Positions 1 through 64,000 of a DNA stretch of 64,000 nucleotides are shown one piece after another; positions within the stretch are counted from its first letter, which is position 1, and each line of letters begins with the position of its first letter. Both the position numbers and the translations under genes were made by a program. A model generated the notes under the pieces. It was not told the origin of the DNA. It did not search any database and worked only from the letters and a program-made list of their open reading frames with translations. This stretch comes from an uncultured Acidobacteriota bacterium (lineage in GTDB: Bacteria; Acidobacteriota; UBA6911; RPQK01; JAPXNP01), in NCBI GenBank assembly GCA_963777605.1, contig CAVZRV010000007.1:576001-640000 (forward strand). Reading direction: 5' to 3'.

Positions 1-564
1 ACAATACTGATTCTGGCCACGTTAGTCGTGGTCGCAGTTGGGTGCTCATCACCCGCCACCCCCCCGCCGGCCCAAAAGACAACGCCGGAACCGCCTCCCG
101 AAACCGCCAACGCCGTCACCAAGGCGGTCGCCGTCGTCCACCCGATCGGAGATTCCGGAGTGACGGGAACGGTCACATTCGTCAAGGTACCGGACGGTGT
201 GAGGATTATTGCCGACATCCAGGGCCTCACGCCCGGAGAACACGGTTTCCACGTTCACCAATACGGCGATTGCAGCGCTCCGGACGGAACGTCGGCGGGC
301 GGGCATTTCAATCCCGACAACAAGCCCCACGGTGCCCCTTCCGACCAGGAGCGCCATGTCGGTGACCTCGGAAACATCAAAGCCGAAGATTCCTCCACCG
401 CGCAATATGAAAGGACCGATCAAGTGATCACGTTCAGCGGCCCTCATTCGATCATCGGGCGGGGCCTGATCATTCATGCCGGACAGGATGACCTCACATC
501 CCAGCCGACCGGCGACGCCGGCGGACGAGTCGCCTGTGGCGTAATCGGCATCGCCAAACCCTGA
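1..564 (+). CDS. sodC: Cu/Zn superoxide dismutase, lipoprotein (5' end runs off the window)
   Basis: HGFHVH, GGHFNP, RHVGDLGN, IIIHA and RVACGVI motifs. Frame is open from base 1 with a hydrophobic stretch and a VAVGC lipobox, then a Pro-rich linker. Confidence 0.93.
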   Translation, partial: TILILATLVVVAVGCSSPATPPPAQKTTPEPPPETANAVTKAVAVVHPIGDSGVTGTVTFVKVPDGVRIIADIQGLTPGEHGFHVHQYGDCSAPDGTSAGGHFNPDNKPHGAPSDQERHVGDLGNIKAEDSSTAQYERTDQVITFSGPHSIIGRGLIIHAGQDDLTSQPTGDAGGRVACGVIGIAKP

Positions 565-645
565 CTGAGGCCGGTATGGCCGGCAATCCAAACGAAATCC
601 AGACAAGCGCTTGCGATCGTTCAGCTTCGGAGCGAGGATTGGTTC

Positions 646-1971
646 ATGACCATGACGCGACGTCAATTCCTCGCTTCGAATGCTGCAGGAACACTCGGGA
701 TCACAATGGAACCCTTCAGACTGCACTCCGGCGAGTCCTCCCCCCAGAAGGCCCCGGTGAGGATCGGCCTAATTGGGACCGGGAACCGGGGTCGCAGCCT
801 CCTCGGCATTCTTCTCGAACTGGACGGACTCGAGATCCCGGCCCTCTGTGACATCCAGCGCGACAACCTCGAAAAGGCACGGGCAATGGTTCTCAAGTCG
901 GGCCGCCCCGAACCGGAGACCTATTCCCGCGACGAATTCCATTTCAAGAGCCTTCTGGAGCGCGACGACCTGGATGCGGTGATCATCGCGACCTACTGGG
1001 AGTGGCACACGCCGATGGCCGTCTACGCCATGGAATGCGGCAAGTACGCTGGAGTCGAAGTCCCGGTGGCATACACTCTCGACGAGTGCTGGGAATTGAT
1101 CCGAACCTGCGAAAAGACCGGCATCCCCTGCATGATGCTCGAGAATTGGAGCTTCCGCAGGGACAATCTCGCGGTGCTCAACATGATCCGCGCAGGCCTG
1201 CTGGGAGAGATGGTGCACTGCCACTGCGCTCACTCCCACGACTGCATCGACCACTGGTTCTTCGACCCCGAGACCGGCCTGGACCGCTGGGCCGCCAAGT
1301 ATCTCGTCAACCATAATCGCGATCAGTACCCCACCCACCAGCAGGGTCCCATTTTGAGTTGGCTGGGCATCGGTTGTGGGGACTACTACGACACCCTAAC
1401 CTCGACGGCAACCGGTGGATTCGGTATCAACGACTACTTTCGCCGGCGATTCGGCCCCGATCACCCCAATGCAAAACGGGATTTCCGACAGGGAGATATC
1501 GTCACAACCGTAGTCCGAACCAAGCTGGGCCGGTCGGTCGTGATCAATTACGACATGCAGCTGCCCCGTCCCTACGACAACCGTTGGATGGCTCAGGGAA
1601 CCCACGGGATCTATAACGAGCAGAGGCAGGCCGTCTACCTTACGGATCGCAGCCCCAAGTACCACGAATGGGAAGAATTCTCCCCGTACCAGACCGAGTT
1701 CGATCACTCCTGGTGGAAACGTCTCAACGACCGACCAGGGCAGCTTTCCCATGGCGGCACTGATCACCTGGAGTTGGAACTCTTCGTCGAGGCGGTGCGG
1801 CACGGGACCCAGACCCCCCTGGACATCTACGATTCAGTGACGATGAGCGCCAATGGCCCGCTCTCCGAGATCTCGATTGCCCAGGGAGGAAAGCCCATCG
1901 CGTTCCCTGATTTCACGCGGGGCCGGTGGCAGACCGGGAAGCCCGCGTTTGCAATGGAGGGTAAGGCGTAG
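646..1971 (+). CDS. Tat-exported Gfo/Idh/MocA oxidoreductase, GH109 (alpha-N-acetylgalactosaminidase)-like
   Basis: TRRQFL twin-arginine motif; GLIGTGNRG Rossmann motif; IATYWEWH, GVEVP, YPTH, HGGTD and FPDFTRG motifs. Confidence 0.8.
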   Translation: MTMTRRQFLASNAAGTLGITMEPFRLHSGESSPQKAPVRIGLIGTGNRGRSLLGILLELDGLEIPALCDIQRDNLEKARAMVLKSGRPEPETYSRDEFHFKSLLERDDLDAVIIATYWEWHTPMAVYAMECGKYAGVEVPVAYTLDECWELIRTCEKTGIPCMMLENWSFRRDNLAVLNMIRAGLLGEMVHCHCAHSHDCIDHWFFDPETGLDRWAAKYLVNHNRDQYPTHQQGPILSWLGIGCGDYYDTLTSTATGGFGINDYFRRRFGPDHPNAKRDFRQGDIVTTVVRTKLGRSVVINYDMQLPRPYDNRWMAQGTHGIYNEQRQAVYLTDRSPKYHEWEEFSPYQTEFDHSWWKRLNDRPGQLSHGGTDHLELELFVEAVRHGTQTPLDIYDSVTMSANGPLSEISIAQGGKPIAFPDFTRGRWQTGKPAFAMEGKA

Positions 1972-2103
1972 TCCGGGCTGGGCGCGATGGGACCCGATTG
2001 GGCGTATGGCACAGGAAATGGGACCAATGCAATATGGGGCAGGTTAGCCCTGCCCCTCCGCGCGCGGAGAGCATTCAAAAAGTGAAACTGGACCTGGCGC
2101 CTT

Positions 2104-2284
2104 GGTTTCAGCCCAGGGCTTGCCTTGGGTCCGTGGTCCTGCACCTCGATTGCGGCCTGTAAGGTCGCGCCCCGGATTCACTTCGTCCGAAGAGGTGTTC
2201 AGCCCCTTCAGGGCTGGATTCTTGATGGGTGGACCGTGAACCCAGGCAAATGCCTGGGCTGGAAACAGGCCCCCTTCAGGGGCC
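2104..2284. repeat. REP/REPIN-like cluster of GC-rich palindromes
   Basis: GTTTCAGCCCAGGGCTTGCCTTGGGT (~2105-2130) is an imperfect inverted repeat of ACCCAGGCAAATGCCTGGGCTGGAAAC (~2240-2266). Further hairpins are GCGGCCTGTAAGGTCGC, CAGCCCCTTCAGGGCTG and GGCCCCCTTCAGGGGCC. Confidence 0.6.
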
Positions 2285-2479
2285 AGCCCGGCGGCGATCC
2301 TGTGATCATCACTCATCCACGTCTGGCACCTGACCCGAAACCAGGATCCAGCCGATAATCGCGTCCCTGGCTCTCCACCGATCGCCTCAATCCCGACCCA
2401 AACACGTCCAATTCGTCCAGGTCTTTCAACTCATCCAGAATGAAGTTTCAGCCCCGCCCCTCCGGGACCTCGGATGCGT

Positions 2480-2983
2480 CTAGAAGGCCAGTGTGCCTTC
2501 CAGCTTTCGCTCCCCGAACGCCACGCCGAGGATCATCTTGCCGTCAGTCTCCCCGTGACCACTGTAGAGATCCAGGTCCAGGTGATGCTCGGTTGGGAGA
2601 CCGGTCAGGGTATGCGTTTCAAGCTCGATCCCTTTGGACAGGTCCAGGTTGCTGCCATTCCCTGCAGCATCGGAAGGAACGAGAAAGAGCTTCCAGTCGT
2701 CGAGATTCCTGGCGCGGGCCCTAACCAGATAGGATCCGGCCGGAATCGCAGCGGTTCCCGAGTTGAAATTCCCCTTCACGTCGAGGACGGCTCTGCCGCA
2801 GTGGAAGACGAAGCCGTCGGTCACCTCGCTGAGGTGTTCCGCATTGTAGGGATAGGTTGTGAAGTTCAGCTTCAGCTCATTGTCCCCCAGTTGGGCGGTT
2901 ACGGTCTTGCTGAAGTGGGGATGAGCCAGCACGGCTCCACAGATAAGAACTGCGGCAAAAAGGACCATCGCTCTTTTGGTCAT
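2480..2983 (-). CDS. Secreted hypothetical protein (weak DUF2911-like resemblance)
   Basis: GGAG RBS before ATG 2983; signal peptide MTKRAMVLFAAVLICGAVLA; IPAGSYLV segment. Confidence 0.65.
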   Translation of the reverse strand: MTKRAMVLFAAVLICGAVLAHPHFSKTVTAQLGDNELKLNFTTYPYNAEHLSEVTDGFVFHCGRAVLDVKGNFNSGTAAIPAGSYLVRARARNLDDWKLFLVPSDAAGNGSNLDLSKGIELETHTLTGLPTEHHLDLDLYSGHGETDGKMILGVAFGERKLEGTLAF

Positions 2984-3195
2984 GCTTTGAATCTCCGATT
3001 CATTGATTGAATGTTCACGCTTCTGACGCGGACTCACACCCGTGAGGAATACAGACACCTGCTGAAAACGAGACGGGCGAGTTCCAGATATCGGAGTACT
3101 TTATCAGGGAGGGCCAGATTGATACCAGCAACTTCAGCTGAAGTGCGTTTCCGTCCAGTCGGGATCCACTCGCGGCCTACTGGCTCCGATTCTCT

Positions 3196-3945
3196 CTATT
3201 CCAGCAGCCATCCGCCATCGACAACGCAGTTGTGTCCGGTTGAAGCCAAACTGGCCTCAGAGAGATAGAACAGGATGTGATTGGCAATATCCAATGGGGT
3301 GATCTTCCGATCAATTGACTGCATCTCCATCAGGTAGGAAAGATGCTTTTCACTATCCTCGGGACGGAGGAAGTACTCCTCGACCTGTCGCTCGGTGAAC
3401 ACCCATCCCGGGCTGATCGAATTGATGCGTATCCCCTCCCGCCCCAGTTCCCGGGCCAGGCCGGTAGTCAAGCCCAGGATCCCTGCCTTGGAGACTGAGT
3501 AGACGGAACGCCGCGGGATGCCGAGCCGATAGTTGATCGACGACACGTTCACGACGCTTCGGCCCCTTCCTTTTCGCAGCAGCGGTAGCGCCTCCCGAAT
3601 CAGCAGGTAGTACCCGCGCAGGTTGAGATCGATCACTCGATCCCAGCACTCCTCGTCGCCTTCCGCAAGCGAAAACTTGGGATCAATTCCCGCGACGTTG
3701 ACCAGATAGTCCAGATGGTCGGAAACGTTGTAAACCCGGCCGATGGCAGAACGAATCGCTTCGGGCCGGGACAGATCGCAGCAAATCGCCACGTACCGAT
3801 CCCGGGTTGCCGCCTCGTCCTCATCCACGGCCAACCCGAAAACAGTCGCTCCCTGTTCAATCAGCGCGCTGCAGGTGGCCCGTCCGATCCCCCGGCTCGA
3901 CCCCGTGACCAGCGCATATCTTCCACTGAGGTCTTCAAGCCGCAT
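3196..3945 (-). CDS. SDR family oxidoreductase
   Basis: TGSSRGIG, VNVAG and YSVSK motifs; GGAGGAG RBS. Confidence 0.9.
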   Translation of the reverse strand: MRLEDLSGRYALVTGSSRGIGRATCSALIEQGATVFGLAVDEDEAATRDRYVAICCDLSRPEAIRSAIGRVYNVSDHLDYLVNVAGIDPKFSLAEGDEECWDRVIDLNLRGYYLLIREALPLLRKGRGRSVVNVSSINYRLGIPRRSVYSVSKAGILGLTTGLARELGREGIRINSISPGWVFTERQVEEYFLRPEDSEKHLSYLMEMQSIDRKITPLDIANHILFYLSEASLASTGHNCVVDGGWLLE

Positions 3946-4095
3946 TCAAACTGCTCCTCCCGTTCGTGCTCATCAATCTGGTGTCCTGTCACGCATCATA
4001 GGGCACTTTCAGCAAGGCGAAAAGCGGCTAGCTTCCAGGCCCACGAGTGCAGTACTAAGATTGTCATGAATATGCCGGAAAGGAGAAGACGAGCG

Positions 4096-4851
4096 ATGAA
4101 GGGGAGATTCGAAGACCGGGTTGCGATCGTCACAGGTGGAGCCAGGGGAATCGGCCAGGCCGTAACGGAACGGCTGGCCCGGGAGGGTGGCCGGGTCGTT
4201 GTCTTCGACGTGCGCGAGGAGGATCTGGATCGCGTGTGCCGCAGTTGCGGCCAGACTGGTCTCCGGGTTTCGGGCCGGCGTCTGAATATCACCGATGAAA
4301 CCGCGGTTCGCCTGGCCATAGACACGGTCGCCGCAGACGAGGGCCGGATCGACGTTATGGTCAACAGCGCCGGAGTCGTCGGTCCAACGTCCCGGCCGAT
4401 CGAACAGTACTCCTACGAGGAATTCCGTCAAGTCGTGGACATCAACCTGAACGGGGCGTTTCTCATGACCAAGTACACCGTCCCCCACATGGCGGCAAGG
4501 GGCTACGGACGGATCCTGCTGATCGCATCGATCGGCGGAAAGGAAGGAAATCCCGGGATGGTGGGGTATGCTGCCAGCAAGTCAGGGGTCATCGGGCTGG
4601 TCAAGGCAGTCGGGAAGGAATACGCCGAGGTGGGAATCACGGTGAACGGACTTGCGCCCGCGGTCATCGCGACACCCATGAACCGGGACACCGACCCAGC
4701 CCTGCTCAAATACATGACGGATCGGATCCCGATGCGACGCCTTGGTACAGTGGAGGAGGCTGCAGCCATCGCCTGCTGGATCGTTTCCGAGGAGGCCAGT
4801 TTCAACACCGGTTTCATTTTCGACCTCTCGGGCGGCAGGGCGACATACTAG
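4096..4851 (+). CDS. SDR family oxidoreductase (resembles sugar-acid dehydrogenases of the 2-keto-3-deoxy-L-rhamnonate dehydrogenase type)
   Basis: TGGARGIG, VNSAG and YAASK motifs; C-terminal FDLSGGRATY; AGGAG RBS. Confidence 0.88.
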   Translation: MKGRFEDRVAIVTGGARGIGQAVTERLAREGGRVVVFDVREEDLDRVCRSCGQTGLRVSGRRLNITDETAVRLAIDTVAADEGRIDVMVNSAGVVGPTSRPIEQYSYEEFRQVVDINLNGAFLMTKYTVPHMAARGYGRILLIASIGGKEGNPGMVGYAASKSGVIGLVKAVGKEYAEVGITVNGLAPAVIATPMNRDTDPALLKYMTDRIPMRRLGTVEEAAAIACWIVSEEASFNTGFIFDLSGGRATY

Positions 4852-4866
4852 TGTCCTGAAAAGTGG

Positions 4867-6015
4867 TTGGAGATGTTGATGTTCTTTCTGGTTGTTTTTT
4901 CAGTCTGGGGCCTGATCCTCCTGCACGTGTTCTGGCGGACCCAGTCTCTTATGCAGCTACAGGGTTGGGCTCGGGTGGCCTTCGGCCTGGGACTCTTCCT
5001 GGCCGGGTTCTGCTATGTGGGCGTGCGAATCTGGTTTGCGGGCCAGACCGACACCCTCGGAGAGCGGACGCTGACCTATTTCTCAGCGCTGGTGATCGGT
5101 TTCATTGCCACGCTATGGACTCTCATAGCCCTGTTCGACCTCGCCTCCCTGGCGTGGTGGTTTGTCCGGGGACACGGGGTCGGCCACGAATCAGTGCTGC
5201 TCAGGCAGCAAATTGGCGGCGGACTCTGGGTAACTGCCGTAATCCTCACCCTGATCGGCTGGTTCATCGGCCACTCCACTCCGGCAATTTCCCGGGTGCA
5301 GGTCAGCGCACCCGGCGTCGAAGACTACCGCTTCGCGGTCATTTCGGACTCGCATCTGGGTGTGAGTTCCTCGTCCGATCAGTGGGAGCGCACACTCCAG
5401 GCCACCCGGGACCAAGACCCGGACGTGATCCTGATTCCCGGTGACCTGATCGACGACGCCTCGCCCCGAGCACTGGAGCAGGTGGCTCGAATTCGAGAGG
5501 CCTTCCCTGCCCAACCGATCTTTGTGACTACTGGCAACCACGACCTCTACTCCGGAGACGGCCACTTCGCCCAGATCTGCTCCGAATTCAACTTCCACCT
5601 CCTCAGCCAGAAGGTCGAGCAACTCGGCCCCGGTCTTCAGGTTGCGGGAATCGACGACGCCCACCTGATCGATCCTGCGCAGGCCATTACAGAGATCCGC
5701 TCATCTCTCGCCGGCACCGTGCTCCTGCTCAGTCATCGCCCCGCGGTCGCGCACCTGCTCAGCGATCGACCGCAGACTCTGGTGCTCTCCGGGCACACCC
5801 ACGGTGGGCAAACGCTTCCGATGGTTTTCCTGGTCTCACTTGCCAACGGCCGCTTTCGGGCCGGACTGTACCAGGTCGAAAAGAGTTTCCTGTACGTCTC
5901 CAGGGGAACCGGCGTCTGGGGACCGCCGATCCGGCTGCTTGCCGGACCGGAAATCGTGATCATCGATGTCGTACGGAGGCCTGAATTCACAGCAGGCTTG
6001 CAGGAGGGTGAATGA
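4867..6015 (+). CDS. Membrane-anchored metallophosphoesterase (YkuE-like)
   Basis: Four N-terminal TM helices; DSH, GDLID, GNHD, SH and GHTHGGQ motifs. Confidence 0.88.
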   Translation: MEMLMFFLVVFSVWGLILLHVFWRTQSLMQLQGWARVAFGLGLFLAGFCYVGVRIWFAGQTDTLGERTLTYFSALVIGFIATLWTLIALFDLASLAWWFVRGHGVGHESVLLRQQIGGGLWVTAVILTLIGWFIGHSTPAISRVQVSAPGVEDYRFAVISDSHLGVSSSSDQWERTLQATRDQDPDVILIPGDLIDDASPRALEQVARIREAFPAQPIFVTTGNHDLYSGDGHFAQICSEFNFHLLSQKVEQLGPGLQVAGIDDAHLIDPAQAITEIRSSLAGTVLLLSHRPAVAHLLSDRPQTLVLSGHTHGGQTLPMVFLVSLANGRFRAGLYQVEKSFLYVSRGTGVWGPPIRLLAGPEIVIIDVVRRPEFTAGLQEGE

Positions 6016-7271
6016 ACCTGTTGAGACGGATTTGGGCCCTGCTCCTGGTCGTCGGCCCGGGGATCTTCTGCATCGGCTACACCATCGGCACCGGCAGTGT
6101 CACGTCGATGGTCAAGGCGGGCTCGCTGTTCGGAATGCGCCTGCTTTGGGTCCTGCTTCTGAGTTGCCTCTTCTCCTGGGTTCTTATGGAGGCGTTTGGA
6201 CGATTTTCATTGGTCGCCAACGACACTGCAATTCACGGCTTCCGCAGGCGCCTGCCGGCCGGTCCGGCCCTGGCTGTGATCGTCACCGCCGGGATCGTTG
6301 TAGCCCAACTCAACTCCCTGACCGGGATCCTCGGGCTATCCTCGGCTGCCCTGTTCGAGGTCGTCCAGGTCGCCGCACCGACAACGTCCAGCCATCAGTA
6401 CCTGGGAACACTACTGATCGCAATTGTGGTCGTCGTTCTCATGTACGTCGTCCTGCTCAAAGGAAGCTACGCCACCTTCGAACGGGTACTCGTACTCTTC
6501 GTCACCCTGATGGGCGCCTGTTTTCTGGTCTCGATGGCGGTGGTTCCGCCCTCCTGGCAGGAAGTGCTCCGCGGACTGGTCCCCCAGGTTCCGACCAACC
6601 CGTCCGAGCGATTGATGGTGGCTGCGTTCGTCGGAACCACGATGGCGGCCCCGACCTTCGTGGTGCGCCCCTTGTTGCTTCGCGGCAAGGGTTGGACGAT
6701 GGCAGAATACCGGGCCCAGCAGCGCGACGCCCTGATCTCCGCGGTCATGATGTTCGTCATCAGCGGCTCCATCATGGCGGTTTCGACCGGGGCCCTTTTT
6801 CACCGGGGATTGACAGTCGAGAGGGTCCTCGACATGGTCAACACATTGACTCCGATGGCCGGGCCCATGGCAACCTCCCTGTTCCTGTTCGGAACACTCA
6901 GTGCCGGACTTTCCTCCGTCTTCCCGATCCTCATGGTGGCCCCTCTCCTGATCGCCGATTACCGCAAAGGCGAACTGGAAACCCGGACCCCGCTCTTTCG
7001 GGTGCTGACCGGGTTGGCATGCCTTGTCGGTCTGACTGTCCCCGTACTCGGGGCAAACCCGATCTCTGCCCAGATTCTGACGCAGGTCGCCAACGTATTC
7101 GTGCTTCCGCTAGTCACCGGAGGGATTCTGATCCTGGTCAACCGGCGGGACCTGATGGGTGAACACCGGGCGGGAATCCTTCTTAACATCGGGCTTGGCG
7201 CCGCCTTTCTCTTCTCTCTGCTGATCTCCTGGGCGGGATTTCGTGCGCTTCAAGACGCGCTCCTCGGATAA
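6012..7271 (+). CDS. NRAMP-family (MntH-like) transporter
   Basis: About 11 TM helices; GPG...IGTGSV and AFVGTT segments; overlaps the upstream stop codon. Confidence 0.75.
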   Translation: MNLLRRIWALLLVVGPGIFCIGYTIGTGSVTSMVKAGSLFGMRLLWVLLLSCLFSWVLMEAFGRFSLVANDTAIHGFRRRLPAGPALAVIVTAGIVVAQLNSLTGILGLSSAALFEVVQVAAPTTSSHQYLGTLLIAIVVVVLMYVVLLKGSYATFERVLVLFVTLMGACFLVSMAVVPPSWQEVLRGLVPQVPTNPSERLMVAAFVGTTMAAPTFVVRPLLLRGKGWTMAEYRAQQRDALISAVMMFVISGSIMAVSTGALFHRGLTVERVLDMVNTLTPMAGPMATSLFLFGTLSAGLSSVFPILMVAPLLIADYRKGELETRTPLFRVLTGLACLVGLTVPVLGANPISAQILTQVANVFVLPLVTGGILILVNRRDLMGEHRAGILLNIGLGAAFLFSLLISWAGFRALQDALLG

Positions 7272-7364
7272 CTTTGAAACGCACCTCGGCTGCAATCAGA
7301 TCCTGCTTGCACGGCCACCCACTTTTCGCTAGCCTCGACTCGGGCATCGCGAGCGGAGAAAGAA

Positions 7365-9008
7365 GTGCAGAAGCGGCTGGCAACCAGGCTCATCCTCTCA
7401 CTCACGATCATCGTCGTGATTGTCGAGGGAGTTTCCGGGCTCATCAATATCAAGACCCAGGAGCGCCAACTGCTCGACGCCATGATTCTTGGGGCTGACC
7501 AGCTTTCAAGAGGGATCACCAGCGCCACCTGGCACGCCATGCTGGCCGACCACCGTGAAACCGCCTACCAGGTGATGGAAACGATCGCTCAGAAACAGGG
7601 CATCCGGCGAATCAGGATCTTCAACAAGGAAGGGCGGATCATGTTCTCGACCGACCCTAATGATGGAGGGCAGGTCGACAAGGACGCCGAGGCTTGTGCC
7701 ATGTGCCACTCGACGCTTCGACCCCTGGTTAGAGTGGACGTCCCTTCCCGATCCCGGATCTTCAAGAGTTCCGATGGACGGCGCGAACTAGCCATGGTGA
7801 GCCCAATCTACAACGAGCCTGCCTGTAGCGATGCTGCCTGCCACGCTCATCCCGCCCAGATGAACGTCCTGGGCGTCCTCGACGTCGCCCTCAGCCTGGC
7901 TGACGTAGATTCTGAGATTCGTGCAGTTGAGTGGCGAGTTGCTTCGGCGACGGCAGTTCACATCGTTCTAATCGGAATCTTCATCGTCGTCTTCACCCGA
8001 CGCTTCGTGGATCGGCCGATCCGGAAACTGATTGACGGAACCCGGGCGGTCAGCCAGATGCAGCTCGACCGGCCGATTGAAATCGAAAGTGGAGATGAAC
8101 TCGGAGAACTCGCCCGCTCCTTCAACCTGATGCGGGACCGACTCAGCGAGGCCATCGCGGAAATTAACGAATTCACCCAGCAACTGGAAACCAAGGTAGC
8201 CGAGAGAACCCTCGAACTCGAGGTTGCCCACCAGAAGCTGGAGCAAAACGAGCGGCTGGCTTCACTTGGACGGCTTTCTGCCACTGTTGCCCACGAGATC
8301 AACAACCCACTCTCGGGTGTACTGAACCTCTCGATGCTGATGGAGCGAATTTTACGCGACGGCTCTCTTCCCGCGAGCCGGGCCCCTGAATTCCAGGGCT
8401 ACCTGGCCCAGGTCACGAGGGAAACGACCCGGATCGCCCGGATCGTTTCTGGCCTTCTGGCGTTCTCTCGCCGCGCCAAACCGCTGGCGGCACCAACCGA
8501 TCTCAACCGAGTGATTCAGAGCGCTCTCTCGGCGATCAGCCACAAGCTCCAATCGTATGGAGTGAATGTCACTCTTGAGCTCGATCCCCACGTTCCGGAA
8601 GTGCCCGGAGACGGCGGACAGTTGCAACAGGTGATGATCAACCTTCTGGTCAATGCAGCGGAGGCCACCCAAACGACCGCGCAGAAACAGGTCACAGTCT
8701 CGACCAGTTCTACCCCCGAACGCATTCTGATAAAGGTGTCAGACAACGGAGAAGGCATTCCCCAGCAACACCTGCATCGGATATTTGATCCGTTCTTTAC
8801 TACCAAGGAAGCAGGCAAGGGGGTCGGGCTCGGCCTGGCGGTCGTTTACGGCATTATCGCATCTCACGGCGGAGAAATAGACGTCGAGAGTCAGCCGCGC
8901 GAAGGAACCACCTTCACAGTGAGACTTCCCCTGACTCTGAGGGATTCGCCTCGCACGGCAGGACCGACATCGGCTTCGAAAAGAGACGGAGGCATGCGAG
9001 AAGCATGA
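7365..9008 (+). CDS. HAMP sensor histidine kinase with periplasmic haem c-type motifs
   Basis: Two TM helices flank a domain with CAMCH and CSDAACH. HAMP domain, H-box [32 protein letters not shown]. Confidence 0.92.
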
Positions 9009-10363
9009 AGAGACGCTGGAAAATCCTGGTAGTCGATGATGAAGAGGTGATGCGGGACTCCCTTGCGGCGTGGCTCCGGGAGGACGGCTACCTGGTCGAA
9101 ACAGCGGCGTCGGGCGAAGCAGCTCTCTCCCGGGCGAACAGTGCGGATTTCGCGGTCTGCTTCGTTGACTTGAAGATGCCGGGCGGGATCGATGGGATCG
9201 AAACCATGGCCGGGATAAAGAAGGTACGCCCGGATACGGCAGTCATCATCATCACTGCCTACGCGACCGTGGACACGGCAATCATGGCAATGAAGCAGGG
9301 AGCGACCGAGTACATCGTCAAGCCCTGCAACCTCGAAGAAATCTCACTCCTGGTCGACCGGATCTTCAAGATGAAGAGCCTTCAGCTCGAGAATGCCATC
9401 CTGAGACAAAAGCTCAGCCGGCGCTACCGAGTTCAGGACATCATCAGCAAAAATCCCAGGATGCACGAGATCTTCCGCCTCATCGAGCAGGTCGCCGGGA
9501 TGCGCAGCACCGTCCTGATTGAAGGTGAGAGCGGAACGGGAAAGGAACTGGTGGCCCGCGCCATCCACTACTCGAGCGATCGGGCGAATCGGGTGTTCAT
9601 CGGGGTCTCCTGTGGAGCACTGGCCGAAACCCTGCTCGAATCAGAACTCTTTGGACATGAGAAGGGAGCATTCACAGGAGCGGCAGCGCAACGGAAAGGG
9701 AAGTTCGAACTGGCCGACGGCGGAACGCTGTTTCTCGACGAAATCGGGGACATCTCTCCGAAGCTCCAAATGGATCTGCTCCGGGTTCTCCAAGAAAGGA
9801 CCTTTTATCGCCTCGGGGGGACTCGCGAGGTCCAGGTGGACGTCCGGATCATTGCGGCCACCAACCGCGACCTGAGTTCGGCTGTTCGGGAAAGTCAGTT
9901 CAGAGATGACCTGTACTATCGCCTGAACGTCATCAACATCCTGATCCCTCCTCTGCGGGAACGCAGGGAAGACATTCCACTACTCGTGCACCACTCCATC
10001 GAACGCCTTTCGCACGAACTCGGAAGAGACGTGGACACGATCAGTGACGAAGCTCTGAAGCTGCTAATCGACTACGATTGGCCGGGAAACGTCCGCGAGC
10101 TGGAGAATGCCGTGGAACGCGCGCTGATCACCTGCCAGAACTCACAGCTGTCGGCAAGGGAGTTCTCGTTCATTTCCCCCGAGGGTAGCCCTCCACGAAA
10201 CTGGGTCGTCCCCCCTGACCTCAACCTTCATGACCTGGAACGGGCAGCCATTATTGATGCATTGACGAGAAACAACGGCAACGTAAAAGAGTCCGCCAAC
10301 CAGCTGGGGATCGACCGTTCGACGCTCTACGACAAGATTAAGCGCTACGGGATCCCCCACTGA
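9005..10363 (+). CDS. Sigma54-dependent response regulator (NtrC/AtoC family)
   Basis: Receiver domain (VDD, DLKMP), [29 protein letters not shown], Fis-type HTH. Confidence 0.95.
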
Positions 10364-10411
10364 TTCCCGGAACCGGCGCCGCAAGCGTCGTCGAACCGGC
10401 CCAGGGGTTCG

Positions 10412-10549
10412 TCACCGCGTCCGGTACCGTGTCCAAAGCTCTTCGAAAATTGCCCACAGCGTCACCGCCACGAAGCCAATCGTCACGGCGCCCAGGAGCA
10501 CGTTGGTCAAGTTCAACCAGAAGAAGTCCGGATATCCTGTTCCCAGCAT
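10412..10549 (-). CDS. 45-aa single-pass membrane protein
   Basis: GGAGGT RBS; sequence MLGTGYPDFFWLNLTNVLLGAVTIGFVAVTLWAIFEELWTRYRTR; upstream sigma54 motif. Confidence 0.65.
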   Translation of the reverse strand: MLGTGYPDFFWLNLTNVLLGAVTIGFVAVTLWAIFEELWTRYRTR

Positions 10550-10624
10550 TGGCCACCTCCACATCAACGTGAATGCTTGATCGCGAACAGACTTCCGCTC
10601 ACGACCGGCACGCTGGTGTAAAGG

Positions 10625-10639
10625 GCAATTACCATTCCA
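10625..10639 (-). promoter_or_regulatory. Sigma54 -24/-12 promoter candidate
   Basis: Minus strand TGGAATGGTAATTGC against consensus TGGCACGNNNNTTGC, with exact GG-N10-GC spacing. Confidence 0.6.
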
Positions 10640-10725
10640 CCTACCACAGCACGAACGTAAGAGTTTGAAATATTGAGACTTGAACTGAGAGGAGCCAAAG
10701 CTTTGCTTCGTCGCGATGCGCAGCT

Positions 10726-10765
10726 GTGTTGGGAATCCCCACACGGCATTCGGAAAATCCGACGT
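10726..10765. promoter_or_regulatory. Tandem palindromic enhancer-like sites
   Basis: GTGTTGGGAATCCCCACAC and CATTCGGAAAATCCGACGT start 21 bp apart, about 90-125 bp upstream of the sigma54 motif. Confidence 0.5.
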
Positions 10766-10779
10766 TGCGACTCGTATGT

Positions 10780-11191
10780 AAGGTGACTGCAAACGGCCCG
10801 ACAGGAATGATCTCTACCGCAGGCGCACGCCAGGCTCCGGGACCGGTCAGGTTGACGATGTGCAGGATAAGCCGTTTCCCCTGCCGGTAGAGGTGGCAAT
10901 CGATCAGGCCCGGGTCTCCTTCCAGTAACCCCGCCACCAATCGAGATCATACCGTTGCGGATCAAGTTCGTTAATGTTGGTCTGTCCCCACCGATAAGTC
11001 CGGCGGTACCAGGGTATGGATGCGGATTGAGCGGAGGAGAGGTGGAAGCCGGTGCTGCCCCCAAAGGGCCGAGTCAACGCCACGACCGACAGCAGCCGCG
11101 GTAACCGCTTGATGAAGACCCTTCGATCCTCCTGCTGCCATCCGGCAGCGTGCACAATTTCGTTCATTTCCGGGGAGCGCCTCAACTTCAC
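10780..11191 (-). pseudogene. Internally deleted Tat-signal glycosyl-hydrolase-like gene
   Basis: N-terminal piece (RRVFI...PWYRRTYRWGQTN...WWRGYWK) joins out of frame near 10915 to a C-terminal-like piece (PGLIDCHLYRQ...LILHIVNLT...PVGP). Confidence 0.55.
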
Positions 11192-11235
11192 GCAGCCTAG
11201 GTCAGGACGGCCCTCCAGTCAAGGAGAAATGAGGG

Positions 11236-12747
11236 CTAGCTGGGCAGGGCCTGCCGATGGCAAATCACGCGGTTCTTTCCGGCGAGTTTAGCTTCGTACG
11301 CAGCCTGATCCGCCGCGTTGATGAATGCCCTGATGTCGCGAAACGGCTCACCACGGGTCTGGACAGCGTAACCAATTGAAACCGTCAACCGAACCTCGGA
11401 GTGGTCCTCGGCACCAGGGAACTCCCAGGCGATCCTCGCTCGGATCCGGTTGGCAATCTCCTCGGTGTTTTCGGTGCAACACCCAAGCAGGAGAATGACG
11501 AACTCATCCCCTCCGAAGCGACAGACAAAGTCGCCGCGTCTCAGTTCGCCCGACAGGATCTCGGCGGTCCTTCTTAGCACCTTGTCGCCCATGAGGTGGC
11601 CAAACAGGTCATTCACCTGCTTGAAATCATCGAGATCACAGAAACAGAGGCTCAACTGCAGGCCCGTCTCGGCTACACGGCGAAAGTTGTCTTCCAGCAC
11701 GTCTTCAAAGAACTGGCGATTGTAAACCCCGGTCAGGCCGTCACGCCGGGCATCCTCCCGCAGACGAACCACTTCGGCGGACAGGGACACCAGGGCCACG
11801 TCCTTTTCCCGAGTCTGAAGCATGTATTGGAGACTGGTACTGAAGGCACTCTGCCTGGCTCGTTCGAGGAGAGCTTCAAAATCGCTCGCGGCGAATTCAA
11901 TCTCAAAGATCCGCAGCAACTCGGGCAGGGCCTCCACGACCCGGCCCAGTGCTTTCTCGAAACTCTTCTCATCGAGACCGAGGCTCTTCCTCAGATTCGC
12001 GACCTGGTGCCCATTAGAGGGCCTCTGGGCGGGCGCAATCCAGGCTTCAGCGAGGGGTCCGGAAAGTGCGACACATTCAAACAGGGGCGTCGCCTCATCT
12101 TCCCGAGTCCCGTCCAGGATACCGTGGCTCGCAAGGGCGAGTTGACAGAATATTTCGGGCAACCCCCAGTGGCGGAGCAACCAGGCACCAACCTCAGCAT
12201 GGCTGTCGCCGAGCAATTCGCTCTCGGCTGCGATCAATTCGTCATGTTGCTGACCTTTGTCGGCCAGCAGAGCCTCGTATTCGGCTCCCAGCAACTCTCG
12301 AAGAGCCAGGATGCCGATATCCTGCAGCAGCGCCCCAAGAAAAGCCTCTTCCTTCTGGACAACGTTGGCAGCAACGGCCACCTCGCGGGCCACGGCAGCG
12401 GCGACAACTGAGCGCTTCCATAGAAGTTCCCCCCTGATGTCTCTCCAAGCCGTGCGCAACAACCCTTTGGATAGCGAGAAGCCGAGGGAAACCGTGCGGA
12501 CACCGCTAATCCCCAGGTAGGCTGCGGCCTGGTCAAGAGACGTCACCTGTCGTCGAAGGCCGAAAAGGGGAGAATTTACGATCCTCAGGAGTTGCGCGGT
12601 CAGAGAGGGGTCTCGTTCAATCAGGCGCGCCAACTGTGTTGCTGTGACGTCGGGATCGTCGGTTAGCCGAAGCAGTGAAACCACGATGCCTGGCGGAGAC
12701 GGAAGGCTCGGACAACCCTGGAGCCTTTCTTTGAGCTCGTCTTTCAT
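11236..12747 (-). CDS. HDOD-GGDEF diguanylate cyclase
   Basis: HDOD motifs (LPSPP, DPSLTAQLLRIVNS, LLQDIG, WGLP); DGLTG, DLDDFK, RxxD I-site, GGDEF. Confidence 0.92.
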   Translation of the reverse strand: MKDELKERLQGCPSLPSPPGIVVSLLRLTDDPDVTATQLARLIERDPSLTAQLLRIVNSPLFGLRRQVTSLDQAAAYLGISGVRTVSLGFSLSKGLLRTAWRDIRGELLWKRSVVAAAVAREVAVAANVVQKEEAFLGALLQDIGILALRELLGAEYEALLADKGQQHDELIAAESELLGDSHAEVGAWLLRHWGLPEIFCQLALASHGILDGTREDEATPLFECVALSGPLAEAWIAPAQRPSNGHQVANLRKSLGLDEKSFEKALGRVVEALPELLRIFEIEFAASDFEALLERARQSAFSTSLQYMLQTREKDVALVSLSAEVVRLREDARRDGLTGVYNRQFFEDVLEDNFRRVAETGLQLSLCFCDLDDFKQVNDLFGHLMGDKVLRRTAEILSGELRRGDFVCRFGGDEFVILLLGCCTENTEEIANRIRARIAWEFPGAEDHSEVRLTVSIGYAVQTRGEPFRDIRAFINAADQAAYEAKLAGKNRVICHRQALPS

Positions 12748-12927
12748 GTCTGCGTACCCTGGAAATCCCTCACTGGTTGCCAGGCAGAGTCGGAGACAGG
12801 GAGGGCCTCGATCCCGCCTGACGATCTTCCTTCAGTTGCCATATCGGCTGAGAAAAGGAACCCCGTGAGGGCAAACAGCAAAAACCTCGAACCCGAGTCG
12901 GCACTGGCCAGTGTCGCCGAGTGGATA

Positions 12928-13890
12928 TCAGGCGCGCCGGTCCTCGAGTTCAATCCCCTTTTCGGCGAGGCGAGAGCTCATTTTCAGCAGGTCCTGAGCC
13001 GCCGCCTCATCCACCACGAACGTGATGTTCCCGCCGCGATCCGAATGAACCTGGGCATACGAAATCGGCATCCTTTCCGTCGGTTCCTCGAGCAGGGCCT
13101 GTCCGATCGCTGCCTGCTTCCGGGACCCGTTGGCCAACACCAGAAGATCGCGGGCCTTGAACACCAGGTCGACCGACATTGTCAACGCAAATCTCGGGCA
13201 TTCTTCGAGGGAGGGAAAATGGCCGTCTTCCACCGAGTGCTCCTTGGTGACGACGTCCAGCTCAACGAGGAGCAGTCCCGGCAGTTCAAAGGGGATTCCG
13301 GCCTCATGGAATGCGACATGGCCGCATCCCCCCACTCCGAGGATCTGGAGATCGATCCCTCCGGCTGCGGCAATCGCCTCCCCGTAAGGGCCGAGAACCT
13401 CGGTTCTGACCCATTGCAGATATTCGGAGGTAGCTCCCGGGTCGATCACGACGGCCTTCCCGTTGATATCTCCTTCGTATCTCCATCCTGCCGGATCCGA
13501 TTCCAAGGCTTCGACCAGACGATCGGTCTCGACAATGCCCCCATCGGGAACCACAGTGCTGATCGGAGGCCGGCTCAGCTTGTTGAACAGATTCGAATCC
13601 ATGAAATAGCGATAGCTCTCGGGATGCGACGACGACGAACCGGCCGTCCCGTTTCCGAGTCCGACATATTCATCGAGGTTGAACGTCCTCCAACAGGAAC
13701 TGTCAATCTGGCCGTTATTGGCTGCGTCGGCCAGTCGCCGGTAAAGTCCCGTCGGAGAATTGCCAGTGGCCAACCCGAGAACGGGGTCCTTTCTCTCCTT
13801 CTCGAGTCGGGCAACCTTCGTCACCACCAACTCAGCCGCCACATCGCTCATCTGCTCAAAATCTCGGGTCACGATCGTCTTGATCGGCAT
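12928..13890 (-). CDS. nagB: Glucosamine-6-phosphate deaminase family protein
   Basis: LGLATGNSP, FNLDEYVGL, HPESY, GGIDLQILGVG and GHVAFHE motifs. Confidence 0.85.
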   Translation of the reverse strand: MPIKTIVTRDFEQMSDVAAELVVTKVARLEKERKDPVLGLATGNSPTGLYRRLADAANNGQIDSSCWRTFNLDEYVGLGNGTAGSSSSHPESYRYFMDSNLFNKLSRPPISTVVPDGGIVETDRLVEALESDPAGWRYEGDINGKAVVIDPGATSEYLQWVRTEVLGPYGEAIAAAGGIDLQILGVGGCGHVAFHEAGIPFELPGLLLVELDVVTKEHSVEDGHFPSLEECPRFALTMSVDLVFKARDLLVLANGSRKQAAIGQALLEEPTERMPISYAQVHSDRGGNITFVVDEAAAQDLLKMSSRLAEKGIELEDRRA

Positions 13891-14011
13891 GCTTCACACT
13901 CCACCAGGTTTGCAGGGTCAAACAGGTCTTTAAGAATAGGTCCGAGCCCTCCTGAGTTCAATTGCAACCAAACCTCGACCGAAGCCCGGACGACGACGGT
14001 CTTCCGAAACT

Positions 14012-14665
14012 TCAGTCGGGCCTGCCCCCCGATCCGCCGGTGTCCTGGGCTGGTATTCGAGAAATCGATCGGTCGTGCATGCGGCCGAGGACCGGAAGGA
14101 CGATCATGGCACCGGCAAGGGCCAGGAACATGTCCCACTGAGCATCCCACTGGTCCCCCTGGGAACCGAGAAACGCCTGGCCCACGTCGCCGGCCACGAT
14201 CAGCGTGATCCACCATTCAAGAAGCTCCCAGAATGCGGCGATGGCAAGAACGACGCTGACGACGAGGAAATAGAGCCATCCCCCACGCCGAAGAGGAGTC
14301 ACACGGAGTAGAACTTCCCGTGTGATGAAGGCGGGGAACACTCCCATTGCGACGTGACCGACCCGGTCGTAGTGGTTGCGGCTCAGGTCGAACACTTCCT
14401 TGAACCAGTTCCCGAGCGGCGTTTCGGCGTAGGTATAGTAACCCCCGTATACAAGGATGATGACGTGGAAGAAGACACACCAGTAGACCCACTTGGACAT
14501 TGGGAATCGCCGGGCCGTAGCAACCAGCAGAGCAATTCCCGCAAGGCCCGGGACGACCTCGAGAAACCAGTTCAATCGGCCGGCCGGAGGGTCGGCCGCA
14601 GTCGCCAGGCAGACCGCCAACAGAACTCCGAGCAAAATCAGCGGAGTTCGAAAGTAATCTCGCAA
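14012..14665 (-). CDS. DUF2238 (YjdF-like) inner membrane protein
   Basis: YTYAETPLG, RNHYDRVGH and FLGSQGDQWDAQWDM motifs. Confidence 0.85.
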   Translation of the reverse strand: MRDYFRTPLILLGVLLAVCLATAADPPAGRLNWFLEVVPGLAGIALLVATARRFPMSKWVYWCVFFHVIILVYGGYYTYAETPLGNWFKEVFDLSRNHYDRVGHVAMGVFPAFITREVLLRVTPLRRGGWLYFLVVSVVLAIAAFWELLEWWITLIVAGDVGQAFLGSQGDQWDAQWDMFLALAGAMIVLPVLGRMHDRSISRIPAQDTGGSGGRPD

Positions 14666-14818
14666 ATCAGGCTCCCTCTGCTCACGCCATTCTAGCCGGA
14701 GTCAGTTGTCAGCTTACAACTTGATCATTTGCCACTCGCACTGGTCTGCCGGCGTCAATTATAGTTAGAGAGTAAGATCACGTTCGAAATCGGCTCTTTG
14801 GCCCATCGAGGTGTAAAT

Positions 14819-15259
14819 ATGGCTTATCGACGAATTCTCTGCGCAGTGGATTTTTCAGACAACTCTACCGCGGCCTTTTACAGAGCGCTTAATCTGGCCA
14901 AGCAATACTCTTCCCATCTCTTTCTTCTTCATGCGATCGAAGTACAGCCCCTGGTCTCGCAGTGGGTTCAGCATGAAGGGCTGAGCACGCTGACGATGGA
15001 AATCGAGAACAAGGCCCAGGAGGCGATGGACGCTCTGGTCAACTCCGTCAAGGGTGAACTGGAAGAAATCGACCTGAAGACCGAGATTACCAGCGGACGA
15101 GCGTTCACCGAGATCCAAGAAAATGCCCGCGTGTGGAAAGCCGACCTGATCGTCCTGGGGTCCCGGGGAAGCGGGTCATTCGAAGATGCTGCCCTTGGGA
15201 GCACGGTGGACCGGGTCGTTGCCGAAGCCGGTTGCTCGGTCCTCGTGGTCAAGTCCTGA
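14819..15259 (+). CDS. Universal stress protein (UspA domain)
   Basis: RILCAVDFS, DLIVLGSRG, LGSTVDRV and SVLVV motifs; GAGG RBS. Confidence 0.92.
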   Translation: MAYRRILCAVDFSDNSTAAFYRALNLAKQYSSHLFLLHAIEVQPLVSQWVQHEGLSTLTMEIENKAQEAMDALVNSVKGELEEIDLKTEITSGRAFTEIQENARVWKADLIVLGSRGSGSFEDAALGSTVDRVVAEAGCSVLVVKS

Positions 15260-15283
15260 GGCAGAGACTCGGAAGAACGCCCG

Positions 15284-16336
15284 CTAGCAGATGCGTGGCA
15301 ACTGCTCCCCGCTCAGCATGTCGAGGATGCGGTCGACGCCGATCCGGCTTTCGATGGTTACGCGCCCCTCCCCCTGCTCAACATGCCCGATCAGACAGGC
15401 AGCCTGTCCAAGGTCACTCTGTTGGAGGAGACCCAAAGCAGCCTCCCCTTGTTCTTCGGGAACGAAGCAGACAAATCTCCCCTCGTTGGCCACGTAGACA
15501 GGATCCAGACCGAGCAACTCGCAAGCCCCGTGGACGTCGTCACGCACCGGAATTCGCGCTTCCTCGAGATGGATCTGCAACTCGGCGGCTTCCGCGATTT
15601 CAATCAGGGCGCTGGCCAACCCTCCCCGCGTCAGATCGCGCAGGCAGTGAACATCGACACCCCCGTCGATCAAACGGAATACCGGATCGACCAGGCAAGC
15701 GAGGTCGCTCTCGATTGCTGATTCCAACTGGAGCGATTCGCGCGCATTCATCACGGCGATCCCATGCCGGCCCAAGTCTCCGCTGACCAGGCAGACGTCT
15801 CCCGGTCTCACCCGTGCCGGATGAATGTCGATGCCCGGCGGAACCCTTCCGATTCCAGAAGTATTGATGAATATGCCGTCACCCTTGCCTCGATCCACGA
15901 CCTTGGTGTCCCCAGTGACGAATCGGACACCGGCCTCCGTTGACGCCTCGCCCATCGACCGGACAACTTTCCACAGGTCCTCCATCAGGAGTCCCTCTTC
16001 GAGAATCAGGCCGGCACTCATCCAGAGCGGACGGGCTCCGCACATCGCGAGATCATTGGCGGTCCCGAAGACGGCCAGCCGCCCGATGTTACCGCCGGGG
16101 AAAAACAGCGGCTGGATCACGAATGAATCGGTCGTAAAGGCCAAACGACCCGACTCCACCTCCAGGATGGCCCCGTCATGACCCCGGTCGAATTCCTCGT
16201 CGGTCAGTGCGGGCCGCAGCATCCCGTCAATCAGAGTGCGCATCAGCCGCCCGCCGCCGCCATGTCCCATCAGAACTTTGGTGTGGCGGGTGATGGGCAA
16301 CGGGCACTCGAACCCCAATTGACTATTGTCTTTCAT
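15284..16336 (-). CDS. hypE: Hydrogenase maturation protein HypE
   Basis: HGGGG, FTTDSF, GDTKVV, DLTRGG, ANEG; C-terminal PRIC. Confidence 0.96.
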
Positions 16337-17429
16337 GCTGCACTTCCCTGGCTCGGTACCTGTAGTAGGCAGCACAGGCGCCTTCCGAAGAGACCATCGT
16401 CGCACCCAGCGGGTGTTCCGGCGTACATGCCCTGCCGAATTCGGAACAATCGGGAGGCTTGATGAGGCCTCGCAGGATTTCCCCACTGCGACAATCCGAC
16501 GGTTCATCGAGCGACCCGGTAACGAGACCGAAACGGCCTTCTGCATCGAGGGAAACAAATTCGGGCGTGAGTTCCAGTCCGCTCGAACTGATTTCGCCGA
16601 TACCTCGCCACTTCCGATCTCTGACCTGGAAAACTCGCCGAATCAGGTCCTGGGCGGCACGGTTCCCTTCCCGGCGAACCGACCGGGTGTACTGGTTCTC
16701 AACGACGCACCGACCTTCCTCGAGTTGGCACAGGCTCATGTAGAGCCCCTGCATGATGTCTACCGGCTCGAATCCGGTGACCACGATCGGCACCTTGTAC
16801 TTGAGGGCGATCGGCTCGTATTCACTGAACCCCATTACAGTACAGACGTGTCCTGCAGCGAGGAAGCCGTTCACCAGGTTGTCGGGCGCGGAGAGGATTG
16901 CTTCGATTGCCGGTGGGACCAACACGTGCGACACGAGGACGCTGAAGTTGGCGATTCCCTGGCGGGCGGCCTGATAGACCGCCAGCGCATTGGCAGGAGC
17001 CGTCGTTTCAAAGCCTACCGCGAAAAAAACCACCTCTCGGGCAGGGTTGGCGACGGCAATCTTGACGGCGTCCATCGGAGAGTAGACGATTCGGACGTCC
17101 CCTCCTTCCGCCTTCACCGTCAACAGGTCCTTTTCCCGGCCGGGCACGCGGAGCATGTCCCCGAAGGAACAGAAGATCACGCCGGGCCAGGACGCGATTT
17201 CGATTGCTTTTTCGATGAATTCCAGCGGAGTGACACAGACCGGACAGCCCGGGCCGTGAACCAGTGTGACTCCTTCCGGAAGGAGTTGGTCGAGGCCGAA
17301 CTTCACGATGGAATGGGTCTGGCCACCGCAGATTTCCATAATTGTCCAGGGGAGCGTGACCACGCGCCTAATCAGGCGGGTATAGTGCCGAACTGCCTCG
17401 GCATCCCGGTACTCATCGACGAATTTCAC
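16323..17429 (-). CDS. hypD: Hydrogenase maturation protein HypD
   Basis: [24 protein letters not shown] and [10 protein letters not shown] motifs. Confidence 0.97.
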
Positions 17430-17686
17430 TGCGATCGCCCAACGTCGGAAAGGTCGTTCAAATCGTCGATCTGGCGCAAATACTCGAAAACCTCCATGGC
17501 TTCCTTTTCGTCCACCACGCTGATCGCCATTCCGACGTGTACCATCACGTAGTTCCCCACCGAGACTTCGGGGACACAGGCGAGGTTCACTTCCCTTCTC
17601 ACACCGCCGAAATCAACCTTTCCGACACGGGTGATCGGATCCTCGCCGACAATTTCAACCAGTTTTCCCGGAACCGCGAGACACAT
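17426..17686 (-). CDS. hypC: Hydrogenase assembly chaperone HypC
   Basis: Starts MCLAVPG; VMVHVG motif. Confidence 0.96.
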
Positions 17687-17693
17687 TAGATTT

Positions 17694-20039
17694 TCAACCT
17701 TTCCTGCGGGCCGCCATGAGCTGTCCGAGAGCGAGGCCGCCGTCATTCGGGGGGACCAGCTGGTGCCAGTAGGGCTGGAAACCCTGCCCTCGAAGGAGTT
17801 CGACGCCGCCTTCCAACAGGCGACGATTCTGAAAACACCCGCCGCTCAGGACCACTCGTTCGAGTCCACAAAGCCCGGCAACACGGAGCATGGACGAACA
17901 GAGCCCTGAATGGAATTTTGCCACAATTTCACCAATGCGTGCCTTCCGCCGGCAATCTTCGAGGATCGCGTGGAGCATCGGCTCCCAATTGACGACAGAA
18001 GCAACGAACCCGGAAGGGGTGCGAGAGCCGTCGTCCGCCTCCCCAAGCGATCGAATCAAAGCACCCTCCCCCTCATCCACGCCCGCTGTAACCGGCAGGG
18101 GATAGGGATCACCCAGCCATGAAGGTTGGACCTGGGCTTCCAGTTCCATTGCAGCCTGCCCTTCGAAGGAGGCCCGGGCTCGCAGTCCGGTCAGCGCAGC
18201 TACCCCATCGAACAGCCGGCCCACGCTCGATGTCCGGGGACAGTTCAGGGAACGTTCCAGCATTCTCCTCAAGGGTTTCAGTTCACTCGGTTCAAACGCG
18301 TCCCGCAGCAGGGGCAGGGACAGTTCCCAGAGTTCTTCCCCAAATACTTCGTAGAGTAATCCCAACGCGGAGCGGCGAGGCTCCCGGACGGCGGCTTCCC
18401 CTCCCGGCAGTGGAAAGGTCCTGAAATGAGCAAATCGAGAGAATCCGTCCTCCTCCACCTTGAGAAACTCACCCCCCCAAACCGTCCCATCCGACCCGTA
18501 GCCGGTGCCGTCCCACGAAACGCCGAGAACCGGAGGCGGGAGTTCATTCTCGGCCATGCACGAGAGAACGTGGGCGTAGTGATGCTGCACTCGGACCGGT
18601 TGAGGGCTGAGGCTCCGTGCAAGACGGCTCGAGACATAGTCGGGGTGAGCATCGCAGGCGATCCGCCCCGGTTTGATTTCGTACATGGTCTGAAAATCCT
18701 CGATCACCCGACGAAACGCCAGTTCGGCGGCCTTCGTTTCCAGATCTCCGATGTGTTGGCTGATAAACACGTTCCCGCCAACCGACAAGGCGACCGTGTT
18801 TTTGAGGTGCCCCCCCAGAGCGAGCGTATCATCGGGAGCGGCATCCACCGGCAGGGGCAGAGGAGCATAACCCCGGGCTCGCCTTAACAGCAGCGGTCGC
18901 CCCATCACGACCCGGGCGACAGAGTCATCGACATGGCGGGCAATGGGACGGTCGTGAAGAAGGAATAGATCGGCGATTCTCCCAAGGCGTCTAAAGGCAT
19001 CATTATCCCCGGTACAGATGGGCTCCTCGGAGAGGTTCCCACTGGTCGCAACGAGTGGTCGGCCGACTGCGCTCATCAGCAGGTGATGGAGTGGGGTGTA
19101 GGGAAGCATCACTCCGAGCGTGGGGTTGGAGGGAGCCACCAAATCGGATACCAGGTCGATTCCAGGTTCGAGCCGGTCGAGCAGGACGATCGGACATTCC
19201 GGACTTTCGAGAATCTCTCGCTCTACGGCAGAAACCGCCACGATCGAGCGCAATGAATTTGCATCGGGACACATGATCGCGAATGGTTTCTCCTCACGGT
19301 TCTTCCTTTTTCGGAGAAGACCCACCACCTGGGAATCGGCGGCATCCGCCATCAGGTGAAAACCTCCCAGTCCTTTCACTGCGAGGATATGTCCCTGCAG
19401 GAGCGCGGCAACGGCCATTTCGAGCGCGAGATCTCCGACCTCCAGGCACTCACCTTTCGGAGTGCGCAATTCCAGGCGAGGCCCACACTCGGGACAGGCA
19501 TTCGGCTGGGCATGGAAGCGGCGGTTGAGCGGATCCTCGTATTCCTGGCGACAGCGTTCACACATGGTGAAGCGGCGCATCGTCGTATTCGGCCGGTCGT
19601 ATGGCAAGGCCTCGATGATACTGAACCGGGGTCCGCAGTTCGTGCAGTTGGTAAACGGGTAGCGATAGCGCCGGTTGAGCGGATCCATCACGTCGGCCAG
19701 GCACTCCTGACAGGTGGCAATGTCGGGGAGAATGACTGCAGTCTTGGCGCCTCCGGAACTGGACTCTATGGAGAAGCGAGTGAACCCGAGCGGATCGAGG
19801 ACACGACTTTCCAGGCTTTGGATCGAAGCGCGTGGTGGACCTTCCACGTTCAGACGGGCCCTGAACTGGTCGACGAGAGCGGACTCCCCTTCGACGTCGA
19901 TCACCACTCCTTCAGAGGCATTTCGAACTTGTCCCGCCAAGCCGAGTTCCCCGGCCAACCGGTAAACGAAAGGACGAAATCCGACTCCCTGCACCGCCCC
20001 GCGAACCACCAGGTTAAGGCGCACGACTCGGTCTCTCAA
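17694..20039 (-). CDS. hypF: Carbamoyltransferase HypF
   Basis: VQGVGFRPF, two zinc fingers (CTNCGPR, CPECGP), KGLGGFH, HHYAH, PPNDGG; TTG start after GGAGG. Confidence 0.96.
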   Translation of the reverse strand: MRDRVVRLNLVVRGAVQGVGFRPFVYRLAGELGLAGQVRNASEGVVIDVEGESALVDQFRARLNVEGPPRASIQSLESRVLDPLGFTRFSIESSSGGAKTAVILPDIATCQECLADVMDPLNRRYRYPFTNCTNCGPRFSIIEALPYDRPNTTMRRFTMCERCRQEYEDPLNRRFHAQPNACPECGPRLELRTPKGECLEVGDLALEMAVAALLQGHILAVKGLGGFHLMADAADSQVVGLLRKRKNREEKPFAIMCPDANSLRSIVAVSAVEREILESPECPIVLLDRLEPGIDLVSDLVAPSNPTLGVMLPYTPLHHLLMSAVGRPLVATSGNLSEEPICTGDNDAFRRLGRIADLFLLHDRPIARHVDDSVARVVMGRPLLLRRARGYAPLPLPVDAAPDDTLALGGHLKNTVALSVGGNVFISQHIGDLETKAAELAFRRVIEDFQTMYEIKPGRIACDAHPDYVSSRLARSLSPQPVRVQHHYAHVLSCMAENELPPPVLGVSWDGTGYGSDGTVWGGEFLKVEEDGFSRFAHFRTFPLPGGEAAVREPRRSALGLLYEVFGEELWELSLPLLRDAFEPSELKPLRRMLERSLNCPRTSSVGRLFDGVAALTGLRARASFEGQAAMELEAQVQPSWLGDPYPLPVTAGVDEGEGALIRSLGEADDGSRTPSGFVASVVNWEPMLHAILEDCRRKARIGEIVAKFHSGLCSSMLRVAGLCGLERVVLSGGCFQNRRLLEGGVELLRGQGFQPYWHQLVPPNDGGLALGQLMAARRKG

Positions 20040-20055
20040 ATGTCGCTCGCCTCCT

Positions 20056-20724
20056 TTAGCCGGCTCGCTTTGCCTCCAGGCGATCGCGCAGGTAGCGGCA
20101 CCATTCGGCAATCCCTTCCCCGCTTCGAATGCAGGTTCGGAAGATCTTGACGGCCGGGTTCAACGCCCGGATCTGGGCATACACGGCGTCACAGTCAAAC
20201 TCGATCAGGCCGAGGAGATCTGACTTCGTGATGACGGAAACCGCGGCGCGGGAAAAAATGCCGGGGTATTTGAAGGGCTTGTCGTCTCCCTCGGCCACCG
20301 ACAGCAGGGCAACCTTGAAGTCCTCACCAAGGTCGTACGAAGTCGGACAAATCAGGTTCCCGACATTTTCAATGAAAAGAATATCAAGCTGTTCCATCCC
20401 GGCTTCCTGGAGTTCACGGTGGACAAGCCGGGCATCGAGATGGCAGGCGCCGCCCGTCAGAATCTGGCGTGCCGGGACTCCCAGGCGACGGATCCGATCG
20501 GCATCCCGCTCCGTTGCGATGTCCCCCTCCAGCACGCCCACGGAAAGATCCCGCAGTTGAGGCAGAGTGACTTCGAGAAGGCTGGTCTTGCCGGAGCCGG
20601 GGGATGAGATGAGATTGACCACGAGCGTACCGGCCGCCCCAAACTCCGCCCTCAGCTTTCGGGCCGCTTCCTCGTTGGCAGCCAGGACTTTCTGTCGAAC
20701 ATCTATCTGCTTAGTCGCTTCCAC
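20056..20724 (-). CDS. hypB: Hydrogenase nickel GTPase HypB
   Basis: SSPGSGKT, GACHLDA, ENVGNLICP and DKPFKYP motifs. Confidence 0.95.
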   Translation of the reverse strand: MEATKQIDVRQKVLAANEEAARKLRAEFGAAGTLVVNLISSPGSGKTSLLEVTLPQLRDLSVGVLEGDIATERDADRIRRLGVPARQILTGGACHLDARLVHRELQEAGMEQLDILFIENVGNLICPTSYDLGEDFKVALLSVAEGDDKPFKYPGIFSRAAVSVITKSDLLGLIEFDCDAVYAQIRALNPAVKIFRTCIRSGEGIAEWCRYLRDRLEAKRAG

Positions 20725-21076
20725 GTTTTGTCTCCACATCGTCTGTGTAGGTAATCTGGAGCAGGTCCAGGTCGTATCCACCTTCGACCTCCAAGGGCTG
20801 CTGGCAGTCCGGGCACAGGAAGTGCCAGCCCTTTTCTACCCTCAGCTTGTCCTCACCGCAGAACTTGCAGTGCTGCCGAGCGGGTCGCCATTCGATGCTC
20901 AGCTGGGATCCGGCGTGGGGAGTCCCGCTGACCACCGCCTCCCAGGCGAACTCGAGAAGTTGGGGCTCCACTGAGGAGAGTTCGCCGACGGCCACCTTGA
21001 CTTCCTCGAGAGAGCCGGTCCCAATGAGCCTGACGGCCGATTCCAGAATACTGACCGCGATACCCGTTTCGTGCAT
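20711..21076 (-). CDS. hypA: Hydrogenase nickel insertion protein HypA
   Basis: Starts MHE; CKFC and CPDC zinc site. Confidence 0.93.
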   Translation of the reverse strand: MHETGIAVSILESAVRLIGTGSLEEVKVAVGELSSVEPQLLEFAWEAVVSGTPHAGSQLSIEWRPARQHCKFCGEDKLRVEKGWHFLCPDCQQPLEVEGGYDLDLLQITYTDDVETKRGSD

Positions 21077-21222
21077 AGGTCCTCGGACAAGCCCCCATCG
21101 GTCAAACAGACACGATTGAGTATAGCAGGGGATCTTCCAATGCCGGCGGCCGCAACCGGGTTTGACTTGCCTGCTTGGGGCGACGACGATAGAAGTCGAA
21201 AGGGAGCAGTCAAGGAGAATCA

Positions 21223-21816
21223 ATGAACTTTGATGTTTCCACCTGGTTTGGAAGTAACTTCTTTGAAATCATCGGGTTCCCGGCCCTGATCTTTCTGGCC
21301 CGAGTGATCGACGTGTCCCTGGGAACACTTCGGACGGTGGCGATCTCTCGTGGTCTCAAGGGGCGCGCCGCGTTTCTCGGGTTCTTTGAGGTCCTGATCT
21401 GGCTGTCGGCGATCACGTACATCCTGCAGCACCTGACGACGATCACCAATTACTTCGCCTATGCCGGCGGTTTCGCGACAGGCAACTATGTCGGACTCAA
21501 GATTGAGGAGAAAGTGGCGCTCGGACTGCTCGGCGTCACCATCATCACGAATCGGGACGCTCGTGAACTCATCAAGCATCTCAAGGAGCACCAGTTCGGG
21601 ATCACCAGTGTAAGCGCGATGGGGTCGACCGGACGGGTTCGCATCGTCTACTCCGTCATCCGTCGAAAGAACCTCAATGAGCTTCGTGAGTTGGTAGAAC
21701 GCTTTCACCCCAACGCCTTCATGGCCATTCAAAACGTCCGCGCATCCTCCAAGGCAATCTACCCTTTCGTTGACCAGCAGAGGGGATGGCTCGGATGGCT
21801 GAGAAAGAGTAAATAG
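21223..21816 (+). CDS. DUF2179/UPF0316 membrane protein
   Basis: IFLARVIDVSLGTLR, GFFEVLIW and YAGGFATGNYVG motifs; AAGGAG RBS. Confidence 0.85.
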   Translation: MNFDVSTWFGSNFFEIIGFPALIFLARVIDVSLGTLRTVAISRGLKGRAAFLGFFEVLIWLSAITYILQHLTTITNYFAYAGGFATGNYVGLKIEEKVALGLLGVTIITNRDARELIKHLKEHQFGITSVSAMGSTGRVRIVYSVIRRKNLNELRELVERFHPNAFMAIQNVRASSKAIYPFVDQQRGWLGWLRKSK

Positions 21817-22047
21817 TCCCGGGAGACAGGTCCATCCTTCTGCACCAGGATACTTGCTCTCAAATATGCGAAAACAGTAATATTGGGGCCGGATGGCCGG
21901 TTCGCATGAATTCATATCTTTGCGGTCATCGCAGGCGGGTCTGTGTTGACGGTCTTCAGACCGGAGCAATGCGGGGCTCGGGAGGTGAGTTAGGGGCCGC
22001 GTTCCGCGGCCCCGGTTCTCTGGCAACGGCCGCACGAGGAATCGCAC

Positions 22048-22374
22048 ATGTCACCACGCCGACTCTCCAACGAAGCTCTTACTCTCGTGGCAAATCGATT
22101 CAAAATATTGGGGGACCCTGTGCGGCTCAGGCTCGTCCAGCACCTCATGGAGGGTGAACGCAACGTCACCGAGTTGGTCAACGCGACCGGGGCAAACCAA
22201 GCCAACGTTTCAAGGCATCTCGCCACGCTGAACCGCGCGGGCATTCTCCATCGGAGAAAAGAGGGGCTCAACGTCTTCTATGCCATCGCCGACCCCTCGG
22301 TGTTCGAGCTCTGCGACCTTGTCTGCAGCAGCGTAGAACGTTTCTACGCCGGCCAGGCCAAAGTCTTTCACTAA
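22048..22374 (+). CDS. ArsR/SmtB family transcriptional regulator
   Basis: FKILGDPVRLRL, QANVSRHL and RRKEG..VFY motifs; C-terminal CDLVC. Confidence 0.92.
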   Translation: MSPRRLSNEALTLVANRFKILGDPVRLRLVQHLMEGERNVTELVNATGANQANVSRHLATLNRAGILHRRKEGLNVFYAIADPSVFELCDLVCSSVERFYAGQAKVFH

Positions 22375-22376
22375 GG

Positions 22377-23756
22377 ATGGTCGTGGATCAGTCGGAGGCG
22401 GCAAGATCGATCGAACATTCCCGGTACCGGAAGATAATTAACGCCTGGTCGATGTACGACTGGGCGAATTCAGCATTCTACACAACCATTGTCGCCGCAA
22501 TCTTCCCTCCATTTTTCCGTTCTCTGGCGACTTCCGGCGGCGTGCCTGGAGCCGACGCGACCGCGTACTGGGCCTATGTGACCTCGGCTGGCCTTCTGGT
22601 CGTCGCGGTACTCGGTCCCGTGCTGGGAGCAATCGCCGATCAGACCGGGAGCAAGAAGAAGTGGGTGATTGGCTTTGCCGCGCTCGGAATCGTCGCCAGT
22701 TTCCTCATGGCCTTCCTCGGACCATCGAGCTATGGCTGGGGAGCCGTGCTCTTCATCATCGGTGATATCGGAGTCGCCGCCAGCATCGTTTTCTACGACT
22801 CACTCCTTCCCCACATTGCCAAGGAGGAGGACATGGACCGGGTATCGTCCAAGGGCTACGCGATCGGCTACCTCGGCGGCGGGATTCTGCTGGTTGTAAA
22901 CATGCTGATGGTCACCCGACCCTCCCTGTTCTTTCTCGAAAGCACCAACGCCGGCATCCGGCTGAGCTTCGTCTCTGTGGCAATCTGGTGGGCGATCTTC
23001 TCGATTCCCCTGATCCGGCGGGTCCCGGAGCCTCCTTCGATTGGGGATCTCCACCCGGCCCGAGACATCCTTTCGTCCAGCCTGAAGCAACTCCGGTCCA
23101 CATTGCGGAAGCTCCGTCGCTACCGTCAACTGGGGATATTCCTTCTCGCATTCCTGATCTACAACGACGGCATTGGAACCATCATCAAAATGGCGACTGC
23201 CTACGGCGACGAGATCGGGATTGGCATCACCGACATGATCACCGCCCTGATTCTGACTCAGTTCGTGGGAATCCCCTGTTCGTTCGCGTTCGGCTGGCTG
23301 GCCGGGAAAATCACGGCGAAGAAAGCGATCCTCCTTGCCCTCGCCGTTTACGTAGTGATCGCGTGCGGAGCCTATTTCATGAAGACCGCGGCTCACTTTT
23401 ACATGCTGGCTTTCGGGGTGGGCCTGGTTCAGGGCGGTGCGCAAGCCCTCAGCCGTTCCCTGTTTGGGCAGATGGTGCCGCGTTCTCAGACTGCCGAGTT
23501 CTTCGGATTCTTCAGTACCAGCTCCAAGATGGCGGGTATTGTCGGTCCGGTGTTGTTCGGAGTCGTCAGCCAGCTGGTCGGAGGAAGTCGACTGAGCATC
23601 GTCTCCCTGGTCCTGTTCTTTGTCGTGGGAGGCATTCTGCTCGTCTTCGTCGATATCGACTCGGCCCGACGTGCCGCTCAACTCGAGGATCGAGAGGTCG
23701 GGTTTACAACCGCCGATCGCGATCATATTGACATTTCAGTCATCCCCTCAAGTTGA
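22377..23756 (+). CDS. MFS transporter (UMF1/Atg22-like)
   Basis: WSMYDWANSAF, YDSLLP and QALSRSLF motifs; 12 TM pattern. Confidence 0.9.
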   Translation: MVVDQSEAARSIEHSRYRKIINAWSMYDWANSAFYTTIVAAIFPPFFRSLATSGGVPGADATAYWAYVTSAGLLVVAVLGPVLGAIADQTGSKKKWVIGFAALGIVASFLMAFLGPSSYGWGAVLFIIGDIGVAASIVFYDSLLPHIAKEEDMDRVSSKGYAIGYLGGGILLVVNMLMVTRPSLFFLESTNAGIRLSFVSVAIWWAIFSIPLIRRVPEPPSIGDLHPARDILSSSLKQLRSTLRKLRRYRQLGIFLLAFLIYNDGIGTIIKMATAYGDEIGIGITDMITALILTQFVGIPCSFAFGWLAGKITAKKAILLALAVYVVIACGAYFMKTAAHFYMLAFGVGLVQGGAQALSRSLFGQMVPRSQTAEFFGFFSTSSKMAGIVGPVLFGVVSQLVGGSRLSIVSLVLFFVVGGILLVFVDIDSARRAAQLEDREVGFTTADRDHIDISVIPSS

Positions 23757-23825
23757 CGCCAGGCTTTCTCGTTCGGTAGTCTCGAATTGTAACGTTGAAC
23801 CTCAAGAAAGGGTGTACAAGCTGAA

Positions 23826-23951
23826 ATGAGTGATGGAATGTTGTTGACTGTGGTAGCTCTCGTTCTCGTTGGCTCAGCCGGTGTGGTTGCGTTCATGCGT
23901 GCCTCGACTGGAAAGAGTAAAGGCCACAAGGCCAATTCTCTGTTCGAGTAG
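23826..23951 (+). CDS. Putative 41-aa single-pass membrane protein (below the ORF-track cutoff)
   Basis: Sequence MSDGMLLTVVALVLVGSAGVVAFMRASTGKSKGHKANSLFE: a TM helix followed by a basic tail, filling an intergenic gap. Confidence 0.45.
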   Translation: MSDGMLLTVVALVLVGSAGVVAFMRASTGKSKGHKANSLFE

Positions 23952-24086
23952 CGATACCGCGAGGGGTCTGCCGGAGAAAATCGGCGGCCCCGCCTTCCCC
24001 CTGTTTCCTCGCCCCACCTGAGTTTCACAGTCCGGCCCTTTGCTTCCAATCGTGAAAGAACGAGAATGGTGCGGTAAAGGAAAGCT

Positions 24087-26060
24087 ATGGCCGCTACCAA
24101 CCACTGTAGACCTGCGTTTCTGTTGTCAGCCTGTCTTTTGGTCGGGTTCGCAATTCCGTTCAATCCCGCCGCCTACGCATCCGAAACACCGGGGAAAATG
24201 CTTCACTCAACCCGGTTTCAGCCGCTGCCCCTCGGGCGTATTACCCCGGAAGGATGGCTGGAAAATGAGTTGGGGATTCAGGCGCGGGGCCTTACCGGGA
24301 ACCTGGATCTGTTCTGGCCGGACGTCAGAGACAGCGGCTGGATCGGAGGCACTTCTGAAGGATGGGAACGGATGCCCTACTGGCTTGACGGCGCCCTTCC
24401 CCTAGCTTATCTGATCAAGGATGAAGCCCTGATCCAGCGTATTGAGAAGTACATTGACTACGTTTTGACCCACCAAAACGAGGACGGTTGGCTCGGACCC
24501 GAGCAAAGCCCGGGCGATCGTTACAAGGCACGCGACCCCTGGCCGGTGTTCGTCATGATGAAAGTCCTCACCCAGTACGCCGAGGTCACCGGAGATCCCC
24601 GCGTGCAACCGGCTCTCAACCGATTCCTCAAGAGGCTTGCCGTTCAAATGAATGACCGCCCCTTGTTCGATTGGAACCGGATGCGCTGGCAGGACGGCGT
24701 CCTCAGCGTGTTCTGGCTCTACGACCGAACCGGGGAAGCCTGGCTCCTCGACCTCGCTGCAAGGATGCGTCATCAAGGCTACGACTGGATCGCCCACTTC
24801 CGGGACCTCCCCTACAAGGCCAAGGTGGATGAGTGGGAACACGAAAGCCACGTGGTCAACAACGCGATGGGCGTGAAAACGGCGGCAATCCGCTTCCGGC
24901 AAACTGGAGAAAGAGCATATCTCGGAGACGGGATGAAGGCTGTTACCGAATTGGATCGCTACCATGGCCAGGCTTCGGGGCTGTTCAGTGGGGACGAGTG
25001 TTTCGCGGGCCTGATGCCGTCCCAGGGAACCGAGACCTGTGCGGTGGTCGAATACATGTTTTCTCTTGAAACTCTGGCTTCCTCCGCTGATCCCCGGATC
25101 GGCGATCGGCTGGAGCGAATCGCCTTCAACGCACTTCCCGCCTCGGTCACTTCCGACGGAACTGCCCGCCAGTACGTCCAGCAAGCCAACCAGCCGCTGG
25201 CCCGGGTGAGTCGCGATCATATCTACACGACCAACGGGCCCGAGGCGAACGTCTACGGGCTGGAAACCAACTACGGCTGTTGCACGGCCAACATGCACCA
25301 GGGATGGCCCAAGCTCGTCTCCCACCTCTGGATGCTCACCGACGACGGAGGACTGGCCGCGGTGGCGTATGGCCCCTCCAGACTTCGCACCAATCTTGCC
25401 AACCGGGAGGTCGAGATCGAGACGATTACAGACTACCCCTTTGGTGACTCCCTCGAATTCATCGTAAAAACCTCCCCGCCAGGAGCATTCCCCATCTACC
25501 TCAGAATTCCGCGATGGGCCGGCGCGACTCGCCTCAGCATCGACGGAGAAGAGGACCAGCATCCCCAGCCTTCCAGTTATTTGCGCCTGGAACGGGAGTG
25601 GAAGTCCTTCAACCGAGTTCGGCTCGAATTCTCACCGGCAGTCAGGACGGAGAAACGGTTCAACGGAGCGCTGTCCATCAGCCGGGGACCGCTGGTGTTC
25701 AGCCTGGAAATCGGCACTCACTGGCGCAAGCTCCGCGGAGAAGAGCCCTGGGCCGATTGGGAGGTCTACCCGACCAGTCAGTGGAACTATGCGCTGGCCG
25801 TCAACCCGGCTTCACCAGGGGCCTCGGTCGAAGTAGTCCGCCGCGCCATGCCCGATTGTCCTCTCTGCCCTGGCCAGAGCCCAATCTTGCTGCATGTAAA
25901 GGGACGCCTGCTTCCGGAATGGACGTTGGAGGAGAACGCGGCCGAACCGCCGCCAGCAAGCCCGGTCAGCTCGGAGCAGCCACTCGAGACCCTGGAGCTC
26001 ATCCCCTACGGTGCCGCCAAGCTCAGGATCACTGAGTTCCCGTACATGGAGATCGAGTAG
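24087..26060 (+). CDS. GH127/GH146 beta-L-arabinofuranosidase-like glycoside hydrolase
   Basis: Signal peptide; WERMPYWLDG, HVVN, ETCAVVE, CCTANMHQGWPK and LRIPRW motifs. Confidence 0.88.
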   Translation: MAATNHCRPAFLLSACLLVGFAIPFNPAAYASETPGKMLHSTRFQPLPLGRITPEGWLENELGIQARGLTGNLDLFWPDVRDSGWIGGTSEGWERMPYWLDGALPLAYLIKDEALIQRIEKYIDYVLTHQNEDGWLGPEQSPGDRYKARDPWPVFVMMKVLTQYAEVTGDPRVQPALNRFLKRLAVQMNDRPLFDWNRMRWQDGVLSVFWLYDRTGEAWLLDLAARMRHQGYDWIAHFRDLPYKAKVDEWEHESHVVNNAMGVKTAAIRFRQTGERAYLGDGMKAVTELDRYHGQASGLFSGDECFAGLMPSQGTETCAVVEYMFSLETLASSADPRIGDRLERIAFNALPASVTSDGTARQYVQQANQPLARVSRDHIYTTNGPEANVYGLETNYGCCTANMHQGWPKLVSHLWMLTDDGGLAAVAYGPSRLRTNLANREVEIETITDYPFGDSLEFIVKTSPPGAFPIYLRIPRWAGATRLSIDGEEDQHPQPSSYLRLEREWKSFNRVRLEFSPAVRTEKRFNGALSISRGPLVFSLEIGTHWRKLRGEEPWADWEVYPTSQWNYALAVNPASPGASVEVVRRAMPDCPLCPGQSPILLHVKGRLLPEWTLEENAAEPPPASPVSSEQPLETLELIPYGAAKLRITEFPYMEIE

Positions 26061-26568
26061 ACGCCCCCGCCTCGGTCTCAGCCGTCTCGCCCTGCTCGCG
26101 AAGGCTCCCGATCCAGTTTTGGAGGCACTCTCTGATATTGTCTCTCGCCTCTAAGTAGACTTCGTAGGACTTGCCGATTGGATCGTCGATGCGGTGAAGG
26201 CGTCCCTTTCGCTTGGTGTAGATCCAAAGCCGCACAATCCGGGACTCCGTGGCAGGGCGCTGCATCCAGATCTCACGGGCATGCTCGGGAGCCATCGCGA
26301 CGAGGAAGTCCGCCTCGTCGAGGTGCCTCGCCGAAACTCCCTGCGACCGGTGCCCGCTCAAATCCAGGCCCAGTTCGCCAACCGCTTTGATCGCAAACTC
26401 CGATGCCGGCTGGCCCTCGATTCCGAGCGTGCCCGCAGATTCGACGCAGTCAGTCGGGATTCCGCCTTCATCGAGGAGCTGCTGCCCGATCACTTCAGCC
26501 ATGGGAGAACGGCAGATGTTGCCGCTGCAAACAAACACGATGTGGAGGTTTCCGGTGGCCTGTTGCAT
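26029..26568 (-). CDS. Low-molecular-weight protein Tyr/Arg phosphatase
   Basis: VCSGNICRSPMAE P-loop; SAGT; IDDPIG. Confidence 0.92.
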   Translation of the reverse strand: MQQATGNLHIVFVCSGNICRSPMAEVIGQQLLDEGGIPTDCVESAGTLGIEGQPASEFAIKAVGELGLDLSGHRSQGVSARHLDEADFLVAMAPEHAREIWMQRPATESRIVRLWIYTKRKGRLHRIDDPIGKSYEVYLEARDNIRECLQNWIGSLREQGETAETEAGASTRSPCTGTQ

Positions 26569-26623
26569 GAGATTTGGAGCCCCTAGCGAAGCCGGCTGCC
26601 GTGAGTACGATCTGGAAGCCGGG

Positions 26624-27076
26624 CTAGTGCCTCTTAAGCATGTGGATTTCAGTTCCACCCTTTTCGAATCGAACTTCGTCCATCAACTGGTTGATCAGAA
26701 AGATTCCCCGCCCATGGTTGGAATAGACATTTTTGCCCATCACCGGATTGGGGAGTCCGACCGGATCAAAGCCTTCTCCCGGGTCTCTGACGACCAGCAG
26801 TACCCCGAACGAGTCGGCACAGGCAACAGCCACCGCCACCTCTTTGTTGGGGTCACCCTTGCAACCATGGAGGATCGCGTTCGCAAGAGCTTCCCGCAAA
26901 GATAATTCGATCTCGAACTCCTTGTTCCCGCCGCACTGAAGGTCGGCGATCGCCTCCATGATGTCGCCTACGACCGCCTCAATGTGAGCAACGTCGGCAG
27001 GGAAGGTCTTCTCGAGACGAATACGGAGAGTATCTATCGGGATATCCTTTTGAGGGAGGCCTCGATTCCGCTCCAT
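26624..27076 (-). CDS. RsbW/SpoIIAB-like anti-sigma factor kinase
   Basis: EALANAILHG, DPGEGFD and HGRGIFLI..LMD motifs. Confidence 0.9.
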   Translation of the reverse strand: MERNRGLPQKDIPIDTLRIRLEKTFPADVAHIEAVVGDIMEAIADLQCGGNKEFEIELSLREALANAILHGCKGDPNKEVAVAVACADSFGVLLVVRDPGEGFDPVGLPNPVMGKNVYSNHGRGIFLINQLMDEVRFEKGGTEIHMLKRH

Positions 27077-27284
27077 AATTTAAACTCATGATAGCAGATT
27101 CACTAGACACATGGTTCACGGTGAAAATCGCTGGGAATTGACCTCCGTCACTTCTCTCTGGACGAATCAGGCGCCGTGCGATAGCTTTCAAAATGGACCT
27201 TGATCGGTTGGAGTCCGGGCATACGTGGAGCGCTTCCAGCAAATGCTTCCTCTGGTCTCTGAACGGAATCCCAGGAGCACAACT

Positions 27285-29252
27285 ATGAATTTCAATCTGA
27301 GATTTCCTTTAGCAATCACCGCCTGCCTGGTCGCAGGCACGGCGTCTGTTTGTCTTCGGGCTGAGTCGGTTTCCTCTCCCGACAGTCGAATCGTCGTCAC
27401 TATTGAAACCGGTCCGGAACTGAGCTATTCGGTGTCCGTCGATTCGACAACGGTTCTGGCACCTTCTCCGCTTCGTCTTGTCCTCGATGATGGCCGGGAG
27501 CTGGGGCGAAACTCTTCTCTCGCCAGGACAGAGCGCAATTCGATCAACGAGGAAATCACTCCGGTCTTGCCCGAAAAACGTTCCCGAATCCACAACCAGG
27601 CCAATGAACTGACGCTCTTCTTCGACGGGGATTTCGGAGTGATTTTTCGCGCCTGCAATGACGGCGTCGCCTACCGCTTCTTCACCTCGATGAAAGGACA
27701 GATCCGAGTTCGAAATGAAGACGTTGCGTTTCGATTTCCCAAGGACTATTTGGTCTACATACCGCTCACGGAGAGCTTTCAAACCTCCTTTGAGAACAGC
27801 TACACCAAGGTCAATGCATCGGCCCTCAAACCCGACCAGATCGGTTTCCTGCCGGTTCTCGCGGAAGCGCCCGGAGGCCCGAAGATCCTTATTTCAGAAG
27901 CCGATTTGGACGACTACCCGGGGATGTTCATCACCGGTTCGGCTGACGGTACCGCGCAATTGCGAGGTCGCTTTGCTGCATACCCATTGAAGGAGGAACA
28001 GAAGCGTGACCGAACGCTGGCTGTCACCGAAAGGGCTGACTACATTGCCGAGACGACCGGAACGCGAGACTTTCCCTGGCGCGCGCTCTTGATCGCACGC
28101 CAGGATACCGAACTCGTCGAATCTGATTTCATGTTCCGGCTGGCTCCCGCCCAGAAGTTGCAGGATACGTCCTGGATTCGACCCGGGAAGCTGGCTTGGG
28201 ACTGGTGGAACGCAAACAACGTCTATGGTGTCGATTTCAAGTCTGGGATCAATACCGAGACCTACAAGTACTACATCGACTTCGCTGCGCAATACGGCAT
28301 CGAGTACATGGCTTTCGACGAAGGTTGGTCCGATACCACCGACCTGCTCAAGGTTAACCCGGATCTGGACATGCCGGGACTCATCCGTTACGCCCGTCAG
28401 AAAGGGGTAGGCGTCATTCTCTGGTGCGTCTGGCTGACGCTCGACCGCCAGATGGGGCCCGCCCTGGACGCCTTCCAGAAATGGGGCGTCAGCGGAGTCA
28501 AGGTGGATTTCATGGACCGCGACGACCAGAAAATCGTCAACTTCTATCACCGCCTCGCGGCTGAGGCAGGACGTCGGAAGTTGCTGGTCGATTTTCACGG
28601 CGCCTACAAACCGACAGGGCTACGCAGAGCCTATCCCAATGTCATCACCCGCGAAGCAGTGATGGGCTTGGAGTACTCAAAATGGAGCGACCGGGTGACG
28701 CCCGAATACGATGTCACCCTTCCCTTCATTCGCATGGCTGCCGGCCCGATGGATTTCACCCCGGGAGCGATGAACAACGCCCAGAAGAGAGATTTCCGGG
28801 CAATCTTCGAACGTCCGATGAGCCAGGGAACCCGACTCCACCAACTCGCCATGTACGTGGTCTACGAGAGCCCCCTTCAAATGCTCTCCGACTCGCCTTC
28901 AAACTACTATCGCGAGTCCGACATGATGGACTTTCTCTCCAAGGTCCCGTCAACGTGGGATGAGACTCGCGTGCTCCAGGGTAAGGTGGCCGAGTACGTC
29001 CTTGTGGCCAGGCGCAAGGGAAATGCATGGTTCGTCGGCGGTATGAACGGCGAGTCTGCCCGGAAACTTGATGTCGATCTCTCGTTCCTGCCCGCCGGAA
29101 ACTACACGGCGGACATTTACATGGACGGCATCAATGCCGACCGGTGGGCCACCGACTATCGCCGGGTTTCGGAGGAGGTCACGTCCCGCTCGGTCCTGAA
29201 GGCCGCCATGGCTCCGGGAGGCGGTTGGGTCGGGCGCATCACGGCACGCTGA
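27285..29252 (+). CDS. GH97 glycoside hydrolase (SusB-like alpha-glucosidase)
   Basis: Signal peptide; SWIRPGK, YIDFAA, DEGW, GVKVDFM, DFHG and GPMDFTPG motifs. Confidence 0.93.
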   Translation: MNFNLRFPLAITACLVAGTASVCLRAESVSSPDSRIVVTIETGPELSYSVSVDSTTVLAPSPLRLVLDDGRELGRNSSLARTERNSINEEITPVLPEKRSRIHNQANELTLFFDGDFGVIFRACNDGVAYRFFTSMKGQIRVRNEDVAFRFPKDYLVYIPLTESFQTSFENSYTKVNASALKPDQIGFLPVLAEAPGGPKILISEADLDDYPGMFITGSADGTAQLRGRFAAYPLKEEQKRDRTLAVTERADYIAETTGTRDFPWRALLIARQDTELVESDFMFRLAPAQKLQDTSWIRPGKLAWDWWNANNVYGVDFKSGINTETYKYYIDFAAQYGIEYMAFDEGWSDTTDLLKVNPDLDMPGLIRYARQKGVGVILWCVWLTLDRQMGPALDAFQKWGVSGVKVDFMDRDDQKIVNFYHRLAAEAGRRKLLVDFHGAYKPTGLRRAYPNVITREAVMGLEYSKWSDRVTPEYDVTLPFIRMAAGPMDFTPGAMNNAQKRDFRAIFERPMSQGTRLHQLAMYVVYESPLQMLSDSPSNYYRESDMMDFLSKVPSTWDETRVLQGKVAEYVLVARRKGNAWFVGGMNGESARKLDVDLSFLPAGNYTADIYMDGINADRWATDYRRVSEEVTSRSVLKAAMAPGGGWVGRITAR

Positions 29253-29284
29253 TCACCTGCGGTCGAATATCTGGCCCGATGGGG

Positions 29285-29311
29285 CGGCGAATTCCGGGTT
29301 CCGGAGTTCGC
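29285..29311. terminator. Hairpin between convergent GH97 and lemA genes
   Basis: GGCGAATTCCGGGTTCCGGAGTTCGCC stem-loop; no strong U-tract. Confidence 0.35.
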
Positions 29312-29443
29312 CTGTTCCGGGCACAATCGGTGTGAGCGAACATGAAGCTCCCGATCTCAACGTCCGGACATCCATGTTCCGCTTGAAGGGCTCCGCAGGA
29401 AAATCCACGACTCGCCTCCTTGAATGAAAGGTGCCCGCCTCGG

Positions 29444-30013
29444 CTAGAACTGGACTTTTGGGACTTGATCCGCTCCTTCGGCGGCCTCGAAGTACTCGGC
29501 CTGGTCAAATCCGAAAATCCCTGCAACCAGGTTCGTCGGAAACCGGCGCAAGGATGTGTTGTAAGTCCGGACGTTTTCGTTGTAGCGCCGGCGCTCGACG
29601 GCAATTCGGTTCTCTGTCCCCGCCAGTTCGTCCTGGAGTGCGAGGAAATTCTGGTTGGATTTCAGTTCGGGATAGTTCTCCGATACCAGAAGTAATCGAG
29701 AGAGAGTCCCTTCGAGGGCGGTAGCGGTCTCGGCCTTCTCTGCCACCGTCCGGGCCTGGCCCCACTGGCTGCGCAACCGGGTCACCTCTGTGAACACGTC
29801 CTTTTCCTGCTGCGCGTATCCCTTTACCGTGTTGACCAGGTTGGGAATGAGATCAAAGCGTCTTTGCAGCACGTTCTCCACCTGCGCCCAGGAACTGCTT
29901 ACGTTCTCGTTCAAGGTGACGAGGTTGTTGTAGGAACTGATCAGGCTCACTCCCAGAACCAGCCCGACCAGGACGACGAGAAGCAACAATCCGATGATGA
30001 TTTTCTTGGTCAT
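29444..30013 (-). CDS. lemA: LemA family protein
   Basis: N-terminal TM; QRRFDLIPNLV, ENYPELK and ENRIAVERRRYN motifs. Confidence 0.95.
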   Translation of the reverse strand: MTKKIIIGLLLLVVLVGLVLGVSLISSYNNLVTLNENVSSSWAQVENVLQRRFDLIPNLVNTVKGYAQQEKDVFTEVTRLRSQWGQARTVAEKAETATALEGTLSRLLLVSENYPELKSNQNFLALQDELAGTENRIAVERRRYNENVRTYNTSLRRFPTNLVAGIFGFDQAEYFEAAEGADQVPKVQF

Positions 30014-30053
30014 GCCCGAAGACTCCCTGTCGCTCTGGCGACGCCTTTACAAA

Positions 30054-30773
30054 TCAATCTACGTAGTTCGGCAGGATGTACTGGTCAACCGAATCCACAA
30101 ACCGCTCAGCTGACTCATGATACCGGGAAAACAGCTGCTCAGCGTCAACTTGTCGTCCTTTAACGGTCCCCTCCTTGATCTTCGCTACCATTTCGAACGG
30201 CTCGACATCGAACTTGAACCGCTCTCCAAGTTGGCGCATGGCTTCCAGCTTCTGCGGGGGTCTTGAGTCACCCACGAGACGCAGCGAAGCCCTCGCAAGC
30301 ACGAGAAATGAAGAAAGGGAGTCCACAAGCAGGCTAATAATCCGTCGCGGCTTGCCGTTCGTCCTGAGGAACCCCTCACGGAGTTGAATCAGCTTCCCTT
30401 TCAACTCATGTTCGAGTTGCAGGCGCAGGTTCTCTCCCGACACGTCAAGTTCGGCAACCAGGTCCTCTCCGGCAAGAACGCGGCGGGCGTCCTTGATGTC
30501 CAGGATCTCGATCGGGAAAACGTCGCACGACCGCTTCAGGCGCTCCCAGGTGAAGAACAGCGGCGGCGGGTTTCCCGCCCTGATCCACTTGTTGGTATGA
30601 GGCATCACTCGCTTCAGGTCGTCCAACGAGAGTTGCCCGATGATCACGAGCAGGTTGAAGTCGGAACCGGCACCCATGTGATCACCGGCCGCAGCGGATC
30701 CAAAGAGGATCGTCGATTTCAGGTTGGCTCCAAGAGCGTTCTTGAGGTTGTGAACCATCTCCTCGGGTGTCAC
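30054..30773 (-). CDS. Nucleotidyltransferase-fold protein (LemA/TPM-associated)
   Basis: LFGSAAAGD...SDFNLLV, DVFPIE and LRLQLEHELK segments. Confidence 0.75.
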   Translation of the reverse strand: MTPEEMVHNLKNALGANLKSTILFGSAAAGDHMGAGSDFNLLVIIGQLSLDDLKRVMPHTNKWIRAGNPPPLFFTWERLKRSCDVFPIEILDIKDARRVLAGEDLVAELDVSGENLRLQLEHELKGKLIQLREGFLRTNGKPRRIISLLVDSLSSFLVLARASLRLVGDSRPPQKLEAMRQLGERFKFDVEPFEMVAKIKEGTVKGRQVDAEQLFSRYHESAERFVDSVDQYILPNYVD

Positions 30774-30832
30774 TTGCGTCCCCCTTCCTGATTCCTGTTC
30801 ATTGCTCTCCAGGGCGGTCACCGACTGTGGCG

Positions 30833-31624
30833 TCACCAACCGCGCCCTGCACCGCCTCCACCGGAAGAACCTCCCCCGAAACCGCCAAAGCCGCCACCAC
30901 CAAATCCGCCCCCGGAACCTCCCGATCCGCGGCCCACACCCGAACTGAGAAGCAGAAAGAACAGCCAGGGATGCCGGATGAACAGGTAAACGGCAGCAAT
31001 CAGAACGATGACGAAGAAGATAGTCTCGCCGCAGGTAAGTGGTTGCCCTTGCGTCTGCAACCGCGCCGGCTCCCGGATTCCGGAAAGTCCGCTCAGCTGA
31101 ACCCCGGAATTCTGCGCAATGATCTCGGCAAAGTGCCGGGCGCCGGAGGACAGTCCCCCGGCGTAGTCGCCGCTCTTGAAGAAGGGGATCACACTCTCGT
31201 CGAGGATCCTGCCCACCCTCGCGTCCGGAAGCAGCGGTTCCAGACCGTACCCGACTTCAACCCAGATCCGACGCTCCTTCGCGGCCATCAGCATCAGCAG
31301 CCCACGATCGTCTTTGTGCCCGATGCCCCATCGTTCGAAGAGTCGGTTCGAGAAATCCCTGATCTCCTGACCCTGGAGACTGGCTATCGTCACGACCGAG
31401 AACTGCACTCCGGTCTTCCGGTCCAACTCCCCGAGCAGACTCTCGAGCTGAGCAGAAGGGCCCGGACCGATGACGCCCGCAAAATCGTTGACGTAACCTC
31501 GGGGAGTCAGTCCCTGCAGAGGGTCTTCGACCTGGGCCCGGGAATAACCCGGGACCAGGGAACACACGAGCAAGATTCCGAGAATTGCCAACGCCCACAA
31601 AGTGAGCTTTCGAGCGAGTTTCAT
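30833..31624 (-). CDS. TPM domain protein (YgcG-like)
   Basis: YVNDFAG, WGIG and EVGYGLE..LPD motifs; TM helix; Gly-rich tail ending GRGW. Confidence 0.92.
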   Translation of the reverse strand: MKLARKLTLWALAILGILLVCSLVPGYSRAQVEDPLQGLTPRGYVNDFAGVIGPGPSAQLESLLGELDRKTGVQFSVVTIASLQGQEIRDFSNRLFERWGIGHKDDRGLLMLMAAKERRIWVEVGYGLEPLLPDARVGRILDESVIPFFKSGDYAGGLSSGARHFAEIIAQNSGVQLSGLSGIREPARLQTQGQPLTCGETIFFVIVLIAAVYLFIRHPWLFFLLLSSGVGRGSGGSGGGFGGGGFGGFGGGSSGGGGAGRGW

Positions 31625-33753
31625 TCGCTACTCCAGCTTATTCCAAATCGCACCGAACGTCCTGGTTCCAGAACGGACTTTCGGTCAGCCGTGGCAAAGA
31701 AAGACTCGTTGAACAAGTTGTCCGCCCGGGCGAAGACCTCCATTCCCGAAACAACCTTGTATCCGGCGAAAACCGACAACGGGTGGGCTCGTGGAATCAC
31801 CTTCTCACCGCTTCCGGGATCCTTCTTGGAGGCCAGGAAATCGCAGTCTGCTCCAGCATTCCAACTCCCCTCCTTGTAGCGGAATCCCCCTCCAAGCCGA
31901 TGCACCGGAATATCGGATAGAGGGGCACCGTTCGAGTCACTTCCCCGCAGAAAATGTCCTCTCGCGAACAACTTGAGCCTTTCGGACGGTCCCCAGGCGG
32001 TTTCCCATTCAATCCCCCGGATCTCTCCCGAAATCAGATTTCGGTAGGAAAGCACATCGGGAGCAACTTCAATTCGCTCGATGTAGCGATCGATCCAGTT
32101 TTGAAAGATCGTGACTCCGGCGAAAAACGTCGTCCCACCCCCTTTGATTCCACCTTCAAGGTCAAGTGAGCGCTCCGGGCTGAGGCTTGCGTTTCCGATG
32201 ACTTCTCCTCGACCGGTGGTTCCGGAGTAGTAACGCTCGCCGAGGGACGGAAACCGCACACCCGACCCCAGTGATCCCGTGAGTTGCAGCCCGTTCTTGA
32301 GTGGAAACAAAATGCCGGCATATCCACTCCCCGCAGTATCGGAAAAAGACGGTGCCGCCCCACCGTTCTCCTGTCTCAGCAGAAGCCAACGCCCCCCCGC
32401 CTCCAAAAGCGACGGACCTAACGGGAAACTCCCCGAAAGCTGAAGTCCGAGTTCGTCTTCCAAGGCGTTGTCCAGCGTTCTGAGTTGCGCCGCATCGTTC
32501 GAGGCCGTGAGGTCAACCACGCGCTCTGTGGCCGATACCCTGCGCCTGCCAAAGTAGTCGAGGCCGATACGCAGGGACTTTCCTCTCTCAAGAGTGAACT
32601 CCTTCGACGACTTCAGCCCAAAATCGGTCGACTCGTTTCGCACCTCCGACTTTCCTTCCGCCTCCAGAGTCTCGGTCAGCAGGTCCTGTGGATGGACGAA
32701 CAGATCGAAGGAGAATCCTTTCCCGGTGCTCCCGCTGAAATCGGCGATCAGGTGGCGTTCGCGGGGATACCCGGCAATCCGCTCAGGGTAATCCGAATTG
32801 GGCTTTCCTATGTTCTCACCAAAGGCGGGGAGGACAAGAAGATGAAAAGCCCGGTCCCGGGAAACCCAGTCACGCATCAGGGTACCCGACAACTGGCGGT
32901 AGTGAGAGTTGATCGTCCCGCCGTCGGGCATCGACGAGTTGTCAGCCCGACGGGCTGCCACTCCGACCGACCAATGCCGGTCGCCCCAACCCGCGGTCGT
33001 GAACCCCTCGTTCCCCTGGCTTCCCCAGCCGGCCTGAAACGAGTCTCCTTGAAATCTCCGAGGCTGCACCTCGACAACTCCCCCGACAGCCCCGGAGCCG
33101 TAGTAACTCGAGGCTGGGCCGCGAATGACATCCATTTCCTCCACCAACAACGGGTCGAGAAAAGAGATTGAGACTCCAGCCCTCCGTTCACTGGTCAGTC
33201 GGACTCCGGAGATTGAGGTCAGAATTCGGTTCCGGGACATACCGCGGATTGAGTAAACCTGGAACTGACCTCCCTGCCCGTTCAGAGCGACACCGGGAAT
33301 CCGGGTCATTTGGTCGGCCAGGCGCCCGTCGGGAAGAACAGTCTCAGACACATCAACTCGACTCACAGCCGCTCCTGCCGGAGCAAATCGTTCGTCCTCG
33401 ACCACAGCGGTGACGACAACTTCGTCAACCGGTTGGGGCAAAGGTTGCAGCGTGATCCGGATCGGATCGGCAGATCTGACCATTACCCTGACTCGCGAAG
33501 GTTGCCCGCCCCCAACCAACAGAACCGCGGGGAAACCGGGGACCTCGATACTGAATTGTCCCCGTTCGTCAGTGTTAACAACACTGTCCGGGACCGACTC
33601 CAACGCAACCGATACTCCTGAAGCCGGGGTCCCGTCTCGTGCGACTACAACTCCCTCGACCTTGAGTGGGGAGGAAGTCGCTGGGGCAAACAGAAATGAG
33701 AGGGCAGCAAAAAGGAAGATCATAACGTCCGCTTCCCCGGTCAAAGGCAGCAC
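31621..33753 (-). CDS. TonB-dependent receptor with N-terminal carboxypeptidase-regulatory-like domain
   Basis: DEVVVTA TonB box, IRG, RGPASSYYGSGAVGGVV, PERS and DNLFN motifs. The true start may be about 33723. Confidence 0.9.
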   Translation of the reverse strand: MLPLTGEADVMIFLFAALSFLFAPATSSPLKVEGVVVARDGTPASGVSVALESVPDSVVNTDERGQFSIEVPGFPAVLLVGGGQPSRVRVMVRSADPIRITLQPLPQPVDEVVVTAVVEDERFAPAGAAVSRVDVSETVLPDGRLADQMTRIPGVALNGQGGQFQVYSIRGMSRNRILTSISGVRLTSERRAGVSISFLDPLLVEEMDVIRGPASSYYGSGAVGGVVEVQPRRFQGDSFQAGWGSQGNEGFTTAGWGDRHWSVGVAARRADNSSMPDGGTINSHYRQLSGTLMRDWVSRDRAFHLLVLPAFGENIGKPNSDYPERIAGYPRERHLIADFSGSTGKGFSFDLFVHPQDLLTETLEAEGKSEVRNESTDFGLKSSKEFTLERGKSLRIGLDYFGRRRVSATERVVDLTASNDAAQLRTLDNALEDELGLQLSGSFPLGPSLLEAGGRWLLLRQENGGAAPSFSDTAGSGYAGILFPLKNGLQLTGSLGSGVRFPSLGERYYSGTTGRGEVIGNASLSPERSLDLEGGIKGGGTTFFAGVTIFQNWIDRYIERIEVAPDVLSYRNLISGEIRGIEWETAWGPSERLKLFARGHFLRGSDSNGAPLSDIPVHRLGGGFRYKEGSWNAGADCDFLASKKDPGSGEKVIPRAHPLSVFAGYKVVSGMEVFARADNLFNESFFATADRKSVLEPGRSVRFGISWSSE

Positions 33754-33765
33754 GAAATCAAACCA

Positions 33766-34968
33766 TCAATGCAAACCGACAGCCCCCGGCATCGCACGGA
33801 CTTCGAAATCGACCACGATCGGGTCATGGTCGGAAAGTGGCGCGGTCGAGTCATGGACGTCGGTGATGACCCGGGGAGGAGGATCAGACCGGGGAGTCAG
33901 GCCCCGGGCTGCAAACCAGTCCAGCTTGAATGAGCATCTTCCCCCGTTCTTCTCAAGCGCCCAGTTGATGAACCAGAAACACCAGTTGGGAATCCAGTCC
34001 GCCATTCGGCCGTTGGCAGCAAGGTCGGCCACGTCGTAGTGCAGAGTACATCCCCCGGGTTCATTGAAATCCCGGTAGTCAAACCCTCTCCGTTCCAGTT
34101 CCCTGAACAAGTGACGCTCGAACCAGCGGTCAGGGTAGGGGTAGTGGTCGCGGATCACGTGCCGAACTCCCATCAGAACCCGCCTGCAGTACCCCATGAT
34201 GGAGAAAAAGGCGTTCTGTGAGTTGTAGGTGGACGTGTTCCAGTCTCCACCAAGCAGTGCTGGGAGGTCGGGATGGAACTGTTCCAGGTCATCCAGGATC
34301 AGTCGCATCTGGATCATCCGGTGCTTCTGCGTCGAATGCGCATCCAGATGCGCGCTCACTACCCGAAATGGACCGAGCGGGTGGTCTACCACAGCAACCA
34401 CCGCGCGCTGGCAGCCAAGACGCTTCTCCTTCCCCTTCATCTTGTCTTTACCATTCGGCAGCGCCACGGAATGGGCTTCGCACAGCGGGTATTTCGAGAA
34501 GATTGCATTCCCGTGGAGGCCGAATTCGTTGTGCCCAGGGGCACCCGCTTCCAGGCCGCTGCCTTTCTCCAGGTTGAGGTAAGAGGGCGCAAACGCGAAG
34601 CTCATCCCCAACTCCTCAGCCAGTGCGAGTGGTACGCGCCGATTTTCGCTGCGCGCCATTCCATAGTCGAGTTCGGTCAGGATCAGCACATCGCTCTCAC
34701 GAATTACCGGGTGCTCTCGGATAACCCGCACGATGCCATCGAATTCGATGCCCCTCTCGATATTCCAGCCGGTGGCCCGGACGTGATCGGGGTTTCGGTC
34801 GAGCCCCGCAGGCCGGTTCTCCACGAGGACAGCACCCAGGACCTGTTCGATTTTCGGCTTGAGTTGACGGTAGATCGGGAGACCGACCAATTCCTCAGAC
34901 GAGTTGGCCCGGCTCAATTGTGGCAAGTAGGTCTGGAGTTGATGGTCGAGCAGATTCACGAGTTCCAA
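33766..34968 (-). CDS. Endonuclease/exonuclease/phosphatase (EEP) family protein
   Basis: WNIERG, LTELD, GNAIFS, HLD, GGDWN, KLDW and SDHDP motifs. Confidence 0.9.
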   Translation of the reverse strand: MELVNLLDHQLQTYLPQLSRANSSEELVGLPIYRQLKPKIEQVLGAVLVENRPAGLDRNPDHVRATGWNIERGIEFDGIVRVIREHPVIRESDVLILTELDYGMARSENRRVPLALAEELGMSFAFAPSYLNLEKGSGLEAGAPGHNEFGLHGNAIFSKYPLCEAHSVALPNGKDKMKGKEKRLGCQRAVVAVVDHPLGPFRVVSAHLDAHSTQKHRMIQMRLILDDLEQFHPDLPALLGGDWNTSTYNSQNAFFSIMGYCRRVLMGVRHVIRDHYPYPDRWFERHLFRELERRGFDYRDFNEPGGCTLHYDVADLAANGRMADWIPNWCFWFINWALEKNGGRCSFKLDWFAARGLTPRSDPPPRVITDVHDSTAPLSDHDPIVVDFEVRAMPGAVGLH

Positions 34969-35162
34969 TCAGTTCAAAAGCAAACATCCGACAGAACCGG
35001 CATTGTAAGGGTTGGTCGCAAAATCGTGCAACCGGTGACTCCTCGCGAGGCCGCACATCAGGTTGTCCGCCGCCCACCTTGTTCCTGGTTGAGCGAAAGG
35101 TCCGTCATCAAGCTATAATCGCGCCACCGTTTAATTTTCGCAGAGTCTTCGAGGAGGTCAGC

Positions 35163-35576
35163 ATGAACTGGGGGAGAATCGCCGCAGCCGGAATTGCCGG
35201 TGGAATCTGCCTTAATATCGCCAACTTCATCCAACACGGGCTCATCATGGGAACGACTTACACCAAGTATCCCATTTTCGATGTTGCGCCTGCCAACCCG
35301 TTGATGTTCACAATGACGGACGTCCTGATCGGGTTGACGGCGGCACTCCTGTTTGCAAAGACCAGGAAATCCTGGTCCGACGGTGCCGCCGGCGGTCTCC
35401 TGTTCGGGATCCTGCTGGGCCTGGTTGGCTTCTTCCCAAACTTCTATAACCCGCTGATACTGAATGGCTTCCCCTACCATCTGTCCTGGTGCTGGGGCGG
35501 GATTACAGTAATCGGCTACGCCGTTATGGGAACCGTCCAGGGATTGATCTATCGACTTCCAAAGGATGACCTCTAG
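35163..35576 (+). CDS. Hypothetical four-TM membrane protein
   Basis: GAGGAGG RBS; four hydrophobic helices. Confidence 0.75.
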   Translation: MNWGRIAAAGIAGGICLNIANFIQHGLIMGTTYTKYPIFDVAPANPLMFTMTDVLIGLTAALLFAKTRKSWSDGAAGGLLFGILLGLVGFFPNFYNPLILNGFPYHLSWCWGGITVIGYAVMGTVQGLIYRLPKDDL

Positions 35577-35759
35577 TGGACCGATTGAACCCGAGGGGCC
35601 GGCCTCGCAAGCGGGTACCGCCGCCGGCCTTTGGTTTTGAATGGTCTAGTGAACGATTTGTACTCCCTTCTGGGGATTTCCCCTGAAACTGCGCCTTTTT
35701 CACTTTTTTCTTGCCGTCTCCACGCACTTTTGCCCGCACGTTCGTTATTTGTAGATGGG

Positions 35760-36101
35760 GATAGGGGTTTGGCCCCCGCCGGAGGCTTTGCCCGGGGGCT
35801 TGGTGCGCCCGCTGGCGGATTGGCCCGGAGAGACGGGTCAGATTTGGCTCCGCGGGCGATTTCGATCTCGTTTGAGGATGGCCACCTCTTGGTGACCGGA
35901 GAACGAAAAGTGGACATGTCGGAGAAAGATCGCGTACACGTCACCGAGCGACCACGCGGCAGCTTCGAACGATCCTTCCAGCTGCCTGCATCCGTTGACG
36001 CCGCCAAGATCAAGGCCCGCCTGTCAAATGGCGTCCTGGAAGTGCGGGTGCCCAAGCGCGAGGAATCGCGTGAACGGCAAATCGCGATCAAGGTGGAGTG
36101 A
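35760..36101 (+). CDS. Hsp20/alpha-crystallin small heat-shock protein; N-terminus unrecognisable and start uncertain
   Basis: LLVTGERK, ERPRGSFERSFQLP and ARLSNGVLEVRVPK motifs. Confidence 0.7.
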   Translation, partial: DRGLAPAGGFARGLGAPAGGLARRDGSDLAPRAISISFEDGHLLVTGERKVDMSEKDRVHVTERPRGSFERSFQLPASVDAAKIKARLSNGVLEVRVPKREESRERQIAIKVE

Positions 36102-36109
36102 ATTCCGGT

Positions 36110-36136
36110 CGGGGGAGACGTTAAACGCCTCCCCCG
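36110..36136. terminator. Hairpin between convergent genes
   Basis: CGGGGGAGACG-TTAAA-CGCCTCCCCCG. Confidence 0.55.
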
Positions 36137-36144
36137 CCGACTCC

Positions 36145-36657
36145 TTACTCGGATCCGGAACTCACTACGATGTTCCAGATCTCGGACGCGATGCGCCAGT
36201 GTCCGTCTGAACTCTTCTCGACAACCCTCATCAGATTGCCACTTTCAGTCCGGACTTGACCATCCGATCCCGAACTGAAGGCGAGGACATAATTTCCCCG
36301 CTCAACACCAAAGTCGCCATCGGCCCGGACCTCCCGGGTGCGGTAACTGAAGGAGAATTGATCTCCCGCAGTGACCCGCCGAAGGTACGCATCCAGTTGG
36401 GCCGAATCTTCGATGGGTTCCTCTCCCGGAGGCATCACCACGGGCTTTTCACCGTAGAACTCGGCAATGGCAGCAACGTCCCGTTGCGTCCAGGCCATCG
36501 CCCACCCCTTGGTCAAAGCGCGGATGGCATCTTCGGCCGGGTTCGACTTGGGGGCCTCCATCTGCTGAGTCCCGGTCTCTGCTATGGAGCAATAGGCCGT
36601 CAGTGCCGGCACGAAAAGACAAAACACGAACCAGTGAATTCGCAATCTGTGCATCAT
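36145..36657 (-). CDS. Secreted NTF2/SnoaL-like (DUF4440) protein
   Basis: Signal-like N-terminus; AW..RD..AIA.FY, MPPG and DGHWRI motifs. Start is approximate. Confidence 0.75.
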   Translation of the reverse strand: MMHRLRIHWFVFCLFVPALTAYCSIAETGTQQMEAPKSNPAEDAIRALTKGWAMAWTQRDVAAIAEFYGEKPVVMPPGEEPIEDSAQLDAYLRRVTAGDQFSFSYRTREVRADGDFGVERGNYVLAFSSGSDGQVRTESGNLMRVVEKSSDGHWRIASEIWNIVVSSGSE

Positions 36658-36751
36658 TGCTCGCCTTGATATTCCAGATCGGTACCGTTTGTCAAAGCGC
36701 ATCAGGCCCGCGGACTCAATTGACGGAATCGCAGTCTATACTGGTTCCGGC

Positions 36752-37877
36752 ATGGCATCGAACTCCAGGTCGCCGCTGATCACCCTATCGGAAGACTACG
36801 CTCGCAGACGGTTTTCGAGCGATTCGACCGGGCACGACTGGTTTCATATCGACCGGGTAAGGAGGACGGCTCTCGCCATTGCTCGCGTCGAGGCCGGAAA
36901 CGCCGACGCGATGCTGGTGGAAATTGCCGCGCTTCTCCACGAGGTCGGGGACTGGAAGCTGATGCCTGGCGGAGACAACGCTCTGTGGGAAAGACTCCGG
37001 TCTGCTGGAGCCAGAGAACCGCTGATTTCCGCAATCCAGAAAATCATCGGCGAAATCAGCTTCAAGGGTGCCGGTGTCGACACCCGCCCGTTGACAGCCG
37101 AGGGCAAGATCGTCCAGGATGCGGATCGCCTGGACGCACTGGGAGCCATTGGGCTCGCTCGCGCTTTCGCCTACGGCGGGAAAAAGGGCCAGCCGATCCA
37201 TGACCCCGATGTAGAGCCTTGCCGGCACGACAGCTTCGAAGCCTACCGCAACCACATCCGGAACAACCATCAATCACTTTTACGAGAAGCTGCTTCTCCT
37301 TCGAGACTTGATGAACACCAGGGAGGGCCGTCGTCGTGCGCTGATCCGTCACCGCTTCATGGAGGATTTCCTGGCGCGTTTCCACCGCGAGTGGGAAGGC
37401 CTGGATACCACGACTGCTTCAGTTCGGATCCTCTCGGGTGGTCAGACCGGGGTGGATCGTGCGGCCCTCGATACAGCCCTCGACCTGGGCCTCCCCGCCG
37501 GCGGCTGGTGTCCTCAAGGGAGATGGGCTGAAGATGGCCCGCTCGATTCCCGCTATCCCCTTCAGGAGACTCCGTCGCCGGATCCGGCAGAACGGACGGA
37601 ATGGAACGTGCGCGACTCTGACGGCACGCTGATCCTGTTCCGCGAACGCACTTTCGGTGGGACCGCGCTCGCTGCCGAACTGGCAGAGAAACTCCATCGG
37701 CCATGTCTCATGGTGGACTTCCAGGGGAATGCGGACGTCGAACCGGCGCTGGACTGGCTGAGCAAGAATCGCATCGGCACCCTGAACGTTGCCGGACCGA
37801 GGGCCAGTGAAGACCCTTTCATCTACGAACAGGCCAGGATTTACCTCGGGCGACTGCTGTGCAAGTCGGCGACTTGA
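36752..37877 (+). CDS. HD-domain phosphohydrolase fused to a SLOG-superfamily (putative Mo-cofactor carrier-like) domain; one frameshift near 37250
   Basis: GHDWFH, ALLHE and [14 protein letters not shown]. After a +1 shift, [10 protein letters not shown]...EWEG runs without a stop into [13 protein letters not shown]...[12 protein letters not shown]...NVAGPR. Confidence 0.75.
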
Positions 37878-37936
37878 GGAAACCCTTCGGCGTTCGGACT
37901 CGCGTCGGAGCAAGGAATCTGTGCTAGCATCTCTCG

Positions 37937-38636
37937 ATGCCGCGAACAGTGGGAGTGCTAGGCGGGATGGGACCATTGGCCGGCGCGGTGTTCGCCCAGT
38001 ACCTGGTGGAACTTGCCCCTGCCGCGACGGATCAGGAACACATCCCGGTTGTGCTGATCAACGATCCCAATATTCCCGATCGAACCGCCTACATCCTGGG
38101 GGCGTCCACCCGTTCACCGCTGCCCCACCTGATCGATCACGCCCGCAAGCTTGAACAACTGGGAGCAGAACTGATCGCGATCCCGTGCAACACCGCTCAC
38201 GTGTTCTGGTCCGAGGTTGCTCGTTCCGTCTCGATTCCCGTACTGAACATCATTGACGAAACGGCACGGCGAATCGAATCGGAAGAGGGCAGCCGACGGA
38301 TCGGGCTACTGGCCACAAAAGGCACCGTCAAGGCTGGCCTTTACCAGAAGTGGTCTGGAGGCCGCAGAGTGCGAACTGGTCCTTCCCTCCGACGAGTTAC
38401 AGCATCGAGTACAGGCGATTATCGGGGCAGTCAAAGCAAACCGGGATCGCGGCGTTCTTGAACAGAGGTTCCGGGAAGCCATTGCGGAGATCCGCACTGC
38501 TGGGGCGGACCGGGTCATTCTCGGCTGTACCGAACTCAGCCTCATCCGCCAGGACGGTGGTTCGAGTCAAGTCCTGGACTCGATGAAGATCCTTGCCGAA
38601 GCGACTGTTGAGCAGGCCTTCCGCGACTGCCGCTGA
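37937..38636 (+). CDS. Aspartate/glutamate racemase family protein; frameshift near 38350
   Basis: GVLGGMGP, IPDRT, IPCNTAH and GLLATKGT in the first frame; ILGCTEL in the second. Confidence 0.85.
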
Positions 38637-38778
38637 CCTCCTGCCTGCATCGAAATCGGACATCGTGTAGGGATTGGCGCAAGAATTCCTTGCACCTGTT
38701 CCGGTCCAAAGGCGGAGTTAGCGGGAATCTCCGTTTGGCCCCAATCTTGCGGTCGGACACGGTGAAGGAGAAAAGTGC

Positions 38779-39450
38779 ATGTCATTTACCAATGCTGCAA
38801 AACATCAACGAATCCAGGAAAGTCTTCTGGCCCCCCTGGAATCGAAGGTTCTGAAACTCTTCGCGCGCATCATGCCGGGCTGGGTCAACTCCGATCACCT
38901 GACGACTCTCGGGCTCCTCGGAATGCTCCTGGCAGCCCTGTTCTATTACCTGAGTCAATGGAACTCTGCCTATCTGTACCTGGTCAACCTGGCAATCTTC
39001 GTGAACTGGTTTGGCGACAGCCTGGATGGGACCCTGGCACGACATCGAAATCGTCAGCGCCCCCGCTACGGTTATTACGTGGACCACATCCTCGACAGTT
39101 TCGGAGCACTGGCGCTCGTGGTCGGGCTATCTCTCTCCGGGTTGATGAGCGAGCGGTTGGCCGCTGCGTTCCTGGTGGTCTACCTGTTGCTCAATATCCA
39201 CATCTACCTCGCCACAACTGCCACTGGAAGGTTCAAAATTTCCTTCGGGCTGGTTGGGCCAACGGAACTCAGGATCGGTCTGATGATCGGCAACCTCTTC
39301 CTGTTGAGTAGGCCGACGGTCGGCCTCTTCGGACAGCGCTATCTGCTTTTCGACGTCGGCGGAGTTCTGGGCATCGTCGTTCTGGCCGGTATTCTGCTCT
39401 TCTCAACGATTCGCGTAACCAGGGAGTTGTACTGCCTTGAGCGCCTCTAG
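38779..39450 (+). CDS. CDP-alcohol phosphatidyltransferase family protein
   Basis: DSLDGTLAR...YG.YVDH..D signature; GPTE. Confidence 0.9.
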   Translation: MSFTNAAKHQRIQESLLAPLESKVLKLFARIMPGWVNSDHLTTLGLLGMLLAALFYYLSQWNSAYLYLVNLAIFVNWFGDSLDGTLARHRNRQRPRYGYYVDHILDSFGALALVVGLSLSGLMSERLAAAFLVVYLLLNIHIYLATTATGRFKISFGLVGPTELRIGLMIGNLFLLSRPTVGLFGQRYLLFDVGGVLGIVVLAGILLFSTIRVTRELYCLERL

Positions 39451-39856
39451 TGTCCTGACCCGGTTTGTTCGATTCAATTCGGTGGGGCTGATCGGGTTCG
39501 GGATTCACATGGGAGTCCTCGGAACGTTGTTCCATCTGATTGGGACGAGTTACCTGACCGCCACTATCGTGGCCGTTGAAGCTGCCGTTCTCCACAATTT
39601 CATGTGGCACCAGCACTGGACCTGGAAGGAACGTCCGTGCCAATCAACTGGAGAACGTTGGAGCCGGTTGCTCCGGTTTCAGGCGTCAAACGGTCTGGTT
39701 TCACTGGTTGGGAACACTCTCTCGATGACTGCGCTGGTGGGTGTCCTGCACATGCCGGTGATGGCGGCAGCTTTCCTGTCAGTCCTTTTCTGCAGCGTGA
39801 TCAACTTCCTCTTCAGCGACCAGTGGGTCTTCCGGGTATCCGGAAAGAAAGCTTGA
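39437..39856 (+). CDS. GtrA family protein
   Basis: RFNSVG, HNF.W...WTW and NF...WVF motifs. Confidence 0.85.
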   Translation: MSASSVLTRFVRFNSVGLIGFGIHMGVLGTLFHLIGTSYLTATIVAVEAAVLHNFMWHQHWTWKERPCQSTGERWSRLLRFQASNGLVSLVGNTLSMTALVGVLHMPVMAAAFLSVLFCSVINFLFSDQWVFRVSGKKA

Positions 39857-39881
39857 GCAGGCCGGGGGAAACCGCGCTTGT

Positions 39882-40607
39882 CTACTGAGCACGGGCCAGG
39901 ACAACGGTAACGTTGTCGTAGCCCCCGGCCTCCAGTGCTCCCTCGACGAGCATCGCCGGCAACTGATCCCATTCGCCACGGGAAAGGAAGCCGGCGATCT
40001 CGTTATCCGACAGGCAGTCGCTGAGGCCGTCCGTACACAAGAGAAAGATGTCACCGGGCTCGATTGCGATCTTGAAGATGTCGCAATTGACGTAGGTTGC
40101 CAGGCCCAGTGAACGCTCTATCAGGTTCTTCTGCGGGTGCATCCGGAGTTGATCTTTGCTGATGGACCCTTCCTTGAACAGGCGAAACACCGGAGAGTGG
40201 TCCTCGGTCAACTGGGTCAGCGTCCCCGCCCGAAACCGATAGATGCGGCTGTCCCCAATATGAGCGATCCAGGCCACGTTCTGATCGGACCAGGGCATCC
40301 ATATCGAACTGAGGGTGGTTCCCATCCCCATTCGCTCAGGGTGAAGTTGCTGGTCGCGGAGAATCTTCCGGTTGGCTTCTTCGATGGCATCGAGAAGGAC
40401 CTTGGCGGCATCCTGAGGGCTCCCGTGGATGCGGTCGCGAAGTGCCTCCACAGCTAGATTACTGGCTACTTCGCCAGCGGCATGTCCTCCCAGGCCGTCG
40501 CAAACCGCACAAAGACAGTCCTCGGGACGGACCAGGTACGCATCCTCATTGTTGGCGCGCACCAAACCCCGGTCTGACAGCGCCATACAACAGATCTCAT
40601 TCGGCAT
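39882..40607 (-). CDS. PP2C/Stp1-type Ser/Thr phosphatase
   Basis: R..NED, DGLGGH..GEVAS, GMGTT, HIGDSR, LCTDGL and GGYDN motifs. Confidence 0.94.
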   Translation of the reverse strand: MPNEICCMALSDRGLVRANNEDAYLVRPEDCLCAVCDGLGGHAAGEVASNLAVEALRDRIHGSPQDAAKVLLDAIEEANRKILRDQQLHPERMGMGTTLSSIWMPWSDQNVAWIAHIGDSRIYRFRAGTLTQLTEDHSPVFRLFKEGSISKDQLRMHPQKNLIERSLGLATYVNCDIFKIAIEPGDIFLLCTDGLSDCLSDNEIAGFLSRGEWDQLPAMLVEGALEAGGYDNVTVVLARAQ

Positions 40608-40618
40608 AGCCGCGCCTT

Positions 40619-40810
40619 TCAATCGAATCCGTTCAACATTCGGATACTGCACTTGATCATTGCGTACCCAATCAGGAAAAGCAGCAGCCACGCCCCGAGC
40701 TTCTTCCAGACTGGATAAGTCAGCTGAGTGCCACAATAGGGACAGTAGACCGATCGTTCGATGAGAATGTACTCACACTGCGGGCATTTTTCCAATCGGC
40801 TCTCGGTCAC
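40619..40810 (-). CDS. Small zinc-ribbon membrane protein
   Basis: CPQC...CPYCG followed by a TM helix. Confidence 0.7.
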   Translation of the reverse strand: MTESRLEKCPQCEYILIERSVYCPYCGTQLTYPVWKKLGAWLLLFLIGYAMIKCSIRMLNGFD

Positions 40811-40926
40811 GGCCTGAATCCCCTGGATATCGAGCTAATCTCCCTGAATCGCCTCCGCAGGCCCGCGCTTCCCACCTCAGGTCTCGGAACTAGGTAAAGA
40901 TTAAACCAAAAGTGGATTGCATTCAC

Positions 40927-41340
40927 CTAATTCCCACGCAGAACGATCACTTCCACCGGGACAACACCGTCGGCAATCATCTTCAATTGCTGGGCAGCCT
41001 TGTAGGAGAGGTCGATGATCCTTCCTTTTCGAAGCGTCTCGATGGGAATGCGGTCGTTGATCCGGACCTTGACCTGGCGGCCATTCTTCTTGTTGATCAC
41101 TCGAACCCAGGTACCAAAGGGGAGACTGAAGTGGGCTGCGGTCAACTTGTTCCGGTCGAAGCGCTCGCCGCTGGCCGTGATCTTCCCGTGATACCCGTCT
41201 CCCCGCCCATACCAGGTCGCGAGCCCCTCCTGACGGCTTTCCACCTCGCTGCCCCCCGGCGGGGGCAACACCCGAGGCTTTTTCCCGCAGCCGGCCGCAA
41301 CCAGAAGAAGGAAAAGCAGCGTCAGGACCCGGACTCTCAC
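40927..41340 (-). CDS. rlpA: RlpA-like lytic transglycosylase lipoprotein (DPBB domain)
   Basis: Lipobox AAGC; ATWYG, TASGE, LTAAH.SLPFGT and RIIDLS motifs. Confidence 0.88.
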   Translation of the reverse strand: MRVRVLTLLFLLLVAAGCGKKPRVLPPPGGSEVESRQEGLATWYGRGDGYHGKITASGERFDRNKLTAAHFSLPFGTWVRVINKKNGRQVKVRINDRIPIETLRKGRIIDLSYKAAQQLKMIADGVVPVEVIVLRGN

Positions 41341-41382
41341 AAACCTGTTTCTATCAGCAAGGGCTGTTATTATCGTTTCATC

Positions 41383-42178
41383 ATGGCCGGCCCACTGGTT
41401 ACCTTCAGCAGCGACTTCGGCACGCGGGAACATTACGTCGGGGCAGTCAAGGGAGTACTGCTTTCGACGAACCCGGACGTCCGAATTGTCGATCTGTGCC
41501 ACGATATTCCTTCTCACGACGTCCTTGCCGGTGCTTTTTCCGTTGCCGGAAGCTGCCCGCTGTTTCCCTCGGGGACCATCCACCTGGTAGTGGTAGACCC
41601 GGGCGTGGGTTCAAACCGGAGAGCCCTGGTCGCTTCTACGGAACGGCACCACTACGTCGCGCCGGACAACGGCGTTCTCTCCCTCCTTCTCGAGAGAGAC
41701 AGTGTCAAGGGTTGTATCAATCGAATCGGAACACTATTTCCGGCATCCGGTTTCTTCGACTTTCCATGCCCGTGACATTTTCGCTCCAGTGGCAGCCTGG
41801 CTCTCGAAAGGTATTGACATCTCCAAGTTCGGACCGGTTATCACCGAATACAAGCGCCTCAGCCTGCCCGCTGTCCAGAAGTTGGAGGCGGGCGGCCTCC
41901 AAGGCCTCGTCCTCCATATCGACAAGTTCGGGAATATCATCACCAGCTTTCGCATCGACCAGTTGCCGAACCTTTTGGAGACGGGCCGTTCAAGCCGAAT
42001 TGAGGTTGGAGGCCATGTGATCGAAGGCCTTGTGCCGTGTTACGAAGATGGGCCCGAAGGGAAGCCGTTCCTGATTGCCGGATCCAGTGGCTATCTCGAA
42101 ATCGCAGCTCCGAAACAGAGCGCCGGTCGTCTTCTCAACCTTCGACGAGGAAACCGTCTCGTACTGTTCAACGACTGA
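41383..42178 (+). CDS. DUF62 SAM hydrolase (SAM hydroxide adenosyltransferase); frameshift near 41700
   Basis: SDFG and VDPGVG..RR in the first frame; STFHARDIFAP, IDKFGN and GYLEIA in the second. Confidence 0.85.
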
Positions 42179-42260
42179 TAGCCTGGACGCCCGGCAGTTC
42201 CCGAGCAATCAACGAGCCGCCACCCGGGCGTGAATTGGAATTTTCGAGAAGACCAAGCTT

Positions 42261-43775
42261 ATGGCCCCCAGGAATGAGGCAAATCGGAAGCTCCTGAAAG
42301 AAGAAAAGCTGGCGGGAATCCTGCGTGCCTGCCAGCGAATGAGCGGAGAACTGGAACTCGGCTCCCTCCTCAGCACCGTCACCGAGGAAGCTGCCCAGCT
42401 GCTCACTGCCGATCGGGCCTCGATCTTCCTGCTTGACGAGGAGAACTGCGAACTGTGGTCGCGGGTGGCTCTCGGCACCAACGAGGAACTGCGGTTCGAT
42501 GCCCGGCTGGGGATCGCCGGGGAAGTCGCGATGAATGGTGCCACCGTCATCGTGGACGATGTCTACCAGGATCCCCGCTTCAACCCGGCCATCGATGCCC
42601 GTCTCGGCTATCGGACCCGAAACATTGTGGCCGTTCCCCTGCGAAACCGGTCCGGAACGATCATCGGCGTTTTTGAGGCACTCAATCGAAAGAGCGGGAA
42701 CTTCAAGGACGAAGACGCGCATATCCTCGAAGAGTTGGGCAACCACGCCGCCCAGGCAGCCGAGAACGCACTGCTGTTTGAGCGCCTCGAACGGGACCGG
42801 AACGAGCTGGCGAACCGGCATAGACACCTGTTGAAAGAGGTTCAGGAACGCTACTCGACTCAGGCAATTGTAGGAACGAGCCGACCTATCCAGCAGCTTG
42901 TCCGCCTGATCGAAGAAATCTCGGACAGCCCGATCGACGTACTGATCACCGGGGAGAGCGGAACCGGGAAAGAATTGGTGGCCAGGGCAATCCACTTCTC
43001 GAGTGAGCGGGCGCCCGGACCCTTCGTAGCCCTAAACTGTTCCACCCTGCCGGAGAATCTGGTCGAATCGGAACTGTTTGGAATTGAGAAAGGGGTCGCT
43101 ACCGGGGTTGACAAGAGAGCCGGCCGGTTTGAGGCTGCTCACGGAGGCACCCTGTTCCTGGACGAAATTGCCGACCTCAGCTTTTCTGCGCAGGCGAAAA
43201 TCCTGCGAGCGCTGCAAGAACGGCAGGTTGAACGGGTTGGAGGAAGAACACCCGTGACGGTCGATGTTCGCATCCTCGCAGCCACGAACAAAGACCTGGA
43301 GCAGGAGATTTCCAAGGGGCACTTTCGCGACGACCTCTTCTATCGTCTCAATGTGGTTCACATTCGGACCCCGGCCTTGAGAGAAATCAAGGAAGATATT
43401 CCGCTCCTGGCGTCGACCTTCCTCCTTCGCTTCGGAGAATCCTTGAAGCGCCCCGCCCGGAACTTCAGCCAGGACGCCCTGGCCACCCTGACCCGATACG
43501 ACTGGCCTGGCAACGTTCGTGAACTCGAAAACGAAATGAAGCGCATCGCCGCCACGATCCGTCACGAGACAGCCCAGGTCTCTGACCTGTCTCCTGCACT
43601 CCGCCATGGGGAGCAGTCCGGACAAAGTCTGCGTGACGCGGTTGAAACCCTCGAGCGCGATCTGATCCGGTCGGCACTTAAAGCGACCGGGGGAAATCGT
43701 GTGCGAGCATCGGAAGCCCTGGGACTGAGCCGGCAGGGCCTCCTGAAGAAGATGCAGCGGTACGGGATTTCTTGA
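42261..43775 (+). CDS. GAF-domain sigma54-interacting activator
   Basis: GAF domain (GIAG...D..DPRFN, NRK...F...D..E), GESGTGKE, variant GVATGV loop, [10 protein letters not shown], Fis HTH. Confidence 0.92.
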   Translation: MAPRNEANRKLLKEEKLAGILRACQRMSGELELGSLLSTVTEEAAQLLTADRASIFLLDEENCELWSRVALGTNEELRFDARLGIAGEVAMNGATVIVDDVYQDPRFNPAIDARLGYRTRNIVAVPLRNRSGTIIGVFEALNRKSGNFKDEDAHILEELGNHAAQAAENALLFERLERDRNELANRHRHLLKEVQERYSTQAIVGTSRPIQQLVRLIEEISDSPIDVLITGESGTGKELVARAIHFSSERAPGPFVALNCSTLPENLVESELFGIEKGVATGVDKRAGRFEAAHGGTLFLDEIADLSFSAQAKILRALQERQVERVGGRTPVTVDVRILAATNKDLEQEISKGHFRDDLFYRLNVVHIRTPALREIKEDIPLLASTFLLRFGESLKRPARNFSQDALATLTRYDWPGNVRELENEMKRIAATIRHETAQVSDLSPALRHGEQSGQSLRDAVETLERDLIRSALKATGGNRVRASEALGLSRQGLLKKMQRYGIS

Positions 43776-43840
43776 GCGCGGAGATGCGGGCCGACTCGCT
43801 CCGGAGCGGAATCCGCCGGCCCGGAGCGACCGGATGCAGG

Positions 43841-44164
43841 TCAGTCATTTTGTGAAAAGTCGCCATCACGGGCGATCGATTCACCCCGAATACGGCAAAT
43901 TGTGGGCCTGATTCCGTGCAGGAAACTTCCCTCTTCAACCTGAACGACCAGGGTCGCAACCTGCTTTTCCAGTTCTTCGATTTGTTCCAATTCCTGATCC
44001 AGGACGCATCCGGCGTTGCGCAGCCCTCTTGCCTGCTCGCAAATCAGGGCAACCGTAGACCGGAGCATACTCAAGCCTCCCTTCAACAGTCGCACCTGAT
44101 GCTCCACTTCACCCAGCCCCGGCATCCGGCCGCTGCCCTCGGGCGATGACTGGTATGCCTTCAT
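43841..44164 (-). CDS. Hypothetical coiled-coil protein
   Basis: GAGGAGG RBS; heptad-like LDQELEQIEELEKQV; upstream sigma54 motif. Confidence 0.6.
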   Translation of the reverse strand: MKAYQSSPEGSGRMPGLGEVEHQVRLLKGGLSMLRSTVALICEQARGLRNAGCVLDQELEQIEELEKQVATLVVQVEEGSFLHGIRPTICRIRGESIARDGDFSQND

Positions 44165-44222
44165 TGAATTACGCCTCCTCTAGATTTCGCCACGTTGGAA
44201 ACCTTCATTGCGTTTCTAATAC

Positions 44223-44237
44223 GCACGCCCTGTGCCG
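44223..44237 (-). promoter_or_regulatory. Sigma54 -24/-12 promoter candidate
   Basis: Minus strand CGGCACAGGGCGTGC with GG-N10-GC spacing, about 60 bp upstream of ATG 44164. Confidence 0.55.
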
Positions 44238-44648
44238 AAAATGGACAGCCGCTGGAGCACCGTCTCCGATTTCCATTCAAAGCACTTCATTCTGAGTTAC
44301 TTAGAAGAAATCGCCTCGAGCAGTTGCTCGACGGGCACGAACGAGATGCCCGACAACAAAGTAGACGGCAAAACCACCGCCGCATTCCCCGACTACTCAG
44401 GACAAAATCAATTAACTTGCTTTTCATCAACATGATACGAGTATCCTGGCGGGACGCGGCGCAATGTGAATCAAGTTGACAGTCCCGCAACAGCAATAAG
44501 GATTCCGCCGGGCCTCACGGTTGCATGAATTACCGACGCTGTGGAAGTCACCAACCACCGCTCGAAAGGTGCCGGCAAACGAAACTCGGGACGGGGTAAC
44601 TTCGTCCGGCTATCGGCAGTGTCTCCGCCGTCGGGATTGCCCGTTTCG

Positions 44649-46456
44649 TCAGACAGCCTGGAAGGGCCAGATGACCGGGATGAGAAGGCTGGAAAGGATC
44701 CAGAATGACAAGTTCAGTGGCCAGCCGAACCGCACGTAATCCATGAAGCGATACCCGCCGGGTCCGAAGACCATCATGTTGGTCTGGTAACCCATCGGCG
44801 TCATGAACCCGGCCGAAGCGGCAAAGCAGATCGCAATCAGGAATGGACGCGAATCGACCGAGAGGGTCGTGGCAGAGGCTGAGCGCCACCGGTGTGAGAA
44901 TGATGGCGGCGGCATTGTTCGAGATCATCTGGGTCATCAGTGAAGTGATCAGGTAGACCAGCGAAAGACCCGCAAAAGCATGCCACTCGACCGGGAGACT
45001 CCGCACCAGTGACAGGATCCCGTAGGCGATGAAATCCGCCGTCCCGGTTTTCACCATCGCCTCTCCGACCGGGACGAAACGCCGCGATCAGGAACACCAC
45101 CGACCACTCCACCGACCGGTATGCTTCGTGGGTTGCGAGCACCCCCAGAATCAGGAGCAGGATCGCCCCGAGAACGGCGCCTCCCAGAATTTCAAGGAGT
45201 CCGGTGACGGCGAAAACAACAATCGCGGGAACAGACGCCAGCGGCAGCCACCAGAACCGTTCCCGATTCAGCGAAATCTCCAGTTCCGAAACGACCTGGA
45301 TATCCTCGGATTGGCGGAGTTCGCTCAGGCGCTGGGCGTTCGTCATGACGAGCAGGCAGTCGGACGCCCTGAGCGCGATGTCGGCCAGCCTCGCGTAGAG
45401 GGTCTCACCATGCCTTCGAACGGCCAGCACCAAGGCTCCGAACTGGTAGCCGAAGTCACTCTCCTTGAGAGTCTTCCCGATCAACTTGCTGTTGAAGGGA
45501 ACGAGTGCTTCCAGCACAGTCTGCCCGTGTCCCGCCAGGACCTGTTCGTCGACTTCGCACTCCCGGCAAGAGGGTCGCCCGTTGTTCATTCCGAAAGCGG
45601 AGCACATCTTCCAGGGTGCCCTCGATGATCAGGATGTCGCCCTGGTGAATCGGCACGAAGGCGAGTTCTTCGGCAATTCGGCGTTCTCCCCTGAGAATGG
45701 CCAGAACAGAGACCCCGTATCGTTCGCGGATCCGGATATCCCGGCAACTTCGGTCAATCAGCCGCGAGTCCGCGGGGACCTCGACCTCGGTCAAGTAGGA
45801 AGAGAGATTGTAAGCCGACGTCAGCGACGTTCCGGTCACCCGATCGGGCAGACTTCCGCTTGCCGAGCAGCATGGAATAGGTCAGCGCCGATGGCGAGAA
45901 AAATAATGGCAAGCGGCGACAGCTCGAACATCCGCAAGGGAACCTGGCCCGCCTCTCGGCAGTGAACTCACGAGAAGATTGGTCGAAGTTCCGATCACGG
46001 TCAACATGCCGCCCAGAATGGCAATGTAGGAGAGGGGCAGAAGGACCTTGCTCGGACTGAGTTGGAACCTGCGACAGAGACTCAGCGCCAGGGGAATGAA
46101 AATGACCACGACGGCCGTATTGTTCAGAAACCCCGAGAGCACGCGCGGTCACCAGAAGGAAGACCGTGACGCCGATCCACTTGAACGGTCCAACCCGGCT
46201 GGAGAGCCAGAAGGCGCCGTACTCGAGGACCCCGGTCTTGACCAGCGCACGACTCAGCACAAACAGGGCCCCGACTGTCAACGACCGCCTTGTTGCTCAA
46301 GCCCCGATTCGCGTGGCTCGGAGTCCACGAAACCCAACACCGAGGAGGAGTCCCAGCATGCCCATGGCCGTGACCTCGATCGGAAACAACTCCATCGCGA
46401 AGGCGGCAAGCGCCAAGCACAATGAGGAGAAGCATCAGGACGATTTCCAGGGTCAT
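44649..46456 (-). pseudogene. SLC13/TrkA-C permease broken by many frameshifts (pseudogene or sequencing indels)
   Basis: Consecutive fragments in different frames: TVGALFVLS, SGFLNNT, IGTSTNL, two TrkA-C repeats, ISNNAAA and [18 protein letters not shown]. Confidence 0.85.
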
Positions 46457-46537
46457 CGCTGGCTAGACATTATCAGATTCTCACCAGCATGAGGACACCT
46501 CTTGTTGTATGGACTTACGAGGTAAGGAGGACTTCCG

Positions 46538-46759
46538 ATGAAGGTTTCACAGTGGACAACGATCGGGACGGCGCTGTTTGGACTCCAGCTTTCACTGCTC
46601 AGCTCCCAAGTAATCGGGGCTGCAGACGGAAACATGGAGACCGGTTCCGAGATCCGCACGCGCGCCGGACCCGAGGAGGCATTTCGGATCGTCCTCAAAG
46701 TACTGACCGGGCCACTGCACCGCCTCGGCAACTTGATCGACACCGGCCGGCCGGACTGA
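46538..46759 (+). CDS. Small hypothetical protein with possible signal peptide
   Basis: TAAGGAGG RBS; hydrophobic N-terminus. Confidence 0.5.
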   Translation: MKVSQWTTIGTALFGLQLSLLSSQVIGAADGNMETGSEIRTRAGPEEAFRIVLKVLTGPLHRLGNLIDTGRPD

Positions 46760-46787
46760 ACCAAGGGTTACAGAGGTCGCGCCCGGG

Positions 46788-47510
46788 TCACTGCTTTTGC
46801 AGGAACTGGAAGGCTTCCCGAAGGGTATCGACAACGAAGTCGGGGGCCGGATCGGTACCATGCGTCCGGCGTTCTTCCTGGCTCTGGTTGATCAGCCCGG
46901 CGACGGCGCAGCCCGCCAGCTTCGCCCCGAGCAGATCGGTCTCGTACTTGTTGCCGATATATGCCGTCTGTTCCGGAGTTGAGTCGAGCGCCGCCAGAGC
47001 GATGTGGAAGAGCCGGGGGTCGGGTTTGCGGAAGCCGTAGTCGGATGAAATCACCCTGGCATCAAAGAAGTCCTCAATCCTCAGGGTCCGCAATTCCGGA
47101 CAGGCGTACAGTCGCTGGGCGTCGGTCACCAGCCCGATCCGGTAGTTTTTCCGAAAATCAGTGAGGGTCCAGAACGTGTCGGGAAACAGTCCAAAACGCT
47201 CGCGACTCAGCGAGCGATAAAGCTGCGTCGTCACCATGGCCATGTACCGATCGGCGGTCCTTCCCTGCTCCCGCAGGACATGTTCGAACGCGCACGCTAC
47301 GTCCACTTCAGGGAAACGTTCGCGGCTGCGGGCGAACTGCTGGTGCAGTTCGCTGAAGTAGAGCTCCTTCAAAATACGTGGAGACACGAAGATACGGCGG
47401 TATTCGAGAAATCGACTCAGAGTCTCGAAGATGTCGTCCCGCTGTTCGTTGGTGTGAATGTCGATGAGAGTGCCGTAAACGTCAAAAAGAACCGTCGTTA
47501 TTGGTGCCAT
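46788..47510 (-). CDS. HAD-superfamily hydrolase
   Basis: FDVYGTLIDI, VTDAQ, RKPDPR and IGN..ETD motifs. The start could instead be 47561. Confidence 0.88.
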   Translation of the reverse strand: MAPITTVLFDVYGTLIDIHTNEQRDDIFETLSRFLEYRRIFVSPRILKELYFSELHQQFARSRERFPEVDVACAFEHVLREQGRTADRYMAMVTTQLYRSLSRERFGLFPDTFWTLTDFRKNYRIGLVTDAQRLYACPELRTLRIEDFFDARVISSDYGFRKPDPRLFHIALAALDSTPEQTAYIGNKYETDLLGAKLAGCAVAGLINQSQEERRTHGTDPAPDFVVDTLREAFQFLQKQ

Positions 47511-47564
47511 GATCTGTTTTCCCCGTGGTTTTTCCGACTTCGATTCATTGACCTTTTTCACCTC

Positions 47565-48668
47565 TCACCTTTGCAGACAACGGCCCGCTTCCTCCACAAG
47601 CCAGTTGCGGTGCCCCCGGGGAAGCCACGGATTTCGGGCAATTCGCAGTTCTCCCAGCGCCATGTAAAAGCGTGACCGAAACGCAAGCCAGTCGAAATGG
47701 GACTCGGTCAACGACGAGTACTTCGCGTACGAGTGGAGGAAGTGAGAGATAAACGGCTCAGCGGCCTCCGAGCAGAGGATGCGGAGAGCAAAATGGTGCT
47801 TGAGCTCGGCCACCAGGAGCCCGACGTCATAGACCGGGTCCTCAATGTGCATCCGCTCCAGGTCGATTGCAGTGACTCCCCGCTGGTCATCGAATATGAA
47901 ATTGGTGGGTGTCGCATCCCCGTGGACCAGACTTGTGTAGCCGTCCCACATGGAGCGAAGTGATTCCCATTTGTCACAAAGGTGGAGAAGGTTCGAAAGC
48001 GTTTGGTGCGAAAGGTCTCCAGTCTGGTCGAGACCGCGGATGATCGTTCGGAGCTCATTGCAGGTTCGAGACACCCGTGGCGGTTTCGACAAAACGGACA
48101 ATTGGTGCAGTCGGGCAAAGAAGCCAGCCAAGAGATCCAGGCGCTCGTTTAGAGGGTCACCCTCGCCCTCGTGGGCGGCACGACTGATGTAATAGTCGAG
48201 ATTCAATCCCGGAACGTACTCTTCGACCAGGAGGCTGCCCAAGTCGCCCCGGACTCCAATAGGACGCACCACGCGAAACGGTGGGGAGCGCAACCCCAGA
48301 AGTCTCGTTCTGCGGAGGCAGAACCACTCGTAGGCCATGATGTGACGCGCTTCTTCAGGAGGCAGCAACGGGCGTGCCGAGAAGAATTTGCAGACAACCC
48401 TACTCCCGGAGGTGACTTCAACGCAGATGAAAACGCCGTGGGCGGATTCAACCTCCTCGAACTCGAAAATCGGATCGGTCGCCGGCGACCACAGGTTCAA
48501 ACGCGAGAGATAAGCGTATAGCGGATGTCCTCGATCGATTCCATCCAATCCGCCGGGCGGAGACAAGATCGCCGATTCATCAGCCATAGCAGGGACTCCG
48601 GACAGGACACCGGCTGTTTGGAACAGGAAAAGCGTGCCAGAAGGAGATTGCAGATTTGAGCTGGCCAC
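47565..48668 (-). CDS. APH/choline-kinase-like phosphotransferase
   Basis: VCKFF, HGDATPTNF, IDLE and ALGELRIARN motifs. Start is uncertain (about 48587). Confidence 0.82.
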   Translation of the reverse strand: MASSNLQSPSGTLFLFQTAGVLSGVPAMADESAILSPPGGLDGIDRGHPLYAYLSRLNLWSPATDPIFEFEEVESAHGVFICVEVTSGSRVVCKFFSARPLLPPEEARHIMAYEWFCLRRTRLLGLRSPPFRVVRPIGVRGDLGSLLVEEYVPGLNLDYYISRAAHEGEGDPLNERLDLLAGFFARLHQLSVLSKPPRVSRTCNELRTIIRGLDQTGDLSHQTLSNLLHLCDKWESLRSMWDGYTSLVHGDATPTNFIFDDQRGVTAIDLERMHIEDPVYDVGLLVAELKHHFALRILCSEAAEPFISHFLHSYAKYSSLTESHFDWLAFRSRFYMALGELRIARNPWLPRGHRNWLVEEAGRCLQR

Positions 48669-48886
48669 CTGAAACGGTCTCGCCTCAACTCCAGCCGGCT
48701 TGCAACTTTAACTAAGAGTCATCATATGGAATCCGCCGTGCCGAGTCAACGAAGGTCACGGCCCCTGCGAGGCCACCCCGCCGTCGGCTGCCTACTTCGT
48801 CAGTTGGGCCGTTTCCGTGTACACTCGTGTCTTGTTGCGCCAATCGACTGGTGAAAAAGGACGGCTGCTACCAAGAGGTACTGAAC

Positions 48887-50575
48887 ATGGCCGAAAATGA
48901 GAACGGAAATTCAAAAGACTTCATCAGAACCATCATCGACGAGGACAATCGAACCGGTAAACACAACGGCCGCGTCCACACCCGCTTCCCCCCGGAACCG
49001 AACGGCTACCTCCACATCGGACACGCCAAGTCGATTTGCCTCAACTTTGGGATCGCGCGTGACTACAGTGGGCTCTGCAACCTGAGATTTGATGACACCA
49101 ATCCGTCCAAGGAGGATGTCGAATACGTTGAATCGATCATCGAGGATGTCCACTGGCTTGGGTTCGACTGGGACGAACGCCAGTTCTTCGCGTCCGATTA
49201 CTTCGATGCTTTCTACACCCATGCCGTGAGCTTGATCAAGAAGGGACGCGCTTACGTGGACAGCCTCAGCGCGGATGAGATCCGTGCTTATCGAGGTACC
49301 CTGACGGAGCCCGGCAAGAACAGCCCCTACCGGGAGCGGCCGGTCGAGGAGAACCTCGAACTGTTTGAACGGATGCGCAAAGGGGAGTTCCCGGAGGGAG
49401 CCCACGTTCTGAGGGCAAAGATCGACATGGCCTCCCCGAATATCAACATGCGGGATCCCACGATCTACCGGATCAAGTACTTCAAGCATCATCGAACCGG
49501 CGACAAGTGGTGCATCTATCCGATGTACGACTACGCTCATTGCATTTCAGATTCCATTGAGGGCATTACCCACTCGATCTGCACGCTCGAGTTTGAGGAC
49601 CACCGGCCACTTTACGACTGGTTCCTCGATGAGCTCGAACTCTTTCACCCTCAACAGATCGAGTTCGCACGGCTCAACTTGAGCTACACCGTCCTCAGCA
49701 AGCGGAAGCTCCTGGAACTGGTCCGGGAAGGACACGTCTCGGGTTGGGACGACCCTCGCATGCCGACGATCTCGGGACTGAGGCGCCGCGGATATCCCCC
49801 CGAGTCGATCCGGAGGTTCTGCGACCGGGTCGGCGTCGCCAAGCGGGATAGCATCATCGACGTTGCGCTCCTCGAACACACCATTCGAGAAGACCTCAAC
49901 AAGACCGCTCCCCGGGTCATGGCGGTGCTTAATCCTCTCAAGGTGGTCATCGTCAACTACCCGGAGGATCAGGTCGAGGAACTCGAGGCCATCAACAACC
50001 CGGAAGATCCCGGAGCGGGCACGCGCAAGGCCCCATTTTCCCGGGTTCTCTACATCGAACAGGACGATTTCCAGGAGGATCCACCCAAGAAATACTACCG
50101 CCTGGCACCAGGCCGAGAGGTGCGACTGCGCTACGCGTACTTCGTCACCTGCGTAGGAGTCGTGAAGGACCCCGAGACTGGAGAAGTGGTCGAGGTCCAG
50201 TGCACCTACGACCCGGCAACCCGAGGAGGAGATGCCCCGGACGGTCGCAGGGTGAAGGGGACGATCCACTGGGTTTCGGCACAGCACGCGGTAGCGGCCG
50301 AGGTACGCCTCTACGATCGACTCTTTACGCAGCCTAACCCGACCGAGGGGCAGGCGGATTACAAGGACTCTCTGAATCCCGACTCGTTGACCGTTCTCAG
50401 TGACTGCAAGCTCGAACCGGGCTTGGCGGAGGCCGACCCGGACGTTCGCTACCAGTTCGAACGGCTTGGTTACTTCGTCCTGGATTCAAAAGTGGATCCG
50501 TCCCGACAGCCCGTGTTCAACCGGGTCGTCTCCTTGCGCGACAGCTGGGCAAAGATCGCAGCCCGGAACAGTTGA
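48887..50575 (+). CDS. glnS: Glutamine--tRNA ligase
   Basis: [35 protein letters not shown] and QFERLGYF motifs. Confidence 0.97.
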
Positions 50576-50786
50576 ACAGGAACTTCCATTTGGATGAACT
50601 GGAAAGCCTGGAAAACCTGGGCAACTGGGCTTTGGCGAGTTGTTCAGTCCGCGGGAGAAGCGCGAGTTCAAAAGGATGGCTCTGCACCGAGAGCCGGGGA
50701 TAAGGCGAAGCCGCGCCCCCGGGCGCTTCGGGACCGGTTCCTCTCTCTGAATGATCTGCGCCGGAGCGGGGAGACCGGACGGCTTT

Positions 50787-51503
50787 CTAATCGTTGAAGA
50801 AGCGGATCGCCCGTTCCAGGTCTTCCGCCGTGTCTACCCCGATCGTGTCGAACGGGGTTTCGGGCACGACGATCGGAATGCCGTTTTCAAGGAACCGGAG
50901 CTGTTCCAGGCGCTCCGCTCTTTCCAGCCGGCCCTGGGGAAGAGCATGGAAGCGTTCCAATGCTTCCCGGCGATATCCGTACAGCCCCATGTGCTTATAG
51001 ACTTCCCGATGAGGAGAAGCTTGCCGGTAGTACGGGATCGCCAACCGGGAAAAGTAGATCGCCAGGTCGTTTGCACCGGTGACTACCTTTACCACGTTGA
51101 CGTTCTCGGCTTCCTCGGGATCCAGCAAGACTCTCAGGGTGGAAACCGGAGCAATTCCCTGCTTCAAGGCTGAAACCAGCGACTCCAGGTGCTCGGGGCG
51201 GACCGTGGGCTCGTCTCCCTGGATGTTGATGTAGAATTCGCCCGAAGTTCGGCCGACTACCTCGATGAGGCGATCCGTTCCTGAGTTGTGAAGGCCGGTC
51301 CTGAGGCAGGGGATGGCACGCCGTTCGCAAAATTCGACGATAAGATCGTCTTCGGTCGCCACCAGTAATTCATCGAGGCAGGCCCGACTGGCGGCCTCGT
51401 AGACTCTCTCCAGAAGAGGCTTTCCAGCCACGTCGCGGAGGACTTTTCCGGGAAGTCTTTCCGACTCGTACCGGGCGGGGATCACGCCGATTGTCTGTGC
51501 CAC
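50787..51503 (-). CDS. kdsB: 3-deoxy-manno-octulosonate cytidylyltransferase
   Basis: IPARY.S.RLPGK, SGTDR, NIQGDEP, YFSR, LEQLR and GVDT motifs. Confidence 0.96.
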   Translation of the reverse strand: MAQTIGVIPARYESERLPGKVLRDVAGKPLLERVYEAASRACLDELLVATEDDLIVEFCERRAIPCLRTGLHNSGTDRLIEVVGRTSGEFYINIQGDEPTVRPEHLESLVSALKQGIAPVSTLRVLLDPEEAENVNVVKVVTGANDLAIYFSRLAIPYYRQASPHREVYKHMGLYGYRREALERFHALPQGRLERAERLEQLRFLENGIPIVVPETPFDTIGVDTAEDLERAIRFFND

Positions 51504-51591
51504 AGTCTCCCCTTCTTAGGCGCACTCACAAACCGTCAAACCACTGCTGCAGGCTTGAACCTTGATTCGACAGGTCCTTCACAAGTGAGGT

Positions 51592-52017
51592 TCAATGACC
51601 TCCGGAAACTCGCGCAGAACCCTTGAACGGGGGTGGACCCAGCTTCAACTTCCTGGTCCGGTTGTCGGGCACCAGCGTCACCGTCTTCTGGGATCCCTCC
51701 AGCGAGGCCTTTACGACGCAAGGACGAATCTTCCCGGTTTCCGTCTCCACGATCCAGGCGACATTGCCGGCGTACTTCAACTCCAGAGAGTCGCCGGCCT
51801 TCACATCTCCAAAAAAGGCCGCCGCCTTGGTCGCATCGCTGACTTGGCCTTTCAGGACCACAAAGTCCTCGTCAGGCGCCGGGACCTTTTCGAGTTTGAT
51901 GCCGAGATCGTCGGCCCAACCTGGAAGCCAACCGTTTCCTCCCGGCTGGGCGAATATGGTGGTGAAGAGCAAGGCGACTACGAGCAACCAGAGAGACCCA
52001 TAATTTCCAGACTTCAT
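51592..52017 (-). CDS. Secreted hypothetical protein
   Basis: Signal-like MKSGNYGSLWLLVVALLFTTIFA; fills the gap between genes. Confidence 0.55.
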   Translation of the reverse strand: MKSGNYGSLWLLVVALLFTTIFAQPGGNGWLPGWADDLGIKLEKVPAPDEDFVVLKGQVSDATKAAAFFGDVKAGDSLELKYAGNVAWIVETETGKIRPCVVKASLEGSQKTVTLVPDNRTRKLKLGPPPFKGSARVSGGH

Positions 52018-52277
52018 ACCAGCCCAGTATATCAGCGCCCCCTTCCCGGCGGCACAACCATGGAGCATTGCTGAGGACGGGCTCATGCCGGTTTGGGCCG
52101 GGCGAGCTTTCCAGCCACTGGTGCCATGGGAGAGTCGATTTCCGGCGAGACGGCAAATCGAGGGGGAAATGCCGTAAAAGGAACCACGAATGTCGACTTT
52201 GGAAACTGTTTGCGGCCCCCGAGCATATTCATAAGATCCGCCATGAAGTGAACCGAAATTCGAGGAGAACAACCCCT

Positions 52278-53024
52278 ATGAGAAGCACATTCATCTCGGC
52301 AATTCTGTTGGCAGTAACTTTGGGAATGAGCGGCCTGTACGCGCAAACCAGTGCGCCCGCGCAGCCGGACAAGGACTGGGGCGGTACGTTCGGAGCCGGT
52401 TTCTCACTTACGGGTGGCAACACCGACACAGCCAACTTCAACCTCTCATTCAACGGGACCTACGATCCGAAAACGCGCAATGTCATCAAGGCCAACGGTC
52501 TCTATCTTCGCTCCGACAAGGACAACGAAATAACTGCGGATCGACTGCGGCTGGGAGTCCGGGATGAGTACACATTATCCGACAGGGTCTTCGCCTTTGG
52601 TGACACTACTTACCTTCGCGACCCCTTCAAGGAAATCTCCTATCTGTTGAACCCGTACGGAGGCTTAGGCTACCAATTGCTCTCGACCGAAAAAGTCTCC
52701 TTGGCCGTAGACGGCGGAGCAGGGGTCGTGTGGGAAAAAAATCCCGGCTTCGAGACCAACACGAGCGGCACCTTGAATGCGGGCCAGAATTTGTCCGTCA
52801 AACTGTCGGAAGGAGCGGAAATCACCCAGCAGTTGAACGGCCTCTGGAAGACCGACAATTTCGAAGATGCGCTCTATCACTTCGCCGTCGGCGTTGCGAC
52901 CCAATTGACGAAACGCACGGAACTGAAAGTCGAGTTCGTAGACGACTTCAAGAACCTGACCCCCGGGCCTGAAGTGAAAAAGAACGACACGGCCTTCCTG
53001 ACCAGCTTTCTGTTCAAATTCTGA
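52278..53024 (+). CDS. DUF481 (YdiY-like) outer-membrane beta-barrel
   Basis: Signal peptide; GNTD and GGLGYQ motifs; C-terminal F. Confidence 0.85.
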   Translation: MRSTFISAILLAVTLGMSGLYAQTSAPAQPDKDWGGTFGAGFSLTGGNTDTANFNLSFNGTYDPKTRNVIKANGLYLRSDKDNEITADRLRLGVRDEYTLSDRVFAFGDTTYLRDPFKEISYLLNPYGGLGYQLLSTEKVSLAVDGGAGVVWEKNPGFETNTSGTLNAGQNLSVKLSEGAEITQQLNGLWKTDNFEDALYHFAVGVATQLTKRTELKVEFVDDFKNLTPGPEVKKNDTAFLTSFLFKF

Positions 53025-53057
53025 AGCTCAGCGACTGAGGGACGGCGGGACAGGAGG

Positions 53058-54038
53058 CTAGGCCTCTTCCGACGACCGGTCGCGACGACGTTTGAAGATC
53101 CAGGAAACGCCGATGCTGATGGTGTAGAGGAACACCATCGGGCCGCTCCAGAGAAAGAGATTGAACGGGTCCGTGGTAGGTGAAACAACAGCGGCGATAA
53201 TAGTGATGATCAGGAATGCGTAGCGGAAGTTCTTCCAGAGGAACCCCGGAGTCACGAACCCGAACATCGACAGGAAGGCAACGAGGACCGGCAACTGAAA
53301 GATGACTCCCATCCCGATGATGATCAGCAGTGCGAAGTCGAAAAAGTCGATCGCTGAGATCATCGGTTGGAACTCCTTGCCGAACTCGACGAGCAGGAAG
53401 TTCAAAGCCGGCGGGAGGACGACGTAGTATGCAAAGCTTCCGCCAAGCAGAAACAAAACCGTCGTACTCATCAGAAAGGGGAGCGCAAAACGCTTTTCCT
53501 TTCGATACAAACCCGGTGCGATAAACATCCAGACTTGGGACAGGATGATCGGCGCAGCCAGGAATATAGCGGCGGTGAACGAGACCTTCAGGTAGATGGT
53601 GAAGGGCTCAGTCGGCTTGATGACGACCAACTTATCGACGACACCCTTGATGGGGGCTGACAGGAACGCGAAGATCTGTTCACGGAAAATCCAGCCCAAC
53701 ACGAAGGTCACCAGGATCGAGGCCACCGAGTAAAGAATGCGTCGCCTCAACTCGTCGAGGTGCTCGAGGAAGGTCATCCGGCCACCCAGGTCCCGGTCGC
53801 CCAAATCAGAGAACAAGCCGTCCTCGTCTTCGTCCTCATCCTGTTCCTTCTTTTTGGGCTTCGGAGAGTCCGGAGAAGGTTCTTCTGGAGACGACTGGGC
53901 TACCGTCTTCGGTTCGACGACGTCGGGTTGATCGGGTTCCTGCTCTTCAGCTTGCTGGGACTCCGGAGAGTTCTCCTCCGGGGTGTCCGGTGCATCACCG
54001 TCTGCAGAATGATTCTGGGGCTTATCGGAGTCCGTCAT
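53058..54038 (-). CDS. tatC: Twin-arginine translocase subunit TatC
   Basis: HLDELRRR, FIAPGLY..EK, FQLP and SPTTDP motifs; long acidic N-terminus. Confidence 0.96.
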   Translation of the reverse strand: MTDSDKPQNHSADGDAPDTPEENSPESQQAEEQEPDQPDVVEPKTVAQSSPEEPSPDSPKPKKKEQDEDEDEDGLFSDLGDRDLGGRMTFLEHLDELRRRILYSVASILVTFVLGWIFREQIFAFLSAPIKGVVDKLVVIKPTEPFTIYLKVSFTAAIFLAAPIILSQVWMFIAPGLYRKEKRFALPFLMSTTVLFLLGGSFAYYVVLPPALNFLLVEFGKEFQPMISAIDFFDFALLIIIGMGVIFQLPVLVAFLSMFGFVTPGFLWKNFRYAFLIITIIAAVVSPTTDPFNLFLWSGPMVFLYTISIGVSWIFKRRRDRSSEEA

Positions 54039-54062
54039 TGAGCAAAGGCGGCCGAGGCGGGG

Positions 54063-54278
54063 TCAGGGCTTCATATCTTCCTGAATCTTACGGAGTTCGT
54101 CCTCTTCAGTCCGAACTTCCTCTTCCCATGTCTTCTTCAGTTCGTTCGTGGCCCGCTTGAATTCGGCCAGGCTCTTACCGAGAGACTTGCCCAACTCGGG
54201 GAGCTTTCTCGGACCGAACACGAGAAGAGCGATCACAAAAATGACAACAAGCTCGGGGAAACCAAGATTCCATCCCAT
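54063..54278 (-). CDS. tatA: Twin-arginine translocase subunit TatA/B
   Basis: LGFPEL...[17 protein letters not shown]. Confidence 0.92.
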
Positions 54279-54421
54279 AGCGATTCCGTGCAAAGCCAGT
54301 GTAAGTTACGCTCATTGCCCAAGTCAACCAAGGCGGCCCAACGAGCAACTGCCGCCCCGGATTCCATCAAGTCAAATGCTATACTAACAGGAGTCGTCAG
54401 GCTTCAGAGGAATTGGTATCA

Positions 54422-56089
54422 ATGAAAATTAGACTTGGAACCGTGTTGGTGTTCACAATCGCCGCTGCCGCACTTCTCGGCGGGTTTCTGGGACAGCGCG
54501 TCAATGCTGAGCCTCCGCTCGAGGACGGCACCGAACAGATTCTCCAGAATTTCACCTCGGTGTTCGCATCTATCGAGCAGAATTACGCGGGCAATGTGAA
54601 ACCGGACGACTTGGTCCAGAACGCGGTTCAGGGCATGTTGAGGACGCTTGATCCACACAGCTCGTTCTTTTCGACCGCCGACTTCGACCGGCTCCAGGAG
54701 GAGCAGAAAGGCAAGTACTACGGTCTCGGAATCACCATCCGTCCCGAGTCTCCGGGAAGCGGCCGCGTTGTTGTGGTTGAACCACCCGCACCGGGTTCAC
54801 CTGCTTACCGGGCCGGTCTTCGGGCCGGCGACGTGATTGCAGAAATCGAAGGAAAGCCGATCGACGATTGGGATCTCAACACCGAAGTAATCCCCAACCT
54901 GAAGGGCCCCCAGGGCACCACCGTAAACATCACGGTGGAACGCCCGGGCGAGGACGAGGCGCTCCAGTTCACGGTCGAGCGGGACGAAATTCCGATGTAC
55001 ACGATCAAGTACGCGTTCCGGATTCGGCCCCAGGTTGGGTATATCCGGATTGCCCGCTTCGCGGAAACCACCGGCCGGGAGCTCGACAACGCTCTGGATG
55101 CCCTTGATGAATCGACCCTTTCGGGCCTGATCCTCGATCTGCGTGACGATCCGGGAGGGGCTCTGAGCCAGGCACTGGCAGTGTCGGATCGTTTCCTGGA
55201 CGCAGGACAACTGATCGTCTCGACCCGGTCCCGAAACGGGAAAGAAAGCCGGGATTACAAGGCCAAACGCAATCAGCGCTACCACTATCCGATGGTAGTG
55301 CTGATCAACCAGAACAGCGCCAGCGCCAGTGAAATCGTTTCCGGTGCCTTGCAGGACCACGACCGGGCCCTCATTCTCGGCGAAACGAGTTTCGGGAAAG
55401 CCCTCGTGCAGACCATTTTCCCGCTGCAGGGGAACCGGGCCCTGGCGTTGACTACCGGGCGCTACTACACGCCGAGCGACCGCTTGATCCAGCGGGACTA
55501 TTCGGTCGGATTCTGGGAGTACTACAACCATCGCCAGTCGGATCAGGACGTCAAGCACTCCTCCGACGAGAAGGCCTATTTCACGGATGGTGGTCGAATC
55601 GTCTACGGTGGTGGCGGCATCTCACCGGACGAGAAAGTTGATCTCGACCGCATTCCCCTGACAACCCGGAAGATTCAGCGCAAGAACCTGTTCCGGAAGT
55701 ACGCCTCCAAGGTCTACTCGGGTGAGATAAAGAGCGATCTCCTGGAAGGAATGCCGTCGGATATCGACAGCCAGGATGACGAAGATGTCGTCAACGCAAT
55801 CGCCGCTCTTCAGATCGGCGAAAGGGCGCTTGCAGATTTTCGAAACTACGCCAAGAAAGCGGAACTGGACTTCACCGACGACGAGTGGAGCGAGGCCCAA
55901 CGGGTTACCGCCAACTTCCTGAAACAGGAACTACTCCTCCTGGTTGTAGGGGATGAAGCCAGCTACCGGGTTGCACTCGAACTGGACAATCAGGTGCAGA
56001 CCGGAATCGAACGACTGCCGCAGGTGACGTCACTTCTTCAGAAATCGATTGCCGAAGCCCGCTCCAACAGCAGCAGTCAGAGGGATTAG
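54422..56089 (+). CDS. S41A C-terminal processing protease with PDZ domain
   Basis: LDPHS, GLGI, LDLRDDPGG, SASASEIV.GALQD, FGKALVQ and YYTPS motifs. Confidence 0.93.
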   Translation: MKIRLGTVLVFTIAAAALLGGFLGQRVNAEPPLEDGTEQILQNFTSVFASIEQNYAGNVKPDDLVQNAVQGMLRTLDPHSSFFSTADFDRLQEEQKGKYYGLGITIRPESPGSGRVVVVEPPAPGSPAYRAGLRAGDVIAEIEGKPIDDWDLNTEVIPNLKGPQGTTVNITVERPGEDEALQFTVERDEIPMYTIKYAFRIRPQVGYIRIARFAETTGRELDNALDALDESTLSGLILDLRDDPGGALSQALAVSDRFLDAGQLIVSTRSRNGKESRDYKAKRNQRYHYPMVVLINQNSASASEIVSGALQDHDRALILGETSFGKALVQTIFPLQGNRALALTTGRYYTPSDRLIQRDYSVGFWEYYNHRQSDQDVKHSSDEKAYFTDGGRIVYGGGGISPDEKVDLDRIPLTTRKIQRKNLFRKYASKVYSGEIKSDLLEGMPSDIDSQDDEDVVNAIAALQIGERALADFRNYAKKAELDFTDDEWSEAQRVTANFLKQELLLLVVGDEASYRVALELDNQVQTGIERLPQVTSLLQKSIAEARSNSSSQRD

Positions 56090-56113
56090 GGCAACTCACT
56101 CCACCGGGACACT

Positions 56114-57043
56114 ATGAAATTCTGCACGTTTATTCGGGAGGGGCAGACGTGCCCCGGCTTTGAGTTGCAGGGACGATGGATCGTCGGACTCAGGGAAGCC
56201 GGCCTGGCGTTGGTGGAGTCGGGGAGGGTCCCCAAAGATGCGCGTTCCATCATCGAATTGCCCGACCTGAAGAGCTGGCTTTCGCAGGGAACCGAAGCAT
56301 TCGAGATCGCGAGCCTGATTCACGACCTGGTCTCCGAGAAGTTTCCCGGCGTCTACCCCCGAAACCGGACTCGCCTGATCGCTCCACTTCCCGACCCGGG
56401 CAAGATCATTGCCGTCGGCCTTAACTACCGGAAGCATGCGGAAGAGCAGAATACTCCGCTCCCTACGTCACCCCTGATTTTTGCGAAGTTCCCGAGTGCC
56501 GTCATCGGACCGGACGAACCGATCAAGCTTCCGGCCATCAGCCGGCAGGTGGACGTGGAGGCCGAGTTGTGTGCAGTCGTGACCCGACGTTCCAGGAACG
56601 TCACCGCACAAACGGCCGCCTCTTCACTGGCCTATTGTGTCGGCAACGATGTCAGCGCCCGGGACCTCCAGTATTCCGACCGTCAATGGGTCCGAGGCAA
56701 ATCCTGTGACACATTCGCCCCCCTGGGTCCGTGGATCGTCACTGCGGATGAAGTCGGTGATCCCCACTCGCTCGCGATTGAGCTGAAGGTGGACGACGAA
56801 ATCCGGCAGAGCGCGAATACCTCGGACATGATTTTCACCTGTTTCGACCTGGTGGAGTATCTGTCCCGTTGCATCACGCTCGAACCTGGTGATGTGATCT
56901 TCACCGGGACACCTTCCGGGGTTGGAGTCTTCCGGGAACCGCCCCTGTTCCTGGAACCCGGGCAACTGGTTACGGTCACCATCGAAAAGCTGGGGACCCT
57001 GACCAACCCGGTCGTGACCGATACTATTTCCGTTCCCAGATGA
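56114..57043 (+). CDS. Fumarylacetoacetate hydrolase family protein
   Basis: GLNY..H, EAEL, NDVSARD, GKSCDTF.PLGP and TGTPSGVG motifs. Confidence 0.93.
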   Translation: MKFCTFIREGQTCPGFELQGRWIVGLREAGLALVESGRVPKDARSIIELPDLKSWLSQGTEAFEIASLIHDLVSEKFPGVYPRNRTRLIAPLPDPGKIIAVGLNYRKHAEEQNTPLPTSPLIFAKFPSAVIGPDEPIKLPAISRQVDVEAELCAVVTRRSRNVTAQTAASSLAYCVGNDVSARDLQYSDRQWVRGKSCDTFAPLGPWIVTADEVGDPHSLAIELKVDDEIRQSANTSDMIFTCFDLVEYLSRCITLEPGDVIFTGTPSGVGVFREPPLFLEPGQLVTVTIEKLGTLTNPVVTDTISVPR

Positions 57044-57968
57044 AGGCGTGAAAGGTCTTGAGGATCTCGAAGCCTTTTCGCAGGTAGAGGCGAAACGCCC
57101 GGTCGTTCCCTTCCGAGACAGAAAGGGTAACCCGCGCCAGCCCCTTTTCCCGGCATTGCGCCAGATAGGTGTCGATCAAGGCCGAGCCAAGGCCCCGTCC
57201 CTGACAGTCTCTCCGGATAGAAATCTGGGGGATCATCGCGGTCTCCGGTGCGATTCGGGTTCCCAGGAGAACCCCGCAAACCTTGCCCTTTGCATCAACC
57301 GCAACCAGCGTGTCCTCGCCGAAGAACCGTCCACAGGCCGGGTTTTCGATCAGGTTTCGAACGAATCTCAGGCAGCCCTGGCGGGTCTGGTAGTCCCAGC
57401 AAATCGTTGAATCGAAAGACCCCCGGTAACTGTCGTAGATCACTTCGGATGCCGGCCCGATGAACTTGTCCTGCCAGTGCGTGAGCTGCCACGCCGGCTT
57501 TCCCATCCCCAAATTCCCGACAGCGGGAACCAGGGCACTGCCCAAATCGCAAACCAGGAAGTGACGGCGAAGAGCGCCGAAACTACAGGCCGCAAACAAG
57601 GATCGAAACTGGTAGTTGAACTCGAACAACTGCGTCTCCACCCGTTCAACACCGGGAACTCCGATGATCGTCTCCGCTGCGCGCTGAAGAAGAATCCCGT
57701 ACGGGTCCGGTCCCGCTTTCCGGTCGAGAACGTACAGGCCTCCGATGAATGAGACAGGGCGGTCCACGACGTAATAGGAATACCCAATCACTTCGTCTCC
57801 CGACTGCAGGACGTATCCCGGCAACGCCTTGGCCAGGATAAAGCCCTTGATCACGTTCAGCGTGGACCGGTAGTCCCAGAAAACCGAGTCTGTCCAGTGG
57901 CGGACCTCCTCTTCGAAGAGAGGGTTGAGCTTCTCAAGTGGACAGTCACGGAGAGGGATGATCTGCAT
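57024..57968 (-). CDS. Tandem GNAT acetyltransferase
   Basis: QGRGLGSAL and N..A..LY.RKGF motifs. Confidence 0.85.
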   Translation of the reverse strand: MQIIPLRDCPLEKLNPLFEEEVRHWTDSVFWDYRSTLNVIKGFILAKALPGYVLQSGDEVIGYSYYVVDRPVSFIGGLYVLDRKAGPDPYGILLQRAAETIIGVPGVERVETQLFEFNYQFRSLFAACSFGALRRHFLVCDLGSALVPAVGNLGMGKPAWQLTHWQDKFIGPASEVIYDSYRGSFDSTICWDYQTRQGCLRFVRNLIENPACGRFFGEDTLVAVDAKGKVCGVLLGTRIAPETAMIPQISIRRDCQGRGLGSALIDTYLAQCREKGLARVTLSVSEGNDRAFRLYLRKGFEILKTFHAFIWERK

Positions 57969-58067
57969 TTCCGGCCATTATTGCACTCCGAATCAGAGCC
58001 GTCACCCGGAAGCTTATCTCCGACCGCACGGAAGCCAGAAACTCCCCAATTGCAAATGCCTGCAAGT

Positions 58068-58097
58068 TTGCCAGGTCAGAAGGCGGAGATCTATAAT
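58068..58097 (+). promoter_or_regulatory. Sigma70-type promoter, near-leaderless
   Basis: TTGCCA-N18-TATAAT, ending 9 nt before ATG 58107. Confidence 0.55.
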
Positions 58098-58106
58098 CTA
58101 AAAGTA

Positions 58107-59054
58107 ATGAACATAAGGATTCATCCCCGCAACCTGGATCTTCTCAAGACGCAAGAAAACCTGATCGATCGCCATTGCGCGAAAATACGCAAGATGCTGA
58201 CGAGCTTTTCACCCGACACCATGGATTTGGACATCAGCCTGGAGAAGCTTCCGCGTGGAAGCCAGTACCAGACTGCCCTGGTGTTGGCTCTCCCTCAACG
58301 CACGATCAAGGTCGAGGAACTCGAGCATAACCCAACAACCAGCCTGGTCCGCGCCTTTGCCGAATTGCGTCGCCGGGTCAAGAGGTTCAAGAGCCAACTG
58401 AACCGGGAACGGCTCTGGCACAAGCAACCTCCGACGACCGAATCGGTTCCGCTAACCCGATGGGAAATCGAGGCGGAGGCCAATGAACACCTGGAAAAAC
58501 TCGAGAACTACGTGCGACGCGAAATTTACTACCAGGTGATTCAGGGCCAGCTTCCTCCCGGGATGATCGAACCTCAGGCCATCGTCGATGACGTCTTCCT
58601 TTTCATCACAAGCCGGCCCGAAGCCAAGCCTACCAGCCTCACCGTCGAACAGTGGATGATTCAGACTGCTCGCGCAATCCTGGGCCAGCGGATGGAAGAG
58701 ATCGAAGACCACCGGGACGAACTCCACGTGGAGGAGAGCGCATCCGAAAAGAGCGACTGGGAAGACGAGGATCTGAATTTCTACCAGCCCGATGAATCGC
58801 TGTCGATGGGGGACCTTTTCGAAAACGACAACGTCTCCAACCCGGAAGAGATTCTCGAGCGCGAAGAGGCGGAAGAGGAACTTCACCGATCGGTCGCAGC
58901 CCTTCCCCTGAACGTTCGTGAATCGTTCATCCTTTTTGCATTGGAAGGATTCACTTCTGACGAGGTCTCCATGATGACGGGCAGGAAGGCACAGGAGATT
59001 CTCGATGAAGTCGAGCAGGCACGGGAAATCCTCAAGAAAAACTTCACTTCATGA
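58107..59054 (+). CDS. HPF/RaiA (ribosomal S30AE)-like domain fused to ECF sigma-like regions 2 and 4
   Basis: MNIRIHPRNLDL...AFAELRRRVKRFK (HPF-like); IVDDVFL...WMIQTAR (sigma2-like); LPLNVRESFILFALEGFTSDEVS (sigma4-like). Confidence 0.75.
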   Translation: MNIRIHPRNLDLLKTQENLIDRHCAKIRKMLTSFSPDTMDLDISLEKLPRGSQYQTALVLALPQRTIKVEELEHNPTTSLVRAFAELRRRVKRFKSQLNRERLWHKQPPTTESVPLTRWEIEAEANEHLEKLENYVRREIYYQVIQGQLPPGMIEPQAIVDDVFLFITSRPEAKPTSLTVEQWMIQTARAILGQRMEEIEDHRDELHVEESASEKSDWEDEDLNFYQPDESLSMGDLFENDNVSNPEEILEREEAEEELHRSVAALPLNVRESFILFALEGFTSDEVSMMTGRKAQEILDEVEQAREILKKNFTS

Positions 59055-60238
59055 GATTTGCAGACCGACTTCAGGGAATCCAGGCATCCCTCACCATGAA
59101 GGTTATGCTGGAGGCCCAGGCGCTGCGGGCACAGGGGATCGATGTCATTGACCTCGGGCCCGGACAGCCGGACTTTCCAAGCCCGGCGGCGGCGAAAGAG
59201 GCGGGCAAGGGCGCCATCGATTCCAACTTCACCCGTTACACGCCGAGCGCCGGAATTGACGAATTGAGAGAGGCGATTGCCTTGAGGTTCAACCGGCGTT
59301 GGGGGACTTCCTACTCGATCGAAAACGTGCTCGTGTCGTCGGGAGCGAAACACTCGATTTTCAACGTCTGCATGGCCATTGTCGATGCGGGTTGCGAGGT
59401 CCTGATTCCCTCACCCTATTGGGTCACCTTCCCCGAAGTCGTCCGTATCTGCGGGGGAAACCCGGTCGAGGTCAGGACGGACGAAAAGGATCATTTCGTC
59501 CTCAACCCTCGGTCTCTCGAATCCGCCACTACCAGTAAGACCAGCAGCCTGATCATCAACTCCCCCAACAACCCGACCGGCGCGGTAATTCCGGGTAACC
59601 GGCTGGGAGAAATCGCTGAGTGGGCCCGCAAAAGAAATGTCTTCGTACTCTCTGACGAGACCTACGAGCAGTTTGTCTATGACGGTGCCAACCACGTCTC
59701 CGTTGCCTCGATGTTTGGCCCGGAGGAGGACAACTACGCTGTCGTCGGGTCGTTTTCCAAGTCCTACTCCATGACCGGCTGGCGCATCGGGTACTGCGTG
59801 GGGCCCTCGAACCTCATCGAAAAGATGAATGAACTGCAAAGCCATCAGACTGGCAACCCGGTCTCCATCTCGCAAAAAGCCGCTCTTGCCGCACTGAATG
59901 ACGACCCTTCAGGCCTTGACGCGGTGCGCCGCGAATATGGCTGGAGGCGAAAGTACGTACTCGATCGGTTGGCCGGAATCCCGGGTCTGGAATGTGCGCC
60001 ACCTGGAGGCGCATTCTATGTCTTCCCCCGGGTGAGGGATGCATTGGAGGCAGCCGGGTGTTCGAACTCGATCGAGTTTTCGCAATTCTTGCTTCGGGAT
60101 GCGCGGGTTGCTACGGTTCCCGGGTCGGCCTTCGGTTACGAGGGCCACGTTCGCATCTCCTATGCCGCTTCCCGTGCCCAACTCGCGGAGGGATTCGATC
60201 GGGTCGAGCGGTCGATTCGAAAGGCGTCCAGTCGTTAG
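59051..60238 (+). CDS. Class I PLP aminotransferase (aspartate aminotransferase-like)
   Basis: GQPDF, NSPNNPTG, DETY, SFSKSYSMTGWRIG and PGSAFG motifs. Confidence 0.94.
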   Translation: MRFADRLQGIQASLTMKVMLEAQALRAQGIDVIDLGPGQPDFPSPAAAKEAGKGAIDSNFTRYTPSAGIDELREAIALRFNRRWGTSYSIENVLVSSGAKHSIFNVCMAIVDAGCEVLIPSPYWVTFPEVVRICGGNPVEVRTDEKDHFVLNPRSLESATTSKTSSLIINSPNNPTGAVIPGNRLGEIAEWARKRNVFVLSDETYEQFVYDGANHVSVASMFGPEEDNYAVVGSFSKSYSMTGWRIGYCVGPSNLIEKMNELQSHQTGNPVSISQKAALAALNDDPSGLDAVRREYGWRRKYVLDRLAGIPGLECAPPGGAFYVFPRVRDALEAAGCSNSIEFSQFLLRDARVATVPGSAFGYEGHVRISYAASRAQLAEGFDRVERSIRKASSR

Positions 60239-60245
60239 GTCGGCG

Positions 60246-61004
60246 ATGGGTTCTCTCTCCAACATCTCGATCGTGCTGGTTCGACCCTCCGTGCCCGGGA
60301 ATATCGGCTCGGTAGCGCGGGCGATGAAGAACATGGGCCTGTCCCGCCTGAAGCTGGTGTCACCCGCCGATCCTCTGGGTCCGGAATCCCGCATGATGGC
60401 CGTCAGCGCATTCGACGTCGTCGAGCGGTCAACGATCTACGATTCGGTTGAAGATGCGCTGGCCGAAGAGCAGGTTGTGGCGGGCACAACCTCGTTCCGC
60501 GGACGAAAGGAGCGCACGCGGATCGAGGCTCCGCGCGGTATCGCCGGCAGGCTCCTGGAAGCCGCCAAATCCCAACGGGTGGCGGTTCTGTTCGGCCCGG
60601 AACGGTCGGGTCTGAACGAGGCCGAACTGGCCCTCTGCCAGCATCTCCTGTCCATTCCCGCGGCTCCCGAGTTTCCTACCCTCAACCTCGCCCAGGCCGT
60701 TCTTATTGTTTGCTACGAGTTCTACACACGCGCGCAGGACGCCGCGTCCGAGGCCGGTATCCCCTCGCTGGCCGCCCAGGAAGAGTTGTCCGGCATGTAC
60801 GACCACCTGGAACGCACCCTGGTCAACATCGGGTTCCTGAGCACGAGCAACCCCGGCCACATTATGCGGTCGATCCGGCGAATTCTCTCCAAGTCCGAGA
60901 TGACCTCACGTGATGTGAGGATCCTCAGGGGCATCGCCAGGCAGATGGACTGGTATATCGAACAGGGCCGAAAGCTTGCCCCGGAACGAGTGCGCAAGCC
61001 TTGA
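60246..61004 (+). CDS. trmJ: SPOUT RNA methyltransferase, TrmJ/LasT-type
   Basis: GNIGSVARAMKNMG, FGPERSGL and LNLAQAV...YE motifs. Confidence 0.88.
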   Translation: MGSLSNISIVLVRPSVPGNIGSVARAMKNMGLSRLKLVSPADPLGPESRMMAVSAFDVVERSTIYDSVEDALAEEQVVAGTTSFRGRKERTRIEAPRGIAGRLLEAAKSQRVAVLFGPERSGLNEAELALCQHLLSIPAAPEFPTLNLAQAVLIVCYEFYTRAQDAASEAGIPSLAAQEELSGMYDHLERTLVNIGFLSTSNPGHIMRSIRRILSKSEMTSRDVRILRGIARQMDWYIEQGRKLAPERVRKP

Positions 61005-61061
61005 TGGCCTGTCCCACGTCGAAACCAGATACGGTGCGCGCCGCCCCGAAACCCAAAGCGC

Positions 61062-62270
61062 CTATTGCCTGAGAATGAGCGCTGCGTTGTTTCCATCGCA
61101 ACTGAAGCCGGTTACCAGAACGTAGTCACCTGCGAGCCGTTGTGACTCCGCCGACAACTTGAGGTCCTCCGGCACTTCTTCGACCCCGGCTGTCGGGGGA
61201 AGTTCTCCACTCTCCAGCGCGCAGACTGCAACCGTGGCTGCGATCGCCGAGGATACTCCCAGCGCTTCGCCGCCGACCGCCTTGGGACAGGCAACGGGGA
61301 TTCCGGCAAGTCCGGACCCAAAGACCGCACGCAGCGCTTTCAGCTCCATTTCGTCCCCGGCCCTGCTGCCGCTGGCCCCGGAGACAATACCACCGATCTC
61401 CTCAGGTCCAATCCCGGCATCAACCAGTGCGCCTTGCATTGCTCTTACTGCCCCATCGGGCCGGGACGAGAACCGGGAGACAGAATGAGCGTCCTGGGCA
61501 TTGCCAAATCCGACCAGTCTGGCCAGCACGGGGGCGCTGCGCTCGGCCGCGTCCTCGGCTCGCTCGAGAACCAGCAATGCCGAACCTTCGCCCAGCACAA
61601 CGCCATCCCGAGTTGCCGAGAATGGCTTCACCCGACCGGTCTCGCTGAGCCACCCGTTCTTCCGAAAGCCGAGATAGGACTCCTCGGCAATCTCCTCTAC
61701 TCCGCCGGCGAGAAGCATCGATGCCCGTCCGAATCGCAGAGCATCGGAAGCATACTGGAGGGCAAGCAGGCCCGAGGCCAGTCCCGCCGAAATGGTCGAG
61801 TTGATGCCTCGAAGCTTGTGCCGGATAGCCGCCTGACCGGCGGGGGAGTTGATTACAGTGTTGGTAAACGCCATCGGGTTGACATACTTGACGCCATCCT
61901 CGAGGCCGCTCCAGTCGAAGGAAGCGATGCTGTGGACGCTTCCAAAGATGGTCCCACAGACGAGCCCTTCCTCCGGCTTTCCTTCACCGTCGTCGCTCAC
62001 CTCGCGGCCTACCGAAGAAAGCGCCAGCTGGGCAGCCACCGCCAGGAGGCGGGCGCTGCGGTCCAGTACCCTGATCCCCTTGGGGCCAAGCCAGGTCTGA
62101 GGTTTGAAATCCTGCACCTCGAAAACGGCGGGGCCGGTTTCCCCAATTTCGATTACGGAACTCGGCTTCACCTCGGGAACGGCTCTAAAAAGGGTCTTCC
62201 TGAATTCCTCCAGACCGGCCCCAAGTGGAGTAATCAAACCTGCTCCGGTAACAACAATCTCACTCGTCAT
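61062..62270 (-). CDS. Ketosynthase-like protein lacking the catalytic triad (chain-length-factor-like)
   Basis: KS fold (VTGAG, GEGSA, GNNAAL). C-H-H is replaced: AGLASG for TACAAG, SGASGS for AHGTGT, GEALG for GHTMG. Confidence 0.85.
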   Translation of the reverse strand: MTSEIVVTGAGLITPLGAGLEEFRKTLFRAVPEVKPSSVIEIGETGPAVFEVQDFKPQTWLGPKGIRVLDRSARLLAVAAQLALSSVGREVSDDGEGKPEEGLVCGTIFGSVHSIASFDWSGLEDGVKYVNPMAFTNTVINSPAGQAAIRHKLRGINSTISAGLASGLLALQYASDALRFGRASMLLAGGVEEIAEESYLGFRKNGWLSETGRVKPFSATRDGVVLGEGSALLVLERAEDAAERSAPVLARLVGFGNAQDAHSVSRFSSRPDGAVRAMQGALVDAGIGPEEIGGIVSGASGSRAGDEMELKALRAVFGSGLAGIPVACPKAVGGEALGVSSAIAATVAVCALESGELPPTAGVEEVPEDLKLSAESQRLAGDYVLVTGFSCDGNNAALILRQ

Positions 62271-62272
62271 CG

Positions 62273-63490
62273 TCAACGATCCCATCTCGCCAGGCAAAGG
62301 CTCGCGTTGTTCCCACCAAAGGCGTAAGCGTTGTTCAACACGATTTGAGGGTTGGTCTCCCGAGCCGTGTTGGGGACACAGTCGAGGTCGCACTCCGGGT
62401 CGGGCTCTTCGAAATTGATGGTGGGTGGAATTACCCCGGCTTGGAGAGCCAGCGCGCAGCCTGCCGCCTCGATTGCGCTGGCGGCCCCCATCGTGTGGCC
62501 CGTCATCGACTTGATCGAGCTCATGGGAAGCCGATCAGCCAGCGATTCAAACAGTCGGCGAGCCGCAATTGATTCTATCCGGTCGTTCGTCGGAGTCCCG
62601 GTGCCGTGCGCGCAAATATAGTCCACCTGGTCAAGGTTGACCCCGCTTTCCCGGAGGGCTCCCGACATCGCCCGCATCGCCCCATCCCCTTCCGGATGGG
62701 CGGCAGTCATGTGGTGGGCATCGCAACTGAGTCCGTATCCGAGAATTTCAGCATAGACGGTTGCTCCCCGCTTCAGGGCAGCGTCAAGCGGTTCCAGGAC
62801 AAGGATTGCAGCACCTTCCCCGGGAACCATCCCCTTACGATTCCGATCGAAGGGCTGGCACCGCTCGGGAGCAATGGCACCAAGGCGGGAGAAGCCCATG
62901 TAGGTAATCCGCGAGAACGCGTCCGCTCCACCCGCCAGCATGAGGTCGGCTCGTCCCAGCCTGAGCAGGTCGGTGGCGTTGCCGATTGCATAGTTTCCGG
63001 CCGCACAGGCAGTTGGAATCATTACACAGGGCCCGCGGACGCCAAATTCAATGGCCAGGTTGTCCGGGATCACGTGACAAGGGTACTTGGGGAAGATGTC
63101 GGCCGGAATCGCGTCGAACCCACCCGCGTTCCGGGCATCGTTGTACTGCTCCACGAACAACGGTTCTCCGGAAGTGGTGCCCATCGAGACGCCCACCCGG
63201 TAAGGATCGAAGCGTTCCAGTTCGATGCCGGCATCGGCGACAGCCATGTAAGCAGCCGCTACGGCCATCTGGGATGCCCTCCCGAGTTTGGCCGGATCCT
63301 GCCTTCGGACGTGCGCTGCCGGATCGAAATCCTTCACCTCCGCTCCCAGGTTTCCCGGAAAATCGGACGTGTCAAAGGACTGTACCGGCGCGATTCCACT
63401 CTTTCCGGAAGTGACAGCCTCCCAGAATACCTTCCTGCCGGAACCAACCGGAGTCACCAGTCCGATCCCGGTAATCGCGATTCTCTTCAT
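62273..63490 (-). CDS. Beta-ketoacyl-ACP synthase (FabF/KS-alpha type)
   Basis: TACAAG, AHGTGT, KSMTGH and AFGGNN motifs. Confidence 0.95.
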   Translation of the reverse strand: MKRIAITGIGLVTPVGSGRKVFWEAVTSGKSGIAPVQSFDTSDFPGNLGAEVKDFDPAAHVRRQDPAKLGRASQMAVAAAYMAVADAGIELERFDPYRVGVSMGTTSGEPLFVEQYNDARNAGGFDAIPADIFPKYPCHVIPDNLAIEFGVRGPCVMIPTACAAGNYAIGNATDLLRLGRADLMLAGGADAFSRITYMGFSRLGAIAPERCQPFDRNRKGMVPGEGAAILVLEPLDAALKRGATVYAEILGYGLSCDAHHMTAAHPEGDGAMRAMSGALRESGVNLDQVDYICAHGTGTPTNDRIESIAARRLFESLADRLPMSSIKSMTGHTMGAASAIEAAGCALALQAGVIPPTINFEEPDPECDLDCVPNTARETNPQIVLNNAYAFGGNNASLCLARWDR

Positions 63491-63548
63491 ATTGCTCCCG
63501 CCTTTCGTCGCGACACTGGAACTCTTGGCCAACCACTCTCCGTCGGCC

Positions 63549-63809
63549 TTATGCCGCTGCCGACAAGTGCTTCATCACGACTTCAACGGCCTGGTCGACA
63601 TTCTTAATCTCACGGAATTCGTCTTCAGGAATGTCGATCTTGTACTCCTTGTCGAGGGCGACCATCAACTCGATCGCCATCAAGGAATCGACTCCAAGCT
63701 CATCCATGAAATCGGCGGTATCACTGATTTCCGAAGGTTCAACTTCGGTCAGTTCGGCCACCCTGTTTCGTACTTCTTCCCGGACCTTTTCAGCTGTGAT
63801 GTCAGACAT
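63549..63809 (-). CDS. Acyl carrier protein
   Basis: ELGVDSL phosphopantetheine site; acidic 86 aa; GAGGAGG RBS. Confidence 0.95.
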   Translation of the reverse strand: MSDITAEKVREEVRNRVAELTEVEPSEISDTADFMDELGVDSLMAIELMVALDKEYKIDIPEDEFREIKNVDQAVEVVMKHLSAAA

Positions 63810-63859
63810 TTACCCTCCTCATGAAGACTCACTTCAAAACTTCGATTTCAAAACAAGTG

Positions 63860-64000
63860 TTATTCCGAATGCGCGACTCCCGGAGCATCCGGACTACGTT
63901 CCTCGGTCAGAGACCGAATGAAGCGCAGGCCAGGCCGTGTGTTGTACTCCTCCCGGTACTGCCGGTGAGCAGGAGTATCGGGATAGGACTCCGTCGCGGG
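63860..64000 (-). CDS. C-terminal end of an upstream gene (resembles the tail of large FG-GAP/ASPIC-UnbV proteins)
   Basis: Open frame PATESYPDTPAHRQYREEYNTRPGLRFIRSL..., stop at 63860-63862. Confidence 0.5.
   Translation of the reverse strand, partial: PATESYPDTPAHRQYREEYNTRPGLRFIRSLTEERSPDAPGVAHSE

Follow-up and report, generated by a model that had tools for sequence, protein, structure and literature searches.

A gene in the window (the whole 64,000-nt stretch of acidobacterial DNA analysed here) encodes a protein of 315 aa in which an N-terminal HPF/RaiA domain is joined to a C-terminal sigma-like module. This fusion belongs to a real and conserved protein family. Loss of the DNA-reading character in the module is supported by its charge and by the residues of its recognition helix. 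Judged from sequence, the module is probably a DNA-blind pseudo-sigma that lacks the basic DNA-reading surfaces. We tentatively propose that the protein is a ribosome binder of the HPF type, whose pseudo-sigma tail may hold the RNA polymerase core. The analysis itself establishes the homology of the domains, the predicted fold, the reversed charge, the patterns of conservation and of phyletic spread, and the promoter, whereas binding to ribosomes and to polymerase and the role of the fusion in the cell are inferred. The gene and the parts of its product are as follows.

58068..58097 (+): housekeeping-type promoter, TTGCCA, 18-nt spacer, TATAAT (scan, 11/12 consensus matches)
58107..59054 (+): CDS of the HPF-pseudo-sigma fusion, 315 aa plus stop, translated from ATG 58107
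58107..58421 (+): HPF/RaiA (S30AE) domain, residues 1-105 (Pfam, PDB profile matches, fold, charge)
58422..58457 (+): Pro-rich, poorly conserved spacer, residues 106-117 (pLDDT, identity)
58458..58712 (+): helical domain resembling sigma region 2, residues 118-202 (aligned to TIGR02937 from residue 156 on and to own-genome sigmas; fold)
58713..58841 (+): acidic linker, residues 203-245, net charge -13 (charge, model)
58758..58847 (+): linker motif W-DE-LNFYQPDE-L-LEDLL-D...PE, residues 218-247 (conservation)
58842..59051 (+): sigma region-4-like helix-turn-helix domain, residues 246-315 (profile and fold matches)
58986..59024 (+): acidic "recognition helix" KAQEILDEVEQAR, residues 294-306 (aligned to RpoE VGTVRSRIFRAREAI)

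Start codon and promoter

The open frame spans 57897..59054 (+) and is thus longer than the chosen CDS. ATG 58107 was taken as the right start because M1 and N2 are near-invariant across homologues in an alignment of 37 sequences (A1) and because a conserved promoter lies inside the longer frame. One of the 37 rows is N-terminally shorter and one has three extra residues. Two longer versions, one from GTG 57897 (385 aa) and the other a 332-aa database call (P0002), were rejected, since homologues begin with MN and the -35/-10 promoter falls within the added stretch.

The -10 hexamer of the fusion gene ends 9 nt ahead of its ATG. TATAAT is invariant in an alignment of 10 upstream regions and is found 6-13 nt ahead of ATG in 37 of 39 orthologous loci, and likewise in the window. 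Such proximity implies that the mRNA, transcribed from a housekeeping-type promoter, is leaderless or nearly so; this is a prediction. Among RNA libraries one run matched (share 0.08, DNA carry-over possible). It yielded a single contig of 189 nt, which covers 58448-58633 with 4 differing letters. Since the contig carries no information on start, end or strand and may stem from carry-over, nothing follows from it on the predicted leaderless start.

N-terminal domain is related to ribosome hibernation factors

The first-pass annotation had described an N-terminus of about 100 aa with the HPF pattern and a basic C-terminal helix, and profile, fold and charge all bear this out. Pfam Ribosomal_S30AE (PF02482) matches residues 3-98 with 26.6 bits, above its cut-off of 23.7, and the protein also exceeds this cut-off in a scan of its own genome (25.3 bits). 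A profile of the domain matches 27 distinct PDB sequences of ribosome hibernation factors at E <= 0.01, the best of them at 2.1e-9. In the AlphaFold model of the fusion protein (mean pLDDT 77.7), the domain has a beta-alpha-beta-beta-beta-alpha fold. It superposes on ribosome-bound RaiA (8rd8_D) with Z 16.3 and rmsd 1.4 A over 99 residues, and on more than 20 other HPF/RaiA/pY chains with Z 12-15.5. The NCBIfam HPF/YfiA equivalog TIGR00741 gives 14 bits, below its cut-off of 40.9.

Net charge of the domain is +8 (pI 10.4), and its helix alpha-2 is basic and conserved: R89 and K95 are invariant in A1, while K92 and R93 are Lys or Arg in most rows. Tyr31, Arg86 and Arg93 are named as ribosome contacts of the T. 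thermophilus HPF N-domain in the text of PMC6177447. The position of Arg93 is K/R93 in the fusion family. At that of Arg86 stands E86, which hardly varies, and the invariant R89 follows one turn later in the helix. Tyr31 corresponds to the variable position 30 (Met/Leu), with near-invariant F34 nearby.

The domain is followed by the spacer, with pLDDT <50 at residues 106-112 and a mean pairwise identity of 18% over residues 106-120. The genome encodes two further short S30AE proteins with Pfam scores of 44 and 35 bits. Both score higher than the fusion, and they could be the working hibernation factors of this genome.

C-terminal module has a predicted sigma fold and reversed charge

Segments resembling sigma regions 2 and 4 had been recognised in the first-pass annotation. 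Both resemble ECF sigmas in sequence and fold, and both stay below every sigma cut-off. A profile check that had been proposed for the two halves of the protein came out divided: Ribosomal_S30AE is above its cut-off, Sigma70_r4_2 is below (19.5 vs 25.7), and Sigma70_r2 has no match in the fusion protein. NCBIfam sigma70-ECF (TIGR02937) aligns to residues 156-312 with 26.8-32.3 bits, below the cut-off of 42.9. Among the 33 own-genome matches to this model, 29 of which pass the cut-off, the fusion ranks last. Pfam PhyR_sigma-like (PF22233) is likewise below its cut-off (18.7 bits vs 27, E 0.0015). The family profile matches AlgU/RpoE region 4 at E 5e-8, and the best own-genome sigma match to the fusion covers region 4 alone (E 9.4e-10). 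Some distant relatives pass Sigma70_r4_2 (L046, 35.7 vs 25.7).

The predicted sigma-like module, spanning about residues 113-315, superposes on 5uxx_C along residues 115-315 with Z 14.1 and rmsd 4.0 A over 157 residues, and its region 4 fits that of sigmaE (2h27) with rmsd 1.0 A over 66 residues. The predicted arrangement of sigma2 and sigma4 is the compact form seen with anti-sigmas; against the extended holoenzyme form the rmsd is about 26 A.

The module (residues 113-315) has a net charge of -30 and a pI of 4.28. Region 4 has -9 compared with +2.4 in own-genome sigmas, and region 2 has -8 compared with +3.7. The acidic recognition helix, to which the first-pass annotation had drawn attention, is a property of the family: KAQEILDEVEQAR has net charge -2, and 10 members average -1.8 (range -4 to +1), as against +2.4 (range 0 to +4) in the 29 sigma-70-family modules of the same genome that served as control. 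Positions held by Arg, Ser and Phe in the RpoE recognition helix are occupied by Leu, Lys/x and Glu in the fusion family. The core-binding-helix pattern LVDEVF is retained in the sigma2-like part, as seen in the alignment with own-genome sigmas.

A complex predicted for residues 113-315 with beta' residues 1-350 scored 0.39 (best of three controls, 0.01), which lends weak support to binding. Sigma-beta' complexes have already been solved, and the pass may reflect likeness to these known structures alone. Of the solved complexes used for calibration, 58 out of 80 reach the mark applied to such scores, as do 2 of the 110 mismatched pairs; passes at <=0.60 comprise 7 of the 80 solved complexes and both passing mismatches. 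Runs of the beta' complex agree in at least 87% of contacts, with partner pLDDT of at least 74.

Acidic linker is the best conserved part

The linker between the two sigma-like domains is very acidic, as had been noted, and contains the best conserved stretch of the whole protein. Mean pairwise identity is 66% in the linker motif, 59% in sigma4, 55% in the HPF domain and 48% in sigma2. Residues D220, E221, F225, Q227, P228, D229, E230, D236, P246 and E247 are invariant in A1. Of 112 representatives of full length, 68 contain a loose form of the motif; the 29 own-genome sigma modules all lack it. The motif is also kept by a sigma-only relative (L060) that has no HPF domain. Conservation beyond that of the flanking domains would fit contact with a highly conserved partner.

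When the family profile was compared with RpoD of the same genome, the sole hhalign match placed the linker on RpoD EDSHLGDFIEDRGVVSP over 22 columns, at a non-significant E of 0.054. In holoenzymes, this RpoD stretch lies within the polymerase. We take the apparent likeness of the linker to RpoD region 3.2 as a lead rather than a finding.

Distribution of the family and its relation to long HPF

The first-pass annotation had called for a phyletic and synteny survey, which revealed a sizeable family, with 129 clusters when grouped at 90% identity and 548 representatives when grouped at 50%. Most are from Acidobacteriota, an abundant and rarely cultured soil phylum, and look-alike clusters occur in Verrucomicrobiota and Bacteroidota. 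Its caveat that the architecture may already exist in databases proved justified. It does exist there, automatically named "HPF/RaiA family protein" in some entries and "sigma-70 family sigma factor" in others. For 10 distant representatives, cluster records gave two names, a Verrucomicrobia hypothetical protein and the JGI name "sigma24 / ribosome-associated".

The long-HPF C-domain Ribosom_S30AE_C (PF16321) was detected in 193 of 301 genomes of a phylum sample and in 0 of the 20 genomes that were sampled from the window's order; neither the fusion protein nor its own genome (96.7% complete) gave a match. In this order 16 of 20 genomes carry the fusion gene, of which 10 have it whole, 1 has it split and 5 have the N-domain only. 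All five sampled genomes of genus g9 keep solely a 100-aa HPF-like ORF of the family (E about 1e-36 to 1e-38), which adjoins trmJ in both loci read (L058, L059). These HPF-only ORFs indicate that the N-domain can function by itself. In other lineages, 7 of the 11 genomes with a full-length fusion encode a long HPF as well, and in that setting the fusion does not simply stand in for long HPF.

Possible mode of action and alternative explanations

In the mechanism that we prefer, the basic N-terminal HPF/RaiA domain would occupy the 30S decoding channel, as the N-domains of HPF, RaiA and long HPF do. About 30 residues (roughly 98 to 128) would exit towards the mRNA exit/uS2 side like the linker of long HPF, and the sigma2-linker-sigma4 module would replace the long-HPF dimerisation domain. 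A module that keeps the sigma fold and a conserved acidic linker resembling region 3.2, with the basic DNA-reading surfaces gone, would most likely have the RNA polymerase core as its partner (beta' clamp helices, flap, cleft). Polymerase would be kept non-initiating on or beside silenced ribosomes, and shutdown of translation and transcription, together with storage, would thereby be coupled. Several points count against this reading. PhyR demonstrates that a sigma-like domain may wholly lose polymerase binding, all sigma models stay below their cut-offs, and the predicted sigma2/sigma4 arrangement is compact. Support from the beta' complex is weak, and the likeness of the linker to RpoD region 3.2 is not significant. 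In the N-domain, two of the three named T. thermophilus contact residues are replaced and the HPF/YfiA equivalog scores below its cut-off, and the genome has the two better-scoring S30AE proteins.

According to the text of PMC6177447, the long-HPF linker heads to the mRNA exit and the 16S 3' end, the long-HPF C-domain sits on uS2/h40, and RNA polymerase beta' docks at uS2/h40 in a 30S-RNAP structure. A bolder version of the proposal, which we consider unlikely, is that one chain docks the polymerase core onto the silenced ribosome, with the HPF domain in the decoding channel, the linker in the cleft and the module at uS2/h40. Such a stored "expressome in hibernation" could set transcription and translation going again at the same time. 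A leaderless mRNA of the fusion gene, translatable by 70S ribosomes that are idle, would feed the hibernation switch forward.

The module might instead be a decoy of the PhyR type. It would then bind an anti-sigma or another sigma-binding protein, the HPF domain would make this binding dependent on the ribosome state, and a real ECF sigma would be freed when ribosomes are idle. We judge this improbable, even though PhyR chains occur among both the sequence matches (9by5_A, E 2.6e-6) and the fold matches (Z 10.4-11), and the Pfam PhyR_sigma-like hit (E 0.0015 in the fusion) is precomputed for many relatives. The model is also compact in the manner of PhyR and of sigmas bound to anti-sigmas, and the PhyR sigma-like domain has likewise lost its DNA-reading residues. 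Membership in PhyR was nevertheless rejected: PF22233 remains below its cut-off (18.7 vs 27), no receiver domain is detected by Pfam or NCBIfam, and NepR (PF18557) was not found in the 96.7%-complete genome (a control search in Caulobacter was positive). Moreover, the survey of neighbours across loci found no small anti-sigma-like gene conserved beside the fusion, and the genome holds no closely similar real sigma, as its best match is confined to region 4. Anti-sigmas grip regions 2 and 4, yet it is the linker that is best conserved here. The first-pass annotation had offered two alternatives, a sigma stored on idle ribosomes and a DNA-blind factor that parks RNA polymerase; on account of pI 4.3, the last place among 33 and the housekeeping-type TATAAT promoter, we favour the latter and disfavour the former. 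There is at best a slim chance that the protein is a true ECF-type sigma, which the HPF-like N-domain sequesters on ribosomes or auto-inhibits until a signal arrives. It is true that automatic annotations name many members sigma-70 family sigma factors, that sigma2 and sigma4 folds are present in the predicted model, that some distant relatives such as L046 pass Sigma70_r4_2, and that PMC7826278 describes ECF sigmas extended by regulatory parts at either terminus. However, the acidic charge of the recognition helix and of region 4 is beyond what most own-genome sigmas (29 modules) show, the sigma70-ECF match is below cut-off, a consensus TATAAT promoter in 37 of 39 orthologous loci is not of the ECF-type autoregulated kind, and an anti-sigma gene was not found adjacent. 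As the main reading, a true sigma was rejected on charge, ranking and promoter evidence.

The failure to find PF16321 in the 20 sampled genomes of an order that carries the fusion, together with the placement of the module where the long-HPF C-domain would be (text of PMC6177447), raises the question of whether the module simply substitutes for this domain. It would then dimerise or touch the 30S subunit (uS2/h40) and form 100S-like particles, with no link to transcription. We find this distinctly doubtful, because long HPF accompanies the fusion in most genomes of other lineages (7 of 11), genus g9 lost the module and kept the N-domain, the sigma-only relative L060 retains the linker motif with no HPF domain, and dimerisation leaves the retained sigma fold and the LVDEVF pattern unexplained. 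Very unlikely, in our estimate, is an S30AE-like domain that binds no ribosome and serves another RNA, or as a fold scaffold, in a function unrelated to hibernation. The marginal Pfam score (26.6 vs 23.7), failure of the HPF/YfiA equivalog and the replacement of two of the three named T. thermophilus contact residues would agree with it, but sequence and fold matches are solely to ribosome-bound factors, the basic helix alpha-2 is conserved, and the neighbouring genes (TrmJ, a RimI-like GNAT, and baeRF in relatives) are translation-themed.

Comparison with known systems

To our knowledge, ribosome hibernation and RNA polymerase silencing are separate systems that are at most co-regulated. If our preferred reading is true, ribosome and polymerase would be physically linked in dormant cells directly, on one chain. 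In one order, the fusion stands where a long hibernation factor would be expected. It would also join PhyR as the second case in nature of a sigma fold made into a pure protein-binding device. With 315 aa and two separable domains, it would offer a simple test object for joint shutdown and restart.

Like the fusion, long HPF (T. thermophilus, S. aureus, B. subtilis) begins with an S30AE domain, which a flexible stretch of about 30 residues connects to a protein-binding module at the C-terminus. In long HPF this module is the 57-position dimerisation domain Ribosom_S30AE_C, whereas the fusion has a 200-aa acidic pair of sigma-like domains. The fusion fills the long-HPF "slot" in an order where no long-HPF C-domain was detected; elsewhere both co-occur. 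RaiA/pY and short HPF share the fold of the N-domain, the best match being the RaiA chain 8rd8_D from a P. urativorans ribosome with Balon, and the derivative of about 100 aa in genus g9 resembles them in being N-domain-only. In contrast to RaiA and short HPF, the fusion has 210 extra residues and misses the HPF/YfiA equivalog.

PhyR, the anti-anti-sigma of the alphaproteobacterial general stress response, likewise fuses a non-DNA-reading sigma2-sigma4 to a sensing or anchoring domain. The partner domain of the fusion is HPF rather than a receiver, NepR was not found, and PF22233 is below cut-off. ECF41/42 (C-terminal) and ECF121 BldN (N-terminal) also add an extra domain to a sigma2-sigma4 core, as described in the text of PMC7826278 (see also PMC3426412). 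These are working sigmas with basic recognition helices, unlike the acidic module of the fusion, which is below all sigma cut-offs. Archaeal HibA/AHA, a CBS tetrad fused to HPF, carries nucleotide-sensing CBS domains at the N-terminus, whereas the fusion has its sigma-like module at the C-terminus; ribosome binding of HibA/AHA has been seen by cryo-EM, that of the fusion is inferred. E. coli Rsd with RMF shares the concept that silencing of sigma/polymerase and of ribosomes is switched together (PMC6134199 and PMC6904343). There the activities reside in two co-regulated proteins, and the fusion would put both on one chain.

The HPF plus sigma-like architecture is already in databases, and no description of it was found in the literature. 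Searches found no publication that pairs both Pfam names, S30AE with "ECF sigma", or "sigma-like domain" with "ribosome hibernation". In the ECF reclassification (PMC7826278), the words "ribosom", "S30AE" and "hibernation" are absent from the main text. The fusion is also unmentioned in the main texts of an ECF evolution paper, two archaeal HPF-fusion papers and the baeRF paper (PMC6514570). No paper describing the architecture was found, and supplementary parts of PMC13324472 (domains fused to bacterial HPF/RaiA), PMC7826278 (Table S2) and PMC6514570 (baeRF neighbourhood data and Figure 3F) could list it.

Genes neighbouring the fusion

The first-pass annotation had described the fusion gene as overlapping an aminotransferase gene followed by trmJ and as divergent from a GNAT gene, and this arrangement was confirmed.

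57024..57968 (-): GNAT acetyltransferase, 314 aa, divergent (best named match RimI, below cut-off)
59051..60238 (+): class I/II (aspartate-type) aminotransferase, its start overlapping the stop of the fusion (4-nt ATGA)
60246..61004 (+): TrmJ/YjtD-family RNA 2'-O-methyltransferase (TIGR00050, 204.6, above the cut-off of 167)

The arrangement is largely preserved in other genomes. Where enough flanking sequence was present, the aminotransferase gene is the next one downstream of the fusion in 27 of 33 orthologous loci and the GNAT gene lies upstream in 24 of 29; a TrmJ-family gene occurs within 4 kb of the fusion in 19 of 27 loci. Relatives from other classes (L045/L046, L049, L099 and L100) sit directly upstream of baeRF family-10 genes, which are Balon-like and release-factor-like. 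Association of baeRF with HPF in gene neighbourhoods is a published ribosome-linked one (text of PMC6514570). The neighbours of the fusion gene, namely TrmJ and the RimI-like GNAT in the window and baeRF in the relatives, share a translation theme.

Domain structure of the fusion protein

The structure of P0001, the 315-aa product of the fusion gene, was predicted with AlphaFold2 on an alignment of 37 homologues (mean pLDDT 77.7, pTM 0.59).

Predicted domains of P0001 (AlphaFold2 model)
Residues 1-105: HPF/RaiA domain, beta-alpha-beta-beta-beta-alpha with a long second helix
Between 1-105 and 118-202: disordered spacer
Residues 118-202: helical domain, region-2-like
Residues 203-245: low-confidence linker
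Residues 246-314: four-helix domain, region-4-like

The first-pass annotation had recognized an HPF pattern in the N-terminus, and both profile and fold comparisons bear this out. Pfam Ribosomal_S30AE matches residues 3-98 with 26.6 bits (cut-off 23.7); the NCBIfam HPF/YfiA equivalog stays below its cut-off (14 bits vs 40.9). In structure comparison, which included Foldseek, residues 1-105 of the predicted model superpose on ribosome-bound RaiA of P. urativorans (8rd8_D) with Z 16.3 and rmsd 1.4 Å over 99 residues, and score Z 12-15.5 with more than 20 further HPF/RaiA/pY chains. An N-domain profile matches 27 distinct PDB hibernation-factor sequences at E <= 0.01 (best 2.1e-9), and the whole-family profile retrieves RaiA from PDB at E 2e-7. 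The domain is strongly basic (net charge +8, pI 10.4). Three N-domain contacts are named for the T. thermophilus factor; Arg93 alone is preserved, while a near-invariant Glu aligns with Arg86 and a variable residue with Tyr31.

No second copy of the fusion was found in the genome, which also encodes S30AE as two short stand-alone proteins, one of 106 aa and one of 122 aa (44 and 35 bits by Pfam). The gene of the 122-aa protein (L002 1426-1794 (-), contig C28) occupies an unusual site for a hibernation-factor homologue: it comes immediately after a gene resembling the F-type ATP synthase alpha subunit, and its end shares 4 nt with the start of the next gene, a gamma-subunit-like ORF.

As to the sigma2- and sigma4-like segments proposed for the C-terminal part, their resemblance to ECF sigmas holds at the level of fold and family profile, but every sigma family model remains below its cut-off. 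This concerns Pfam Sigma70_r4_2 (19.5 vs 25.7), PhyR_sigma-like (18.7 vs 27) and the NCBIfam general sigma70-ECF model, aligned to residues 156-312 (26.8 bits vs 42.9); in the own-genome sigma70-ECF scan P0001 ranks last of 33 matches, below the cut-off with 32.3 bits. Among PDB sequences, the family profile finds AlgU/RpoE region 4 at E ~5e-8 and a PhyR at 2.6e-6. In the predicted model residues 113-315 adopt the compact sigma form, and their closest fold matches are compact, anti-sigma-bound forms: 5uxx_C (best; Z 14.1, rmsd 4.0 Å over 157 residues), SigW, CnrH and PhyR (Z ~11). Predicted region 4 alone superposes on sigmaE region 4 bound to -35 DNA (2h27) with rmsd 1.0 Å over 66 residues.

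The recognition helix had been described as acidic, and comparison with the sigmas of the same genome upholds this. The HMMER alignment places the RpoE recognition helix VGTVRSRIFRAREAI opposite family consensus PEEVLKEVEEAREEL. For a charge control, ten family members were aligned with 29 own-genome sigma70-family modules passing TIGR02937.

Net charge of sigma-like segments (P0001; family mean, n=10; own-genome sigma mean, n=29)
Recognition helix, 13 residues: -2; -1.8 (-4 to +1); +2.4 (0 to +4)
Region 4: -9; -6.9; +2.4
Region 2: -8; -2.8; +3.7

Residues 113-315 as a whole carry net charge -30 (pI 4.28). Judged by its sequence, the sigma-like module is probably not built for DNA reading.

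The best conserved part of the family is found in residues 218-247, mostly within the linker. Its motif, W-DE-LNFYQPDE-L-LEDLL-D...PE, contains ten invariant residues, and mean pairwise identity there is 66%, compared with 59% in region 4, 55% in the HPF domain, 48% in region 2 and 18% in the spacer. Among the best 150 of the 50%-identity representatives, the motif can be recognized in loose form in 68 of 112 proteins of at least 290 aa and in 22 of 32 proteins of 170-289 aa; it was found in none of the 29 own-genome sigma modules. A degenerate form is kept in a full-length relative only 23% identical (L061). LDFYQPDE is retained even in a 221-aa sigma-like module without HPF domain (L060 4971-5636 (-)); the genes next to it encode an amidohydrolase-like protein and a membrane protein, and none of them is an HPF gene. 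In the primary sigma of the genome, both MAFFT and hhalign place EDSHLGDFIEDRGVVSP opposite P0001 residues 230-251, with a weak match in hhalign (E 0.054, 22 columns). This stretch belongs to region 3.2, which in primary sigmas lies within the polymerase. We treat the possible likeness of the linker to this region as a lead, not a result.

Distribution of the family

The surmise that the architecture may already exist in databases proved right: it is present there under automatic names. Of 2362 candidates in a word-indexed search, 129 proteins reached E <= 0.001; almost all have 314-320 aa and come from Acidobacteriota metagenome genomes, and they are named "sigma-70 family RNA polymerase sigma factor" or "HPF/RaiA family ribosome-associated protein". 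Exhaustive search of 50%-identity representatives gave 548 matches with E <= 0.001, of which 201 have E <= 1e-10 and 11 have E <= 1e-30; among the best 150, most proteins have 300-390 aa and are matched in both domains. Scanning species-representative genomes identified 49 loci, whose titled records are all from Acidobacteriota (Blastocatellia, Terriglobia and Bryobacterales included) save one from Myxococcales and one from Sumerlaeota. Distant members can pass both Pfam cut-offs (L046: S30AE 43.5, Sigma70_r4_2 35.7), and one distant cluster includes a Verrucomicrobia member. ESM Atlas clusters with both Pfam families, in which Verrucomicrobiota (196 members), Acidobacteriota or Bacteroidota is the most frequent phylum, serve as leads only.

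The following counts refer to samples of related genomes, with no statistics attached, and absence means not found in those searched. At E <= 1e-10 the family profile matches 40 of 301 sampled phylum genomes. Twelve of these are region-4-only matches to ordinary ECF sigmas; 22 represent full-length genes (10 whole and one split in the window's order, 11 in other lineages), five the N-domain only and one the sigma-like module only. The split gene (G250:C26:14775-15720 (-)) occupies two adjacent frames covering profile positions 1-244 and 242-316, owing to a frameshift or to an error in the assembly. Within the window's order, the gene or its N-domain derivative is present in 16 of 20 sampled genomes (G000 and G049 included, the latter flagged unpublished).

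All five N-domain-only cases belong to genus g9 of this order and make up all of its sampled genomes (G088, G148, G170, G200, G260). Two loci were read:

L058 5001-5303 (+): N-domain ORF, 100 aa
L059 5001-5327 (+): N-domain ORF, 100 aa

These ORFs share 47-49% identity with P0001 residues 1-102/108, keep the family signature residues PQ and RRV-RFKS-L and stop right after helix alpha-2, followed by convergent trmJ. In the derivative, the sigma-like module has been deleted by nature, and tblastn found no remnant of it; the HPF-like domain of the fusion family can thus exist on its own and has been retained across the genus.

Possible link between ribosome and RNA polymerase

Long HPF is reported to block the A, P and E sites with its N-domain; its linker heads for the mRNA exit and for the 3' end of the 16S rRNA, and its C-domain lies at uS2/h40. 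Contacts with uS2 and h40 are also made by polymerase beta' in the 30S-RNAP structure (PMC6177447). In the model of P0001, the canonical HPF fold ends near residue 98 and the first core helix of region 2 begins at residue 129; the ~30 residues in between are similar in length to the linker of T. thermophilus long HPF. Because of this similarity, and since beta' docks at uS2/h40, a beta'-binding module following such a linker would sit at the polymerase docking site.

A complex of residues 113-315 with residues 1-350 of own-genome beta' was predicted with a score of 0.39 (best of three controls 0.01). Of 80 solved complexes 58 reached the same mark, as did 2 of 110 mismatched pairs; among passes scoring 0.60 or under were just 7 of the solved complexes and both mismatched pairs. 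At least 87% of contacts are shared between runs, with partner pLDDT of at least 74. This predicted complex gives weak support: sigma-beta' complexes have been solved, and the pass may show likeness only.

Our tentative reading, plausible but doubtful, is that the fusion is a ribosome-bound pseudo-sigma, whose module would hold core polymerase while the HPF domain would sit on the ribosome. Against it count the named N-domain contacts, of which Arg93 alone is preserved, the compact sigma form of the model and the two other S30AE proteins of the genome. A PhyR-type decoy, binding an anti-sigma through the sigma-like module, is unlikely: PhyR is among the fold matches, but no NepR was found in the own genome, P0001 has no receiver domain and conservation of the family is centred on the linker. 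Somewhat less probable still is a purely structural stand-in for the long-HPF C-domain. Long HPF carries the dimerization domain PF16321, whereas the fusion has the sigma-like module, and PF16321 was not found in its genome (96.7% complete). The domain is present in 193 of 301 sampled phylum genomes (unpublished G152 and G024 included) and was found in none of the same 20 genomes of the window's order; of the 11 genomes that carry the fusion in other lineages, 7 have it as well. A non-ribosomal role for the N-domain appears improbable, and that the fusion is a true sigma, very improbable.

In the literature searched and the main texts read, no description of an HPF-pseudo-sigma architecture was found. 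We rate the fusion both as an HPF-family factor whose C-terminal module is new and as a sigma mimic of a second kind; nothing short of a demonstrated link between polymerase and ribosome would make it new in category.

Start codon, promoter and gene neighbourhood

The open frame extends over 57897..59054 (+), and translation from ATG 58107 gives the 315 aa of P0001.

Window 58068-58109: promoter region of the fusion gene, with TATAAT conserved upstream of the match in orthologous loci L004-L042

M1 and N2 are nearly invariant across the 37 homologues, and in the window, as in 37 of the 39 orthologous loci, an invariant TATAAT hexamer stands 6-13 nt before ATG, preceded by a TTGCC-type -35 at ~17-18 nt. 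Start-codon conservation and this upstream promoter together mark ATG 58107 as the true start. The window promoter has 11 of 12 consensus matches in the promoter scan and is of housekeeping type, not ECF-type autoregulated. Usual spacing from the -10 element implies a predicted mRNA start at ATG or few nt from it, which would make the transcript leaderless or nearly so and leave no space for a Shine-Dalgarno sequence. Leaderless mRNAs are translatable by non-dissociated 70S ribosomes, and this could tie synthesis of the fusion to the idle-ribosome pool. A single metatranscriptomic contig of 189 nt matches window 58448-58633 with 4 differing letters; this shows that an RNA library contains nearly the same sequence, nothing beyond that.

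The gene order noticed in the window recurs among 39 orthologous loci (>=43% identity), each count taking only loci with enough flank. An aminotransferase directly downstream (27/33), whose start overlaps the fusion stop as ATGA in the window, TrmJ within 4 kb (19/27) and a divergent GNAT upstream (24/29) are conserved.

Window 57024-57968 (-): divergent GNAT, best named match RimI (51.9, cut-off 86.4)

RimI is the acetylase of ribosomal protein bS18. As the match is below cut-off, the gene is assigned only as a GNAT. The contacts of the long-HPF C-domain described in PMC6177447 include bS18, which may be coincidence.

Among ~18 distant loci read, baeRF family-10 (release-factor-like, Balon-type) directly follows the HPF-sigma-like gene in the near-identical L045/L046, in L049, L099 and L100, from Blastocatellia and others.

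Distant HPF-sigma-like loci with baeRF family-10
L046 5988-7127 (+)
L049 3785-4966 (+)
L099 6238-7203 (+)
L100 6072-7268 (+)

Burroughs and Aravind reported baeRF and HPF genes as neighbours and suggested that the two act together on the ribosome; the main text makes no mention of a sigma-like domain (PMC6514570). In L045/L046, ftsH precedes the HPF-sigma-like gene. In the own genome, the baeRF family-10 gene and a gene for an ordinary ECF sigma are ~3 kb apart (C30:312597-313052 (-) and C30:316028-316447 (+)).

Elsewhere in the window, at 61062-63809 (-), two overlapping beta-ketoacyl synthase-like genes (443 and 419 aa) with an 86-aa acyl-carrier-protein-like ORF upstream on the same strand look like part of a dedicated fatty-acid/polyketide-type cluster.

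Follow-up and report, generated by a model that had tools for sequence, protein, structure and literature searches.

A degenerate ECF-sigma-like module joined to an HPF/RaiA domain: a candidate non-canonical ribosome hibernation factor in Acidobacteriota

A gene of an uncultured Acidobacteriota bacterium encodes a chimera that begins with a true HPF/RaiA domain of 105 residues and whose remainder, judged by its sequence, is a degenerate pseudo-sigma that keeps the fold of an ECF sigma factor and has lost the residues that read −10 and −35 elements. The best explanation, in which we place moderate confidence, is that the protein is a non-canonical ribosome hibernation factor carrying a DNA-blind pseudo-sigma appendage. 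Domain identities, degeneracy of the sigma part, family membership, phyletic pattern and promoter conservation were observed directly, whereas ribosome binding, leaderless expression and the role of the sigma-like appendage are what we infer. The gene lies in a stretch of 64,000 nt, analysed as a whole and called the window below (contig CAVZRV010000007.1, positions 576,001 to 640,000, forward strand; GCA_963777605.1).

Results

The features of the locus are collected in Table 1. The start was placed at ATG 58107 because an invariant TATAAT lies 6–13 nt upstream of this codon both at this locus and at 37 of 39 orthologous ones; an alternative, longer frame opening at GTG 57897 (385 aa) was rejected, as it overlaps the divergent GNAT gene and the promoter evidence favours the ATG. 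Ninety-nine of the 120 homologues listed cover at least 98% of the query and are 309–371 aa long, and the other matches listed are smaller, the least of them having 173 aa with 54% of the query covered. As most homologues listed are full length and a library search found 373 representative clusters at E≤1e-30, the fusion is not a chance arrangement. The sequence-only reading of this DNA had suspected that the architecture might already exist in databases, and a family of this size confirms it; the order that it had proposed (HPF, sigma2-like, very acidic linker, sigma4-like) was recovered by Pfam, fold matches and charge counts. The AlphaFold model used throughout was built from 137 sequences (pTM 0.63; ‘deeper model' in Table 1) and replaced a first one from 35 sequences (pTM 0.35, linker pLDDT <50).

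Table 1. Features of the chimera gene and its surroundings (window coordinates).
Feature	Position	Strand	Details
GNAT acetyltransferase, divergent	57024..57968	−	314 aa; Pfam Acetyltransf_1, E 4e-16
sigma70-type promoter	58068..58097	+	TTGCCA, 18-nt spacer, TATAAT; 11/12 consensus matches
HPF/pseudo-sigma chimera CDS	58107..59054 (stop codon included)	+	315 aa, stop-free translation
HPF/RaiA domain	58107..58421	+	residues 1-105; beta-alpha-beta-beta-beta-alpha fold with long basic helix alpha2
Short interdomain connector	58422..58457	+	residues 106-117; variable in alignments, pLDDT about 58 in deeper model
sigma2-like domain	58458..58715	+	residues 118-203; from alignment with own-genome ECF sigmas and fold match
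Acidic linker	58716..58847	+	residues 204-247 (44 residues); mean net charge −12.2
Linker signature motif	58758..58820	+	residues 218-238, WEDEDLNFYQPDESLSMGDLF; invariant positions in family alignments
sigma4-like helix-turn-helix domain	58848..59051	+	residues 248-315; non-basic recognition helix
Class I/II aminotransferase (aspartate-aminotransferase-like)	59051..60238	+	start overlaps chimera stop
TrmJ/YjtD-family RNA 2'-O-methyltransferase	60246..61004	+	ATG 60246; TIGR00050 177.5 bits (scan started from 60306), above 167.15

Pfam Ribosomal_S30AE (PF02482) matches residues 3-98 of the chimera with 26.6 bits and so passes its gathering score (23.7), as do all six distant members tested, with 25-45 bits. 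The modelled HPF domain (pLDDT 89-98) superposes on ribosome-bound RaiA (8rd8_D) at Z 15.4 and an rmsd of 1.4 Å over 99 residues; Vibrio cholerae HPF (4hei) follows at Z 15.1, and many HPF, pY and YfiA chains match at Z 13-15. Its mean net charge is +8.9, and R22, K26, K29, R89, R90, K92, R93 and K95 are each K or R in at least 89% of 35 relatives, the conserved basic positions on helices alpha1 and alpha2 being presumably rRNA contacts. With the Pfam match, the RaiA superposition and this conserved basic face, the earlier claim of an HPF N-terminus of about 100 aa that ends in a basic helix holds. The HPF equivalog model TIGR00741, on the other hand, scores the protein at 14.0-15.9 bits, far below its cut-off of 40.9, and a Pfam scan of the chimera found no match to the long-HPF C-domain Ribosom_S30AE_C (PF16321). 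Thus, the chimera shares its N-domain fold, basic helices and Pfam family with long HPF and with short HPF/RaiA (YfiA), but it falls under the HPF/YfiA equivalog cut-off and bears a sigma-like module where long HPF has the PF16321 domain. By homology, the chimera would bind ribosomes, its HPF domain sitting in the 30S decoding centre and silencing idle ribosomes.

For the C-terminal part, sequence models and structure comparison gave different answers. Sigma70_r2 has no match in the chimera, which is absent from the 26 Sigma70_r2 matches of its genome, and the scores of TIGR02937 (26.8 bits; cut-off 42.9), Sigma70_r4_2 (19.5 bits; cut-off 25.7) and PhyR_sigma-like (PF22233; 18.7 bits; cut-off 27) all stay below threshold. 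Residues 115-315 nevertheless align to the ECF sigma EcfG (5uxx_C) at Z 16.2 and an rmsd of 3.6 Å over 153 residues, and SigW, CnrH and SigG1 match the two-domain fold at Z 13.1-13.6. The sigma4-like domain alone superposes on sigmaE region 4 (2h27) at Z 11.2 and an rmsd of 1.5 Å, and an hmmsearch of the PDB returned AlgU sigma4 (E 6.5e-8) and sigmaE (1e-7). The sigma2 and sigma4 assignments of the sequence-only reading therefore stand as a fold, whereas neither is carried by its Pfam model.

The residues by which a sigma factor acts were compared between 16 family members and the 21 ECF sigmas of the window's genome. The region-2.2 Gln, which we take to be a key RNA polymerase core-binding residue, is Asp in 16/16 members (Asp161 in the chimera) versus Gln in 21/21 ECF sigmas; since this universally conserved residue is replaced throughout, ordinary core binding cannot be assumed. 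The Asn of the ‘ARN' motif (region 2.3/2.4) is found in 0/16 members versus 20/21 ECF sigmas. Net charge is likewise shifted, in sigma2 (−1.9 in the family versus +5.0), in sigma4 (−2.9 versus +2.3) and in the recognition helix (−0.9 versus +3.0), where GTVRSRIFRAR of AlgU/sigmaE aligns to the family's eeVLkeVeeAR. The recognition helix described as acidic from the letters is thus at least non-basic, and with promoter-reading residues gone and both sigma-like domains acidic, the suggestion that this part is ‘DNA-blind' gains support. The sigma2-like domain also has an insertion of about 10 residues, GxLPPGxLxP, ahead of region 2.2.

In the model, the sigma2-like and sigma4-like domains are closed upon each other, resembling EcfG-NepR, SigW-RsiW, CnrH-CnrY and PhyR-NepR (Z 12.6-16.2), while RNA polymerase-bound ECF sigmas fit only at an rmsd of about 27 Å. 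Since AlphaFold models of free ECF sigmas are often closed as well, this arrangement is weak evidence.

The most conserved part of the family is the linker motif, with the consensus [DE]x[LFY]x[FY][YWH]QP[DE]ExLxxED. Eight positions (D220, E221, F225, Q227, P228, D229, E230 and D236) are invariant in both family alignments, and most of 148 library representatives retain the motif; its invariance among the scanned orthologous loci is partly built in, the motif itself being one scan probe, and in the unbiased library search it is looser and still dominant. The linker is modelled at pLDDT 56-84. An invariant acidic motif of this kind would be a likely contact site for a partner.

The neighbours named by the sequence-only reading are all in place, including the ATGA at 59051-59054 in which the chimera stop and the aminotransferase start overlap; because of this overlap, the two genes are probably co-transcribed. 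Among 39 loci of subfamily 1, GNAT lies upstream in 29, the aminotransferase directly downstream in 30 and TrmJ downstream in 22. The GNAT was also considered as RimI, which was rejected (best NCBIfam match yet 51.9 bits, below the cut-off of 86.4). None of these is a stress gene, and common descent may be all that keeps them together. The gene sits among housekeeping genes, neither in a stress island nor beside a Balon-type gene; a baeRF_family10 gene and a Usp gene of the same genome are on another contig. Neither an anti-sigma gene beside the chimera gene nor an RNA polymerase subunit gene near it was seen in the window or in the annotated loci of relatives. NepR-like proteins are small; no NepR-type partner was seen among ORFs of at least 110-120 aa near the gene or its relatives, a size below which genes would escape.

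The −10 box of the promoter ends 9 nt ahead of the ATG, from which a leaderless or nearly leaderless mRNA is predicted. Its TATAAT is invariant in 10/10 aligned orthologous upstream regions, and TTGCC-N17/18-TATAAT stands 6-13 nt ahead of the ATG in 37/39 loci of subfamily 1 versus 0/7 distant loci. Within the window, TATAAT hexamers occur only three times, and a −10 box so placed was found at only one of 41 long ORFs. An RNA-library contig of 189 nt covers 58448-58633 at 95-99% likeness (carrier runs otherwise at a small share only), but as the library may contain DNA it shows neither transcription nor habitat. Across the window, no match rose to the gathering score of its Rfam family, hence no raiA-type RNA or riboswitch was seen.

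The phyletic pattern was examined through the long-HPF C-domain. PF16321 is present in 255 of 401 Acidobacteriota genomes and in 10/10 genomes from other orders of the window's class; in the window's order a profile search found it in 0/28 genomes, and the window's own genome (completeness 96.7%) has no match at E≤1. In a 41-genome sample of that order, 25 genomes carry the full-length fusion, and in 21 of these 25 it is the sole PF02482-type protein at E≤1e-3. Four genomes of one genus have only a stand-alone copy of the HPF domain (100-113 aa), adjoining a trmJ homologue. This distribution suggests that the fusion has supplanted long HPF in the order and serves these soil bacteria as their main hibernation factor. 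In the window's genome it is not the sole candidate, as two further short HPF-like ORFs exist there. A tally of ‘188/401 genomes' was discarded, having been inflated by generic ECF sigma4 matches at E of about 1e-11 to 1e-14; restricted to whole-profile matches, the tally is 28 uninterrupted, 2 frameshifted, 1 sigma-only and 5 HPF-only.

Beyond Acidobacteriota, the family profile aligns to Orf11 of the E. coli tLST island (hhalign: probability 99.6, E 6e-25, 309 columns), and a plasmid protein of Brucella anthropi matches the chimera over its whole length (BLASTP: E 9e-27, 27% identity). At a query coverage of at least 80%, 24 plasmid records were found, and plasmid homologues lie inside tLST/LHR-type islands. 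Distant members adjoin genes for baeRF_family10 (Balon-like), FtsH, thioredoxin, PsiE, Usp and HdeD-like proteins. Sequence comparison places the window's protein on the chromosomal, acidobacterial branch of a widespread family to which tLST/LHR Orf11 also belongs. The homology to Orf11 is full-length and takes in the linker motif, kept there as FYQPD[DE]xLxxxD. The two differ in length (381-390 aa for Orf11 versus 315 aa), in location (Orf11 is part of a mobile stress island, flanked by hdeD-GI and trx-GI, and the window's gene is chromosomal) and in promoter arrangement; moreover, the HPF part of E. coli Orf11 has diverged too far for Pfam, whereas that of the window's protein passes the gathering score. 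The available parts of the tLST literature give Orf11 no known function (PMC8290217, PMC8407380), and in an E. coli strain carrying tLST, deletion of orf11 is described as leaving heat and chlorine resistance undiminished (PMC8407380). A sigma-24-like factor is called a hallmark of the archetypal tLST island in what is available of a review (PMC8290217).

Two further features of the relatives bear on the sigma-like part. Stand-alone sigma-like proteins with the linker motif exist (G057, and 16 of the best 150 representatives), and therefore the module has its own function. The sigma4 of the distant subfamily carries a positive net charge (mean +1.7, at most +4), and in some of these proteins it reaches the Sigma70_r4_2 gathering score, so DNA binding may survive there.

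Discussion

Under the preferred reading, a hibernation factor with a pseudo-sigma appendage, the ECF-sigma-like module would stand where long HPF has its dimerising C-domain, and it would bind proteins or have a regulatory role rather than initiate transcription at specific promoters, given the loss of promoter-reading residues, the net acidity and the predicted closed sigma2/sigma4 arrangement. The protein would be made, together with the aminotransferase, from the conserved sigma70-type promoter as a leaderless mRNA. The distance of the TIGR00741 score from its cut-off counts against this reading, as does the deletion of orf11 without an acute resistance phenotype. In long HPFs, the linker between N- and C-domains is longer; here a module of about 200 residues follows the HPF helix after about 12 connector residues, so that its fit on the 70S ribosome is not assured.

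An unlikely alternative refines rather than excludes the hibernation reading and corresponds to the second idea of the sequence-only reading: the DNA-blind pseudo-sigma binds the RNA polymerase core and blocks or stores it, so that, through the attached HPF domain, transcription and translation are jointly shut down or tethered. Sigma2 would then dock on the beta' clamp helices and sigma4 on the beta flap, with the linker in the cleft and RNA-exit channel. The ECF two-domain fold is complete, and its region-2.1/2.2-like and 4.1-like helices are conserved. ECF linkers thread the RNA-exit channel in published holoenzyme structures, and a long, invariant and acidic linker is what would be expected of a stretch placed inside a basic channel for nucleic acid. 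The sigma-like module is acidic as a whole, like a nucleic-acid mimic, and the motif-bearing stand-alone proteins fit as well. However, the region-2.2 Gln is exactly what every member compared has exchanged for Asp, the model is closed instead of having the open holoenzyme form, and no RNA polymerase subunit gene is found nearby.

A fuller version, which we think quite unlikely as a whole, joins the two: long HPF has been replaced in the order, and the pseudo-sigma docks on the RNA polymerase core through sigma2, sigma4 and the FYQPDE linker, so that ribosomes and polymerase are silenced together or tethered. The chimera would in that case be made from its leaderless mRNA when 70S ribosomes pile up, and the same mechanism, if true, would explain Orf11 of the tLST/LHR stress islands.

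It is improbable, in our judgement, that the sigma mimic works as a PhyR-like decoy that captures an anti-sigma-type protein, with HPF in place of the receiver domain and the state of the ribosome freeing a stress sigma. The sigma determinants of PhyR are degenerate, as they are here, and the two share an ECF-sigma fold devoid of DNA-reading residues and a closed arrangement, which in PhyR serves protein binding. Several matches point the same way: weak PhyR_sigma-like scores (18.7 bits here and at most 21.6 bits among relatives), PF22233 tags precomputed for many homologues, the PhyR chain 9by5 at E 2.8e-6, the PhyR-NepR structures 4qic (Z 12.9) and 2lfw (Z 12.6), and an NepR-bound EcfG as top fold match (Z 16.2). 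Yet all PhyR models score below their cut-offs (NF006623 at 26 bits against 240, over profile positions 63-136 only), Pfam and NCBIfam find no receiver domain, and the domain order is opposite to that of PhyR. Neither the window nor the annotated loci showed an adjacent gene of anti-sigma or NepR-like type, though a very small one could escape there. We know of no PhyR counterpart of the conserved acidic linker.

That the protein is a working ECF sigma, regulated in cis by its HPF-like domain and activating the neighbouring genes, is highly improbable: the name ‘sigma-70 family RNA polymerase sigma factor' that NCBI and JGI give to many members (among the matches listed), the ‘sigma 24-like transcription factor' label of some tLST-type islands, the sigma-24-like hallmark factor in the available text of a review (PMC8290217) and the positive, partly Sigma70_r4_2-passing sigma4 of the distant subfamily speak for it, but in the window's subfamily region 2.2 is Q->D, the ARN Asn is lost and sigma2, sigma4 and the recognition helix are acidic, all sigma sequence models stay under their cut-offs, TTGCC-N17/18-TATAAT is conserved in place of an ECF-type autoregulatory promoter, no anti-sigma neighbour was found, and the ECF classification paper, in its available part, mentions neither ribosome nor S30 domains (PMC7826278). 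The related proposal that a real sigma is sequestered on idle ribosomes is unlikely for the same reasons, namely the residue losses, a promoter of sigma70 rather than ECF type and the lack of a neighbouring anti-sigma gene.

The sequence-only reading had ranked the fusion as the best candidate for an undescribed system. This does not hold: as far as its available text goes, a 2025 preprint lists HPF chimeras fused to SigE among non-canonical HPFs and names them ‘SigE-HPF' (bioRxiv 10.1101/2025.11.04.686544), and tLST/LHR Orf11, to which the chimera is homologous, has long been known. The ‘SigE-HPF' proteins of that text resemble the chimera in having an HPF N-domain with a SigE-like part attached and no long-HPF dimerisation domain, and their observations, all computational, include relatives on plasmids and beside Balon-type genes; chimeric HPFs are said there to adjoin Balon and always to occur alongside a canonical HPF. 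The window's order seems to depart from that rule, with PF16321 found in 0/28 genomes and no second PF02482 protein found in 21/25 carriers. The available preprint text has no degenerate sigma residues, acidic motif or leaderless promoter, all of which are noted here for the window's family. A link between baeRF-1 genes and HPF genes appears in the accessible part of Burroughs and Aravind 2019 (PMC6514570). Archaeal HibA/AHA, in the accounts available, likewise joins an HPF/RaiA domain to a different, non-dimerising module, but this is a CBS nucleotide-sensor module and its ribosome binding was seen by cryo-EM, whereas the chimera is known from sequence and model. A literature search found no experimental study of an HPF-sigma fusion. 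What is new, then, is the degeneracy of the sigma module, the linker motif, the apparent absence of long HPF from the order and the conserved promoter, although the supplements of the preprint may list the subfamily.

How bacteria come through starvation is decided by hibernation factors, of which further types continue to be discovered. Members of the present, large family occur both in soil Acidobacteriota and in mobile islands that confer heat and chlorine tolerance on Enterobacteriaceae; the island member, Orf11, has gone ten years with no function assigned to it. Should the appendage be merely a passive replacement of the dimerisation domain, the chimera would extend the range of HPF variants only modestly. 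It nonetheless offers a tractable test case, being apparently a stand-in for long HPF in one order, half pseudo-sigma, with a short acidic motif as its most conserved part, and it raises the question of what job a sigma fold has on a ribosome factor and whether the shutdown of transcription and that of translation may be physically linked.

Fold and composition of the chimera

The product of the chimera gene was examined by profile searches and by an AlphaFold2 model built from 137 family sequences (pLDDT 90.5, pTM 0.63). Residues 3–98 match Pfam Ribosomal_S30AE above the gathering score (26.6 versus 23.7 bits), and in the model residues 1–103 superpose on ribosome-bound RaiA (8rd8_D; Z 15.4, rmsd 1.4 Å over 99 residues) and likewise on many HPF, pY and YfiA chains. 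All sigma models fall below their cut-offs (Sigma70_r4_2, 19.5 versus 25.7 bits; PhyR_sigma-like, 18.7 versus 27; TIGR02937 on residues 156–312, 26.8 versus 42.9), though modelled residues 115–315 superpose on the ECF sigma EcfG (5uxx_C; Z 16.2, rmsd 3.6 Å over 153 residues). The sequence-only reading, which had described an HPF N-terminus, sigma2- and sigma4-like parts, a very acidic linker, a non-canonical recognition helix in sigma4 and the neighbouring genes, is thus correct in every point.

Coordinates of the chimera, its segments and the other loci discussed
Feature	Location	Coordinates	Strand	Description
Chimera ORF	window	58107-59054	+	stop-free frame, 315 residues
beta-alpha-beta-beta-beta-alpha domain	chimera	residues 2-105		AlphaFold2 model
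Four helices	chimera	residues 118-203		AlphaFold2 model
Lower-confidence segment	chimera	residues 204-245		AlphaFold2 model
Four further helices	chimera	residues 246-314		AlphaFold2 model
GNAT gene	window	57024-57968	-	314 aa, C-terminal GNAT domain, divergent from chimera
S41 (CtpB-like) PDZ peptidase and fumarylacetoacetate-hydrolase-family enzyme	window	54413-57043	+	upstream of GNAT
Two adjacent ORFs	window	61062-63532	-	443 and 419 aa, ~120 nt overlap as called, downstream of trmJ
Short HPF-like ORF	own genome, L001	1498-1818	-	106 aa, Pfam 44 bits
Short HPF-like ORF	own genome, L002	1426-1794	-	122 aa, Pfam 35 bits
Balon-like baeRF_family10	own genome, G000:C30, L063	6690-7823	+	378 aa, 121 bits; contig other than the window's
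Universal stress protein (Usp)	own genome, L063	7872-8345	+	directly after baeRF_family10
Phosphoglycerate kinase + universal-stress-protein domain	Blastocatellia MAG, L047	7723-9939	+	739-aa ORF just downstream of chimera and baeRF_family10 gene

A family of chimeras and its separate halves

A word-indexed search returned at least 120 homologues. Of those listed, most span the full length, 99 covering 98% or more of the query (309–371 aa); the remainder are shorter, the shortest having 173 aa and 54% coverage. Those with a named taxon are labelled Acidobacteriota/Acidobacteria or just ‘bacterium', and the annotations read ‘sigma-70 family RNA polymerase sigma factor' or ‘HPF/RaiA family ribosome-associated protein'. 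Among 1.84 billion representatives, a profile search matched 373 clusters at E ≤ 1e-30, the top 150 representatives being mostly full length (310–390 aa). Judged by these searches, the chimera is a member of a family and not an accident.

Scanning of species genomes yielded 49 loci, most in Acidobacteriota MAGs. Distant members (21–34% identity) occur in Blastocatellia, Terriglobia, Bryobacterales, one Myxococcales MAG and one Sumerlaeota MAG; of six tested, all carry the HPF domain above the Pfam cut-off (25–45 bits) and two pass that of Sigma70_r4_2. On plasmids, 24 records matched by tblastn cover 80% or more of the query at ~23–29% identity; their hosts include Methylorubrum extorquens AM1, Brucella anthropi, Paracoccus yeei and Sphingomonas.

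Each half is able to exist alone: (i) one sampled genome (G057) encodes a 222-aa sigma-like protein with the linker motif and no HPF domain upstream, and 16 of the top 150 representatives look to be of this kind, most beginning with Met; (ii) one genus (represented by five genomes of the phylum sample and four of the order sample) has just a 100–113-aa stand-alone copy of the chimera's HPF domain, adjoining a trmJ homologue in the locus examined. Two chimera genes are frameshifted, one between the HPF and sigma-like parts (G335, L055) and one within the acidic motif (G250, L058, on the same contig as L042); assembly errors or genuine pseudogenes may account for them.

A pseudo-sigma module with a conserved acidic linker

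Sixteen family members were aligned, over their sigma-like parts, with 21 ECF sigmas drawn from the 26 Sigma70_r2 matches of the window's genome, among which the chimera itself was not found. The region-2.2 residue that is Gln in all 21 sigmas is Asp in all 16 members, the Asn of the ‘ARN' motif (20 of 21 sigmas) is found in none, and a ~10-residue insertion precedes region 2.2 in the family. Net charge shifts from +5.0 in sigma2 of the ECF sigmas (n=21) to −1.9 in the window's subfamily, subfamily 1 (n=10), and −1.7 in the distant subfamily (n=6); in the recognition helix the respective values are +3.0, −0.9 and −0.5 (same n), and in sigma4 +2.3, −2.9 and +1.7. Opposite GTVRSRIFRAR in an alignment to AlgU and sigmaE, the family has eeVLkeVeeAR. 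Taken whole, the modelled module matches the closed form seen in ECF sigmas bound to an anti-sigma (EcfG-NepR, Z 16.2; SigW-RsiW, 13.3; CnrH-CnrY, 13.1; PhyR-NepR, 12.9), yet fits RNA polymerase-bound ones only at an rmsd of ~27 Å. The lost residues, the charge and the predicted closed form make promoter reading very unlikely in the window's subfamily; it may persist in part of the distant one.

The best-conserved element of the family, above either folded domain, is the linker motif. Residues 204–247 have a mean net charge of −12.2, and D220, E221, F225, Q227, P228, D229, E230, D236 and P246 are invariant in both family alignments (A1 and A2). Because the locus scan had used the motif as a probe, its conservation was rechecked in library matches found without it, where the pattern [DE]x[LFY]x[FY][YWH][QE]P[DE]ExhxhEDhh holds in most of 148 representatives. 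Such conservation points to a conserved binding partner. That the appendage binds RNA polymerase, the central idea of the sequence-only reading, we consider rather improbable; the best-supported explanation, and probably the right one, is that the chimera acts as a hibernation factor of non-canonical type whose appendage is a pseudo-sigma.

Gene neighbourhood

The chimera stop overlaps the start of an aminotransferase gene (ATGA), followed by a TrmJ-family methyltransferase. Among the 39 subfamily-1 loci, the aminotransferase lies directly downstream in 30 (three of the other nine have almost no downstream DNA), TrmJ downstream in 22 and the divergent GNAT upstream in 29. The best NCBIfam match of the GNAT is RimI, the ribosomal-protein S18 acetyltransferase (51.9 bits; cut-off 86.4), and any functional tie between it and the ribosome is speculative. 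The S41 peptidase keeps its place in 18 of 39 related loci and the fumarylacetoacetate-hydrolase-family enzyme in 14. The ORFs downstream of trmJ look, by sequence, like beta-ketoacyl synthases.

None of the aminotransferase, GNAT and TrmJ genes was found in the seven distant loci, where stress genes stand beside the chimera instead: FtsH, fusion, baeRF_family10 and a PGK-Usp fusion (L047); fusion, TrxC, PsiE and baeRF_family10 (L051); BON, Trx and DUF308 (HdeD-like) genes upstream of the fusion (L053); and a ClpX-like gene (L054). Linkage of baeRF-1 and HPF genes is noted by Burroughs and Aravind (PMC6514570). With its baeRF_family10 and Usp genes, L063 gives the window's genome a second, separate hibernation-type locus; an ECF sigma and a zf-HC2 anti-sigma gene lie ~3 kb upstream.

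Distribution relative to long HPF

Full-length fusions were found in 28 of 401 Acidobacteriota genomes (phylum sample; uninterrupted matches) and 25 of 41 genomes of the order sample, with a truncated form in four more of the latter; carriers include one unpublished genome (G049). A raw tally of 188 of 401 was set aside, as it consisted mostly of generic sigma4 matches. The long-HPF C-domain PF16321 occurs in 255 of the 401 genomes and in 10 of 10 from other orders of the window's class, and was not found in any of 28 from the window's order (‘not found' rather than ‘absent', the sampled genomes being incomplete). In 21 of the 25 carriers, no second PF02482 protein was found at E ≤ 1e-3; the fusion is the single PF02482 match in 20 of them, and has no Pfam match in G407. 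This pattern suggests that the chimera has replaced long HPF in the window's order. Outside it, 9 of 13 fusion genomes have PF16321.

The window's genome (96.7% complete) has two extra short HPF-like ORFs, and none of its three HPF-type ORFs reaches the TIGR00741 cut-off. The one at L002 directly adjoins an ATP-synthase alpha-like gene.

Relation to tLST/LHR Orf11 and described chimeras

The B. anthropi plasmid homologue (390 aa) lies in the order Hsp20 (three genes), MarR, FtsH, ClpK-like AAA ATPase, homologue, HdeD, further genes, YfdX1, YfdX2 and TrxC, with PsiE at the opposite end, just past the Hsp20 genes. Used as query, it matched 288 plasmid records, chiefly from Klebsiella, Enterobacter, Acinetobacter and Escherichia; the match on an E. 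coli IncHI1A plasmid is a ‘hypothetical protein' between hdeD-GI and trx-GI. Profile-profile comparison aligned the family with this protein, Orf11 of tLST/LHR, over 309 columns (probability 99.6, E 6e-25), linker motif included, so that the two are homologous. According to published work on tLST, no protein of known function shares 30% or more identity with the orf11 product (PMC8290217), and orf11 deletion neither lowered heat or chlorine resistance nor changed lipid oxidation (PMC8407380).

According to a preprint (bioRxiv 10.1101/2025.11.04.686544), ‘chimeric HPF isoforms' carry Csp, SigE or CBS domains and have no dimerisation domain, a SigE-HPF fusion being named on plasmid pEc78. They are said often to lie beside Balon and to coexist with canonical HPF; from the latter statement the pattern in the window's order differs. 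The architecture is hence already known in outline, and the suggestion of an undescribed system does not stand, given this SigE-HPF type and the homology to Orf11. A term search of the ECF classification paper (PMC7826278) found no mention of ribosome or S30 domains, and the literature searches turned up no experimental work on HPF-sigma fusions. With the kind already named, what is new here is several testable observations on the chimera family.

Promoter, start codon and expression

An invariant TATAAT and a −35-like box, GTTTGCC, are common to ten orthologue upstream regions; in the window, TTGCCA-18-TATAAT (11 of 12 consensus matches) ends 9 nt before the ATG. In 37 of 39 subfamily-1 loci, TATAAT precedes the ATG by 6–13 nt; none of the seven distant loci has it there, and some of them (for example, L047, L049, L052 and L054) have a Shine-Dalgarno-like GGAGG instead. 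Among the 41 long ORFs of the 64-kb window, which holds only three TATAAT hexamers, the chimera gene alone has such a box. These sequences argue for a housekeeping-sigma promoter, and the conserved position fixes the start codon. An ORF extension from GTG 57897 (57897–58106), which would overlap the divergent GNAT by ~70 nt, is most likely untranslated.

From the position of the −10 box, the chimera mRNA would be leaderless or near-leaderless. Conditions under which 70S ribosomes accumulate favour leaderless mRNAs, and expression at such a time would suit a hibernation factor.
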